Origin: Vezdaea acicularis
Lineage: Eukaryota
Direction of reading: 5' to 3'
Length of the DNA stretch: 64,000 nucleotides
Assembly (NCBI GenBank): GCA_026025075.1
Contig: JAPEUI010000004.1
Location: 62,001 to 126,000 of the forward strand
The notes under the pieces were generated by a model. That model did not search any database. It was not told the DNA's origin and was given only the letters and a program-made list of their open reading frames with translations. Below are positions 1 through 64,000 of the stretch, piece after piece (within the stretch, counting starts at the first letter, position 1; every line of letters begins with the position of its first letter). The position numbers and the translations under genes are program-made.

Positions 1-3000
1 ATCCCCCCTTCCTCATCCGGTTTCTACCCATCAAGTGCGCCCGCGTGACATGGCTCCCCCCAAGCCTTCCGGATGGAGATACTCCCCTACCCCTCCCTCC
101 CCCCACTTGCGGCCGAAGCAGCGACTTGGCGGGGCGGAAAGGGTCGGGCATCGGCCGTGGCGGCCGTTGAGGGAAAGTGCGGACGGGCAAGGGCGGATAG
201 GCAGGCTCGACTTGTTGCACGGCACGAACACCGTTGACTTCCCGATTGGGCGCGTGGGGACGCAGCGGGCGCAGAAGCGGGCATCGTTCGATGTTGACAT
301 CCCTGCGCCTCTCAAGCCTCGTTTTCCCAAGGTAGCGCGGTGCCCTTCGAATCAGGAATCCGCCCGTCGCCGGACAACCGCAGGCGCGAGGGAGGCGCTT
401 GCCGCTTGCCCTTTGGCGGTCGAAGGATGCCGCGCTAACTCGAAGCGGGTTGAGTCGTTGCACGTGAAGGGCATGAAGAGGAAGCGGCGCTGCAGCAGCC
501 CCCGTCCGCCCCTCCACCGTCCTCCAACGAACATGGTGCCTGCTGCCTCCGTTCTTTCGCACGTCAATTGCGAATGCTCCAACGACGGTGCGTGATGGCA
601 TTCTGGTCTAGTGGAGGGACGCCCATCCCCTTTCCCATGCGGCGACTCGGGTCCGACAATGCATTCCGGTCTGTCGCGCGGACGAGGTCATGTCGGCATG
701 ACTCTCACAACCCACATCTCTCATGGTCCCTCCGGGTCCTGCAGCTCACCGTCGCTCACCCTCAGTGTGACCTTATCCCCCCTTCGCAAAGCCACGACGG
801 AGTGTCGAGGGCTCCATGCAATGTCCCTTCGCCGACGACTTGTCACCTCAAAGCCGGACGACGGCCGCTTCCCGTCGTTCTCGTGCCCCCACCACGAACG
901 CACGCTCGCCTGTCAGAAGGATCGACGACGAGCTGTGGCTTGCGCCGCGCGACCAGGGTTCGCGGTCTTGTCGAATACCGCCTCTCGAGATTGGTTGAGA
1001 TGAAGAAACGCAAGGTGTTGGCCGAGGCGGATTGCGGCCGACGCAGCAGACCATTTCGAACGTGAGCGACGCCTCTTGCCCCTCTGGTCGGGGTTGTCGA
1101 TCCACCGTCGTGCTGCCATTGGCTCGACCGCACCGCCATCGCCGCCAAATCTCCCAGCCTAGCACGGCTCCGATCCATGGTTGGGTTGACCTTCGTACCG
1201 TGGGACGTTGCAGCGCTGGTGACTTGACGAGGCGTCCTCTTGTCCCATTGGTGACGTGCGGTCACGAAGGGTCCACGGGGCTCCCCCTCGGACACCTGGG
1301 AGACGAGTGCAACCTCTTAAGGTCGATCTTGGCGGTTGGAAAAGAGCTTTGAAGGCCGGATGGTGACTTCGTTAGGGTCTGCACCCTCCACACAACTCCC
1401 TCACGCTGTCCACCTCCTCGCCAAGAACACCGTCCGCCACGGAAAGCGCCTCTTTTTGAAAGACCCAGGGTGAAGCGCACCAATTTGATGACTGATCCAC
1501 ATCTGCGGCCTTGCTCATCGACAAGGGGGTTTTGGAATGTTCAATCAGCCGGGGTCTGAACTCTTCGTATCTAACCCGAGGAGCCGTCAATGGATTGCCG
1601 GCCTCCAATGCGCTGTAGGGCATCTTTATCCGTGGATGCGACGAGGAGGAGCACGATGAAGCAATTGATCGCCAGGATAGACTTTGTCACCGCTGAGAGA
1701 GGGCCGATCAGCGCCATGGCTACGGACTGGCGGAAGGAATCAGGTCGGCAAAAGGTGCAGCGACGCTCGACTGCGCACGGCATGGGCTGATGAGGCCATC
1801 CAGTGGCGAGAAGGTTCAGCGCGAAAGGGCAGTGAAGAAAGACGTTGGGCGGTCGCCATTCTACAACGGTTGGCTCCCGTGCGGCCTCCGCGCAACGTTC
1901 GCTCGGACTTTATCTCCCACGGGAAGCCGAATGGCAGCAGCCCAATACGAATCAGGGAGCGGCGGCCGCGTCTTGCGCGTGCGCTAACAGCAGAAAAGCG
2001 AAGAAACAGCTGCGGTGGAGAATGGGTGAGTCGTGATGGCGTCACGCCTCCCCCGACTAGAGACTGACTCGTCGAACTGGGGCCGATCGAGGGATCGTCC
2101 GGGAGAGGGCAGCGGGCTCGCTCGACGCCGCTCGTTCGACCGGCGCTGGAGAAAGTTCCGAGGACGAGTCCCGCCCTCGCTCCCCGCCCGCCCATCTCGT
2201 GTCGTCTGAACCCTTGGCGGCACGTTTAATGCATCTCTCATGGCTTTCTCCGCTACTTTTCTTTTTTTCTCTCTCCTCCCATCCCGGGTCTTGGCTCAGG
2301 CCTCAGTGGTCGGAGACCGGGCGGGCAGGACAAGAGAAGACAGGAGAAAGCGTGCGACCACGTCAAGTCTTCGAAACGCTTCAAGTATTGGTGTGCGGCC
2401 GTGCGTCTGCAGGAGAAGGTGTGAGATCCTGCACCTTCCGGTCGAACAGGCGGCCGTGCACGCTCGCCCTCACCCGCACGATCAGACTGACCCTCGCACT
2501 TACGCATGGGGAATGGAGATGCGAAAGGCTGTCTGGTGGGATGGCGGAGAAAGATCGAAGGTCAATCGGATTTTTCGCTAGGCTCACACTGTTTGTGCGC
2601 GGTATGATCGGACGATATCCTGGGCATTTCATTTCGTTCATGGATGGGCGCCATTGTAGACTTTCTCCGGTCAAGGTGCACGCATGCTACGGCACGCCGA
2701 AGGACGAAAGCGGAGACATCCACGGGAATGCGTCTCTCAGCTCCCGCCGTCCCGCGGTTCGGTCACCTGTTGCCCACAACCTTTTCTCCCATGGTAATTT
2801 GGCTTTCTGATCTTCTCGCCTCCTGGCTTCCTGGCTTCGTGGCCTCCTGGCTCTTCACCCTCGATCGTGCAAGGACGGGGCCGCGAGCAGGGCGACGGTC
2901 GGCGTGGACTCGCCTAAACTATAATTTTTAGGTGCGCGCCGGGAGATGGCCGGCGGATGACCGGGGTTGAGGCTGGGGAGCAAGTCTGGGTCGCGGGCGA

Positions 3001-5879
3001 GGAACGGCAATGCAGCGATCTGAGCTTGCAGTCGCGCGGGGAGGGGTCTGAGATCTCAAAAGCGGCCGACGCCGATCCGCCAGCTGCCATTCCAGGCCCG
3101 GACACCGCTCTGATTCGCCGACGCGACCGCCGTGCAGGCGAGCGAGATGATCGCAAATCTCCAGCCCATGCCACCCCCCTGTCGCCCTCCCCTCGCTCTC
3201 CTCTTGGCCCGATTCTGCATCGTGCTGCACCCCATTCCGACGGGCGTCTATTGCGTGGAGGTGGCGAGAGGGCGAGAGAGCGAGAGAGCAGAGGGAGACG
3301 AGAGAGGGCGGCGGCGAAGGCGCGATGCGAATAAAAGAGTGCATCTACTGGAAAGGCCGAACGCCGACCACGGCGCCATCTCCTTACATCATCACGGAGG
3401 GGTGATAAATTTCGTCTTTAAAAGCGGCAAGTGGATTCAGGACCCGGTTACTCTCATCGCCGTCTGCCCTCTGGTCGCTACCGTCCTGTCCTTTCTCGTC
3501 GACTCGGTCTCCGACCTGTAGTCGGCCGTTGCTCGTACCAGCGCGAGAAGTGTATGTTTGCAACAGGGCGTCGAGTAGGATACGTCTCCGCTGGGAGGCT
3601 TGACGGTGCATGATCTCCGCGCGACGACGAGACGCCGCAGCGAACGCTGATCCCACCGCCGCCAGCTCGGGAATCGGGGAGCATCCATGGCCATTGGCAA
3701 CGCGCCTCCTGTCGATATCGCGTCCCCGGTCGCGCTCATCTCGGTCATCGGCAAGGATGGCTGGGATGTCTTGGATGTCTGATGCGGAAGGGGCGAGCGG
3801 GCAGCCCACGGGGCGAGAAGAGCGGAGAGCGACAGGGGAGGGGGCCTTCCTAGTGCAATATCAAATCCCCAACCAGGATGGCCGCCCAGTCCCGAGCATG
3901 GAAGTCGCCAACAGCAGAAGGAACGAGGGAGCTCCCTCGGTCAGCTGGTGGCCATCGTCTGTTCACCCGCTTGAGTGTTTCCCCCAGATATCCGATCGAC
4001 AGGACCGGCCAATTCGTTTTCAGGAAACCAGAGCAGTAAGTGATTCATTCCGGTCCAAGGAGATGCTCCGAACATGCCAGGTCACCGGTGGAGGACAACG
4101 GCCATCGATCCGGCCGACAGGTTTCAACGGGGCCGGCGGTGGTGGTACAGCATCCCACTGGCTCGCTCCGCTGCGGCAGCGAGGCAGCGGGCACGGACGC
4201 GGGCACGGCGGTGGAGAGGAGAGGAATGGGAGGAAAGTTCAGGAGCGGAACGGAAGCTACGAGATCACGCCCTCGGATCTTCGAGCGAAAGGAATGGGCC
4301 ACCTTCCGCTCGATATCGCGATTCCAGTTCGAATCAACGGGATCCGCGAATGAAGCGTCTGTTCGATCGGACCACCGACGGTACAACGGTACGCCGCTAG
4401 GACTGCGTCGCAGTGCACGTCCAAGCACCAAGTCGGACTGACGACCTCCGCGCTACGCTCCCTCTGTCGGCGGGAGTTCCGCGCGCCTCTCCGCTCGAGG
4501 GCGCGTCGGCCCTCGGCCCTCGACTCCACGACCCGGCCGTTGTGCGCCCTCGTTCTCTCGTTGCGTCGGCCGCCTTTGAGGGCAACAGGCACGATTCTCG
4601 TTGGCCGTCGCGGCCATCTGGCTTGGGCTTAGGCTCTGCACGGGCGACGCCATTGCGAAATGCAAGAAACGCCCCATGTCGACTGTCACCTCGCGATCAG
4701 TCGCACCATTCCGTTCCGGGCGCCGGTGGGCGAGCCTGTCTCGCCCTCCCCGGTCGCCGACCCACGTCGCTCGTCCCCGTCCACTCCCCGTCCTGGCCAT
4801 GACAGCGTCGCCGTCCGACGCCAGAGCCAGCGCCAAGAGCCAACCTGACGCTGTCGAACCGCCGTCGTCGTCCGACCCAGCATACCCCCCCCTCCTCCTC
4901 GCCCCTCCCCCACCACGACGAGCGCAGGCGACTCGCTAACTCGCTTCCACCCTCATTTGCACCCCCCCCCCCTGCCGCGCATCCCCCTCCCAGCAATGCG
5001 GATCGAAAGCCATAAGTCAGCCATGAGCTGGATGCGGATCCGAAGTCCTGCCCAAATGAGCTCTATGACAAAGTCCGACCTCCTTCCATGGCCCGTCCGC
5101 CGCCACTCCCTCGTCCCCATGCGAGACCCAAACCATCCTTCGCCCTCCATATCTACGACATCGCACCCACCGCTCCGCACCGCGTCCCCCCTCCACGATT
5201 CCCTCCTCGTCTGACGCCTCACAGCTGAAGTCCCCTTGGTGGCGTCTGCAACGCTCTCCTTCCGCTATTGAATTGCGCCGGTCGTGTCATTCGCGCTGCT
5301 CGTTCGAGTCGTTCGAGTTCTTCGACCTGCATCGAACAGGAAGTGGTCTTTCCAGAGTCTGTGGCGACTGGTGCCTTTCCTCTCGTTCTCCAGCACCACC
5401 TGACCCAATCCGGTCCGGTCCAAACCCACCAGGCCTGCGTTTGACCTTCCTCAGCACTTCGAGTTTCGAATTCGCACAGACGCCCCAAACGTGTGCATGA
5501 CGCTGCGGTCCCTGCTTCGTCAAGCAATCAGCGACATCCGTCCGGACACCACAGGTCAACGGTTATCGGCACCGACCTGCTCCCCTCTGCTCCCGGCCCA
5601 ACCTACTTGAGCGTCACCCTCCCCCCACCATTCCCACCACTTGCGTCGTCAGACCGAGCATGTCCGGTGGAAGCCACTAACCATCCAACCCCAACCCTCC
5701 TCGACCTTCTGTTCCCTCCGTCTTGGTCTTGATGATCGTCCTCCCCACGAGCATCCTTCTTTCTTGGTCACTCTTCTCGCTCCTCTTCTCAGTATGTTTC
5801 AGCACCGTGCGGACAGACTTCCCCCGTAGGCTAACGGTTTGCCTGAAGGTATATCGAACGCTGTATACTTCCGGACGCC

Positions 5880-6830
5880 ATGCCCCACCGGCGGGGACCC
5901 TGGGTTCCCGGAGAAGATGCCTACCTTCTCAATCTGGTACAGACCCAGGGCGCTCACAACTGGGTGCGGATCTCGCAATTGATCGGCTCCCGCTCCCCCA
6001 AGCAATGCCGTGAGAGATATCACCAGAATCTGAAGCCGACGCTCAATCATGAACCGATCTCGCCCGAGGAAGGTATCTTGATCGAACGGTTGGTTGGAGA
6101 GATGGGAAAGAGGTGGGCCGAGATTGCACGAAGGCTCAACGGACGCAGCGACAATGCGGTGAAGAACTGGTGGAACGGCGGTATGAATCGACGTCGACGG
6201 CTGGTGGGACGCCGAGGAGAGAACCCTCATCAGGCCGAATTCGACGAGAAGAAAGAGTCGCTCTCCTTTGCACGGCCAGCCACCGCATCGGCGTATGCTA
6301 GCCAGGTCCAGAGGCCGATCATAACACCACCGGCGACTAGACCGAGCGATACACCGCTGCCCTCTCCTTCAGCAGCTTCGGACGTCTCGACCGTCCCCTC
6401 TCTGGTCTCTGATACGGGGACGACTTTTTCCACCTCACCTCACGTTCCCGTCTCCCCTCTGGTCGAGCTCCCTCCGCTCATTGGCACACGAGCAGAGACG
6501 CGACGTCTTTCACTCCCCATGCTTGCTCTCGGGTCCAGTGCGTTCGTCCCCGACCAGGAGGCTCGAAGCCGACCTTATACGGCACGCCCCGTCCGTGAGC
6601 GAAAGCAGATAGAGCCGCCACGGCGGCACATGCCAGCAACGCACCATCGGCGGCAGGCGGAGACTTCAGCTCAGTCGTACCACTATCTTCGACACGCTCC
6701 GGCTGCTGAATCGCTCCCTTCGCTCGAAAGGCAACGACCACTCCCCAGTTACATGACCATCACAGCCCCTCTTCCGGTCGTCCACGAGCCGCGCGACTCG
6801 AGGATGGCCCTCTCTACCCTCCTTGAATGA
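5880..6830 (+). CDS. flbD: R2R3 Myb transcription factor, FlbD-like conidiation regulator (316 aa, no intron in CDS)
   Basis: N-terminal tandem Myb repeats: RRGPWVPGED...NWVRISQLIGSRSPKQCRERYHQNLKP...GKRWAEIARRLNGRSDNAVKNWWNG. This matches the recalled FlbD/Rca-1 family. A Ser/Pro-rich tail follows. Confidence 0.88.
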   Translation: MPHRRGPWVPGEDAYLLNLVQTQGAHNWVRISQLIGSRSPKQCRERYHQNLKPTLNHEPISPEEGILIERLVGEMGKRWAEIARRLNGRSDNAVKNWWNGGMNRRRRLVGRRGENPHQAEFDEKKESLSFARPATASAYASQVQRPIITPPATRPSDTPLPSPSAASDVSTVPSLVSDTGTTFSTSPHVPVSPLVELPPLIGTRAETRRLSLPMLALGSSAFVPDQEARSRPYTARPVRERKQIEPPRRHMPATHHRRQAETSAQSYHYLRHAPAAESLPSLERQRPLPSYMTITAPLPVVHEPRDSRMALSTLLE

Positions 6831-7618
6831 AACATGACCCTTTCCGTACGCTCTTGGTGTCCGATCTTGGTGTCCGATTTGTCTCTAGCCGCTCTCTTTG
6901 CTTAACGGTGCGATTGAAAATGACAGGATCTGATGTCTGATCGATCGTACGAGCTCCTCGGTCCTTCACAATGATGCTCGAGATCCTCTAGGCTACTCTA
7001 ACAAACTCTTACCCTTCTCCTGAGACGCCTCTGGCGGCTCATTTTATTAAAACCCTATCTGTCTTTAGCGATATACCCATTCATCTCTTGGTGCATATAT
7101 TTTCCCGGTCTGGATCTAGAAGGAACTTGGGCATCTCTGTTGGAGGCATGTGTGTGTGCGATCTGATTTGTGCATTTTCTGTTTGAGCGCATCTACTGTC
7201 CCTTCCGCATTTTACGGTTTGTGCGGGATCGATTTTCTTAATGGCAAAGTCTGGCTATGTCTAAGGGGAGGGAGGAAAATGGAACCAAGGGTCTTTTTTG
7301 GGTTTCCTGGATACTGGGCAAGGATTAGCTAGGGCGACGCTGGGGGCAGTCGTGGCTGGTGATGGTTGCGGTGGTCTCGACCTTGTACGTTAACGGCCGT
7401 GAATCTGGCAGAGTTCGGCTTTGAATATGAGATCTGTTGGATCAATCGTGGTGGTTACGCTTCCTGTACGTTGGTGCTTGCTCGCTTCACTCCAAGATAT
7501 CCCACGTAGACGTGAGCCGCGCAATAAGCTCGGTTGACCCACACAGACGACATCCTTATAGAAAGCCGGCCCTTGACACCATAATGCCATCCACGCCTTC
7601 CACACAACTCCACCCGCC

Positions 7619-9477
7619 ATGCTCTTCACGTCAACGTACCTCCAGTCCGGCACGTACCTCCTGGGCGTCTGTCTCTTCTCCATCGCCTTCCTCGTCTTCC
7701 TCAACGCGTCCGTATCGTTCGTGATCTCGGACCGTCTCGGCGTCCACCACGGCATCGGCGACGATGTCGGCACCCTGGGCTTTGCCGACGAGCTCGTCGC
7801 TATTGTCATGTGTCCCGTCTGGGGCATCCTCTCGGACCGCATTGGCGTGAGGACCGTCTGCGTTGTGGGGTATGCGTGTGTGGGGCTCGCGCTCTTCCTG
7901 TTTGTTCAGGCGAAGAATGTTTATCCGCAGTTGTTGATGGCGAGGTTGCTGTTTAGTGTGGGGGGTGCTGCGACGTATGTATTGACTTTTCGTCTTGTTG
8001 GAGCTTTCTAGCTGGCTGGGATAGGGCTTCTTGCTCCTCCGTGCTTCTTGTTGTTGAGCGCCTTTACTGATGTGGTGATGTCAACAGTACGACGATGGTC
8101 ACAGCTATACTACCCGCCATGACTGCCCCTTCGCCGCCTCCAGATGACCAGGTCAACAGACCCTCACTACATACCACAAGCCCCTCGCTCTCCTCCGAAC
8201 TCACCGTCACACCAGCCCGCCTCTCCAACTCCACGCCCCCCCTCTCCGCCGCGCCCTCCGCAAAGCCCCCCTCCGCCGCCTCCCCATCCCGCCTAGCCGG
8301 CCTCGTCGGGATCTTCACCGGCTCCGGCGCTCTCCTCGCTCTCGGCGTCTTCCTTCCCCTCCCAGCCTGGTTCTCCCAAAGACTCAACCTCTCACCGAGC
8401 CAAGCAATCGCAGACAGCTACTACGTCGTCGGCAGCATCGCCCTCCTCGTCTCCGCCGCATGCTTCCTCGGCCTCCGCCACATCACCGGCGAAGCCCACA
8501 AAAGCCTCCGTCACCTCCTACTGCCCCGCCGCACCGACGCCCCACCCCACAGACCTAAACCCTACGCCACCCTCTTCCTCTCCGCCAGCCGCCTCGCCTT
8601 TACAGACCTCAACATCGGCCTCGGCTACCTCGGCGGCGCCGTCGCCCGCGCCTCCTCCGTCGGCATCACCCTCTTCATCCCGCTGTACATCCACGCTTAC
8701 TTCATCCGCTCCGGCCTGTGTACCGGCGACCCCGCGCGCGGCACGGAAGAGATGAAGCACCAATGCCGCCGGGCTTACCTCCTGTCCGCCCAACTGACCG
8801 GGACCTCGCAGCTTGCCGCGCTTCTCTTCTCGCCCCTCGTCGGCTGGGCGAGCGATCGTTTCCGCCGCCTGAACGCCCCGCTCCTCCTCGGTGCTGCGCT
8901 CGGCGTAGGGGCGTATTCGGGTTTTGCGCTTCTGTCCTCGCCGGAGCCGACAAGCGCGAGGGGCGGCTCCCCGCTGGTGTTTGTGCTCGCGGCGCTTATT
9001 GGTCTGAGTCAGATCTCGGCGATTGTTTGTTCGTTGGGGATGATCGGGCGGGGAGTCCTTAGCAGCAAAGCTGGAGCCGCGAATGGCCAAAACCCTCCGC
9101 CTTTCGCAGATGAAGAAGAAGCGGGCACAGACGCAGCAGCAGCAGCAGCAGCAACTTCCCCGTCCCAACCAAACGGCGCAGAAACAACCGAAGTCGACCC
9201 CTTACTCCCTCCCAAACCCCTCGACGACCCCGCTGCCCCCGAGAACGAGCGAGATCGCGCACACCTCCAAGGTTCCATCGCGGGCCTGTACTCGCTCGCG
9301 GGCGGCGCGGGGATTCTGCTGCTCACCAAGCTCGGCGGCTGGCTGTTTGATCGCGTGGCAGTTGCGGCGCCGTTCTGGCTGTTGGCGGGCTTTAATGCGG
9401 TACTGCTTCTTGTGGGGTGTGCTGTGGGCGGGTGGGTGGGGGTTAGGGGGAGGATGAAGAGGAGAGTAGAAGAGTGA
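7619..9477 (+). CDS. MFS transporter (exons 7619-7974, 8088-9477)
   Basis: Many hydrophobic helices and MFS motif A twice (WGILSDRIGVR, VGWASDRFRR). Intron 7975-8087 (GTATGT...TACTGAT...CAG) joins the two ORFs in frame. Confidence 0.85.
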
Positions 9478-9979
9478 GGGGTTGCGTTTGGATATTGTAG
9501 GAAGCACGCCTCCTCGACTGAGATGGAAAAGACGCCGTGGCGGAGTGAGTGAGTGAAGCAGAGCTCCGGCCTGGTGCTGTTGAGCAGGGTACGTCCCCCC
9601 ATTTCCTCTCCTTCACCCTCTCCCCCCCTCCCCTCCACAAACACCAACCAACTCCCCCTAACCCAACCAAACCCCAAACCAAATGATGAAACCCCACCCG
9701 AAAAACTATTTTCTCAGGAAGAGCCGTATGAGGCCCACCCTCCTCCTCTCCCAACCCCCCTTTCTCCCTCCCTCTCCCGCTCTCTCGCCTACTTCCTTTT
9801 CCATGAAAAGGGGGGGGCGTATCGTCATATACCTCTCCCCTGAACTGGGATTGGGTGTGGAGATGGATGGGGAGTTGGGAAAGGAGGGGAAGGGGAGGGG
9901 GGGGGGAAGGGCAATGCTTTGATGGGGAGACTGATGTTTTGTTGGGTTTGGTCTGGTTTGGTTGTTGCACGCTCCACAG

Positions 9980-10049
9980 CTTCTCGCTTCTCGCTTCTTG
10001 CTTCTCGCTTCTTGCTTCTCGCTTCTCGCTTCTCGCTTCTCGCTTCTCG
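9980..10049. repeat. 7-bp microsatellite (CTTCTCG)n, about 10 copies
   Basis: Seen directly: cttctcgcttctcgcttcttgcttctcg... Confidence 0.9.
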
Positions 10050-10417
10050 AGCTGGGATGAGGGGGATGGGGTACTTAATCCGTCCTCCCTCTTTCTCTGC
10101 CTGCTTGCGTGTTGCAACGCCTTGAGGGGACTTCAGCTGACGATACTGTCCCGCTGGGTCTAGATCCCCCTCTCGCCTCACTCACCTCTCGTTCTCCTCT
10201 CGGTCTTCTCGCTCGTGACGGTGGGGATTGCACTTCTTAGCGGAAGAAAGAAGTCAGAAGAGAAGACAGCGAGGAGGAAATAGAGCGGGTGAAGTCGGAA
10301 AGGTCATCTACGCCTTTCTTGCTGCTGCTGCTGTTGCTGCTGTCGGGTATGGGTGTTTTCTGTGAGGTGTTTTGGCTTGGCTTGAGAGAGGTGCTCTGGG
10401 GAGGGGTTAGGATGTTG

Positions 10418-10483
10418 GGCATGGGTTTGGATATGGGATTGGATATGGGATTGGTCATGGGACTGGACATGAGTTTGGACATG
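10418..10483. repeat. Degenerate 12-bp tandem repeat, about 5.5 copies (GAYATGGGATTG-like)
   Basis: ggcatgggtttg gatatgggattg gatatgggattg gtcatgggactg gacatgagtttg gacatg. Confidence 0.7.
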
Positions 10484-10902
10484 TGACCGGCGAGGAGGAC
10501 AGTCACAGGATATTCAATCCGCGGACTAGAAACGACGAGGGAAAGAGAGATGTATGTGGGGGTAGGATAGAGACTATGCACACAATCCACACAATCCACT
10601 TTATTCCCACGATTCCCACGCCATAGATAGCGAAATCCGGAGTACATCAACGTCTTCACACCATCAGAATCCCTCTTGATATCACATCCACTGTCTTCCT
10701 ATAAGCGTGATTGACTCCGTCAAAATCCCTAGATCTTCACTTGACGAGGGCCGTGAATGCAAGTGCTTGAGGCTTCGTGATGAAAGATAGTCGGTTAGCC
10801 AGCTACCTAGCTACCCGGCCGCCGGCCCAGTAAACGTATGGTATGCGCATCACCTAGTCACACATACGCATACACACACACGCGATCCCATCTCCGCTAG
10901 AC

Positions 10903-12462
10903 CTACCCCGACTTCCCCCCCCTTCCATCCGGCGCCTCAAACGCCACCGCCGCCGCCGCCGCAGTACCATCCCTCGCGGCCAACCCAGCCGACACCCCCT
11001 GCATCCCCTGCATCCCGCCAGCCCCACGCCCTCTAGGCGCCTTAACCTCAAGCCCAGCAGCGAGAAGGTTCATACGGAGCAACTTCTGGCGGGCGGCGCG
11101 CTCGTAGCGGGTTGCGGCATCGAGGGCTTCTCTGTGAACGTCGTGGCGGAAGTTGGAAGGGAGGGAGACGAGGAGGCGGTTGTGGAGGTCGATGCGGGCG
11201 TCGAGGAGGCGGCGATGGATGAGGTCTGTGAGTTCTGCTTCGATGGAGGCGGTGGGGTCGGTAGTAGCGGGGGTTTGTTTGTCGGCAGGGGAGGGAGAGA
11301 AAGCGGCGGTGAGGCTATCGAGGGTGACGCAGCTGAAGGGGATGAAGTACTGGACGATGCTCTTCTGGCGGATAGTGGCGTACAGCTCTGGAAGGCGTTT
11401 GTGGAGGTGGATGTCGAGGAGGTAGTCGGGGCGGTAGCTGGCGAGGATGGCGAGGCAGGCCGAGTATTTCCCGGAGCAGTACAGGGTGATGGCGCGGCGG
11501 AGGTGGGGCTCGAGTTCGAGGAAGGCGCGGAAGGAGGGGGAGTCGAGGACGGTGGATTGGAGGGGGTCGCGGTCCATGGAGGCGAGGGCGCAGAGGGCGC
11601 CGTAGACGGCGACGTCGTTGGGCGTGAGGATGTCCGTGAAGTGTCCGCTCTGCAGCCGCTCGAGGTCCGTCTGGATGAAGCTGCGCGCCGCGTCGAGGTA
11701 GTTGCCGGAACACATCTGGGCGAGGCCCAGCGCGGCGTGGAGTTTGGGTTCGGAGTCCAGAGCGTCGCTTTCTTTGAGCTGCAGGTTTCGCACTTTCATC
11801 ACCGCGTTTTGCGTGCCGATCCAGTCCCCTTTCTCGATCGACAGCGTGATGAGGAGCATCGACATGGACAGAATGTGCGAGCTGTTCGTGCAGTATTCGC
11901 GCATGCGGGAGGCGCACTTGTACGCGCTGTTGAGGTCGCCAATTTGTTGATAGTGCCGCGCGAGGTCGCCGTTGCCCATGCGAATGCTCTCTTTGATCAG
12001 GTTGTTCTTGTACGAGGTGAGTTCGCTCTCGAGACGCAGAGTCTGAGCTCGGTTCTTGCTGGCTGTGTCCGTCATCCATACCGCGTCTATCAGGCTGTCG
12101 GGATCATCAGGGGCAATTTGGTGCAGGGCGCTGGTGGCGTTGTCGTATTGCTGGATATCGTGCCCCGCTCTGGCTTCCCGGACTGCGGCTTTGAGGGCAT
12201 CTTGGGCGAGGACGACAGAGGTGGTGCCGATGTGGTAGAGACGGGTGAAACGTGTACGGCCTGGGAAGTTAGCTTTCAGGCTTGAGGGGTTCATCGAAGA
12301 GCCACATACCGGTATAGTTCGAAATGTAGACGTCCAGATCAAGCTTCGGGGTTTCTGATCGATGTTAGTAGGGCCCGAAGGGGTTTGTAGATCATGTGCC
12401 TTGCCCTTGACAATCCTTTTCCGATTTTGGAAGAATTTTCTTAGATTCTCTTGAGATGCCAT
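10903..12462 (-). CDS. csn1: COP9 signalosome subunit 1 (exons 12462-12405, 12354-12310, 12260-10903)
   Basis: CSN1 motifs LESELTSYKNNLIKESIRMG, RMREYCT, NDVAVYGALCALASMDR, FLELEP and a PCI domain. Splicing two short introns restores ETPKLDLDVYISNYTGRTR. Confidence 0.92.
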   Translation of the reverse strand: MASQENLRKFFQNRKRIVKGKAHDLQTPSGPTNIDQKPRSLIWTSTFRTIPVCGSSMNPSSLKANFPGRTRFTRLYHIGTTSVVLAQDALKAAVREARAGHDIQQYDNATSALHQIAPDDPDSLIDAVWMTDTASKNRAQTLRLESELTSYKNNLIKESIRMGNGDLARHYQQIGDLNSAYKCASRMREYCTNSSHILSMSMLLITLSIEKGDWIGTQNAVMKVRNLQLKESDALDSEPKLHAALGLAQMCSGNYLDAARSFIQTDLERLQSGHFTDILTPNDVAVYGALCALASMDRDPLQSTVLDSPSFRAFLELEPHLRRAITLYCSGKYSACLAILASYRPDYLLDIHLHKRLPELYATIRQKSIVQYFIPFSCVTLDSLTAAFSPSPADKQTPATTDPTASIEAELTDLIHRRLLDARIDLHNRLLVSLPSNFRHDVHREALDAATRYERAARQKLLRMNLLAAGLEVKAPRGRGAGGMQGMQGVSAGLAARDGTAAAAAVAFEAPDGRGGKSG

Positions 12463-13264
12463 GGCGGGCTTGAATAATACTCTGATGGCAGTCTTGTTCT
12501 GTAGCTCTGATTCCTCCAGATAGGCGATTGGTTTAAGCTTTCACTGGCCTGGCTCTGAGGGAAGTGATGGCCCCCACTGAGCCACGAGAGGCACCTTTCC
12601 GCAACTTGGAGATCAGGGCTGGACTGCGGCAAATATCGACTTCTAGATGCTTTCTCTATGGATATTTGATTCCCTTTATGATTAAATACGTGCGAAAATG
12701 CTGCTGCTTTTAATAAAATTTAGGCAATTGAAGTTCGTTCTCGCGAAAGCCTCGGACAATTACATCCCTGTGTGCGCTTGGTGATGATGGTTCACCAGAC
12801 GACCCCAGTCAATTTCGTCGTTCTTCGCTAAAGCGGCCTGCCACTAGCCATTCCTCCACACAGATGTTGTTTCGCCAATACTTACCCTGAACCAATTTTT
12901 AACAACTATTGCCGAATCACTCAGCCAAAATGCGGGATCGCCCGGGCCAGCGAAGGAACAAATATGATCCGTATGTTCGAAGTGGACATAGGGAAAATTC
13001 GGGAAGAATAGAGAGACGCAGAAGGAACAGACGCAGAAAGGACGATCGACAAATTCCCACCGCCCCTCGAGCAACTCTAACAGCGACCATTAACCCTGGT
13101 TATCCATCAATGGGAGCTAGTAATCATGTACCGTATCATGAGCTATCTAGGGGACATGACGTGAGTTGCCCCACCAAATGAACTTGGAAGCTTCCAAAAA
13201 AATGCCAGAGGGCAAAATCAGAGCTAACACAAGACCATCTTTCAAACAGGAACAAGCCTACATC

Positions 13265-14317
13265 ATGGACTCTGCCAAAGCGTTGCCTAGCTTGGTGGCT
13301 CTGAAGTACGAAGTTGCAAAAAGCACAGACCAAGTCATCTTTCGCCAAACTGAACTTGCTATCTTGCAGCTCGGCAATGTATCAGTAAGTTCTTTTCACT
13401 TTGCCCCAAAGCTTACTCAACATTAATTTTGGTCAACTCCACAGTTCCAAGTGCGCTACTGCCCTACACTTATTGCAAAGCCTGAGCATAAGGACCCATT
13501 TGTGAAGAAACCAGACCCGTTCGAAAATGTACATCCGGACTTGCTTGTTCAAGAACTGCCTCAAGGAGCTCCTCGATATAACTTGATATTGAACAAATTT
13601 CCAGTGATACCAGGCCATTTCATATTAGCGACGAAATGCTTCAGACCACAAACGGACCTCCTTGACCCAGAGGACTTAGAAATGGCTTATATCTGCCTGA
13701 ATGAATGGCCTGATGATAAGTTGTTTGCGTTCTACAACTCTGGCGAGTTTAGCGGAGCTAGTCAACCACACAAACACCTGCAATTCTTGCCTGTTGATGC
13801 AATGACCACTGGCTCTGATCAGTATGGTTGGAAACTACTAGGCCAGCAGTTGGAGGGAACAGACCCTTTTCCTTCTGAGAATCTACCCTTCAAGGCATTC
13901 TTTAAATGGATTCCTCCTGACCCAAGCCCCTCCGAACTACACGATATCTACAAGCTTTTGCTTTCGGAAGCGCGGGAGGCCATTTCGCAAGGACCTGCCA
14001 TAAGCTATAATCTTGCAATGACAACTACGACAATGGCAATTTGTCCAAGAGTGAGCGAAGGATCTGATCTTTGGGCTGGGGGCAAAAATCTTGGGCCGAT
14101 TGACGTGAATGGAACGATCTTGGCGGGGACTTTGATGGTGAAGAGCTTGGAACAATGGAATGCGCTTCGAGAAGATCCGCGCCGGCTCGGGCAAATCCTG
14201 GTCAATATCGGTAAACCCATGTCTCGGACTTCGCGCCAACTCTCAGAGATGAAAGATACGAGCAAAGAGATCGACTATCCCACTCAAGACGTCAACCAAG
14301 AAAGTCGTTCTCCATAA
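13265..14317 (+). CDS. apa2: ATP adenylyltransferase / Ap4A phosphorylase, APA1/APA2 family (exons 13265-13384, 13445-14317)
   Basis: KPDPFE, LILNKFPVIPGHFILAT, FYNSGEFSGASQPHKHLQF (HxHxQ) and NGTILAGTLMVK. Intron 13385-13444 is GTAAGT...CAG. The start codon is uncertain. Confidence 0.88.
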
Positions 14318-14450
14318 TCTCAGATAGCTACACCGGAAGTGCTATGCGCTTTCAATAGTTGTAGAGTATAAGATCGGAAACGCTACAGTCAAGCTTGTCG
14401 GAATACATTTCCACTCTTTTCGAGTAGAAATGAGTGATGCAAAAACCCTA

Positions 14451-14528
14451 CTCGTGCCTACCAACCACCTTGCGCGTTCGCTTAGGTGGTGGACATACCA
14501 ACGGGACAGACACACCAACGGGACAAAT
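14451..14528 (+). repeat. Left terminal inverted repeat (78 bp)
   Basis: CTCGTGCCTACCAACCACCTTGCGCGTTCGCTTAGGTGGTGGACATACCAACGGGACAGACACACCAACGGGACAAAT is the exact reverse complement of 16910-16987. Confidence 0.95.
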
Positions 14529-14578
14529 ATCCTATGCATCAGGGTGTCGACCACTATACTTGACCATACGATCATTGA

Positions 14579-16288
14579 ATGATGTCCAGTTATAAGGACA
14601 ATGAAATCCGCCTCCAGGAAGTTTTAGTTGCTTATAAGCAGCTCGAAGAAACTTCCAACGCTCCCAAGTTACGCGCCTGGGCACGTAGCTGTAAGGTCAG
14701 CTATAAACGTCTGTTGGCCCGATATAATGGCATGCCCTCAAAACTAGGCAATTCTAATGCTCAGACATCCTTGGATATTGCCCAGGAGCATGCAATCTGT
14801 CAGTATATTGATTTGCGTCAAAGGATTCAATGTCCAATACGCCAACGGGAGCTTCGACCTTTAGCCAACTCACTCTTACAAAAAAACGATTCAACCCATC
14901 CCGGTGTCAGCACACGCTGGACAGCCCGTTTCCTAGCACGACATCCTCAATATAACATTAAAAAACATAAAACGATAGCTGCAGAGCGTAGAGGGGCAAT
15001 GGATTTCAACGCTATATCCAGACACTTTGTTGCCTTCAATGAAGCAATCATAAATCACGGCGTCCAGACAGCAGATTTATATAACGTTGATGAATCAGGT
15101 TTTCAGTTGGGCATGGGACGGGCACAGAAAGTTATCCTGAATAAACTGTTGAAATCAGGACAAAACAAGGACACTATACCCAATTCTGCAAATCGAGAGA
15201 GTCTAACTGTTGTTGAGTGCATCAGTGCAGATGGAGTTGTCCTTGCCCCATTGGTCATATTTGCAGCCAAACAGATTCGGGCGCCTTGGGTCAGCAATGA
15301 CTTGAGTAACGAAACACTTCTAGCTGTCAGCGATACAGGTTATATCAACGATGATATAGCTCTTGCTTGGATAAAACAATTTGATAAGCTCAGCGCTAGG
15401 CGTCAGGTTGGCGCTGTCCGGATGCTTGTCCTAGATGGACACACAACACACCTGGGCATGGAGTTTGTTCAATACTGCGAAGAACAAAGCATCCATCTAT
15501 TCTTACTGCCCCCTCATACGACCCATATATTACAACCATTAGATGTGGGATGCTTCCAACCTTATAAACACTATCAATCTGTTATCCTGGATGAAGCTGC
15601 CTTGCGGAGCAACTTAGACTTCAACAAATTAGATTTCCTAGCTGCTCTTTCAATCGTCCGGAAACAAACCTTTAAACCAACAAATATATCTTCTGCATGG
15701 CGCAGATCAGGATTGTATCCTTATAATCCTGACCTGGTACTCAATGCACTACCAAAGACGGGACAACCATCTCGTCCTAACGCTTTCATAACGCCCCCAA
15801 GGCTTGAAAGCCCTTCTCTGGACATGACACCCACAACAGTTGCCCAGGCAGATCAATTGGCAGAATACATTATTCAGCGTGTCCAGGACAAATTGCTTTC
15901 ATCGCCTTTTAAGGATGACCTGGAACGTTTTGTCAAAGGCAGTCTATCAGCATTTTATACAAAAGAACGTATAGAAGAAGATCTGCATCGCAATCAATCA
16001 GATGCCCTTGCCCGGGCAACTAGAAAAGGCTTAACTAATAGAGTAGTCCAGCAAGGTGGAGTCATCTCAGTGGGACAAGCTCGACTATCAGTCAAGAAGC
16101 GCCAGGAAGACGATGTTAAACAGCTAGAAGGGCAGCTTAAAAGGGCACGGACTAAAGATTACAATAAGCGTCGGGCTGTCTTTAAGGCAGCAGCTGCTGC
16201 TGCTAGGGCTAAATTGAAAGCCCGGACACGATGGATGCGTTTAATGAAAGTTGTATTTATAGATATTAGAAAAGGATTGAGACAATAG
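14579..16288 (+). CDS. Fot1/pogo transposase (CENP-B-type HTH + DDE_1), 569 aa
   Basis: HTH_Tnp_Tc5-like region (WTARFLARHP). Catalytic triad YNVDESG / LVLDGHTTH / LQPLDVGCF, with 35 residues between D2 and D3 (DD35D). Confidence 0.95.
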   Translation: MMSSYKDNEIRLQEVLVAYKQLEETSNAPKLRAWARSCKVSYKRLLARYNGMPSKLGNSNAQTSLDIAQEHAICQYIDLRQRIQCPIRQRELRPLANSLLQKNDSTHPGVSTRWTARFLARHPQYNIKKHKTIAAERRGAMDFNAISRHFVAFNEAIINHGVQTADLYNVDESGFQLGMGRAQKVILNKLLKSGQNKDTIPNSANRESLTVVECISADGVVLAPLVIFAAKQIRAPWVSNDLSNETLLAVSDTGYINDDIALAWIKQFDKLSARRQVGAVRMLVLDGHTTHLGMEFVQYCEEQSIHLFLLPPHTTHILQPLDVGCFQPYKHYQSVILDEAALRSNLDFNKLDFLAALSIVRKQTFKPTNISSAWRRSGLYPYNPDLVLNALPKTGQPSRPNAFITPPRLESPSLDMTPTTVAQADQLAEYIIQRVQDKLLSSPFKDDLERFVKGSLSAFYTKERIEEDLHRNQSDALARATRKGLTNRVVQQGGVISVGQARLSVKKRQEDDVKQLEGQLKRARTKDYNKRRAVFKAAAAAARAKLKARTRWMRLMKVVFIDIRKGLRQ

Positions 16289-16309
16289 AAAATGGATAGC
16301 AGGACATTT

Positions 16310-16780
16310 AATACTACCCGTCAGGACAATGCTACCTGTCAGGACAACGCTACCTGTCAGGACAATACTACCTGTCCGGACAATACTACCTGTTTGGACA
16401 CTACTATCTGTCAGGACAACGCTATTTGTCCAGACAATACTATCTGTCAGGACAACACTATCTGTGAGGACATCGCTATTTGTCAGAATAATGCTGTCTA
16501 TTAGGATAACGCTACCTGTCAGAATAACGCTACCTATTTGAACAATGCTATCTGTCAGGACAAAGCTATCCGTTAGGATAACGCTACCTGTCAGGACAAC
16601 GCTACTTGTCAGAACAACGCTATCTACCAAAATAGCATTGCTTATCAAGACAACATTGTCTATCAAGACAATGCTTTCTATCTGGACAACGCTATTTAGT
16701 AGAACAATGCTACTTATCAGGACAATGCAACTTATTGGGACAACGCTGCTTACCTGAATGACGCTATTTATTTGGACAAA
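16310..16780. repeat. 18-bp minisatellite inside the transposon: 25 full units (16321-16770) plus partial units; consensus TCAGGACAACGCTACCTG
   Basis: Units counted by eye at an exact 18-bp phase with no indels. Confidence 0.95.
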
Positions 16781-16909
16781 TAATGCTTTTCCGGAAACAG
16801 TCATATATGGATCAATGCTTCTCTGATAGACAAGATTATCCAGATACAGTTGTCCCTTCTGTCCTAGCAAGGAGACGCCGCTGCTTCTCCTCCTTGCTGT
16901 CCTTATGCA

Positions 16910-16987
16910 ATTTGTCCCGTTGGTGTGTCTGTCCCGTTGGTATGTCCACCACCTAAGCGAACGCGCAAGGTGGTTGGTAGGCACGAG
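16910..16987 (-). repeat. Right terminal inverted repeat (78 bp)
   Basis: Exact reverse complement of 14451-14528. Confidence 0.95.
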
Positions 16988-17167
16988 TAGTCGTCGTTCC
17001 GCAGATTAAGTTTTAGTCCTCGCCCCACGAGCCGAGGTCCAGCATGACGTCCGACCTCACCAAAAAATTGCTAGCCAAACAACCACAACACCCTCTTCAC
17101 CCAATCGTACACTTACCCGGTAACCAACCCGTCTCTTCCCAATGCCACGCCCCCAATTCAGCTTAAC

Positions 17168-18056
17168 ATGCCACCCCCCATCCTCACCCCCTCCTACCTC
17201 CTCCGTCTCTCCACCCACCCCGTCCTGCCCAGGCATACCTGGTACCTGATCACGAGCGTGACCCTCAGCATGCTCAACCGCCCAGACGAGATTCCGAACG
17301 TGCTCACCCACGCCTTCTCGCACGGCGCTGGAGGACCCGGGGTAACCCCCCGTCCAATTGTAGAGATGGAAGAGCAATTGCTGGTTGCGCGCCGTATGAG
17401 GGAGGGTTTGCTCAAGGGCGCTGCGATTGGGGGGTTGCCGAAGGTAACTATTCCCCCCTCCTTCCCATAACCCAACCCATCTTCCTCCTCTATATGGCAC
17501 TGAAACCCTAGCCGTGCGCGCAACCAAACAGACAATCAATGCGCTCTTAACCCTCAAATCCGGCACGCCACCGCACCTGCTCGACCTGCCCCCCTCCGCA
17601 CCAGCCAGACCATCCATTCCCTCCCTCAACCCCTTACCCCCTCTCTCCCCTAACGAACTCAGCACCTCCCCCCTCCCCATCCTCACGCGGGGTACCACCT
17701 TCTTCAACAAGGTCTACGGCAAGATAAGCAACCGGATAACAGCCCAACTGCAGTACAGCGGGACGCCCTCCCTCGCCACTCTAGCGCACCTCCTCTACAG
17801 CCACGTGCTCTCGGACGAAACCGTGTTGGACGCGCGCGACACCTCGTTCGTGCTGGTCGCGGGCTTGGTGCCGCAGGATGTGAATCCGCAGCTGAAGGGC
17901 CATTTGAGGGGATGTTTGAATAATGGGGCGAGGGTGGAGGAGGTGCGAGCGGTGCGGGATGTGGCGGTGGAGGTGTGTGAGAGGGCAGGGATGAGGGTGT
18001 TGGGTTCAGACGAAAAAGGAGGGTGGGGGTGGAGGGGGAGGGTGGAGAATATATGA
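17168..18056 (+). CDS. Carboxymuconolactone decarboxylase / AhpD-like family protein (exons 17168-17443, 17532-18056)
   Basis: RRMREGLLKGAAIGGLPK|TINAL and LVPQDVNPQLKGHLRGCLNNGA are typical of fungal CMD-like proteins. Intron 17444-17531 is GTAACT...CAG. Confidence 0.8.
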
Positions 18057-18325
18057 GGTCCGGTCTGTATTTGTCACGCGTTGGGAAAGAGGGGCCGGGG
18101 CGGTTTAAATTTACAGCAATTGATATTGAGCAAGTGCCCTGATAGCTATCTACGCGATATTCTACAGGGAGACCCAGTTAGCTACTACGCCACCATTTCC
18201 AAAGCTCAGATAACCCCCTCCGTCTGCCCTCATGAACCTACATTACACACAAGAGTCCCTATACATCAAACAGCGGTCAGCGAAATGTGGGCGCAACCAC
18301 TGTGTTATACATATCCCCCTAAATG

Positions 18326-20712
18326 TTAAAGAGTCACTGAGAAGGGAGAGCTTGCGCGACTCGCAGCACTAGTCGGCCTATCGGCAGTATTATACGTGCG
18401 GACTGCATCCATATGTTTGTTAATGCCCCGTTCTTCCCCGAAATACCTATCATGCAAACTTGCAATACTCTCGGCCGAATGAATACCCGCATCACTGGGC
18501 TGCCGTGACCTCGGCTTCCGTGGGACTTGAGGATTCACCGGCGGCGCCTGCCTCCAGCGGCGGCCACTTCCGTTAGGTTGTTCTTCATCAACGAGCACGA
18601 CCATCCAGACACCGATCTGCTTATTAGAGCCGAGCAAGGGGGTGCAATGGATCCAGCGGTTACGGCCGTCTTCGTCGGCTTTGGAGACCCAACGTACTTT
18701 GGCGGTGATGCCGCGTCCTTCGGCGAAGGCAGCCATCAATTCCGAGTGTACACGGGCCGAGCCGCCAATTTTATTGAGGAAGGGTGATTGCAGGATGCCG
18801 GGAACGCGGAGTGTAGGACTGGCAAAGAGAATGCGAAGGGAAGGGTAGGGCCGGATCAGGAGGTACTGGCAGGTTGTGAGCGTTCTGTCTTAGCAAGACG
18901 GATGGCGAGAGCGTTTGACTTACATGGGAATATACGCCGCTGAGCTTGCCACTGTTAGCGATCCGCTCTACAGCAGATGGCCCGATTGATCGAGCTGGTT
19001 CTCCTCCATCCTCCTTGAGTACGAGCCGCGGCCGGTGCCATGTGCTTGCCGTCTCTAAGTCGTCCTCTTGCTCACGATGCATTTGCCCCCCGCACCTGCG
19101 TACAGTCTCAAGCTCCTGTGTGTTGAGCATTTCACTAAGCTCCTGGAACTCATCCTTCTTCTCGCTCTGGGTTTCTACCACAGCAGCTTTCGATCGCGAT
19201 TGCTCTTCCAACAGCCGTGAGAGGGATTCAAATTCCGTGCAGTCCTTCGCAAGGCCGCTGACATCCACTTGTGCTCCGATGAAATATCGGATACGTCCTC
19301 TACTATCACAAAGGGGGGCAGTCATAAGCAGATTTAGGAAAGGCGAACCATCTCGTCGACTGTAAGGCCTGTCAGTCGATTCTGGGCGAGATGGTCAAAA
19401 CAGGCGAAGCTTACTAATTCAAGAATACCTCACAGTGTTCTTTGCCCTTTTCAACTGATTGGCGAATCCTTCGTACGCTAAAGGGATCTGTCTTTGGGCC
19501 TTGAAGGAAGCGGCAATTGCGACCAATGACGTAACTCATGCCATATTGAGTAGTGCGGTGAAATTCTGCCTCATGTTAGAAGGCATTTAGAAACACGCTG
19601 GGCTTGTAGACCGACCTTCGGAAGCAAATACAATTGGATTGTCTGGACGACTAGGGTCTGTCAAGCAGAAGACCTCAGCTAGCCCTTCAGATGCCTCCCT
19701 AAGATGTGGCGCAAGCGTTCCAGTGACCCTCTTGATGATGCTGGCGCTCACGATCTGAATGTACTGGTGAGTGACGTATGCTGGAAGATCCTCACGCACG
19801 AGCACGTTGAAAGCCTGTGAAGCCTTTGTCTCGAGCGTTGAGTTGGTGGTTACGCGAGTGGGGGTGATCGTGAAGTCGTGACTTTCAATAGCCTCTAGAG
19901 AGCTGGCTACAGCATTGGCATAGCTGATCGCCTTGAGCGCCTTTGTGGCATCGAGATAGTATATGAGAACTGGCACAGACTTCGGACGACAAGCGCTCAA
20001 GTAAGCCGTAAATTTGAGAAGCAAAGGGGGGTCGCTGAATATGATGTTCAGGTGTTCTTTAGAAAATAGCTGGTCAGTCCTCGTTTCAAGCGAGTACATG
20101 TCCGAATCTCCAACGGGTGGCGCAATCAAGTCATATGACTGTGGATCATCCTCCTCCTCTAAAGGTTCCAAACAGTCATTCGAGTTTGGGGGACCTCGAA
20201 CTTGTAAAGCTGGAAGACTAGAGGTCGCGCTGGTGTCGTAAGCTTCGTCCGAGGAAGTATATGATCGAGTACTCATCGGCCTTGAGTCGTGTGAAGGGTC
20301 GGAATGAGGGTATTCTTGTGGATTGTCGTCGAATGATTGTTGGTCAAAGTTGCTCCTATGATCACATGCGTCAGAAACACTTCGGGTTCTTTAAAGTTTA
20401 CGAAATTATCTAGGTGGGTGGATATACGAAGTTGACATACTGTGAGAAGTCGGGAACGTTAGCTGACCCATTATGGTCCTGGCTACGCCGTCGAATGTGA
20501 ACAATTGCGGCGGATGGTTTTGCATATGCTTCCATGGGGTATTGGCGATTTTGAGGGGTTTGCGTTCGGGAGATGCCTTCTTCCCTGGCCTCATACTGAA
20601 TCCTTCGAGCGCCGGCAGCTGCAGGATTGGGAAGTACAGTCAGAGGAGGGGGCCCAATGTCACGCCGCAATTGCGAGTGTGAAGTCTGCTTGCGTAGGCC
20701 GAGTTCTGTCAT
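18326..20712 (-). CDS. RGS-LOV-DUF type blue-light photoreceptor (exons 20712-20441, 20355-19616, 19565-19415, 19359-18924, 18865-18326)
   Basis: The spliced product contains FCLTDPSRPDNPIVFASEEF...GRNCRFLQGPKT...NYRRDGSPFLNLL...YFIGAQVDV, a LOV domain with the photoactive Cys (GRNCRFLQ at 19501-19524). An RGS-like helical region precedes it. All four GT-AG introns keep the frame. Confidence 0.88.
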
Positions 20713-23700
20713 TTTGCTGTCTTTACCGTCACCCAGGTGGCCTGCTTGAGGTTCAGTGGCGATGGCGTTCGTGGGAGGCAGTCAATTGGAGATTGAAGAA
20801 TCCCAGCGAGGCAAATTCCTCGGATGGGAATAGTCGTGATGTCAACAGTACAACGGATGGCAGAGAGATCAAGTACGGAACACAAAAAGCGCAAACACCG
20901 ACATTATGTTCACATGGGGCAGGAGCACAATCTTTTAGATTCGAGAGAAGGTCGGCCGTTCCTTCCCTGCACGTCGTCTGCTCCGAGAGCTTGGGAAGCC
21001 CGAAAGGGGAAACCGCCTCCAGCCCTTAGTCTCACCGGCCGGACGCCACATGATGAGCAGCTGCAGGCGCATGATCTCTTGGCGAGACGGAGGCCTCCCA
21101 GCTGAAGCTCGAGGAGAACATCTGTAGTGCGGTCTGTGGTGCGCCGCGCAAGAGGTTCGCACCATCGAAGAAGGTCGGCGCAGCGAGGGCAACACGCCAA
21201 TTGCGAGCTGCGTGCCGCAAGGCCACTAGCGACGCGAGTGACAGAAAGCTCGGGGAGGCGGGCTTTAGCGGAGCCGTCGTTCGGTCGGTGAGGTGTCCGT
21301 CGAACGTCAATTCCCAGGTTGATGTCCGTCCGCTCCGTAATCGCGCTATTGAAGTGGTCCGGCCGCGGCAAACCACAGGGACTCGGACCTTCGCGAGACA
21401 ACTCGAGCACGACAGATTTACGCGGCAGCGGAGAAACTTAAAGATCGAAGGGGTTGTCCCAAGACTTGGCCGAGTCTCTGTGGCGGAAGAATTAATTCCA
21501 ACATTCTTTCCTCTGCGGCAATGGTGGCGGCGTTCGGCATGTCTCTGCCAGCCAGCAACGGCTCTTCTGGGCCCATTCATCTTCGAACAGGTTTGCTACG
21601 AAGGTTTGGCGGCGGCATCGCCATGGACTGATTCGTCCTCCCCAGATTGCAAAAAAGATTTGCCGCCTCAGTCCCCGCAGCCCTGTCCCGGCCACATGGG
21701 AAGGCGTTCGCGCCCGTTTTGCTTTTGGCGGAACGCAAACGACATGCCCGATAGATTACGGCAAGTTAACGCGTTCTCCACACCATTTCTACTGTCTTAC
21801 GAGTCTTGCACAGAGGGCCGCATTATTGCAAACAGACAACACTGCGTATGAACACCCGTATCGTCATGGAGTCACGGACCGCACGGGATACAGGCACAAG
21901 TATAGGGGAACGACGGAAGCGAGCATGACCGTTGATTGGCACGTGAAGGGCAATCGACAATCTCGATGGCCCTGCGGTGGGAATCCTGCATCTATCCGCC
22001 TGTCCCTCCCTCCTCTTCCGGACATTCCCTCGCATACGGTAATCAACGCAGGCTATCTTCTTTGCTTCTCTGCGCAGCGATTGCGTTCCTTGCGCAAGCT
22101 CGCAGGGAAAGCATGAATCGAGGCGAACGAGTGAAGGCGGGGACGTGCATGTTGATCCCAGCTGCGCCTAGCCCGACCCCTGACCCTGGCCCCTTTCCTC
22201 ATTCGGAAGCGGGTCACGACCGGGAGCCCGTCACATTTTACGATGGTGCCAGCCGCCCTCTCGCTACCGAACCCGCTCAAAGATCCAGCTGTGCGGCCCT
22301 GGTCGTTCACAGGATGGCGTCGCTGGTGGCCAGGGAGTCGCTGTTATCGACGACGATCGTGCGAAGGTGCCTTCCCGCGATCGAACTCACATGTCGTTCG
22401 CTCGACTCTGCCGCCCTTTCCCTCCGGATTACACTTTATGACGGATCCACGGTCCCTCTTCCTGTGATGCATCACGCACGCAACTGCAGCCGATTGCTGC
22501 GATAGGACGACAGGCCACATCAGCCAATGAGAACACCGCATTGATCCGGATGTTCAATCAAGGCGCGCGAGAGATAGGAGCCGGCAGGGCCTTCGACGCC
22601 CATCATGACAAGAATGCCGCGGTCGTGGAAAAAGGGGCGCTCTCGTGCCGTCTTCCATGAAAACTTTTCATCGAAAAGCGATTGTCGGTCAACAATGGCC
22701 AGCCCCCTCCTCCGCCGCTCAACGGCTTCCACGCGACCCCAGATTGGAGGCATTAGGGCCGAGCTGCCCCCAAAACCGGGCCGATCGCTAGCTGCTTGTT
22801 ACGACTTCCCTTCCGATGGGTCACTAAGGCCGACAGTGAGGGCTAGCCTGCCGACGCTTTTCCCGAGACGGACGTTCGAGAGACGCCCATGTCTCGGATC
22901 CCCAAAGTTCATCCGAGCAATTCCCTCTGCCGCGAGCTCATGCGGCAACGTCAAATACGATCCTGCCCTCGGACCTTCATTTCATGAATGGCAACAGTCT
23001 GTCGCGGCATGTGCCGGTCCCTGCTCAATCGGCGATCGGAGACATTCTTTGCGGTTTGCTTCAACTGTAATATGACGCCCGTCCAATAACACTGATTCCC
23101 AACAACCTCCTGCTTGGGACACGTACCTCCATCGATCGAGATCTAGGCGTTGCTTTTTTGCATCGTTGGACCCCCGGTGATGGCGCGATCGCAGGTCCAC
23201 AGAAGAGGGCCACCGATGTTTGTAATCTATTGGGTTCGATGAGGTGGCTTCTCTCACGGTATGATCAACCGATGTGCCGTCGATCTCAACTCGCCGAGTT
23301 TTAATTGGTATATTGCCCATTTCCATGGCACGTGAGAGGTGGTAAGTGAAGCGCTGACACTGACCTCCATCGCCTTCATGACGCAACACCTCACTGCTTC
23401 GGAAAGTTACAGTGTCGTGCATCATGCCTTCATGCGTGAAGTAGGATATATTGCTCTTTGTCATCCCATGGCAAACTGCTCGCCCCTATTTATATCGGCT
23501 AGCTTAGGATCGGGAACCTCTATAAGAACTGTACCTTCCCGTGCGTCATGCGACGCGAGAAGTTCACGCATTCGACGCCGTGTTGCATCGAACTCCCTCT
23601 CAAAGGAACTTTTTTCTTTAGAAAAAAACTCGAGCACTGCCCCTGCCATTGCTCAGGCACGATTGCTCTTGTCTTGAAGAAGGGCGATCTACGCCCTATG

Positions 23701-24715
23701 TTCGATCTCTGCCACATCTGCATCGGAACAGGGTCTGGCCATGCATGGCTCACATCTAACGGTAAGGCACTGGAGGTTGAGTACATCCAAACTTTCCGAG
23801 AATCGCAGAAGACATCCGCCAGAAAATCAGAGTTTGGTCTAATGGGGACCGGGCCGAGTATAAACCTGTCAGGCCAGAAATTCTGAGAATGGTCATTCCC
23901 TTGAGATGATGAGGCCGATGGTCAAATTTTCTTGACGCTGATCCCTTGGCCTACTTTCCTCCTTTCTTTGTTCTACCTTCATCATTCATACGGAAGGCGG
24001 CAGGCAGCATGTTCACAACATCTGAAATTCGCTTAGGTGTCTTGCCTTCAAGAAGGCCTCGTTATGACGCACAAAACGAGCGAAAGCGCAACACAAAAAG
24101 TCATATATCACGTGCTTTTGGTGTCAAGGTCATGGAAGGAGCTCTTGCGGCCAGCGGAGCATACCGAACACTGCAATGGCTCTTTGTAATCAAATCTGGA
24201 CTCTAAGTAAGAGGCATTGCATTTGGTAAGACAGGAAAGCTCTCCTGCTTCCGCTGGTGATCACCCCCCTTAATCGCGACATGCTCCAACAATATCTCTG
24301 GTTGGATCGTGGAAGCTATCTTGGGCGAACTTTGCTTTGTCTTTCCTACATTCCAATATGTGCAGGATCATATATTCGTCATCTCCAGCACCCAGGATGG
24401 ATGGTCTCGTGATTCAAGTTATTGTGCCCGCTTCTTCTCCTTACCAAAGCTCTCCATAGTACGAATGGAACCCGTGATCGATTCCATGCCATTAGAATAC
24501 TGCGATCAGTTTTGCGTTTTCACTCCTTAGGACCTATGTGCCCCGGTTTCAGCTAAGATCCCGTATCAGCAGCTCCAGGATTGTTGTTCAGTTGTTTTTA
24601 CCGAAAGTAGAGTTCCCCTGATGAGTACGACCATCCATCATATTTCGCCAAGTTTTCCAAGTAGACTTTTTGTTCGTACGCGATAGCCTCCAACCATATA
24701 TGAATGCTTGGACCG

Positions 24716-25948
24716 ATGGCACTCTCCCGCCGTTCTCTTTCCATCTGTGTTGTGACGAGTATCTTCATTGTCACGCTTCTCTTCTACTCTGCACTGCTCA
24801 AACAGTCCCTCCAACGAGCTCCAGGTACTTCTCACTTAGTTGGCGGCGAAGATGGACCAGACTCGGACGATCAATTAATGCCCCTAATCTTGACCACAAC
24901 CGGCGACCAAGATGCCCTCCCCACCTTCTCAACAGGCGGCCTCAAAGCCCCAGGTTCAAATTACTCCCGCGTCCTGGTCATCCCACGCACGATGGAAGAA
25001 GACGTCTCCTGGCTCTCCTCGCAACTGCCAGACACACCCACCGCCATCTATACCGCTGACAACTCCAGCGCCTCCCTCCACCCGCCCAAAAACAAAGGCC
25101 ACGAAGTAATGATCTACCTGACCTACCTAATCACACACTACGACACCCTCCCCGACCTCGTCATCTTCATCCACGCCCACCGCTGGAGCTGGCACAACAA
25201 CGACCTCCACGACAACGACATGGCCCAGATGCTGCGCGCCCTGAGCAATGAGCGCGTCGTCCGCGAGGGCTACATGAACCTCCGCTGCCACTGGGGCCCC
25301 GGCTGTCCCGCATGGATGCACCCACTGAGCCACGCCCAGGAAATCGGCAAGCAGGAGCAAGCCATGCTGGGTGCCAGCTGGAGCGAACTCTTCCCCGAAA
25401 CCCCCGTTCCAGAAGTGCTGGCGCAGCCGTGCTGCGCGCAGTTCGCCGTCTCGCGCGAGCGCATTAGGGGCATTCCGCTGAGTCGCTTCGTGTTCTATAG
25501 AGACTGGCTGCTGCGGACGCCCCTGGATGACTATATCTCCGGTCGCATCTTCGAGTATACCTGGCAATTCGTGTTCACGGGCCGCGAGGTGGTGTGTCCC
25601 CTCGAAAGCGTTTGCTACTGCGACGGCTACGGGTTGTGCTTTGGCGACGAAGACGCCTTTCAGAGCTACATGGGACTACAAGAGGAACGGTTGCGCTATC
25701 AAAAGGAGGTCAAAGGTATCTCTGCGAACGAGACCCTGATCAAAGATGCCTTGGAGGCCGGTAACGCCGAGTTGGCGGAACAAGTTCAGGAGGCGCCGGA
25801 GGGCAGGAAGGAAGACCTCGATATCAAGATTCAGGCGCTGGAGAAGGAGATGGGCGCGCGCAAGGCGGCGGCGAAGAATCGGGGGAGGGACGGCAGGTTT
25901 CGCGCTGCGGAGGCTGGGAGGCCCTGGAAGGTTGGCGATGGGTATTGA
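24716..25948 (+). CDS. DUF3431 family type II membrane protein
   Basis: N-terminal TM anchor; motifs PKNKGHEVMIYLTYLI..YD.LPD..IFIHAH, GYMNLRC, CCAQFAVSRERI and GRIFEYTW. An alternative ATG lies at 24704. Confidence 0.85.
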   Translation: MALSRRSLSICVVTSIFIVTLLFYSALLKQSLQRAPGTSHLVGGEDGPDSDDQLMPLILTTTGDQDALPTFSTGGLKAPGSNYSRVLVIPRTMEEDVSWLSSQLPDTPTAIYTADNSSASLHPPKNKGHEVMIYLTYLITHYDTLPDLVIFIHAHRWSWHNNDLHDNDMAQMLRALSNERVVREGYMNLRCHWGPGCPAWMHPLSHAQEIGKQEQAMLGASWSELFPETPVPEVLAQPCCAQFAVSRERIRGIPLSRFVFYRDWLLRTPLDDYISGRIFEYTWQFVFTGREVVCPLESVCYCDGYGLCFGDEDAFQSYMGLQEERLRYQKEVKGISANETLIKDALEAGNAELAEQVQEAPEGRKEDLDIKIQALEKEMGARKAAAKNRGRDGRFRAAEAGRPWKVGDGY

Positions 25949-26570
25949 ACTCTCTTTGCTCCTAGCATCGACTCTGTCTTTTGGCGCTCGTGACATTTCC
26001 TTTTTTTTTTTTCGACTTTGAAGGGCTTGCTCGCAATGCTACTGCCACGTCAAGACCGATATCGTACATTTCTAGAGTGTGCGCCATGCCATTGCATGGT
26101 ACGGTTCTTAGCTCAAGCCTTGCTATCTATCCCATTGCCCCTATTTCTAGAAATCCTAAGAGCAAGTCCCTTCCCCCCAACCTCACCCCTTCAAGGCACC
26201 CAGAACATTGTCCACAATGCCATCTTGCCCCTTTCGAGCATCATGCATTCCCAGCTCTAGGCAGACAACACGGGACAAAGCGTCGCTGCTCCCGCGGCAT
26301 CCGATCGAAGTGTGCACCAGCTGTCCACGGGTGATGAGAATCATTCCGGGGGTAATATACGTATCACTCGTACGCAAGACACGAACCAATCACTTCATGT
26401 ACCACAAAGAGAGCCAATGATATTCAGTGTCTATGCTACAATAATACACAAGAACCCCGCATCTCCAAAGGGGAGCAACGGGGGGCCAGCAGAACAAAAC
26501 CCATCTCCGCACGCTTCCATGCAGTCCCTCTCCAAAAGGAAAACGCCGCCCAAATGAACCCTAGGAAGGC

Positions 26571-29192
26571 CTAGTCTACATCCTCGGCGATATCCTCGAC
26601 GGTCACTGCTTTCGCTTTTCCTTTTGCTTCGCGGGATGGGCCAGCGCTTGCAGCTGCCGTTGATCCGGAGCTCTCGCTGGTTGCGGTCGGCTCTGTAGGT
26701 TCTGATGGTTTGGAGGGGCGCGCGTCGTTTGAGCTCCAGTCTGGTACTGGTATTGGTGGTGAGGGGAGGAAGTTTGGTGGCAGCACGTTTGTCGTAGGTT
26801 GGGGAGGTTGGTGGAGAGGTTGTGATAGAGTTTCGTCGTGTTGAGGTCCAGTCTGCAAAGCAGATGGGATTGTAGGGGGGGCGGTAGTAACGATAGGTTC
26901 CAGATGCGCATGCGGTTGATTGTGAGCGCTATTAGGCTCTATCGGTACGTGCGCCTCAAACCGCCTCCTCGCTCTAAGAGCTTCCACTGTAGGCATTTGC
27001 GAAGCACCGCTTGAAATTTGCGTCGTACTTGTGTTAGGCACACTTGCTGGCCTTGGCGCGTTTTCGGCCGAACGTGACCTTGGCCACAGGCCGGGTGGTA
27101 TATTTGGGGTGGGCGCAGATGCACCCCATGACGGGTTGAGATTTATAGGCGGTGCCCCAGGGCCGTCTCGGACGGTGATGGAGGGCGTGGGGTTGGCGAC
27201 GGGATTGGCGCGTTGAAGAGGGAGTAGCGTGTATCCCGGCGGAAGAGTCATGCCAGGAGGGAGGTTTGGGTCTCCAGCGTTCATCGGCATTTGGCCATGC
27301 TGCGGTACCATGTGCTGTGCTTGCTGAGGACGAGGAGGAAGTTGCGGGATTGGAGGGATTTGAGATGTCGGTTGGTGGTCTTGGAGTTGTCCGTGCAGAT
27401 GGGGGAGGCGCTGAGCTGCATTGTCTAAGTAGAGTTGACGGAGGCGTGCGAGTTCGTCTTGAAGTTGGCGCACGAGCTGTAGCTGAGCCTCTCCGAGTCG
27501 GAGATTATGGATTTCCTGCATAATCTGTTGTTCTAGCTGAGCGATGTTTGCTTGTATGGGGTTGGCCGGGTTAGCATGATTGGTAGGGGCCATAGGATTC
27601 GGCGGATTGAGTAAGGGATTGATGGGATTATTGTTGAGTAGCATGTTTGCGGGCCCAACGCCGAATCCAATACGAACTGGACCAAGATTAAAAAATCGAG
27701 GCCCGTTTCGGTTTTGAGGAGCGGGAGCTGGTGCAGGGTTGTTGTGCCCGTAACGTGGTGCGTTTTGCTGCTGCTGGGGCAGCCGAGGACCACCTGCCAA
27801 AGCTACATCGCCTGCTGGCTGTCCGGCTGGGCGAACTGCATGTTCCGGGCTCCTGTTAAGCACCGACTGCCTACAAGTAGGGCATGATTGCTGTCTTTCC
27901 AGCCAGTTCCTCAAGCACCCGAAGTGTAGCACATGCCCGCAAGGGAGCTTCTTTGGTCGAGACGACTGATCGACTGGCCTTGCGGTACGACCTGGAGGCT
28001 GATTGGCACCTATTCGCTGGGCGTTTGCTATGTTGTCCTGCCACGCTACCATATCGTCGCGACATACAATGCAAACGTCTTCCCGTTCAACCTCCTCCTT
28101 TGTCGCATCAGGATAACGCTCATTCATATCCCGAGTCGCTTGCCGGTATCGAAGGAACGCAGTTACCCGGCTGAGAAATGACTTTATCGTAAGGAAAACG
28201 TCGCGCATTATATGTATAGGAAGTCCGTAGAACTTCAAAAGAATGAAGAAGAAGGCAAGGTAGACTATGAGCTTTAGAAAATCTGTAGAATCAGAATGTT
28301 AATATGGAAGCGAGTGACGTAGAGGACGTTTCATACCTGTGGTAAGGTTCAGTGCAAAGACCCAACTAGTCTTCTCTTGCCATTCCGGAACGTCTATATC
28401 CATATCTTCGACCTCCGACTCGTTAGGAAGATCCGAAGCTGCCGCATCAGGATTAAGACGAAGCGCTTCTTCTCTAGCCACACGGAGTTCCGCTCGACGC
28501 TCATTTAATATCTCCTTTCGTTTCCTCTCACTCCGGAGATACTCGGCTAGTGAGATAATATATCGTGCTAGCGTAGAGGAGGAGCAGATACTTAGCACGG
28601 CGAATTCAAATGCAAACATGACCATCATGTCAGGCCGAGCCATCTGTAAGACCGATTGCGCCGAATATCTGAGCATATAAACGTCAAATGCTACGGATAA
28701 TAGTAAGGAAGATGAGAGGCGGGCGTGAAATAGCGCAGGTCGAGCAGGCGGTTGTTGTTCTAGAATCTCGACTCTGCCCTCTCCAATCCAGCCCCAGACC
28801 TTTCCCGTGAGTAGTGCCACGAACATTACCAAGAACCAGGCCCCCACTTCGTCTCTGAATGTAGTCATAGCCAAACATGTTTCAGTTATGGCAAACCATG
28901 CCTTCTCGTATAATTGCTCAACCTCTATCTGGCGGAGAGGACCGTAGAGAAGGCGTTGAAGCCCAACCAGAATGGCGCAGACATTGAGTAGCAAGAAATT
29001 CGTAAGGATCTGCTTGACTTGTTAGGAGGAGTCAATGATCTTGCCAAAATATTTGAGACTGACCATCAAACAAGCGTTGCTCTGGGACAAGTACACGCAT
29101 GCTGAATAGAAGTTTGCTCGTTCATTAAAGGCTTTTAAGATCACGCCTGTCGCAAGGACAGTAGATGTCCCGGCATATGCTGCCAACCTCAT
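26571..29192 (-). CDS. hrd1: ERAD E3 ubiquitin ligase HRD1/synoviolin (exons 29192-29064, 29009-28337, 28282-26571)
   Basis: [53 protein letters not shown] and a RING-H2 finger (CIVCRDDM...[29 protein letters not shown]). The introns are canonical. Confidence 0.93.
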
Positions 29193-30078
29193 CTTGCGTT
29201 GCTTCTATCTATCAACTTTGGAGCGACTCATATCAATAGGCTACTGCGAGGTTCTAGGCTCATACTGGAGCATAGAGAAGGGCTTTCAGTCGTGGCGGAA
29301 GGAGGATACAACTATGCCCTCGGAGCTTTGAAGACACCGTGGACCCGCCCCGGCGTCTCGGCAAAGGCGCCCCTTCCAAAGAATATTACGGTAGCCAACT
29401 CGGCTCATCACGCATTTCTAAATAGACGTAATACATAGTTTAGCTTGTACGGGTAACCATTACAGTTTCATCATGAAGATTATCGAGAAGCCTTCGCTGG
29501 TCCCTTGCTATTCCGAAGTTGCTTCTATATACGACTATATCCGGTCTTCCTAATTGAGCATGCGCGGACCTCTACTCCGCAGTCATCATAGAAGACCCAC
29601 TTTCCGCTCCGAAATGGGTGCTTTGCTTCACATCCGGCCGTTCGTCGGCGTCTATGCTCGTGTTTGTGCATCCTTCAAAGTGCGCTTGTGTCATACTTCG
29701 CGCAATGCCACCCTAGCTAGTTCCGGTCAAGAGTAAGGTACGCAAGTGGCGGAAGCTACTTTTCGGCCGTTATGTTTTGCCGGCGCTACATGCACGACCC
29801 CGCAATATCATTGTGGGGTATAGCTGACGCCGAAATACCGCCGACTGCTAGTGAAAACAAGCAGGGGAAGAGGTAGCTCACAAAATGACGACAGAGCTTG
29901 GACTTGAGGTGGGGTGGCGAGACATTTGGAGGAAGGGTCTAAGGGTTTCTGCGTTGAAAGGTTTGGCCGATATAAGGTCTGTGAGATCATCCAGTCAACA
30001 TCAGCTCCCAAGCTTCACTTCCAAATCCAAATCATTACTTGAGTCCCCTCACCAAGACTCAAGCTCCTTCTCATAAAC

Positions 30079-31778
30079 ATGTTGTCCATCTTGATCCTTC
30101 TAGGAGCGGTTCTCTTTGCTAGGATCAATGCGCAAGATGAGAGCTCGGTCCCTACGAATGCGCCAATTCCTGGGAATTACACAGGAGCATTAAGGCCGCA
30201 GATCCACTTTTCTCCACCCCAACATTTTATGAATGATCCTAATGGCATGTTCAAAGATGCGAGCGGTGTGTGGCATCTCTACTACCAATGTACGTTCTCA
30301 TTGTAACTGCTTTGAAGGCTAGATCCTTATGAGCCTCAGACAATCCCTTGGGCATCGTAGCCGGTAATCAACATTGGGGGCATGCGACCACACGCGATCT
30401 TTATACATGGGAAAACCAGAAAATTGCTATCTTCCCCTCTGCACCAGGAGAAGGTATCTTCTCAGGTTCGGCTGTGATCGACGTTAACAATACTTCTGGC
30501 TTCTTCCCAAATCAGACGAATGGGGTGGTAGCTATCTACACCTTGAATACTCCTCAGGAAGAGACGCAAGACATTGCATATTCCCTTGACGGCGGTTACA
30601 CCTTCACAAAATACGCGCAGAACCCAGTCATAAGCATAAATTCTACCCAGTTTCGCGACCCAAAAGTGATCTGGCATGCACCTACAGAGAAATGGGTCAT
30701 GGTCGTATCTTACGCTCAAGACTTTGTCATTGGCATTTTCACGTCTTCAAACTTGAAACAGTGGGATCATGCTTCTAACTTCTCGCATCATGGCCTTCTT
30801 GGGCTCCAATACGAATGCCCGAATATGGTCAGCATCCCAATGAACGGTACGGATGAGCCGATGTACGTTCTTTTGATATCAATCAACCCGGGAGCTCCTG
30901 TGGGCGGCTCGATCACCCAATACTTTCCCGGATCGTTCAATGGCACAGTTTTCACCCCTGTGGATGAGGCTGCAAGGATTGCAGACTTTGGAAAGGACAA
31001 TTACGCCGGTCAGTTTTTTTACGGCCTTCCAGATGGATCAAATCCTGTCTCGATTGCATGGGCCAGTAATTGGGAGTACTCACAGGTCGTACCCACCGGG
31101 CCCCTCGAAAATTGGAGAAGTGCGATGTCGTTGCCGCGAGTCAATAGCCTAGCAAATATTACTCGTATTGGATACGATCTCATCAGCACGCCATACGACC
31201 TAACGCCTATATATGACCGCGTCCTAGCTGATGGTACAAAGGTCGTGAATACCAGTGCTACCATTGACTACTCCAACGTCGACTCCGGAGCGCTCTATTT
31301 TGAGGTCAACGTCACGGGAATTCCACCAAACGCAAACGCTACGGGGACTGCCAACGTAACTTTCATGTCTTCTGTCTCCGGAGAATCTGTCCGAGCGGGC
31401 TTCTACTTTGGGGGCGATACTCCTTTCTGGATCAACCGCGGAGGTGTTAAGGGCTTTGACAACCCGTTTTTCACCGACAAGTTCTCCACTAATAATATAA
31501 TCACCAATGGCCAATGGCGACTTGAGGGGGTCATTGACCGGTCTATCCTTGAGATCTTCTTGGATGGGGGCCAACGAAGTGCAACAAACACATTTTTCCC
31601 ACAGTATGACTTGAATGTAATGTCCTTCGCTACGGCAGAGCTTAATCCAGGAGTTGACGTGACGTTAAGAGTCTGGGCTCTCAAGAGCACTTGGGCAGCT
31701 GGAGCTACAAATGGAACGGTAAGTGGGAATGCAACAATGGGTGCCAGTGGTGGAATGAAATATGCGCGACTGATGTAG
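30079..31778 (+). CDS. Secreted GH32 beta-fructofuranosidase (invertase/exo-inulinase; exons 30079-30289, 30340-31778)
   Basis: Signal peptide; catalytic motifs FMNDPNG, WGHA, FSGS, FRDPKV and YECP; many N-glycosylation sequons. Confidence 0.93.
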
Positions 31779-32598
31779 CCAGCGGCAAATGGGTCAATAG
31801 CGTGGAAGCAGTCCGCTTTGTATATAGCAATTACGTTCTCATACGGCTCAAATAAAACTGGGAAAAGTCAAAATGGGGCTATCATTTTATAAATCCTCTC
31901 TCCCCGGCTTTGAATCTCAAGCTTGAGATTAGGTGGTAGTCTGCCCAAGCAAAGGTTATAAGAGGGTGGACAGGGATTCTCGAGAAAATGCTTTATAGAG
32001 AGTCCACCCAAATACACCTTTGACTCCCATACATGTGTAAGTCTTCACGTGATTAATGAGCGCCTTGCACATCTAAATTGAAGGATATCGTTGAGCCACA
32101 CCTGCATCAGCTACCTCTGGATAAGTCTACAGCAAGAGTCGGGGAAGTTCAGTTGGATATGAGGGAACTTATTTTATAACCGGATCGATTTCAGCCGCGC
32201 CACACTCTGTAGCTTTTTTCAAGTCTCTAGCTTATGCGAATATGACCGTTTGAATCATAGAACTGGGCTTGTTCAGCCTTTAGATACCACGCAGTTGATC
32301 CACTTATATTCTAAGAATCAAATAACAACCAATCGTAACCAAGAAGCTCTAAGCGAACGCGCTAATACTATCACGGAGCTAGCGTCTATCAGGGGTTTAT
32401 CTGGCGGATCCTCCAGTCATTTTGCATAAATCTACTTTCCAGGTACCATCACATTTGTGCACTTGCACGCTTAAACTATCGTCCAAAGTCCATCACCAAA
32501 AGAAGAGGAACGAGCCCGGCCCCTGTAATCCAAACAATCGAGGCATGACGCGTCCGTGCTAAATAAGCACCGGTCTATTGTCCCATGAGATTGGGGCT

Positions 32599-34193
32599 TT
32601 AGCTTTCCGCTGTCTCGTAAACTTCATCCCACTTTTTTTTACATGTAGCGTTCCCAAAGTGGTACGAGCCACCGTTTCGGACTATGTACTCTGCAACCTC
32701 TTTCCAAAAGCCGGGGACTTTGCGAGTCTTATTCATTTTCTTTTGTCTCTCTTGCGTTGGGTACTCATCATTGCTGAACTCTTCTTTATTCCTCAGAGAG
32801 CACACTGCTCTCCTGAGTAGCACGATCTAGTTGAACATTACTGTCAGCAAAAACTCTCCTGGTGCTCACATTGAAGAACACTCACATCACTCTTGGTCCA
32901 TTCCGGCTTTCTTACGCGGCTATCCTTCTCTTTCGTTAAAGCCCTGTATCTACCCCTCAACGTAGATTCCTTTTCCCAAAAGTTCCCTTTTTGCCTTATT
33001 TCTTTGTAGGACATGCCGTTTTTCTTTGCTCTCAAAAGAAACTCATCTCCTATTTCTCGGCGACGCTGTTCACCTACATGATGCTGAATGCCCTCCCTCT
33101 TGTCCTGGGACGGAAATTTGGTCTTTAATTCGCGCTTATCAGCATAATCTATTGCTATTTTCTCAAGGACTTCGTTCTTGGGTAGCCAATCCGGAGCTTG
33201 GACTTGCGGCTTCGAGTGTATCGCCCGAATGACACGGGTGCGACTACTGCTGTGCCCTTTGAAGTTTTGAGACCGCCCATGCCGATGGGGGCTTTCTGGT
33301 ACGCTCTGCGGTGAAGATGTGGGGCCGGCAAACCGGGAAGATTCAGAGCCAATAACGCCTTCTCTGAAGTCTTGAGCACCGTTGGGGGCAAACATTTCCT
33401 TTATAAAATTTGAGTGATCATAATCCGTAGGAGCCATCAGCTTCGGATAGCCATCCGATGTTGGGTCCGTGAAAGTTTCATGGCTAGAAAAAGATTGTTG
33501 AAGTGGATTGGTTGAGGGTGTTGGGGAGCTGAATAAACCTTGCCGTTGCCACTGAGATCCCTGGATGTCCGACCAATCTTGTTGTACAACGGGCAAATCA
33601 ACGTCGTCAACAGGTAAAAGCGGAGCCTGGTCATTCGCTCCGTATGAGGTTTCTCTTTGACTATCGCTATCTGATGCAACGAGTTCTTCCAAATTCGGGT
33701 TGTACATTTCGAATCCACCCAAGCCTAGGCCTTCACTTGGAAAAAGAAATACCCCTGGCGAGGTAGCGCTGCTTGCGCTTGAGTCCAAGACGTCTTCGAA
33801 CCATGGCGACTCATTAACTGGACCCGTCAAGTTAGGGCTGGCCAGGAGAAGCTCGCCTTGTGTGGATTCCATGTTTGTTGGCAAAAACTGGGGATTTTGT
33901 GAAAAATACAGGGGTTCCTGCTGTGAGTATTTAGCGATGCGCGCTGCTCTACCCACCACAAAGTCGTGCGATTGGTGGGGAGATACTGTTCGAACGGATG
34001 GTAAATTTGAGTATGAGGATGGCTCTACTGGTACGCAATCACCAATATACGGAGATGCTTCAGTGTCCCAGCCCTGATCGATGAATTTGTTCGCTTGTAC
34101 CGCCCCTGGTGAGTGTAAGTCTCCTGTATCTTCCTGAAATGCCATATAAGCTTGTACGAGAAACATATCATGGTTCAAAAAACCTTGCGACAT
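32599..34193 (-). CDS. Fungal Myb/SANT-like DNA-binding domain protein (exons 34193-32886, 32826-32599)
   Basis: C-terminal DEFLLRAKKNGMSYKEIR...ESTLRGRYRALTK...RVRKPEW|...WKEVAEYIVRNGGSYHFGNATCKKKW. Intron 32827-32885 is GTGAGT...TAG. The 5' end is uncertain. Confidence 0.7.
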
Positions 34194-37100
34194 GTCTCAA
34201 GTTGATTGAAAACCTGTCACCAAAGTTTTGCCCGATGGTAATCTTTGGTGGTCGCTTCACCGCTTTATCGCAACAGATGCCTCGCTACTTTTCGTGCACT
34301 TATCCAGGAGCAGGGTGAGTACGTCACTCCTGTCATGCAACGCCTGTCTAATGTACACACTCGAGGTGTCTAGGCTAACTGCAGCAAAGCTTCTCACAGG
34401 AATATCCGATGAGCCGTGAGGTATGCTTCAAAAGTTCACCGCTCCGAAGTCCAGAGCAAGACTAGGACCGTGTCCGACCGGTATATTGCTTCAAAAGTCG
34501 GGTCCCTCCACCAATCCACCTAGATTGGCCATTAGAAAGGAATCTATGATTTACAACCGCTGGGAGAAAATACTACCTTGGCGCTATAAGCTCACGAGAA
34601 CTATCAACGTCGCTAAGTACACCCCACCGAATGTTAGAGAATTCCTGCCACTTATAGAAAGTACCCTCTCAGATTTGTCTCCTTGTTCAAGGCTTTTGCT
34701 ATCATACAAAAGAACTTGATGTATTTCAAGGACGTGCTTGGATGGCAGAATGTATCGTAAAGATTGCGCCAAAGGAAGAGACTTTTGGTAAAATATGAGT
34801 GTGGAGACTACTTGAAAGTGTGCGCTTTTTTAGGAATAGCCACATGAGCAGACGCAAACAAGAGCTTTTCAAAATATTAGGCAAGGTAATAGAAACATTG
34901 ACACACCGTACATGTCGTACGAAATCTATGCCAAGATCAAATTGAATGGGAAATGCCTAGAGGGAGGAAGGGTGCGGGTTGGTAAGAAAGGGTTTTTGAC
35001 ATCAAGAATGCCCCTTGCCAACTCTGTGCGCTCATAAGGAGCACATATAGAGCCCAAGCCGCCATATGATGGGTAGCAAATTACTACGGGGCTTCGACCC
35101 ATGGCTCACTTCGGTAAAGGGGAGCAGGACCCAAAAGCTTTCTGTTAACATCTAGGAAAGAGGAGGAAGATCGACGGGTATCAGGCTGGTCCGAAGTGTC
35201 AATCAACAAGCTGACAATGACAGGTATCATTCCCATCCTACACTCTGTCCAATTCTACGTTTCCCATGTGGTGAGGAGCCTAATTTCTGTTGGTAGCCGC
35301 TAACTACTTGACAGAGAAAGCGGCCTCGTGGAGGCACCTGCAAGCCCTTGCAAGCACTGATGCTCGTGCTTGACACCACTATCAAAGTTCCGAACGGGAA
35401 GAGTTATGCTACCGGGTCCACCCGCTCACCACCGTCACCTTACCATGATAGCTGGTGTGCACGCCTCTTCCGCAGAGGACGTTTGCTTCGCTTATGCCAG
35501 TAAGCCGATCGGGACAACACAGATCAATGTTCATTGGCTTCACGGCTCGGAGTTTGGATCTTGACACCAGATCAAGAGATGGGCTTTCCTTCCGTATCCC
35601 TGTTCACCTTGCTACATTCGTCACCCTTTGGCTATTAAGCGAAACGGACCACGGTGATGCTACGTAGTGTCCAGGCGCATTCCTTCGCAAACTATAGTTC
35701 AAGCACGCTCATCCGGTTGAAGCCTTGCCATTCACTTGATGAGTCTGAAGTCTACGTGGGATCTCTGACTGCTAGCAAGCAATTCTTACTCCACCGCAAG
35801 GTGTTTGGACGGCACTTGTAAGAATGTTGTTAGTCTGACAAGACACCTTTCAACGATGAAGGAACGAGCTATATTCCATTACGCACAGTGTTATAGAAGG
35901 CTAGGCAAGATTTTCTGCACCATATTCACCCTCGGGTTCTACTCGTGCGCTAGCTACGACCGGGACTTCAGCCGAAGGTTCCAACGCTCTCATACAAAAG
36001 TGTCGGATACACCAGAAGCTGCAACTACCCTGCAAACGGCGCGGAACCCATGCTACCTCCACAATTTCCAGCTCGTCCGTCGTACTGATAGGTCAATGTG
36101 TGATGGATATATTCCCCACTACACCCTTGTCGGTAGGGAGGGTGTCACTTGCCCTGCCCGAACCTCATTCGCTTGCATCTATTATCCGACGCCAGCCTTC
36201 CTCCACCCTGACTACCGCCATCTATCAGGTCTCGGCTATCTCAGTTGTGAGACGGGAACTGCACCTAGCTCATGGCCAGATCGGTCTTCTCGTCCGATTA
36301 CTTGCATTAGCCTGGGTTCTTGTACCACCCACAGATTCTTCCGCCCGTCGGTCCGCCGTCTGGGCTCAAACACCAGCCGAACTCCTCCTTTCGTCGGCCA
36401 TTTCTGCTTTAGTGGAAATCGCTGTTCTGACCGGCGCTGGACCGAGTAAGTCGATCTTTTCTCCAATCTCCTACCTTGTTCAGCGATTCCTGTTTGAGCG
36501 TGTGGTCAAAAGGGCCGATATCCGCTGGTGTGAGAACAGCACAGTCTTCCAATTTGAGTAGTCGCGGCGTCTTGCATCCTGACATGCTACTAAACAGAGG
36601 CAGTATCAGCTCTTTTAGCGCAAGCCATCTCATATATGATCATGTCTGTGTCCTGATTCTGTTCTCTATGATAAAAGCCTGGGGGAACCGACTTTTCCTT
36701 CTGCTCGACATGATGGTGGTGGTGCCTCTAACGTCTTCGCTTGTCATGTCGAAGAAGCGGAATCGGTCGAGCCTATGTTGCTTCGTTCGTTGTGGCCAAT
36801 TCTTGCCCGATTTCTTCGGACGGCCGCAGGCTCGAAGAGAAGTTCTCTCTCCGATGGCGCCATCTTTTGAAAATGGCCGGGAAGACTTGCCCGGTCAATG
36901 ACGACAGTCTTAGGCCGTTCTTGAAAACAATTGTACAGTACACCAACGGATATTGGATAATCATTCATTACCTGAATTGAGAGCTTTCAGATCACATTGT
37001 CTAATTGCTTAAGCTGGCAAGGGAATGGCTAGAATGACTTGGATATTGATGTGATAACATTCGACTATATCCCACGTGATGCAGATTCCGCATGTGCCCT

Positions 37101-37408
37101 AGACCGTCACGAACGAGCTGAAAGCTTCATACAGTGGGTGAGTATAGACAAGGAACGCGCCTCTAACGCCCAAACCCTAGGATTGAAACCCCTTGATGCT
37201 TACTTTCTCTCGTGGAGATCGAATCCTCAAATGAACCTTTTTATAGCGCCACGCCATCGTATCTCAAACGCCAAATCATTAAACCAGGAAGCTCGCCCGT
37301 ATAACCTGTGAAGTCAAACGCAAGCACATCCTTGATAAGATCTGGACCCATTTAAAATGTATCAAACCTACAGGCATTTCGATGAGAGCCAGTCCAGGAG
37401 GGCCCATT

Positions 37409-39050
37409 TCAAGGTAAAGAAACAACAATCTTCAATTCATTTTCCATCCAAACAGTCTGCTTGACCGTAGATAACGCACTAGCGTATTCGTTTTGGTTAG
37501 AGATCTCTACGAGTCCCGTTTCCAACAAGCATTCTATTCGTGGCTTGCCTGCACCATCCGTTCCATCAGATGCGGTATCGGTAGGCGGCAAGAAGTTTGC
37601 TGCAAGACTTGCATAATCATGGTAAGCGGTTGAGAGAACTTCAAGTCGCGGATGTAGCCGTTGGCCACCTTGTAAAGTGCTAATCTGTAACTTGACGATG
37701 TCAGGAGAATTGCCTTCCCCGGTGGACGAGTCAGTCTCAGGGGGTGTCTGAGTTTGCATACTATGGCCATGGTAAGATGCCTGCACATTACGTTTTTGCC
37801 GTTTTGCCTCTGGTTCTTCCGGTGAATTTTGATACGCAATACCCATTGAGGAAGCTGCGAACTCTTGATCTGGCTGATTTTCGAACATGTTTGCAGAGCC
37901 TGGAAAAGGTGTTCTGTCCATATTTTGGTACATATCGATGTCGTAAGCCTGACAGAGGCTTGAGGGGGACTGTCCTTCTGTTTTCTTATTCTTGCTAGCA
38001 GAATTGGGCGCTTTGCGTGTCTCCATAGCATACTGTCGCTGCCTCTCATTCGTGACCATGCGTCGAAGTAACGGGGTAACCAAGGAAATAATTCTATCTC
38101 ACAGGTCAGTTCCACAAATCAAATATTGAATCCTACATTTTCCCACCTGTTCTTTTGGGCTGGCCAAACCAGCGTTCTTGTAGGTAATCCTTCATTTTCT
38201 ACGTGCACTCCAAAGCATGCTTCCCCATGGCCCTCATTCTCGAGGAACTCCCTTACGCAGTTGTGAAGACGTATTTTCACCATGTCCGTATCTCCCTTTC
38301 CACGGTTTCCAACGCAGGCTTTCCTTTCAGGGTGATTCGAATCAAGCATGTAAGACTTTGCAGCAGCTTGTAGGTGAAGAAAGCTTTCTGGCGAAAGCTC
38401 AAGGGACGCAAAGAGCTTCGACATCGGTGGCCGCGTGTATTTCTTGCTTGAAGCTGATGGCCTTCGGAACAGAGCAGCTGTAATGCCTATAAGCCTGATG
38501 TATTGCATAGAATATAGGGTCAGGGCTTACCTGCGGAATGAACGCCTGCAGCACGGGCATCATTTATCGCAATTTGAGTTGGTAACTCTCGAATCTCGAG
38601 AGTCGAGTCCTGAGGATTGAGCGGCTGGTCATGCGCATTTTGTTCTACTGCGGGTACATCTCCATCGCTTGTTTTTCTTTTCCTTTTACGAGAAGGTGCC
38701 TGCCGGCTGCTTTCTGGCTCCGGATTGAGACCTTGGATGGCGTATAAGTCATGCTTATCCCGAAGGCTAGTGGAAGCTGTGTAGCTGTATAATGGGAGGT
38801 TCTCACCTTCATGGCCCGATGTAAAGCTTCCATTCTCCCCATTGCTATGTTTCTCTGACTGTGACTGTCGAGTTTGTCGCTTTGATCTGGCTGCGGGCAA
38901 GGCATTGGTTGTGACGTCTCGTGTAGCTTCTTGCCCAGCGGCCGTTGAGACTGCGTGGAGGAGTCCAGCGAGTTGATGATTTTCGATTGAGGCAGCCATT
39001 TCCCGTTCAGCATCTGCCCCTACATCCTGCCGGGTTTCTACAGATGTCAT
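37409..39050 (-). CDS. Conserved fungal hypothetical protein, probably nuclear (exons 39050-38531, 38477-38147, 38093-37409)
   Basis: Three ORFs are joined in frame by canonical introns. It has an NLS-like SRKRKRK and a conserved-looking core (ARAAGVHSAAALFR...KKYTRPPMSKLF...TPLLRRMVTNERQRQYA). Confidence 0.75.
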
Positions 39051-41704
39051 TGTCGCGACTCAAAACTGTGATATACCGAAGCAAGGTCCGGCCGTAGTGT
39101 GAGGATTGACGAAGTTTGCATTCGCCTTGATCAAACTCGACCTCTTTGGGAATGCGCTTAGGCGAGGCACTACGGACCTGGATGGGCTTGGCATGGAATT
39201 TATGGCAGGGCCTATAACCCTCGAAGTCGAGGTCCAGATCAACAATGGCACAAATTGGACGTCTCTAGCAAACAAAACTCACTGAATCCGAAGAAAAATT
39301 TGCTTCGACCGACGGTTTGAGACCCGTCGCATGATGCTGTACCTCTAATTTGCCGTGTTCAAAGACATCTTGGGAAGTTAATACATACCTTTGAGCACCC
39401 ATCAGGTGTATGAAAAGAATCAAAACGAAGATCTCATGCCCACGCTCTTCCCCTGCTTCTAGGGAATCTATCGACCCATTGAATGTCTTTCTTTAACAGA
39501 CTGCATACACCAAGCATAGTCTTCACGATCCTTATAGCTTAAGAGGGCATAAGCTAAGACCTTCTGAATAAGATCTTTCTTTCCTTAGATTCATCGCGAT
39601 GAATCAGGTTCTTGGGCCGATTTGACGTTACAAACTTAAACCTTAGTCATTCTCTGACATCACCATTTCTTTTGCTGGAATTGTTCGAAGTTGGCCGACG
39701 GGAGTCTGGCCCTTCCCTACCTGTCCTTGTTGGCATAGGATACTTTCTACCGAGCTCCCGCCCAAGATTAGCACTCACGCACTCGCCGCACCTCAGATTC
39801 ATAATATAAAGCATTTTCTTGCTTCAGCCGTTACTCATAACCTAATTCTCAAGCATCAATTCTTTTGATACAAGTAATCCCTCCTACTACATATGCAATG
39901 TACCTCTAATCACTTGCGCTAACCATCGTGGTTAAATGCCTCAGAGCGAGCCCAACCAGATTTTCCTCCTCTTATACCTTCTCACGCTCACTTCCTAGAA
40001 GCTTACACTAAGACTTTGTGGCTCACTTAGTTTTGAAACACAGAAGATCAACATAGCGTGTACATAGGCGACTATGAACGGCCTAATATCGCCTGATATA
40101 TTAAAGTAATTAAACCTTCTCAGCACCTCGTGAGTGCGTACGTTGAAGCTCATATGCTTTTAGGGGGATAAATGAACGATGTTATCTAAGGCTTTAAGAA
40201 GAAAAGGGCAACAGTATGAGTGAAGTCAAAACTTAAAAACCCTTTGCCGATCAAGAAGTAACTGGGAAAGGTTGGCGGAAGTCCACCTTCGTATGTTCTT
40301 TGTCCAACGGTCCTCTCTGGTATGCAAGGAACCCGCCTCCGACTATGTAGCGCAATGCACCGGTTGTCTCGTCCAAAAGGAACTTTGGTCAAAGTCGTCG
40401 AGGGCGGAGCGAAGTGAGTGAGCTATTGGAATCTGCGAGGGAAAATAGATTGCTTATCGAAACTTTCAACCCCTAATAATGAAGCTGTCGACCTGGAGGC
40501 TCAAGCATAGACTGTAGCGCAAGATAAGACTCAAATGTGCGCGATTTTCCTCTTCTCTAAAAACTGATGCCTAGCTGCACAGCCTACCTTAGCCTTAGCG
40601 CACGGACGACTCCTAAGCAAGCGCAAGTTCCCTGTCTAAGGATAGAAAATACATTTGCAAGCCTCTCACACCAGCAAGCGGTTTACTACAGCAAAGCCGA
40701 CCACAACTACTAATCCTGTCACTCCCATACCCCATCTGTAAGCTTACCCTAAATAACCTTATCGGAGCCCTCGTACCTTGTGAAAGAGCAATCTTCCGTC
40801 ACATCGAAGCTCTAACGCCGACCATACGACAATATGTAAAGACTATTTTCACAGAGTACTCAACATGAAAGACACACAGCGACATATCGGCACGCTTCAA
40901 AAAGGCATATGCGACTCTAGAATCACGGGTCGAACCCCCTGACCTACTCTGTAGATGACTCCATCAATATAGCCTTTAGACAAGGCATGTTCACTCTATA
41001 CGCCAAAAGATCTTTGTCACTGTACTTGAATGGGGCAAGAGTTTCCTCCATACTCCTTAAAGTCCTGATAAAATTGGAAGCATTCGGGGTACGAGATTAT
41101 GAGCTCGACATATTTATAGTAATACCCACGATGATAACAGGCCGTCTGTGCCGAAAGGATTTTCGTAGAAAAGGCCACATGGAGCTCGATTCAGCTACGA
41201 AGGCTACAGTCCCCAGAAGTAAGTTCACTCAGGTAGCGTCCGTCAAGAGATGCGTCCAAACCGAATTAGCTCAGCTATCACTCATTTGCAATCGGGCCTA
41301 ATGAGCCGAATGTAGCCCTAGGAAAGGGCTTATCTGCATCGTCTGGAACTCGGTAAGTAGGTATACAGGATGTATTTCGAAGCAAATCCTCGAACCCCAA
41401 CCCCTCAATGCACTACCGTTGAAGGTGGCCGTGCGCCCAAGGCTTCAAAGCGCTAGGATATAGTTGATGGAGCAATTTCATTTCCTGCTTACTTAGATAA
41501 GAAGCCTCCACCAAAACACACCTCTAATCTACCTGTTTGAAAAGCTTTGGATGGGTGCGCTCAAGCTCAACTATAAATAAGAAAGTATTGAGGGCTTGAT
41601 TCTCCATGGACAGCTGTTGACAATGATTTCTGACTAAGCCGCCAAAGCTTCGCTAGATTTCAAATGACACTCACAAGAAAATTTTTGTATTCCGCAATAT
41701 TAAG

Positions 41705-42613
41705 ATGAAGAAGCGGATAAAAGTATCAAGCCTATCAGTGCCGGTTAATCCCCTGACTCCTTCAGCTTTTGAGGCTTTCGGCACGGTGGTAGAAAACCCG
41801 GCTCCGAACGCATCAGAGGAAATACTACGATCCGCTCTACGAAAGAGCACAACTTCTACGGATGGAGGACCTCCGCAGAGCATACCTTTGGTCGTTAATC
41901 AAGGCACGAGCCTCAAATATCCTAATGTGACCAACATAGAAAACCTCTATCGTACAGCTCCAAGTAGGCAAGCTGGACGGGCGGTGGTGAACTTATTCGT
42001 CTGCATGCCACGGGAGCTGCAGCGGGGATTTCAGGACGAAAATGTCGGATTAGAAGGGCTTTTAGAACTCAAAATACTGGAGAGACACCCATTCACAACA
42101 CAGACCTTCATACCGATAGGTCTTTCCGGTGACAGCCAAGACACTGCCTATCTAGTGGTAGTCGCTCCCACTCTCCCAATATCTAAGACCCGAGGCAAAG
42201 AGCCACGACCACCACCCTTTCCTACACCCGAACCGCGTCTCAGAAGAACCATACGGGAGGCTTTATCTCGAGCAAGGCCACCTCCATTCCCGCTAAATGA
42301 GCAAAGTCGAGGCTTGGCAAAGGGTCAAGCTACTAAACACCCAGGCCCCGGAATTCCAGATATTACCGAGGTGAAAGCCTTCCTCGCAAGCGGCTCACAG
42401 GCTGTTACCTATGGAGCAGGTACTTGGCACTCGCCTATGATTGCCTTGGGTAGAAAGAGTATTGACTTCATTGTGCTACAATATGCGAACAACGTTGGCA
42501 ATGAGGATTGCCAAGAGACCGAGATTGAGCCCGAGGATGGAGGGCGAGGCATCGTGATCCAAGTCCCAGGGCTTGGCCTTGCTAATGAGGAAAGGATCAA
42601 AGCGAGGCTCTGA
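41705..42613 (+). CDS. dal3: Ureidoglycolate lyase/hydrolase (allantoin catabolism)
   Basis: PLTPSAFEAFG, NQGT, LERHPFTTQTFIP, YLVVVAP, QAVTYGAGTWHSPM and a C-terminal PTS1-like ARL. Confidence 0.88.
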   Translation: MKKRIKVSSLSVPVNPLTPSAFEAFGTVVENPAPNASEEILRSALRKSTTSTDGGPPQSIPLVVNQGTSLKYPNVTNIENLYRTAPSRQAGRAVVNLFVCMPRELQRGFQDENVGLEGLLELKILERHPFTTQTFIPIGLSGDSQDTAYLVVVAPTLPISKTRGKEPRPPPFPTPEPRLRRTIREALSRARPPPFPLNEQSRGLAKGQATKHPGPGIPDITEVKAFLASGSQAVTYGAGTWHSPMIALGRKSIDFIVLQYANNVGNEDCQETEIEPEDGGRGIVIQVPGLGLANEERIKARL

Positions 42614-45600
42614 TCGTGTACATGCAGTGCTATGGCTGGGATAAGTGCGTTCCGAAGAATGGGGTTTCCATCAAGCCTGTCCGCGTCAAGTTGCTCGACA
42701 CGGGCATTGCATACCGGATAAATGGATTGAGCTGTGGTCCAACGGCATGCTTGGCGCAAGAGGATGGCGTTGCTGCTTATCGTTCTGAGCGGCTTCGACA
42801 AGCTCTAGAACCTCAACTAATCTCTTAGCTAACGGAATCTGCCATGTGCAAAGCCATTGGACGCTCGATGCTACGATTTTTGCGAGTCCGTGCTGTTCTC
42901 CAGTTGCTATCAGCGTCGTCCCTCCCTCACGAGTAATGTCAGCCAGCCCCGCAAACTTGATGTGGGGCCTAAGATTCTGCACACGTCCTGGATTGGAACG
43001 ATCGCCTCCGAGTCGCGTCGAGATGCTGTGGGCTTGGGATGAACGTCAGGATTTGACGCCCAGAACGGTTGTGTGCTGTCCGTCGACGCCGGCCTTTCCT
43101 CTTTCCGGCGAGCTTTCGCAGGGTATGGCAGGGATGGCATGGCTTACCGAGAGACGTGGCGGCTTGACGACTGAAATCGGCAAACCGATTACTCCTCAGA
43201 GCCGCGGCTACTGTACGGTTTGCGTATGTTGTCACATTTGCGCCGTGCGCGAAGAATGCGTGAACGCAGCCAGCATCTAGCATCCAGCGTGAGGCATTCT
43301 CCGGTTACTGTGTGTGCCAGTGGACTAGGCCCATCGGACTTTTGTGATCACGCGGTCGGAGGGGATCACTCGATCATGGGGGCGGCTCTTCCACGTTGAC
43401 CGCCACACTCGACAGCCTCTTCGCCATCACGACGGTGACGGCGAGACGGTAATGGTGACCGAGAAAGGAGATGATAGCGACAGGAAATAATTCGACGGCG
43501 GGTCTCGATCTCTTTGTTACCCATGAACAGTCAATAATCGCGAGCGAACAGCCTTGGAGACGACTTGCAGGACTAACGTAAGACCTAAAGAGCTCCTTCA
43601 TGCCACCGCTCTCTGCTGTGAGCTGGTATGATGCGTTGCGGCGATCTCATACGTCGTGAGACTTTTGCCCATAAATTGCCTTATTTTACATCTTCGTCTG
43701 CGATTCTGGTACGAAGCATGCTCTTCAGCTTGCGAGACCGTCGAACTTTCTGGGAGGACGCAAGAATCCTTCGTTGCACAGAAATCGACGGCGGGTACGA
43801 GCTAAATTATTTGGGTGCACCCCACTCCTCGTCGCAAATCAAGCGATCACTTGGGCGGCACTATCCGCACCGTTCGCGTGACGAAGGGATACCTAAAATT
43901 TTCGCGATGTTCATCTCTTTGATATGATTCAGCGACTGCGACTCAAACCAGCGCCCAATCATGGTGAGCCAGCAGGATGGTCAGAAGTTACGGTGAAACA
44001 ATGACTTCGCGGGTCGGGAGGGCCCAGTCAGCCCTACGGGTCCAGCAACAGCTGTGTGGCATCGCACGGTTGCGCGGATCGCGGGAGGCAGCGGCGCAGG
44101 CCTTGGCATAGCTAGGCAACCCCCGACGATTGGACGATGGGGCAAGGGAAAGCAGATTTGGGGGGAACCGACGAAACATCAGCAATCAAATCGTTCATTA
44201 GATGATCATCAACGGTTGAGCAACGCGGCAGGACCCCTTCCCGTTCGTCATCTAGTGGCCATCAAGCGACTGGCAAAAGAATTCCCCTCGTTCTCGTCCT
44301 TATCAGACCTGGGGGCCGTTGCGATACGAGACCGTTTCGCCAGTCAAAGCAAAGAAGAAAGGCAGATGAAGTGCCATACTTGCAAAGGCCCCACACCTTC
44401 CAAATCGACCGGTTCCTTCCGCGCTGGTCTCACCAATCATGCGGGATGCGACAATACGACTTGGCCGCTTCTCCCTTTTTTTTTCCAAATCGCTGCATGG
44501 ATGTCCCTCGACGATCCATGCATGACAGATGACTGTATCACGGTCGCAAACCTGTGCCCGAGGCGCAACGAATCACATGGCGCCGTTGGCCCTTTCACGT
44601 TACGTTTGGTCATCTATCTCGTCTCTTCTTTCCGGCTTGGATGAACCCCGAGGCAAAATATTACAGTATTTGAAACCACCCCCGGATGGCTCAGGGGACG
44701 GGGGTTGCCGTCATGATGAGGGGGCGAGAGGTCTGCCTCGCCATTTTTGTCATGCTCGGTAGGACCGGAAAGGTCGCAAGCCGACACAGACGACGATGAA
44801 AGATCGGGATGAGGACTCGTGCGCCCGAACAACGAGGGCGGTCCCGGTGGAGTGTCGCGATGCCATCATCGTGCGGGCAGGTTGGCTGCGATGAGTAGTC
44901 GCTATGGATAGAGTCATGAGGATTTTCGATTTTCCGGCCGCCACAGAGACACAGCCACAGGTCGGAGGGACTAACCAGAACGGAAGCCGGACTGGGATGG
45001 GATTGGTGCGAGGTTATTTGGGGAACATGGCTGTGCTGGCTTCCATTGGCGCTTTCCAGGCCGAGTCCGGCTCCGCCCTTTCGGCTCGACCAGCGAACCA
45101 CCACCGCGCCCGCCAAATGACGAGCGAGCGCCATTGGCCAATGAGCGCCCGTATCGGCCTTTTCAATTCCTGACTTCCAAACATGGGCCGGCAACGACCA
45201 TGCGCACCGTCGATGGTCAATTTGCGAGGATGTGCCATGGCCCGCGACGGTTGCGCCGGGCGTGCGGTCCAATGGTCGGGTCCTCGCGAGGCCACGATTC
45301 ACCATCTCAGGATCACGACCGTTCTGCGATGTCATGCTACTGCGCTGGACGGCACTCTTCCCCGTGATGGCGGATGGCCGCACGGTAGCGCGTGCCTGGC
45401 ATGAGGCCCGAGGATGCACGAAGCGACCGACTCTTTCCCCGCGCGCAGTGCCATGGCTGGCGGTGTTCGGTTTGCTATCTGTCGGTGGAGGGCATCTGGG
45501 CTGCACATGCTCGACCGGACTTGACAGATGTCGTGAGATGAAGAGAGATGGGGGGGTAAACGGGGGGGTCGCCCGCGACGGCAGGAGGGACAAGAGCGGA

Positions 45601-47066
45601 CCAGCAGGGGACCTTAGGGCGTGGCATCGCTCTTGGCACCCGATTGGGACAGGGCTCTCGGCGCAACTGCCCAGCGCGGAGCGACTAGCGAATCCGTCCC
45701 GAAAGCAGCGACGGCAGGGGTCGGAAGGCATGTCGGACAGCGTGGGGCCTGAACGGGGAAGGCGCGCTCGGCTCGTGCGAGGACGTGCAGCAAGGCGACC
45801 GACACTTCACCGACCTTTGCGACCCCTGCCGGCACTCGCGACCGCAGGGCTGCCCGCCAAATCGACGGAGCGGCCGCGACGAAAGGGCGGAGACGCCGCG
45901 GCCTCCACCTGCACCCTCCCCGCCGATATCACCATTGTCGAGCCCCCGGCGAACCGGCGCCGTGAGGAGAGGACGATGACGGTGACGAGGTGAGGGGAGC
46001 CTGAGTATGCAGGAGGGAGAGAGCACTTGGCGCCTGGTGAGCAGCGGCCGGCCAGTCACCGCCTGCGCCGCCAAGCAGGACTGGCGCAGATGCGGTGGAA
46101 AGGAAAGAGCGAACCGCAACCACGAGCGAACGATGGCGAGAGCGAGGGAGGAGGGACGCAAGAGGGAAGGCACGACCGCGCCCACCGAAGCCATCGAACC
46201 CACGGAAGCCACACGTCTACCCCCCCCTCGTCCCCCCCTCCCCTCTCAGCGAACGGCCATGATGCCGGTCTCGCGTAGGGCGGAGGTGCAGGACAAGGGC
46301 CGCCCGGCAGGCGGGCGCTGGCTTGGGGAGGGTTCAGTAGTCGCGCTCGCTAGTGGTGGCAGGTGTCCCAGTGTGTCGCAGCACCGCGAAAAAAGACATC
46401 GGCGGGGCCTGTTGCTGCTGCGCATTTTCCCAAAATGTACGCCGTGGGAGCATGCACTGCACCACCGCATCCCACACCGCGGCGCCCAGGGCCCGGCCAG
46501 AGTGCCTCCCTCCACGATATTAATGCGTCGCCACCCCTCCGCTTCCTCATCCTCGAACTCATCCGTGACTGACGATCTCTCCCACTCGGTCATCCGTCTG
46601 CCCCACGAGAAGGAACATCAGGATCGTCTGTTGCCCGTCGTCGTTCGCTGGTTCGTCGCAGCCCCCGTACCGGCCCAAGTCCTTCCCGACCTCTCGTCGA
46701 CCGCCCTCGCACCCACGCGTAGCACGCACGACCACCTGTCTCACGCCTAAAACACTCGCTCCCGCCCACTACCCATCGGGCGACCCGAGCCATCCCTACA
46801 GAATTTATTCGGTGCCCCACGTCAAACATCTCTCCGTCTGTCTCCCTCTCCAGCAATTCGGCGGTCCATCCAACCTGGCGACCGCTCGTCATTGAAAAAG
46901 GTACGTGGACAACTCCTTTCTCCCATGCAACCCTAAGCGAATGCAGCCTTCATGCGGAACCGCGGGAAAAACATATATACTGACTCAAGCCAGGCACAGC
47001 CGTCGTCGGTCGCCTTGCCCGACCACCAGGCCACCGTCCTCACGACCCAACCAACTCGCAAGCAAC

Positions 47067-49643
47067 ATGGCTTCCCTCGACTCCCTCCACGACTTCGTCC
47101 TCTTCCCGGGCCACGAGTCGTACTCAGACATGCTTACCCAGGGCCAGCTGCAAACGGAGGCCGACTTCAATAGCCAGCAGTTCAACATGAACTCACACCT
47201 GGCTGGACAATACTCCAGCATGTCGTTCGACCCCTTCGCATCCAGCGCAACATTCTCCCAATCCATGTACCAGCCCTCCAACATCTTCTCGAACAACCCC
47301 CGGGACTCACAGAACCAATACCGCACCGGCGGCTCTCCTGCTCCTTCCGTCTCCCAGTCCTTTGAACATCCTCCTTCGATCCATTCTTCCGCGTCAGGAC
47401 CGTCGGTACCCAGTGCCTCCTCGTCGACGATCGGGTCGCCATTCTCCAGCGCCAGCCATGGACTATCGGGCCTCGAGGCGTGGAAAGATGCCCCCGTCAC
47501 CCTAGGGCCCAGCATCGTCCACTCGGACAACTTCGTCCAAGACACCTTCATGCCAGCCGGCCTGGAACATGAGCTCATCTTCCCTCGTGATAAGATCCCT
47601 AACACCTTTGTGGGTGAGTGTGCGCAAGTTCCTTCGTCAACTAGTGCTTTGAGTTCTTCTTTGTCTTCAAATGCTTCTTCTCTTTTCTCTTCGGGCCCTC
47701 ATTTGGCTGTCAACACCACCCCTCAATCGATGCCCCGTGCGAGTATCGATACCATTCTCGATCCCGAGCGTCAGTCCCTCACGCCCCACAGCGCCACATC
47801 GCCTTCCGCCTTCCAACAACGGGGGCCATGGACCCCTCCTAAGAAGGATGACCAGGTCTTCAAATCTCCTGTAACGCCTGCCTCTGCAACCCATCTATCA
47901 GTACAGCCCGCTTCCTGGTCTCAGCGAGCGCGCGAATCGCGCCGCCCATCGGTGGACAGCATTTCCCCATGGCCAACCCCATCAGAGAAGCCACTGGATG
48001 TTTCTTCTACCCGTCAAATGTCTCCTTTCTTTTCACAGAGCAGCGGCAATTATGTCGCTCCTCTAGAATCATCTTGTCGGTTTCCTTCCTACCATGCATC
48101 TAAAGACAAAAATCATCTCCTTTCTTCTCTCCTTCGTTCTCTCACTGCTACTGGAAGACCTCATACTAATGGGATGACGGTCACAGATCCTTCTCTCATC
48201 CAACCTTTCCATCAGCCACAAACTGCCCACAGCGCTATTCACGGCGGCGAGGCACAAAATTTCGTCGCATCCCACGCCGCTCTCTTCCAGCCACCTTCTC
48301 CTGCTCCTTCAGACTCGTCCTCCCATAGCCGTCGAGCCGGCTCGGCGACCATCAAAACCGGCAGCCAATCTCCATCATACCTCCACAACATGGCTTTCCA
48401 ACCATACCCAACCTTCACCGACAGGCGGCAATCGATATCATCCATTCACTCCCGATTCTCGAGCCACAGCAGTCCTCAGTCCGGTAGCTTCGATTTTGAC
48501 GAAGAAACGAAGGAGAAAGGCCGCTGCCCCGATCCCAAGTGCGGCAAAATCTTCAAAGATCTCAAAGCCCACATGCTCACACACCAGCCTGAGCGGCCCG
48601 AGAAGTGTCCGATCGTCACCTGTGACTACCATCAGAAGGGCTTCGCGAGGAAATACGATAAGAACAGGCACACCCTCACCCACTATAAAGGCACGATGGT
48701 CTGCGGGTTCTGTGCCGGCCCAGGCACCCCAAATGAGAAGAGTTTCAACCGCGCCGACGTCTTCAAGCGACATCTGACCTCCGTCCACGGTGTCGAGCAG
48801 ACCCCACCCAACAGCCGCAAGAAGCCCTCGACTGGCTCGCCATCCAACAAGAAACTCTCTGGCTACGCTCCGGATGCCACCGGCAAGTGCTCCACCTGCT
48901 CTGGCACCTTCTCCAATGCGCAAGACTTCTACGAGCATCTCGACGACTGCGTCCTTCGCATCGTTCAACAGGAAGATCCCACTGAAGCCATCAACGCGAA
49001 GCGGCTAGCCGAGCTCGACGACGACGCCGACGTCGAGGAGACGATGAAAGCTCACAACCTCTCCACCAGCCAAGACTGGTCAGCGCAAATGGGCCTCGAT
49101 GACGAAGAAGAAGACGATCTCGATGAGATCGAAGACGACCTCAACAACGACGACCCCTATGGCTCCGCCGACCGCCGCGCCAAGTCCGGCAAGGGTGCCA
49201 TCAAACCGTCCACAGCCAGCAATGGCAAGATCAACCCCCGCACTGGCGTCGTGGGCGGCTCCGCCATCAGCAAGCTCTCTCGCGCAGCAGGCGGTCGGGC
49301 GCGCGGAATGACCTTCTCGAAAGGGGGCGTCGCCCTCCTCGGCAAGGGCCGCAAGAAGCGCAAGAACTTCCCCGTCAGCTGGGGCTGTTCAGCCGACAAG
49401 ATGAAGATGAAGAAGCGCGTGCTGTGCGTGTACGACGGGTCGCGCCGGCTCTGGAAGGATGACATGATGCTTGATAATGAGTTTGAGGTCCGCCTGAAGC
49501 TAGGCGATGGCAAGAACTATATCACGGACTTGGACGTCGAGACAATGAAGAGGGCGGAAGCGTTCCATAACGCTACCGAGGAGGAGAGGGGGCCCTGGGT
49601 GCAGGGCCTGCCGGACGTCAGTCTCGAAGGTTTGATGAAGTGA
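47067..49643 (+). CDS. nsdC: C2H2/C2HC zinc-finger transcription factor, NsdC-like sexual development regulator
   Basis: CPDPKCGKIFKDLKAHMLTHQPERPEKCPIVTCDYHQKGFARKYDKNRHTLTHYKGTMVCGFC...FNRADVFKRHLTSVH and CSTCSGTFSNAQDFYEHLDDC match the recalled NsdC family. The first ATG after the 5'UTR intron is at 47067. An intron with acceptor at 48186 lies within the CDS. Confidence 0.82.
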   Translation: MASLDSLHDFVLFPGHESYSDMLTQGQLQTEADFNSQQFNMNSHLAGQYSSMSFDPFASSATFSQSMYQPSNIFSNNPRDSQNQYRTGGSPAPSVSQSFEHPPSIHSSASGPSVPSASSSTIGSPFSSASHGLSGLEAWKDAPVTLGPSIVHSDNFVQDTFMPAGLEHELIFPRDKIPNTFVGECAQVPSSTSALSSSLSSNASSLFSSGPHLAVNTTPQSMPRASIDTILDPERQSLTPHSATSPSAFQQRGPWTPPKKDDQVFKSPVTPASATHLSVQPASWSQRARESRRPSVDSISPWPTPSEKPLDVSSTRQMSPFFSQSSGNYVAPLESSCRFPSYHASKDKNHLLSSLLRSLTATGRPHTNGMTVTDPSLIQPFHQPQTAHSAIHGGEAQNFVASHAALFQPPSPAPSDSSSHSRRAGSATIKTGSQSPSYLHNMAFQPYPTFTDRRQSISSIHSRFSSHSSPQSGSFDFDEETKEKGRCPDPKCGKIFKDLKAHMLTHQPERPEKCPIVTCDYHQKGFARKYDKNRHTLTHYKGTMVCGFCAGPGTPNEKSFNRADVFKRHLTSVHGVEQTPPNSRKKPSTGSPSNKKLSGYAPDATGKCSTCSGTFSNAQDFYEHLDDCVLRIVQQEDPTEAINAKRLAELDDDADVEETMKAHNLSTSQDWSAQMGLDDEEEDDLDEIEDDLNNDDPYGSADRRAKSGKGAIKPSTASNGKINPRTGVVGGSAISKLSRAAGGRARGMTFSKGGVALLGKGRKKRKNFPVSWGCSADKMKMKKRVLCVYDGSRRLWKDDMMLDNEFEVRLKLGDGKNYITDLDVETMKRAEAFHNATEEERGPWVQGLPDVSLEGLMK

Positions 49644-49881
49644 TTCGTTCGGTCTTCTGCGAGAGTTTTTACATCTGTGACTTACTAGCGAGCGATTATT
49701 TATTTGCGATCTGTTTCAGCGACTTTTTGGAAGGGAAAGAGATACGTTTGGGAGAATCTGAGGGCCGACTTTCTTGCCTAACGTGGGCTTTTTTGTTGTG
49801 GAATGGGAAAAGGCACGAAAGGTCGGATATATATAAGATGATACCCTCTTTTTCTCTCTCGTCTTCTCTCTCTCTCTTTTC

Positions 49882-49911
49882 CATCTCATCTCATCTCATC
49901 TCATCTCATCT
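49882..49911. repeat. (CATCT)n microsatellite, about 6 copies, downstream of nsdC
   Basis: catctcatctcatctcatctcatctcatct. Confidence 0.85.
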
Positions 49912-51091
49912 TCTCGCCCTTCCTCTCTTCCCCTTTCTATTCGGGAATATCATGCTCGCGAAAAGCCCGATTCATCAAAAGCTTCACGCAATGTTCGAAA
50001 TGAAGGAGAGGGTTGGATTAGGATGGTTTATCTTTTTTGGTTTAATGCTAATTCATACTATGGCGAGGATGGAAGGAAGGGATGGTAGGAAGGAAAGCGT
50101 GCTGGTCGCGTAGATAGTTTAGGAAATGAGATTGATTCTCTGATATTTTGTCTCCTTTCTCTTGCGTGATGATCTTTATGTGTGCGGTGTGGAGGTGGGG
50201 GGGGTCCGCCCGCCTTGTGATTTTCGGGGGGTTTTGGGTGGGAAGGGGAAGAGGGTTTCCTCCTGTTATAAGATGGGCTCGTGTTATGTGGACGGAAGGA
50301 GGTGTTTTAGTTGTATGTACGGTCTTTGGGCACGTGGAGAAGTATTCTTTCATTGACATTCACGACACATTGCCCTTGTCACAGCTACTTACTCGTGACA
50401 AACCCTTGATTCCTTAAGCACGGTTCCCTTTTGCGCTGGTGAGGCTCAACGCTGAACTCTCTTTTCGTTTAGCATTCCCCGAGGTTAGAGAGTAGAGGGT
50501 GAAATCATCGCCAAAGCGAATCCTACCAAGAAAATCTATTTCGGTGAGGCGTACCTACCTCAAGCACTGACCACGTCGGCTACGGGTAGCGTCCGCTCGC
50601 TCGCAAAAGCTTGATAATCCCATCCCACAAGGGTCCACTATCCCCGAGGCTGACAACAGCAGCTTTCCGAGCAATAAACAGCGTCGGCGAGTGGGGCGTT
50701 CGGTGGCTCTTTTCTTATCAACGTGAGTATCGCTGGTCCTATGGGATGGCTTCTCGACGTGCCAATAATGCTGCGACGTGCGGGTTTTGGGGTCCTGGGA
50801 GTTAGGGCGGGGTAGGTCCTCTCCCTGCACGATGCGCGGCGCTTAACTTGGTGCTTTTGGGGGAAAGGCTCGGCGAGGCTGTGGGGCTTGAGGTTAGGAG
50901 CTTTTCTTGGGCGAAGGGCCTTTTTGTCGTTCTGGTTTCATCGATGCTCTTTGCTTCTCATCGCTCTCGATCTTGCATTTTCCATCCTCTCCCATCTTCA
51001 GTGATCTATTGAGGTTTTCCGTACGTCTCTTGTTATTGTACCGAAGTCTAGCTGCCCACTGGCTTGTAAGGGCCGATAGAAGATTGGGGGG

Positions 51092-52400
51092 ATGGACTAT
51101 CCGCCAGAAAACGAGAGCGCGGAGTTCTCGGGCCTTGTGCGAATACTGATTGCGACTTTCACGACCGGCCTTGACGTTGTGAGCCGTGTGAGAGCGAAGA
51201 GGAGGGCGAGAAAGGCAAAGCTCTCAGCGAAGAGAAAGGCTGAGGAGTCGGCGCTCACGAGATCGCTGTCGAAAGCGCCGGGAGAGATCGATGGGGAGTA
51301 TAGGCGGGATGTGCAGCGGATGGGACGGAGGTTTGAGCAGGGAGATCGTGAGTTGTGTCCCAGAATTTCTGCTAGATCGTCCCTGGTGGAGTCCGTGGTT
51401 CTGGCAGAGGGCTAACCGTGGTTCAGAACAAGCACATATGTGTCTCACAGGCACCCTGCTAAAGCTCAATGCCGGACTCGTGAACATCATACGCAATTTC
51501 CTCGACGGAGGAAGAGACGCCAAGGAGGAGCTGGACTACGCTTCCTTCACCCGCCTTTCCGACTCCTCGAGGGCAGAGACAGTCCATGCTCTCGGCGCTC
51601 TCTACGACCGCCTCTCACGCTCCTCCATCATCCTCCAAAACCCTTCCGGCCCTCCCAGCCAGCATCCCCGAGCCCTCGATCATACCAAAAAGGGGAAAAA
51701 ACCCAAAGCCCCCAAACAAACCGGGAAGACCCCACGTCCCAAACCCCCGCCGGCAAAGAGCAAGGACAAAAAGGCTGTGGTGGCGAAGGAGTACCCCAAC
51801 GGCGCCCTCATCCAGTGGAAGAAAGACTCCGCCATCTCCGTCGTGAGCGGCTCCCGCTCCAGCTCCACCAGCGGCCCTACATCCCCCCAACCCACCTCTC
51901 CCCGCCTTCCCCCGCCTCGACAACTACCTCAACTACCCCCGCCCCTCAACCCAAGACCACCACTTCGCACCCGCGGCGGTTCAGCTCCCAGCCCGCCCAC
52001 CCGACCAGCACTAACGCCACAACCCCCTCCAGTCCCCCGCGGCTGGCACCCCGGACCGCCTCTTCCCCCCAAAATCCCTACTATCGAACGCCAGCCCTCG
52101 CATCGCCGCCGCGTGCAGATGCCCCGGCGCCAGGAGCGGCAGAGAGACTCGCTTTACTCCTTCGTCTCCGATAGTACGAAGATAGGCGAGATTCCGGAGC
52201 GGCTTTGGCGCCGGGAGTGGGAGGCTTCGCTGCCGGAGGGCGATGGTGGGGCGGTGGTGGGGCAGTTGGGAGGGGGGCAGGGAGCGGAGCTGGTGGGCTG
52301 GGATGAGGGGCAGGGGGTGGTTGGGGCGGAAGAGGGGATGGGGACGGGGAGGGGGAAGGGCAGGTTTTGGAGGTTTTGGGGGAGGAAGGAGGAGGGCTGA
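51092..52400 (+). CDS. Hypothetical protein with a helical N-terminus and a Pro-rich tail (exons 51092-51347, 51427-52400)
   Basis: Intron 51348-51426 (GTGAGT...GCTAAC...CAG) joins two ORFs in frame. A motif-like SFVSDSTKIGEIPE lies near the C-terminus. Confidence 0.7.
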
Positions 52401-52495
52401 GGGGGAAGATAGGTTCATTGCGGATGAGGCGTGGAGATTTTTGGGCACATCTGGAGAGTGGCCAGGGAAAAGGTAGTTTATCATATATATCCCAA

Positions 52496-53368
52496 CTACC
52501 TCCCTCCCCTCTTTACCTTGCGCCCCCTCGCTCCACCGCCGCTCCTCCCAACAATCTCCTTGACATCCCTCCCACTCAGCCTCAGCACTCCCCCCCTAAG
52601 CTTCCCCACAGCCGGCGCTCCCACATCCCTCCCTCTCACCCCATCCCTGCTTTCTTTCCTCCTGACCCCCTCCTTCTTCCTCCCCGCCCCTCGTTCAAGA
52701 ACGACTCCATTCTCCTTAGCCTCCCTCCTCCGCCCCTCTTCCTTCTCCCCCCGCTTCCGCTGAATCCCGCGCCGGTGACTCATCGGCATCTTCTCCTGAG
52801 CCAGCAGACTCTTCTTCGCTCCAAGCGCCTGCAGACGGATATCCGTCGCCGCGTGCCGCGTTGATGAGGAGTGGGTCAGGCTCGGGGCGAGAAGGTGCGA
52901 TTCCGAGAGGAGGCGTTGCAGCGAGAGATCGTTCTGGAGATGGGCGAGTTCGGTGGGGTCGTCGACCGTGGCTGCTGAGGTGGTGACTCGGGGTTTTTTG
53001 GTTGAGGGGGGGGGGAGGGAGTGGGTGGGCGATTTGGCGCTCATGAAGGATCGGAGATGGGGGGTGGGGAGCGAGGCGGGAGAGTGCGAGGAAGGGGTGG
53101 TGTGTTCGACGATGTCGATGGGGGATTCTTCTGGAGAGTCGGAGAGGCCGTGGAATTCTTCGTCATCGTGCTCGGAAGCGTCTAATTCTGGAGACGAGAA
53201 ATGGTTCGACGCGGGAACGGCGAGAGGCGCGAATTGAGCTTCGAAGTGGCGGCGTAAGGCCTCTTTGGCGGTTTCCTTGAAGGAATCATCAGTGTCGTTG
53301 CCTGAGCTAGAGGATTTGTCGGGGTCGCGGAGGTCCTGCCGTCTTTTTCGTTTTCCGAGGATCGTCAT
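52496..53368 (-). CDS. faf1: Faf1 / DUF4602 40S ribosome biogenesis factor (290 aa)
   Basis: MTILGKRKR, LRRHFEAQFAPL, NDLSLQRLLSESHLL, EKMPMSHRRGI, RRREAKENGVVL and VGKLRGGVLRLS...V. Confidence 0.75.
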   Translation of the reverse strand: MTILGKRKRRQDLRDPDKSSSSGNDTDDSFKETAKEALRRHFEAQFAPLAVPASNHFSSPELDASEHDDEEFHGLSDSPEESPIDIVEHTTPSSHSPASLPTPHLRSFMSAKSPTHSLPPPSTKKPRVTTSAATVDDPTELAHLQNDLSLQRLLSESHLLAPSLTHSSSTRHAATDIRLQALGAKKSLLAQEKMPMSHRRGIQRKRGEKEEGRRREAKENGVVLERGAGRKKEGVRRKESRDGVRGRDVGAPAVGKLRGGVLRLSGRDVKEIVGRSGGGARGRKVKRGGR

Positions 53369-53547
53369 TGAGTGGTTGAAGGTGTGGCTCTCGAACGGGA
53401 GAAGCTGTAACTTGTGAACGGAGGAAGCTGTAGCTTTTGAACAGGACAAGAAAAAGGTTTGTGGAGCGGATGTTCTGAACGGAAGTTGCCGAGCTCGAGC
53501 GTGTTCCTCCCCCACCATGCTCCGTCCAGACTCTCCACCGAACAAAA

Positions 53548-54438
53548 ATGACCCGCTTTCGTCCATGCATCGATTTGCATACTGGAGTAGTGAAGCAGAT
53601 TGTTGGAGGGACTTTGACAAATGCCCCTGATAATCTCAAGACGAACTATATATCCGAATTACCGCCCGGCCATTACGCGGATCTGTACCGAGAGCATGGG
53701 CTCCGAGGGGGGCACGTAATCATGCTTGGGAAGGGAAATGAGGAGGCAGCGAAAGAGGCCTTACGACAGTGGCCAGGAGGGCTGCAGGTTGGAGGGGGGA
53801 TAGAGGAGAGTAATGCGAATGGGTGGATTGAGGCCGGAGCTGAGAAAGTGAGTAATTCCCTTCGAAGGCTTCTGGATATAGCTAAATGGCAATAGTAGGT
53901 GATCATAACGTCCTACCTGTTTCCCGACGGGGCATTTTCAACGCCACGTTTGCAGGGTGTGCTGAAATCCCTGGGTGGCGACAAGGAGAAGCTGGTCATC
54001 GATATCAGCTGTCGCCGGAGTGGTGACACTTGGCTCGTTGCCATGAACAAATGGCAGACTCTGACTACCATGGAGGTCAATGAAGGTCTCTTCCTAAATC
54101 AGCTTAGAACTTGCTATGACCTGGAAGCTTATTCGATTTATACAGATTCGATCAAGATGCTAGAGCGTTACTGTTCGGAGTTTTTGATCCATGCAGCGGA
54201 TAATGAAGGGTTGCAACTGGGCATTGATGAAGACCTGGTCAGAAGGCTTGCTCAGTGGTGTAGTATACCTGTCACATATGCTGGCGGAGCAAGTAGCCTC
54301 AAAGACCTAGATAAGGTCAAGGGGTTAAGCGGGGGCAAGGTCGATTTGACGCTGGGAAGCGCTCTGGACATCTTTGGAGGCTCCAAGGTGAAGTTCTTGG
54401 ACTGTGTCGAGTGGAATAAGTTAGAGTCGGAGAGGTAG
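53548..54438 (+). CDS. his6: ProFAR isomerase His6 (exons 53548-53847, 53899-54085, 54146-54438)
   Basis: MTRFRPCIDLHTGVVKQIVGGTL, GLQVGGGI, KVIITSYLF, VAMNKWQT, SEFLIHAADNEGL and VDLTLGSALDIFGG. Confidence 0.93.
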
Positions 54439-55127
54439 AGATGAAATAACAGAAGTTGATACGCTCTTGTTGGACAAAAGCCATGTCCGCTCAATGGCAA
54501 TCTTTCGAGATAACTCCGAGGCGAACAGATTGCCGCAGTTAAACAATTGCCCAATTCGCAATCAATCATCTCTCGACAAATCCGGACACTATGTGGGCTT
54601 ATATAGCGATTGAACATCAGCCAGCCTCACTTTACTTCATTTGCCTCTGTTAGGCGCAAGCTAGCTTCTTTGAAAATTAGGGTGGTAACTTTGTGCCCAA
54701 TATTAGAAGTATGGCTCATGCCTAGAACCTAAAACGTTGGGCGCTTCGGCCTTGCGTGCTGAAGTAGGCCACTTCAAAGCACATCAAAACCACACTGCCC
54801 ACAACTCGAAAAGCCACCTGCCAACACCGTCAAACTGATTAGCACGGGTGTGTTCTATCGCATAGACTCATATGACAGATATCGTTGCCGACACCTTGCG
54901 GCACCTTCATCATTCACCATCCACCGAGTCTCTTAGTCAACCTCGCCTCAGGCCTTGCCTCTGCTAAGCCGAGCCCCGCCGTCTTGTCTGAGCTCTCAGG
55001 AGCCCTCAACCCGACATCTCGTTACGAAATATAGCCTGCTGTTCAGTTGCTCACTTGCTCTCTTGACTCCTTGCATCTTTTTATTTACGAGACACGCCTA
55101 ACGCCTTAAGACTTGTCCCACTTCAAG

Positions 55128-55995
55128 ATGGTAGACAGCGCGAAGCAGGCAAAGACCATATTGGGGAATGAGCTTAAGACGCTCTCAAAAGAAAACTGGG
55201 TGAACATTGAGGTAATTACTGCTGCCTCACCCTGTTCTGAAGTCTGTTCAGATTGTGCTAATGACGGTGCTCAAGCTCGAAGATGACAACCTCCTAGAGT
55301 GGAACATTGCTCTCATAGTGCTAAACCCCTCGTCACTATACTACGGTGGATATTTTAAGGTCTTGGATACCCTGAGCGCATTTACTGGCATGGCTTGGTC
55401 TAACATGACAGAATAGGCCAAATTAAAGTTCCCCGAGAACTACCCGTATATGCCCCCAGGTATGCGCATCACTTATCTATCACATGCTCCTTAGCCACGC
55501 CGAATAACATTCCATACAGAGTTTCGATTCACGCGACCACTTTTTCACCCAAACGTATACTCAGGTGGTAAAGTTTGCATCTCCATCCTTCACCCGCCTG
55601 GTGAAGACGAGCAGTCTGGAGAGCTGGCGGAAGAGCGATGGTCTCCCATTCAACGCGCCGAATCTGTTCTTCTGTCCATCCTCTCACTCCTAGATGACGC
55701 GGAAATCAATTCTCCTGCCAACGTCACCGCAAGCGTCATGTTCCGCGATCAGAGGGCCCAGTACGACGCGAGAGTAAGACAGGAGGTAAATCAATCAAAA
55801 CGTGATATTCCCGAAGGCTTTGTCATGCCTACTCATGAGTCTACCAAACCTAAGCCGGTCGAAAAAGAGGACCAAGCTTTTTGGTATGACTCGGGCGATG
55901 AAGACTTCGGAGGGAGTGACTCTGATGAAGAGATGACGTTCGAAGAAGACGAAGACGAAGATCGAGAAGAATCGGAAGATCAGGAGGATGACTAG
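55128..55995 (+). CDS. cdc34: Ubiquitin-conjugating enzyme Cdc34/Ubc3-like (exons 55128-55211, 55276-55359, 55417-55459, 55520-55995)
   Basis: The spliced product has YYGGYFKAKLKFPENYPYMPP and FHPNVYSGGKVCISILHPPGEDEQSGELAEERWSP (catalytic Cys plus acidic loop), and an acidic C-terminal tail. Most of it is missing from the ORF track. Confidence 0.88.
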
Positions 55996-56321
55996 GGGAG
56001 CAATGTCCTATGGCCACGGGAAACAACCTCTTTCTTCAGACAGCCGTAGGCCTGGGATATGCTTTATTTGCTTATATATATCGGCTGGAGGTAAAACACC
56101 ACATACATGGCCTTTTTATGCATAGCGCAGGATAATGGCGTTTGCGAAGCAGCACGGGGGACATTTTCAACACTCTGCCTACTTATATGATGATCTGCTA
56201 GCTGTTGCAAGCGATTGAGATTGAACCGTGCCGATTCGGCAGCATTGGCTATCAATGAAAGCAGAATCTTGATCTCTTCGATACGTTGTTGTGATAGACG
56301 TCTTGGTATAAATCCAAGGTC

Positions 56322-56352
56322 AAATGTGAAATGTGAAATGTGAAATGTGAAT
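56322..56352. repeat. (AAATGTG)4 microsatellite
   Basis: aaatgtgaaatgtgaaatgtgaaatgtgaa. Confidence 0.8.
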
Positions 56353-56772
56353 TGCTGCAGAAACGTCTAGAATTACTTTTGCCTTAAAGGAGCATTAGTG
56401 CATGTTTGCTCACAACCAGACATGTGCCAGTGGTTCCATAGGTTCAAGACCTCTTGTTTGCGACTATGGTGCAAAAGGAAAAAGGAGGGCCTTGCAGCGT
56501 GCAGTGAACGCCCAAAGCTTATTAACGTTCTCTGTTCCGTTGATCGTTCGGGAACGAAATAAGCGACCCAAGCTAAGGTATCAGAGCCAGTAATCCCGTT
56601 TGCGATTTGGTCCAAAGACCTGGCAATTCACCAAGGTTTCATTAGAGCTCGACTTGCATTCTCACCATTGGTAGGATATAATTTGAAGCTCTGAAGCCCG
56701 ATATGCTCTCAAGACTTAAACCTTTTTAGGTAACTACACTGCAAACCTAGAGCGTTGCTAGGCGCTACCAAG

Positions 56773-59692
56773 ATGTCCGGCTCAGAGCCGGCAGAAGAGG
56801 ACATTCAGAATGTGGTTGCAATAGCTTGTATACCGCGAGCGGAAGCTGTTGTGAAGTTAAAGGTATCCATGGACAGCTAGCTGCTTTCTTTCTTAGAACA
56901 CACGCCAAAGCTGACATTCATTAGCAAAATGGCAATAACGTACAACGAGCAATCGAAGCCCTCTTCGACCCTCCCTCCATTCCCACAGGTCCTGTATGAT
57001 AGGATCGCCAACTTCAAAATGATCTTAATTCAGACAAGCTGACAAATACTCTCAAGGCGAATGCGGATGTATGGGACGATGCATCGTTCTCAGTAGACCG
57101 AAATGGTGCTTGGGCAGATGCAGCAACATCCGCGCCTAGTATGGCATCCCGGCTTGATAAAAAGCTAGCAACTCTGTAACTCTAGAGGTTATCATGATTG
57201 CTGACACATTTTCTTTCGATTAGGTTTTCAAGTTCATACGGCGGATAGCAACTATAGCGCTCCTTCGAGACCACCATCAAGGGTAAACAACCAAGACTCA
57301 ATTCCCATCACAATGAGTAAGCTCAGACTGAGTCGTTACTTGATGTCTTTAAATCTAACATGCTATTCTCTAGATGATCACCGCAATTTAAGCCCCTCGC
57401 AGCAAGAGACGGATGATTACGACCAAGCAATGAAGAACTCCCTGAGCGATCTGGGCCCTCAGGAAAGCGGCGTTGTAGGGGATGGCTTACGCCCCCAATT
57501 CGGACCAGCAAACCAAGAGTACTACGATTCAGACGCCTGGGCTATGACACGAACACAAGCTGCCGAGATAATCCTTCCTCCAGAGCCTTCAAATCGAGAA
57601 CGAAAGCCCGGCACACCTGCATTCCTCAAGCCACACCATTCCGCCTATTATCTTGCTCAAATTTTAACCATCTTTCATTCGATTCCGCTAGCACGAGACG
57701 TCCTCCTTCAACCCCAACACCTTCTAAGCGACTATGGCGAAGATTCCGAGTGGTGGAATGGTGCAACCATTAACACCCCACTAGTAGTTGACGTCGACGA
57801 AGGGTTCTTAAGTGCCGATTGTGACCGAGCTATCTATGAGACGCAGCGCTTGATGGCCTTCTTGGAAATGACCAACCGAGCATACGGCAGTGTTGATGGG
57901 CTCGCAGACCTCGATCGATTGAAAGGTGATAATCTTCAGTCCGATACGGATCACGAGAGGCCCATTGCGAGGTATTTCGAGCTGATGCGACATGCAACCG
58001 AGCGCATACCTCAAGCGGAACCAAGCTTTACACAAACCTTCTTCTCAAAAGGTGTCAAGGTCTTTGGTCCGGCAGAAAGCCTATCGAAGAACGAGGACAC
58101 CTTCGCACGACTCGAGATTGATGTCGGTCAAAGAACTGTGAATGCTGGTAAAAATCTCTATGACGCACTCGATGAGTTGATCTGGGAAAGTGTTATTGAT
58201 AACGATGACACGTCTGTCTACTTGGAATCCGTCGGAGACATCTTTACCGTCAGACTACGGAATATCACTGGCAGTCCTGGTCTGGGCATCAAAATCCCAG
58301 CAACATGGTTTCCTGACCGATATCTTTCTGAATCACAAGCACTAGCTAAGGAAATGCGGTCAAGCAAGGCGGCAATTGATGATGAACTCGAGTATCTGTA
58401 CGCCTCACATGACGACGTAAGCCTTGCAGTATGTCCTGATGGCGAACGAAGGCCTGTACTGCCGATTCTAGCTGCAACGATAGCTCATTTTCAGGCCTTC
58501 CCAACTTTAAAGCGAGGAGCTGAAAGCGGAGAAGTCAATGCAGATATATCCTCCGAACCTACATCAATGGAGACATCGTCTCCAATCAATGCGCCAGAAT
58601 TGGTAGCTCAATTAGAGAAGACCGTGTCAAGTATAGAAGCGAAGCAAAGATGTGAGTTTTAGCCTAGCCTCTCTAAAGCTGTCTGACATTATTTTCTTAG
58701 CTCTGAATGGCCAAATTGAAGATGCGCGAGCTAGGTTGAAAGACCTCTCCAAGCTTCTCACTGAAGAGTCCGAAGACCCTTCTCAGCCGCCACACCATAA
58801 GTATACGCTGAGGGGTGTGGTGACTGAGCAGCAATACACCTATGTTTTGCATCCATTGTCGGACGAGTTTGACGACTATACGCCAGACGCTCGTGCAAGG
58901 GGTGCTCAGTGGTGGAAAATTCAATTCTCCTCGTCAATATCAGATCCCGTCAATATAACCGTGAGTATATTCTCTAGTTGTTTTGAAGACCATTACACCT
59001 ATATAGAGCTTTACATTAATTCATGCCGTCTGAATGAATAGAAAGTTCCAGAAGTCCACGTCCTGAAGGCCGCTAAAGAGGAGCATAGAGAAGTCATGTT
59101 AGTATATGCAAGCGAGCGTGCTCAACAGGAGGGTGAGGCGGGGCGTATCGCGCTAGCACTTCAGGTGAGTCGGTGCTTGACCAGATCCAGATACTCCCCC
59201 AACCTGTCAACAGCACTCTGCTAAGTACATGTGTAGAACTTTGTACATAATGACAATCGCCTCTTCAAGGCCGAATTTCCATTTGCGGATGAGCCAGTCT
59301 CTCGTTTCTCCATAACACCTGACTCTACACCTCCTCCCGAGCCCACTCTGACTACGTGGGATCAAATTCAACCCATCGACGCAGACTCTTCAGATGGCAC
59401 CCTTGCTGCCGAACCATCTGGTGCCCCCCACTTCAGTTCAGAAAACCGTTCCCATTCTGACGGTTGGGGAAATACTCCCCCAGGCGATGCTTACAGCAAT
59501 GGTCGCGACGATCTCATGGCAAATGATGAGATACAAGAACATGAGCATGAAGACCCGACTCCAGTACCAAGTGTCACAAGCAAGGAAAAGAACGTGGTTG
59601 GAGGCATAGACCAGGCCATAGAAGATGTAGATGAGGATGGCGAAAGGCCGGTTAGGTTTGGAGAAAACCAGCAGCATTCCAGTGGCCCTTGA
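56773..59692 (+). CDS. UBA-like / UIM-containing ubiquitin-interacting protein (multi-exon)
   Basis: Spliced N-terminus EEDIQNVVAIACIPRAEAVVKLK|QNGNNVQRAIEALFD is UBA-like, followed by UIM-like ETDDYDQAMKNSL, ETQRLMAFL..T.RAYGS and HKYTLRGV. The last exon ends with TGA at 59692. Some internal junctions are uncertain. Confidence 0.7.
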
Positions 59693-60102
59693 TGGCTTTA
59701 GATCTCCTGATTGCTTTGCATAGCCCCGGCGTTGTCCCCCAACACATAAGCTTGTGTCGAGGCTGATTTAGTCTGCCGTTGAGAGCGGTAGAATGAGAAA
59801 GAATATCTAATAGAACCATATACTGTCAATGAACAACTCTTAATACCTTATTGAGTAAACAGAGTCTGATATGTGGTAAAATGTCTGGACTTTTGAATGT
59901 TTTTGCTACGGTGAATCTGCAGAGCTCTCAACCAGACGATTCCGTTTTCTGCCAAGCTTCCTGACCGCTTGCCCTCGATTGGCTGCAGCTTCACGCGACT
60001 GGGCCCATGCCGAGAAAATCAAAGAAGCTTTTGACGGACACAACTCTTTCATGTTCTCACCCTCAACAGCGCGCGGCCTCGAACCGCCGGCCATCATTTA
60101 CG

Positions 60103-63100
60103 ATGGCGGAACGGGCGAACCGTGGCGGGCGAGTATCAAGAGGGGCGCAAGGAAGGAAGGGCGCACCTCATCAACAGCAGCCGGCCCCTACGTCTGATCC
60201 GTCAACAGCTAGGCTTTTTGGAGCTGCCTTTGCCCCACATTCGAACAGTCAAGTTGGTTCACGGCCCGCATCGTTCTCTACCAGACCAAGATCAAATCCG
60301 AGCCAAGCTTTGAACAATACTTCGCAAGGAATGAATTCAGGTGTCCCATCACAAAGTACACCGTTTCAGAACGCATTTGGGGTTCCGAATCTGAATCCAG
60401 CTTTCACTGCTCAATCAAAGAATCTGGGAGCACAGGCTGGAACAGGTACTCGGGGGTCTCAGAGCCGCAGAGGCTCGCCCCCGGTCAGTGGAAATCGTGG
60501 GAGTTTACGAGGAACTGACAGAAGTTCAAATGCAACAAGTCGGCAAAGCTCACCAGCTGGAAGGGGTCGAGGCGAAAGCCGGGTTGATAGTCGTGGTAAA
60601 GGGCGGGGTGAGGGGAGAGGTGAATTTCGGGGCGGAGGTCGTGGTGAAAGCCGTGGAGACGGGCAGGGTAGCGGCCGGACGACAAGAGGCTCTTCCAGAA
60701 CTCCGAATCAGTCTTCCCGTGGATCAGCTAGCCGTATTCAACGGCCCTCTTCCCTTCGCAACCAGATAAGCGCTACAACCATACCAAACGCTTGGTCAAA
60801 GAACGATGAAGTCCCTGCAGTACAATCAATGTCAAGACGAGCAGGCAATACACGTACTGATCAGCCTATACCCAATGTCACTAGATATCATACGAACCGA
60901 TACGATCCTACGTCGAGAAGCCATAAGTCGACAATGGCAGCGCTCATGGAAACCTTGCGAGAAAACCGGGTGCAGGAGCGTGAATGGGCTATCAGGAATA
61001 ACCTAATAATGAGGGAGGATAGTGCAAGGTCCTTGATGGATGCAGTTGCTCTTCAGGGAACTTGTGGAGATATGTGCCCCGAGTTCGAAAGAGTTACACG
61101 TGTAGTCCAGAACGGGGTTGATACATGCGAAATGGAGGAACTTCCAGATGGTACAATGGTACCTTCAGAAAAGAAGATGGTCAAGCGATTTGAGAGATCT
61201 TCTGCGGGCAAGGAAACTCCATTGCCTTCGGATGTACGGCCAGTTGAAGTATTGAAGATGACTGCTGATTATCTTCTTGATGAAGTTGTTTTCCAAGCTG
61301 CCGATATTGCACAGGTCCACACCTTTGTCTGGGACCGGACAAGGGCAATTCGCACGGACTTCACTATACAGCATGTTGAAGACTCGAGCTTACCTGAGCT
61401 TGAGATGGCAATATATTGCTTCGAGCGCATTGCTCGGTTTCATTTCGCATCACTCCACTACTTCGCACGACCCGGTGTCGAAAAGCCTGGACAGTATGAC
61501 ACTCACCAAGAGATGGAGCAACTAGTTAACACCCTGAAGTCGCTATGGGTTTACTACGAAATTTATGAGAGATCCGGTGCTGTAATAAGGGCCCGCACAG
61601 AGTTCAGCATCGTTTACATGTTTGCATTCGTTTCAAACAAGAAACTTGTTCACGAACTCCTAAGCCGAGGGGACTCATCACTATTGTCTGCTCGGAATCT
61701 TGATATCCAGGACTATATGGATTTGAGATCTTTCTGTCAAAACGATAGCGCTCTAGAGGATAGCCTGAAGCCTGGCGCTTCGAGCGTAGTAGAACGCCAT
61801 CCGTCATGTATCATTCTAGCCGAGAGACTGCTGGCAAATGAGGCCTTGCCACTTGCTGTGGAAGTCATGGCGGAAATGGTCCTAAATCAGCTCCGAGCAA
61901 GTTCTCTAGGAAAACTTCATGCAGCGTTCGCCAGTAACAGAAGCACGATGATGGACGCGACCCTCCCTTTTCTGACGCAATACCTTCGATTTCACGACGA
62001 GGAAGAGACCGTAGCTTTTATGGAGCATGTGGAGCCGCACATGCCATGGGTAGTCGTCAACGGTGTTCAATGTCTTGACTTGAGCAAAGGCTCTACCAAA
62101 ATAAGGGGTAAGTGTTTTCATACCAATTCTAAGACCTCTGTCTAATCCTCTCGCAGTTAACAAAGGTGCTGGCCAACCTTGGCTTCGTGAAATCGATAAA
62201 AGACTTAGCGGATGGAAATTCTGTGAACTAATGAGTCTTGACGATAATTTCTTCAAGAGTGAGTTTCCCTCGAGAATTTGGACTTGTATCTACTGTTTGC
62301 TCGAAGCTCCTGTTCTAGCGGCCCTATCATTGTTACCCATCTTACTAACAACTTCTATAAGATACCCCAGATAAAAGAAATGAAAAGGAACCCTTTGAAA
62401 GCCAATCCTCGCCTTGGACGTCTAGCACGATCCCTTCCTTGGAGGATACACCACCCATGCCCCTTGAACTGAGAGGTAAAGATTGGCTTTCGCCGCTGCC
62501 GCGAAAGTCTAGCAATCTTACTGCAGGGGTTTCGTGGGAACGTATAGGAGCGAAGCCGGTTGTATACTCTCCAAAAGCACAGTCCTCTCCATTTCCGGCC
62601 GTACCGGCCTTTCCATCACTCGCCAATGAGCAAGCATCACCCTTCGGATCTTTGCTAAAGGCTGAGCAAGACAAAAGCTCAAAGGCATCGTCTAATGCCT
62701 CGCCCATCTTCAGCAACTCCTTAAAGAAGACCACCCGAGAGGCATCATCTTCAAATATATTCTCCACCAATCCAAACGACCTTTCACGTTCCATCGGACA
62801 GTCTAACCCTTTTTCTCAATTCACCTCGTCTTCGCCACCCTCCGTCCTCCAGGGTGGTGCCCTGTCTTTTACTCCTGCTCCCCTGACCAATATCTTTGGT
62901 TTACCTATAAGCGCGCCGCCAACAACTTCCAACAATCTCTTCTCGAAAGATTCAACACCCTCAACCACCAGCACTCTTTTTTTCCCTCCGTCAGTCTCTG
63001 CCGCAACCCAATACTCACAGCCTTCACAACCCTCAACTTTCAAGACCACGTCTCCCGTTGGAAGTAACCCTTTTTCCACATTCAAGAACACTCCGACGGC

Positions 63101-64000
63101 CACCTCAAGCTCCGCAATATTTGGTGCGACAAGTACGGGACTACCTGGCGTAGGCGTTTCCAAGACAGCAGTATCGACGCCTGCGTCCTCTCCTTTCGCA
63201 TATTTACTCCCGAACGAACCGGCGTCCCAGCCTACTACTAGTCTTGACGCTACTAAACCCATCGCCCCCAAACCGATATTTGATAGCGTTCTGAGTGCGT
63301 CTCCTTCAGCGGAACAAGAGCCAAATGCGCTTCCAACCCAACCTTTCGTCTTCACCTTCAATGCTGGGCAAACCTCTGTAGCACCAGTTTCATTAGCTAC
63401 ATCAACAAGCAACCAAGTTTTGCCAGGTTTGCAACCTAACAGTGGCTCTGCGCAATCTGCTTCGCCAAAGTTAACGCCTACTCCAGCTATTGTGGAGGGT
63501 GGCCCTTTTCCAAAGGCAGAAAAACCGCCGACTCCAATACCTATCACGTCAACCATGCCAAATAGTAGCCCTCAAGTTATTAGGACAACTAGCAGCCCCC
63601 AAGAAGGTGAAGGGTCCAGTAAGGATGAAATCGGTTCAGAATCGCTTGCCACACTGAATGCGTGGCATTCAAACCACTTCGACGATCTCGATATTAGTAT
63701 AGAGGAGGAAGAAGGTCTGGCTCAGCGAGCTGGTTGCACACGTCTTCAGGTCTCCCGCTGGCTTTCAATGATGCGGAAAGGATCTGCAAGCTCGCCTACC
63801 AGTGTAGTAAAGACATCCCTGTCTAATGGCATTCGTAGCAAAGCTCAGCCGGTCACGGATTCAGCCAAGGAGCAGCAGCTGACGCCTGTTGAGCGAGAAA
63901 TAGTCCCAGAGGTGGATCCACATTTTGTCGATGGACCAGGTGAGTTTCATTGCTTCAAGACTGCAATTGCTAGCTAATTATCCAAAGAGTGGGATGCAGG
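60103..64000 (+). CDS. sac3: SAC3/GANP mRNA export (TREX-2) scaffold; the 3' end lies beyond the window (introns 62108-62156, 62259-62361 or 62370, 63940-63999)
   Basis: SAC3_GANP motifs GTCGDMCPEFER, MVKRFERSSAG, LPSDVRP..L..T.DYL, FVWDRTRAIRTDF and ERIARFH. It has an RGG-rich N-terminus and an F-spaced Ser/Pro/Thr-rich middle. An alternative start lies at 60007. Confidence 0.88.

Follow-up and report, generated by a model that had tools for sequence, protein, structure and literature searches.

A ZfpA-type zinc-finger gene with two candidate 5' splice sites in front of one shared acceptor

A probable ZfpA orthologue with two in-frame candidate introns

The window analysed here, a 64-kb stretch of DNA, carries on its + strand a reading frame that begins with the ATG at 47067 and stays open to the stop codon at 49641-49643, which would give a protein of 858 aa if unspliced (Table 1). 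Two candidate introns lie within this frame, one of 573 nt (47614-48186) and one of 111 nt (48076-48186), and each is a multiple of 3 and stop-free. Both donors are in phase 1 and have one acceptor and one branch point in common, so the predicted products are 667 aa (donor 1), 821 aa (donor 2) and 858 aa (no splicing). At the protein junction the short form would read ..NTFV-D-PSLIQ and the long form ..PLESS-Y-PSLIQ. The original prediction had called the same signals, and we found all of them at the positions it gave (GTGAGT at 47614, GTCGGT at 48076-48081 with a T preceding it, TACTAAT at 48164-48170 and CAG at 48186); its lengths for the three proteins and the two in-frame, stop-free introns were also correct when the frame was read again. 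The constitutive part of exon 1 aligns with the N-terminal region of the homologues and has a GC3 of 0.747, and the 111-nt intron has a GC content of 0.45 and a GC3 of 0.289 when read through.

Table 1. Features of the gene in window coordinates (a slash marks the splice site).
Feature	Position	Strand	Description
Exon 1, constitutive coding part	47067..47613	+	M1-V182 and base G of a split codon; ends ..DKIPNTFV
Donor 1, G/GTGAGT	47614..47619	+	Phase 1; within codons GGT GAG TGT of the conserved FVGEC motif
Optional block, 462 nt, 154 codons	47614..48075	+	Predicted coding in the long isoform, removed in the short
Donor 2, T/GTCGGT, with conserved intron start	48076..48088	+	GTYGGTTTYCCTY; phase 1, non-consensus
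111-nt intron	48076..48186	+	Position conserved in relatives; in frame and stop-free in the window
Branch-point-like TACTAAT	48164..48170	+	16 nt upstream of the acceptor
Acceptor CAG, common to both donors	48184..48186	+	Next AT would complete Tyr (T+AT, long) or Asp (G+AT, short)
Constitutive 3' exon	48187..49643	+	..PSLIQ.., zinc fingers, conserved C-terminal domain, stop; GC3 0.733
Zinc-finger region	48525..48950	+	C487-C628 in read-through numbering; 142 aa

Four fingers could be recognized by eye (C-X4-C-X9-H-X3-H, C-X4-C-X15-H-X3-H, C-X2-C-X19-H-X4-H and C-X2-C-X12-H-X3-C), and their columns are nearly invariant in the homologue alignments. The sole family found by the Pfam scan was zf-C2H2, at 21.4 bits and under the cut-off of 25.2; PF28332, which is precomputed for the homologues, was absent from the scan of the window's protein.

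The gene had been labelled nsdC, and this name did not survive the protein comparison. The match to A. nidulans AN1500 has 264/512 identical residues (52%, E 3e-150) and runs collinearly from ahead of the fingers through every zinc finger and on through the C-terminal domain, and AN1500.2 (P0107) is the sole A. nidulans protein among the 120 matches listed of 144. Passages of PMC11069582 give AN1500 as the orthologue of A. fumigatus zfpA, with 64.79% amino acid identity, and passages of PMC8396895 describe it as having no paralogues, whereas nsdC is AN4263, another locus. NsdC (AN4263, Afu7g03910) has some likeness to the window's protein: the published passages describe it as regulating development in fungi and as having several C2H2 fingers together with a C2HC finger. 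However, those passages place two C-X2-C-X12-H-X3-H fingers and the C2HC finger within about 80 aa, while the finger region here extends over 142 aa and its first two fingers are differently spaced. NsdC was rejected on the AN1500 match and the finger layout, being set apart by its locus identifier and its published description.

By this match, the gene at 47067-49643 probably encodes an orthologue of ZfpA, a C2H2 transcription factor of Aspergillus (A. fumigatus zfpA, A. nidulans AN1500, A. flavus AFLA_003452). In Aspergillus the protein sequence runs ..SFV-D-PSLIQP.., identical at the junction to what splicing from donor 1 would give in the window. The Aspergillus and Penicillium proteins (626-707 aa) exist as the short form only, without the 154-aa block, whereas block and second donor are both retained in the window. 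In the parts of the literature covered, work on Aspergillus ZfpA concerns hyphal branching, chitin in the cell wall and the response to echinocandins and azoles.

The optional block and the short intron in relatives

The optional block had been described as an SP/TP-rich segment of 154 aa ahead of the fingers, and its composition bears this out: it contains 9 S/T-P sites versus 8 in the other 667 aa, and its S+T+P content is 43.5% versus 24.7% in that remainder. It includes ..IDTIL.., FKSPVTPASA and SPFFSQSSGNYVAPLESS, which are conserved in homologues from several classes, with FKSP(T/V)TPASA and SPFFSQSSGN(F/Y)VAPLESS as the forms kept across relatives. Such a block may be a regulatory, possibly phosphorylated, domain.

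The dN/dS of 47614-48075, which the original prediction had proposed as a check, was informative in relatives, with values of 0.12, 0.24, 0.24, 0.32, 0.38 and 0.44 in six pairs of intermediate divergence (very close pairs had too few differences), whereas for the window against L050, L009 and L034 dS was saturated (1.2-3.4 or not computable) and dN/dS there is uninformative. Third-position differences in the block were in excess in 5 of the 6 pairs (L047/L073, L004/L014, L006/L054, L006/L008 and L060/L063), and for L024/L025 the excess was unclear. By these substitution patterns, purifying selection in relatives maintains the 462 nt ahead of the 111-nt intron as conserved coding sequence, so this part of the 573 nt is not the plain stop-free intron that had been proposed. 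The GC3 of the block is 0.487 in the window versus 0.73-0.75 in the constitutive exons and lies under both flanks in 20/20 loci, a composition that appears intron-like.

The fungal 5' splice consensus is GTRAGT, and GTGAGT fits it much better than GTCGGT. At donor 2, a GTNNGT variant was found in 22/22 representative genomic loci and GTRAGT in none, and the first ~13 intron bases after it are conserved across lineages. Because this intron start is shifted by a 1-nt indel between groups, its conservation is at the RNA level, and conservation of the intron-encoded peptide ends after the first few residues. As far as the alignments indicate, donor 2 and the intron start are conserved beyond protein requirement, with donor 2 kept as a non-consensus site. 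The relatives carry a branch-like CTAAC or CTGAC 17-24 nt ahead of an acceptor of the pattern yAG/A[TC]CC, and the spliced homologue models read PLESSY/PSLIQ at the position of the 111-nt intron; both Y and D are found at the junction residue, in homologue proteins and in two Cladophialophora immunda isoforms. A conserved RNA hairpin masking donor 2 was also considered and rejected, since RNAalifold, run on 20 loci, predicted 0 pairs.

The third isoform of the original prediction, an 858-aa protein made by full retention of the 111-nt intron, is unlikely. In the window the intron has no stop and leaves the frame intact; of 35 genomic lineages, 18 have it in frame, 13 of them with no stop codon, and at 14 representative loci outside the lichen-type group its length (72-120 nt) is a multiple of 3 in 12/14, with 8/14 also stop-free. 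However, in the lichen-type relatives, to which the closest locus belongs, the frame is kept in 0/8 (110-136 nt). Retention would also add a peptide that is unconserved past its first few residues, the intron start being conserved at the RNA level, and a stretch whose GC3 of about 0.29 is far from the 0.73-0.75 of the exons. Many of the read-through models come from ena, jgi and lgn, where the callers may ignore introns.

Splice junctions and the first donor in relatives

Among relatives, each of the two junctions is found both in contigs that resemble transcripts and in gene annotation. Two intron-free contigs of 2.7 kb (L036, L056) read CV-D-PTLIQ, the short junction, and two of 3.1 kb (L074, L024) keep the block and have lost the short intron, all four with common start and end points. 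The members of each long/short pair are 95.7-97.3% (L024/L056) and 95.8-96.3% (L074/L036) identical outside an exact 435-nt skip that runs from GTGAGT to the shared acceptor. Compared with L024, the genomic locus L025 contains an additional 110-nt intron, and the short-form L046 is 98.8% identical to L043, in which block and intron are both present. Altogether, the uninterrupted xV-D-Pxx junction was found in 16 contigs in 15 clusters, and the block-retaining intron-free contigs are L012, L024 and L074. None of the cDNA-like contigs carries a poly(A) tail; we infer that they are transcripts from their lack of introns, their mRNA-like lengths and their shared ends. The long and short members, at 95.7-98.8% identity, could derive from two sister strains or species instead of a single genome.

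The clearest annotated case is PV07_11371 of Cladophialophora immunda, where P0063 (776 aa) and P0119 ("variant", 619 aa) match throughout but for residues 161-318, in whose place P0119 has one D. Its long form reads FVGEC...PLETSY/PSLIH and its short form FV-D-PSLIH, and the two are identical outside this 158-residue block. The species belongs to the Eurotiomycetes (Chaetothyriales), another class than the window, and the event is known as a database annotation alone; passages of PMC5358931, which describes those genomes, report that alternatively spliced transcripts were predicted with RNA-seq and PASA for seven species, of which C. immunda may be one. No paper describing this isoform pair was found in the zfpA literature on splicing or isoforms, and no account of zfpA isoforms appeared in the literature searched, including the portions covered of PMC10434176, PMC13042810 and PMC13744339.

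Among the 120 matches listed, 25 are of the short type and 84 of the long type; 27 of these long-type models are spliced at the short intron and 42 read through it. The Aspergillus-type models P0033, P0044 and P0051 read FVGEFH.., and in P0033 and P0051, the two of them included in the alignment, ~38 unconserved residues are followed by TDPSLIQ, which suggests a short intron starting from the same donor.

Donor 1 at 47614 is the sole GTRAGT within the 2.6-kb reading frame (33 occur on the + strand of the whole window). After 80 loci and the window were grouped into 55 clusters, the long-form site was present in 35, and all 35 block-bearing lineages have GGT followed by GAG (32) or AAG (3). The next base is T in 34/35, yielding G/GTRAGT, and the adjoining Val codon varies among GTT, GTC, GTG and ATT. 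As a control, six further Gly columns that are invariant in these genes had GGT in just 10-26 of 65 distinct sequences, and in control Glu columns GAG was used in 44-48 of 65. At the long-type site of the 84 homologues among the matches listed, G-E/K is followed by C, S, F, L, Y or W and by no other residue; the codons for C, F, Y and W all begin with T, and those for S and L include T-initial ones. Since the lineages are phylogenetically related, 35/35 does not represent 35 independent trials. By this codon evidence, donor 1 is kept at synonymous sites, beyond protein requirement. The ortholog alignment named in the original prediction thus found donor 1, donor 2 in its GTNNGT form and the FFSQSSG..PLESS-type motif all conserved in relatives.

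It is quite unlikely that the 111-nt intron alone is spliced here, giving a single 821-aa product, with GTGAGT as an unused by-product of the G-E-C codons. The block is indeed conserved coding sequence and FVGEC is a conserved peptide motif, and because Cys is the commonest residue after G-E (54/84 homologues), part of the donor 1 conservation could be at the protein level. However, protein constraint is insufficient for GGT in 35/35 and GAG/AAG in 35/35 given the free codon variation at other invariant Gly and Glu positions; the limited set of next residues is left unexplained, and the 16 contigs and the C. immunda annotation have their short junctions exactly at donor 1. A constitutive 573-nt intron, as in the Aspergillus-type proteins and with the open frame of the block as a remnant, is very improbable: the better donor sequence, the low GC3 of the block and the 25 short-type matches would fit it, but the block has 154 open codons with FKSPVTPASA and SPFFSQSSGNYVAPLESS intact, is under purifying selection in relatives, and is kept there in the three intron-free contigs named above.

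The two-donor reading and its evolutionary setting

We favour, with a probability of roughly 0.8, a ZfpA gene with two competing donors and one acceptor that would yield a long or a short protein. According to this reading, the pre-mRNA would contain one intron region in which two phase-1 5' splice sites compete for a common branch point and the acceptor at 48186. Use of the weak proximal donor T/GTCGGT (48076) would take out 111 nt and leave the 821-aa protein with its Ser/Thr/Pro-rich module, whereas use of the consensus distal donor G/GTGAGT (47614) would take out 573 nt and leave the 667-aa protein reading ..FV-D-PSLIQ.., an arrangement that matches the proteins of Aspergillus and Penicillium. 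The alternative 5' splice-site choice of the original prediction has strong support in relatives, from both junctions and the conserved donor 1; for this organism the use of both donors is probable by extrapolation from relatives at no more than 63% protein identity (best segment). The choice between the donors may be regulated.

Alternative 5' splice sites that remove an in-frame piece of a coding exon are known from "exitron"-like events in plants and animals. The candidate event resembles them in its GT..AG borders, its length as a multiple of 3 and its removed piece, which is coding, of low complexity and disordered-looking, with the frame kept. It differs in that a true constitutive intron forms the end of what is removed, and formally it is therefore a choice between two donors with one acceptor rather than an intron lying wholly inside an exon.

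These data suggest that a second, longer ZfpA, with a conserved Ser/Thr/Pro-rich module absent from Aspergillus, is made in most other Pezizomycotina. A further proposal, which we regard as tentative and put at slightly under an even chance, is that the switch is an ancient, regulated decision between two forms of ZfpA, found in lichen-type and Leotiomycete-type fungi, Chaetothyriales and other Pezizomycotina, and that the short form became fixed in Eurotiales as the ~460-nt block decayed into a ~110-nt intron. There, a former coding block that was already removable would have decayed, and the ~110-nt intron would still start at the same G/GTGAGT. If so, it would provide a documented instance of part of a coding exon becoming an intron via alternative splicing; the functional work on Aspergillus ZfpA would cover only one half, the "short isoform", of what was ancestrally a system of two isoforms, and the module of the long form (FKSPTTPASA, FFSQSSGNFVAPLESS) would be a lost regulatory input. 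The Eurotiales pattern offers a testable example of such exon-to-intron conversion. To our knowledge, class-spanning conserved alternative splicing that yields two in-frame forms of a transcription factor has seldom been documented in fungi; here the conservation can be seen both at synonymous sites and in contigs that resemble transcripts. The public gene models of the ZfpA family mix three versions of the protein: short, spliced long and read-through.

Identity of the gene and anatomy of the splice region

The gene forms a single open frame of 858 codons (ATG at 47067, stop at 49641-49643), and direct reading found every splice signal of the original prediction in place. Because the two candidate introns, of 573 and 111 nt, are both in frame and free of stops within this frame, the products would be 667 aa (short form), 821 aa (long form) and 858 aa (read-through form), exactly as had been calculated. 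Within the frame GTRAGT occurs at 47614 only, against 33 occurrences on the + strand across the 64-kb window. The optional 154-aa segment between the donors is indeed rich in SP/TP sites, with 9 S/T-P sites versus 8 in the other 667 aa and a Ser+Thr+Pro content of 43.5% versus 24.7%.

Features of the splice region and its surroundings
Feature	Position	Strand	Remark
Donor 1 (distal), GTGAGT	47614-47619	+	preceded by G; direct sequence reading
Donor 2 (proximal), GTCGGT	48076-48081	+	preceded by T; direct sequence reading
TACTAAT	48164-48170	+	direct sequence reading
Shared acceptor, CAG	ends 48186	+	direct sequence reading
Candidate 5' untranslated region intron	46901-46999	+	just 5' of the ATG
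GTACGT of this candidate	46901	+	
Branch-like TACTGAC of this candidate	46978-46984	+	
AGs of this candidate	46988-89, 46992-93, 46998-99	+	
Short (CATCT)n microsatellite	49878-49912		in a pyrimidine-rich stretch ~240 nt past the stop codon; probably 3' untranslated region

A protein search with residues 1-500 returned 144 homologues; the best among the 120 listed are 740-907 aa long and come from lichen-forming and other Pezizomycotina. AN1500.2 (P0107, 630 aa) is the only A. nidulans protein among these 120, and it matches the window protein (52% identical residues in 512 aa; E 3e-150) across the fingers and the C-terminal domain. In the literature, AN1500 is described as a C2H2 factor without paralogues (PMC8396895) whose A. 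fumigatus orthologue is zfpA (PMC11069582), nsdC is AN4263/Afu7g03910 (PMC8545099, PMC12306176), and the NsdC fingers are given as C-X2-C-X12-H-X3-H inside about 80 aa. In contrast to NsdC as so described, the first fingers of the window protein, read by eye, are C-X4-C-X9-H-X3-H and C-X4-C-X15-H-X3-H, in a finger region of 142 aa. The AN1500 match, the separate locus of nsdC and the finger spacing together identify the gene, by sequence comparison, as a ZfpA/AN1500 orthologue, set apart from NsdC by literature descriptions, and the name nsdC given in the original prediction was rejected. The two transcript sizes that the original prediction mentions for A. nidulans nsdC would thus belong to a different gene.

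In an alignment of 18 proteins, six homologue models (P0003, P0006, P0008, P0010, P0012, P0013) break off shortly past ..SGKG.I....S, without the conserved C-terminal domain, probably through a further intron in those species that the gene callers missed; the window has no intron at this place.

The optional block and the read-through form

The 573 nt had been regarded as one stop-free intron. They are in frame and stop-free, but 462 nt of them behave as conserved coding sequence. In the 18-protein alignment and in a broader set of 26, residues 183-336 (47614-48075) align with the conserved motifs FVGEC, TIDTIL, FKSPTTPASA and SPFFSQSSGNFVAPLESS, and the unconserved part is confined to residues 337-373, i.e., the 111 nt. 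Among the 17 homologue models of the smaller alignment, 8 have these residues spliced out and read PLESSY|PSLIQ, which equals the window's 48075/48187 junction, 7 continue in frame through unrelated sequence, and 2 carry larger gaps. Two of the checks proposed with the original prediction bear on the block: its motifs recur in the homologue alignments, and dN/dS is 0.12-0.44 in six pairs of relatives at intermediate divergence, although dS is saturated wherever the window is one of the pair. An excess of third-position differences is seen in five of the six pairs and is not clear in L024/L025. The dN/dS values point to purifying selection on the block in relatives at this divergence; combined with the conserved motifs and the splicing at the 111 nt in homologues, they indicate that the block is coding and that the 111-nt intron occupies a conserved intron position.

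The composition of the block leans towards intron. GC3 in the window is 0.747 in exon 1, 0.487 in the block, 0.289 in the intron (read-through frame) and 0.733 in exon 3, and in each of the 20 loci compared the block has a lower value than the coding parts on both sides. Synonymous divergence is also lower in the block than in the flanking exons in several pairs of relatives (0.51 versus 0.69 and 1.07; 0.34 versus 0.73 and 1.37; 0.65 versus 1.69). Low GC3 and low synonymous divergence may both stem from constraints that splicing imposes on this alternative stretch.

The third predicted isoform, the 858-aa product of full retention, fared poorly. In the window the short intron keeps the frame and has no stop, but in the eight lichen-type relatives, whose group includes the closest locus, it measures 110, 124, 125, 130, 133, 133, 136 and 136 nt and is in frame in none. 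Of all 35 genomic lineages, 18 have it in frame, 13 of these also without a stop, and most in-frame cases lie outside the lichen-type group. Of the 14 other representative loci there, 12 have an intron length that is a multiple of 3 (72, 75, 78, 81, 93, 111 or 120 nt; L001, L002, L004, L006, L008, L014, L022, L047, L049, L054, L073 and the window), and in 8 of the 14 the intron contains no stop. Length changes that keep the frame are a hint that the intron may be read through and translated in loci outside the lichen-type group; they do not support a conserved 858-aa form in the lineage of the window gene. Many of the protein models that retain the intron derive from ena, jgi or lgn, where gene callers may ignore introns; this would be an ascertainment bias.

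The two donors in relatives

The sequence ..FV-D-PSLIQ.., the exact product of joining 47613 to 48187, is found in Aspergillus and Penicillium proteins and in some from Venturia, Teloschistes, Trypethelium, Exophiala and Capronia. Among the 120 homologues listed of 144, 25 are of the short type, 84 carry the long-type site and 11 show neither pattern. A single scan against metagenome contigs yielded 80 loci, which, together with the window, fell into 55 clusters at no less than 95% identity over 270 nt of zinc-finger DNA: 35 with the long-form site, 14 with solely the uninterrupted xV-D-Pxx, and 6 whose contigs do not cover the site.

Each of the 35 long-form clusters encodes the Gly as GGT, followed by GAG (32) or AAG (3) and then by T in 34, so that the upstream site reads G|GTRAGT, the L063 cluster (CAT) differing at the final T. 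Synonymous sites here are not frozen, since the neighboring Val codon varies (GTT, GTC, GTG, ATT). As controls in the same genes, GGT accounts for only 10-26 of 65 distinct sequences at six other invariant Gly columns, and GAG for 44-48 of 65 at Glu columns. If the clusters were independent and GGT were as frequent as in the richest control column (0.40), finding it in 35 of 35 would have a probability of ~1e-14; the relatedness of the lineages makes this figure too extreme. After G-E/K, the 84 homologues have only C (54), S (15), F (6), L (5), Y (3) or W (1); all codons of C, F, Y and W, and some of S and L, begin with T. These patterns argue that donor 1 is real and conserved at synonymous sites in relatives, from which we infer its use in V. 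acicularis.

The proximal donor is GTTGGT, GTCGGT, GTTTGT, GTTCGT or GTGTGT, and never GTRAGT, in 22 representative genomic loci. Despite this non-consensus donor, the first ~13 bases of the intron, GTYGGTTT(T)CCTY (window 48076-48088), are conserved across groups. Because a 1-nt indel separates the groups, the conservation lies at the RNA level and not in a read-through peptide; RNAalifold on 20 loci found 0 conserved pairs around the intron start. A strong distal donor against a proximal donor kept weak fits a regulated choice.

Occurrence of both forms and the proposed switch

Both forms are annotated in Cladophialophora immunda, as P0063 (776 aa) and the 'variant' P0119 (619 aa), which match throughout except that P0119 has a single D in place of residues 161-318. 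According to the paper on the genome set that includes C. immunda (PMC5358931), alternatively spliced transcripts were predicted for seven species from Trinity-assembled RNA-seq aligned by PASA.

Among the metagenome contigs, 16 have xV-D-Pxx without intron. In L012, L024 and L074 the block is present and the short intron is precisely excised (PLESS-Y-P..); L058 shares this arrangement in part, and L069 also looks alike. In all-against-all blastn, L024 (long) and L056 (short) differ by an exact 435-nt skip, flanked by stretches of 95.7% and 97.3% identity, and L074 and L036 show the same pattern with flanks of 95.8% and 96.3%. These four contigs have common start and end points, as expected of full-length mRNAs. 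The 69-kb genomic contig L025 contains a 110-nt intron absent from L024, and L046 (short) is 98.8% identical to L043, which has the block and a 68-nt intron. All long/short pairs are below 100% identity, and none of the cDNA-like contigs of relatives bears a poly(A) tail. Intron absence, length and shared ends suggest that the intron-free contigs are transcripts. Both junctions are present in such transcript-like contigs of relatives.

With the upstream donor kept in 35 of 35 long-form clusters and both junctions recovered in contigs of relatives, the predicted alternative 5' splice-site choice gains support, and we assign a probability of about 80% to a two-donor, one-acceptor switch producing an 821-aa and a 667-aa ZfpA-type factor. 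Competition between a strong donor 1 and a donor 2 held weak would constitute a regulated decision, by which a disordered-looking Ser/Thr/Pro-rich module ahead of the fingers would be gained or lost. The module may serve in phospho-regulation, activation or degradation; the AN1500 phosphosite S427, tabulated in PMC8014999, lies outside the block. Alternative 5' splice sites with in-frame coding extension are a known event type; distinctive here are the conservation across classes and the regulator concerned, which is actively studied in Aspergillus. A search of the literature on zfpA brought up no paper on isoforms of this gene; in C. immunda the event appears as an unremarked database 'variant'.

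Eurotiales proteins, among the homologues listed, have the short form only. Three Aspergillus-type models (P0033, P0044, P0051) read FVGEFH..; because in P0033 and P0051 this is followed by about 38 unconserved residues and then TDPSLIQ, there seems to be a ~114-nt intron in them that begins at the same donor as donor 1. If there is, the short form has been fixed in Eurotiales and the block lost.
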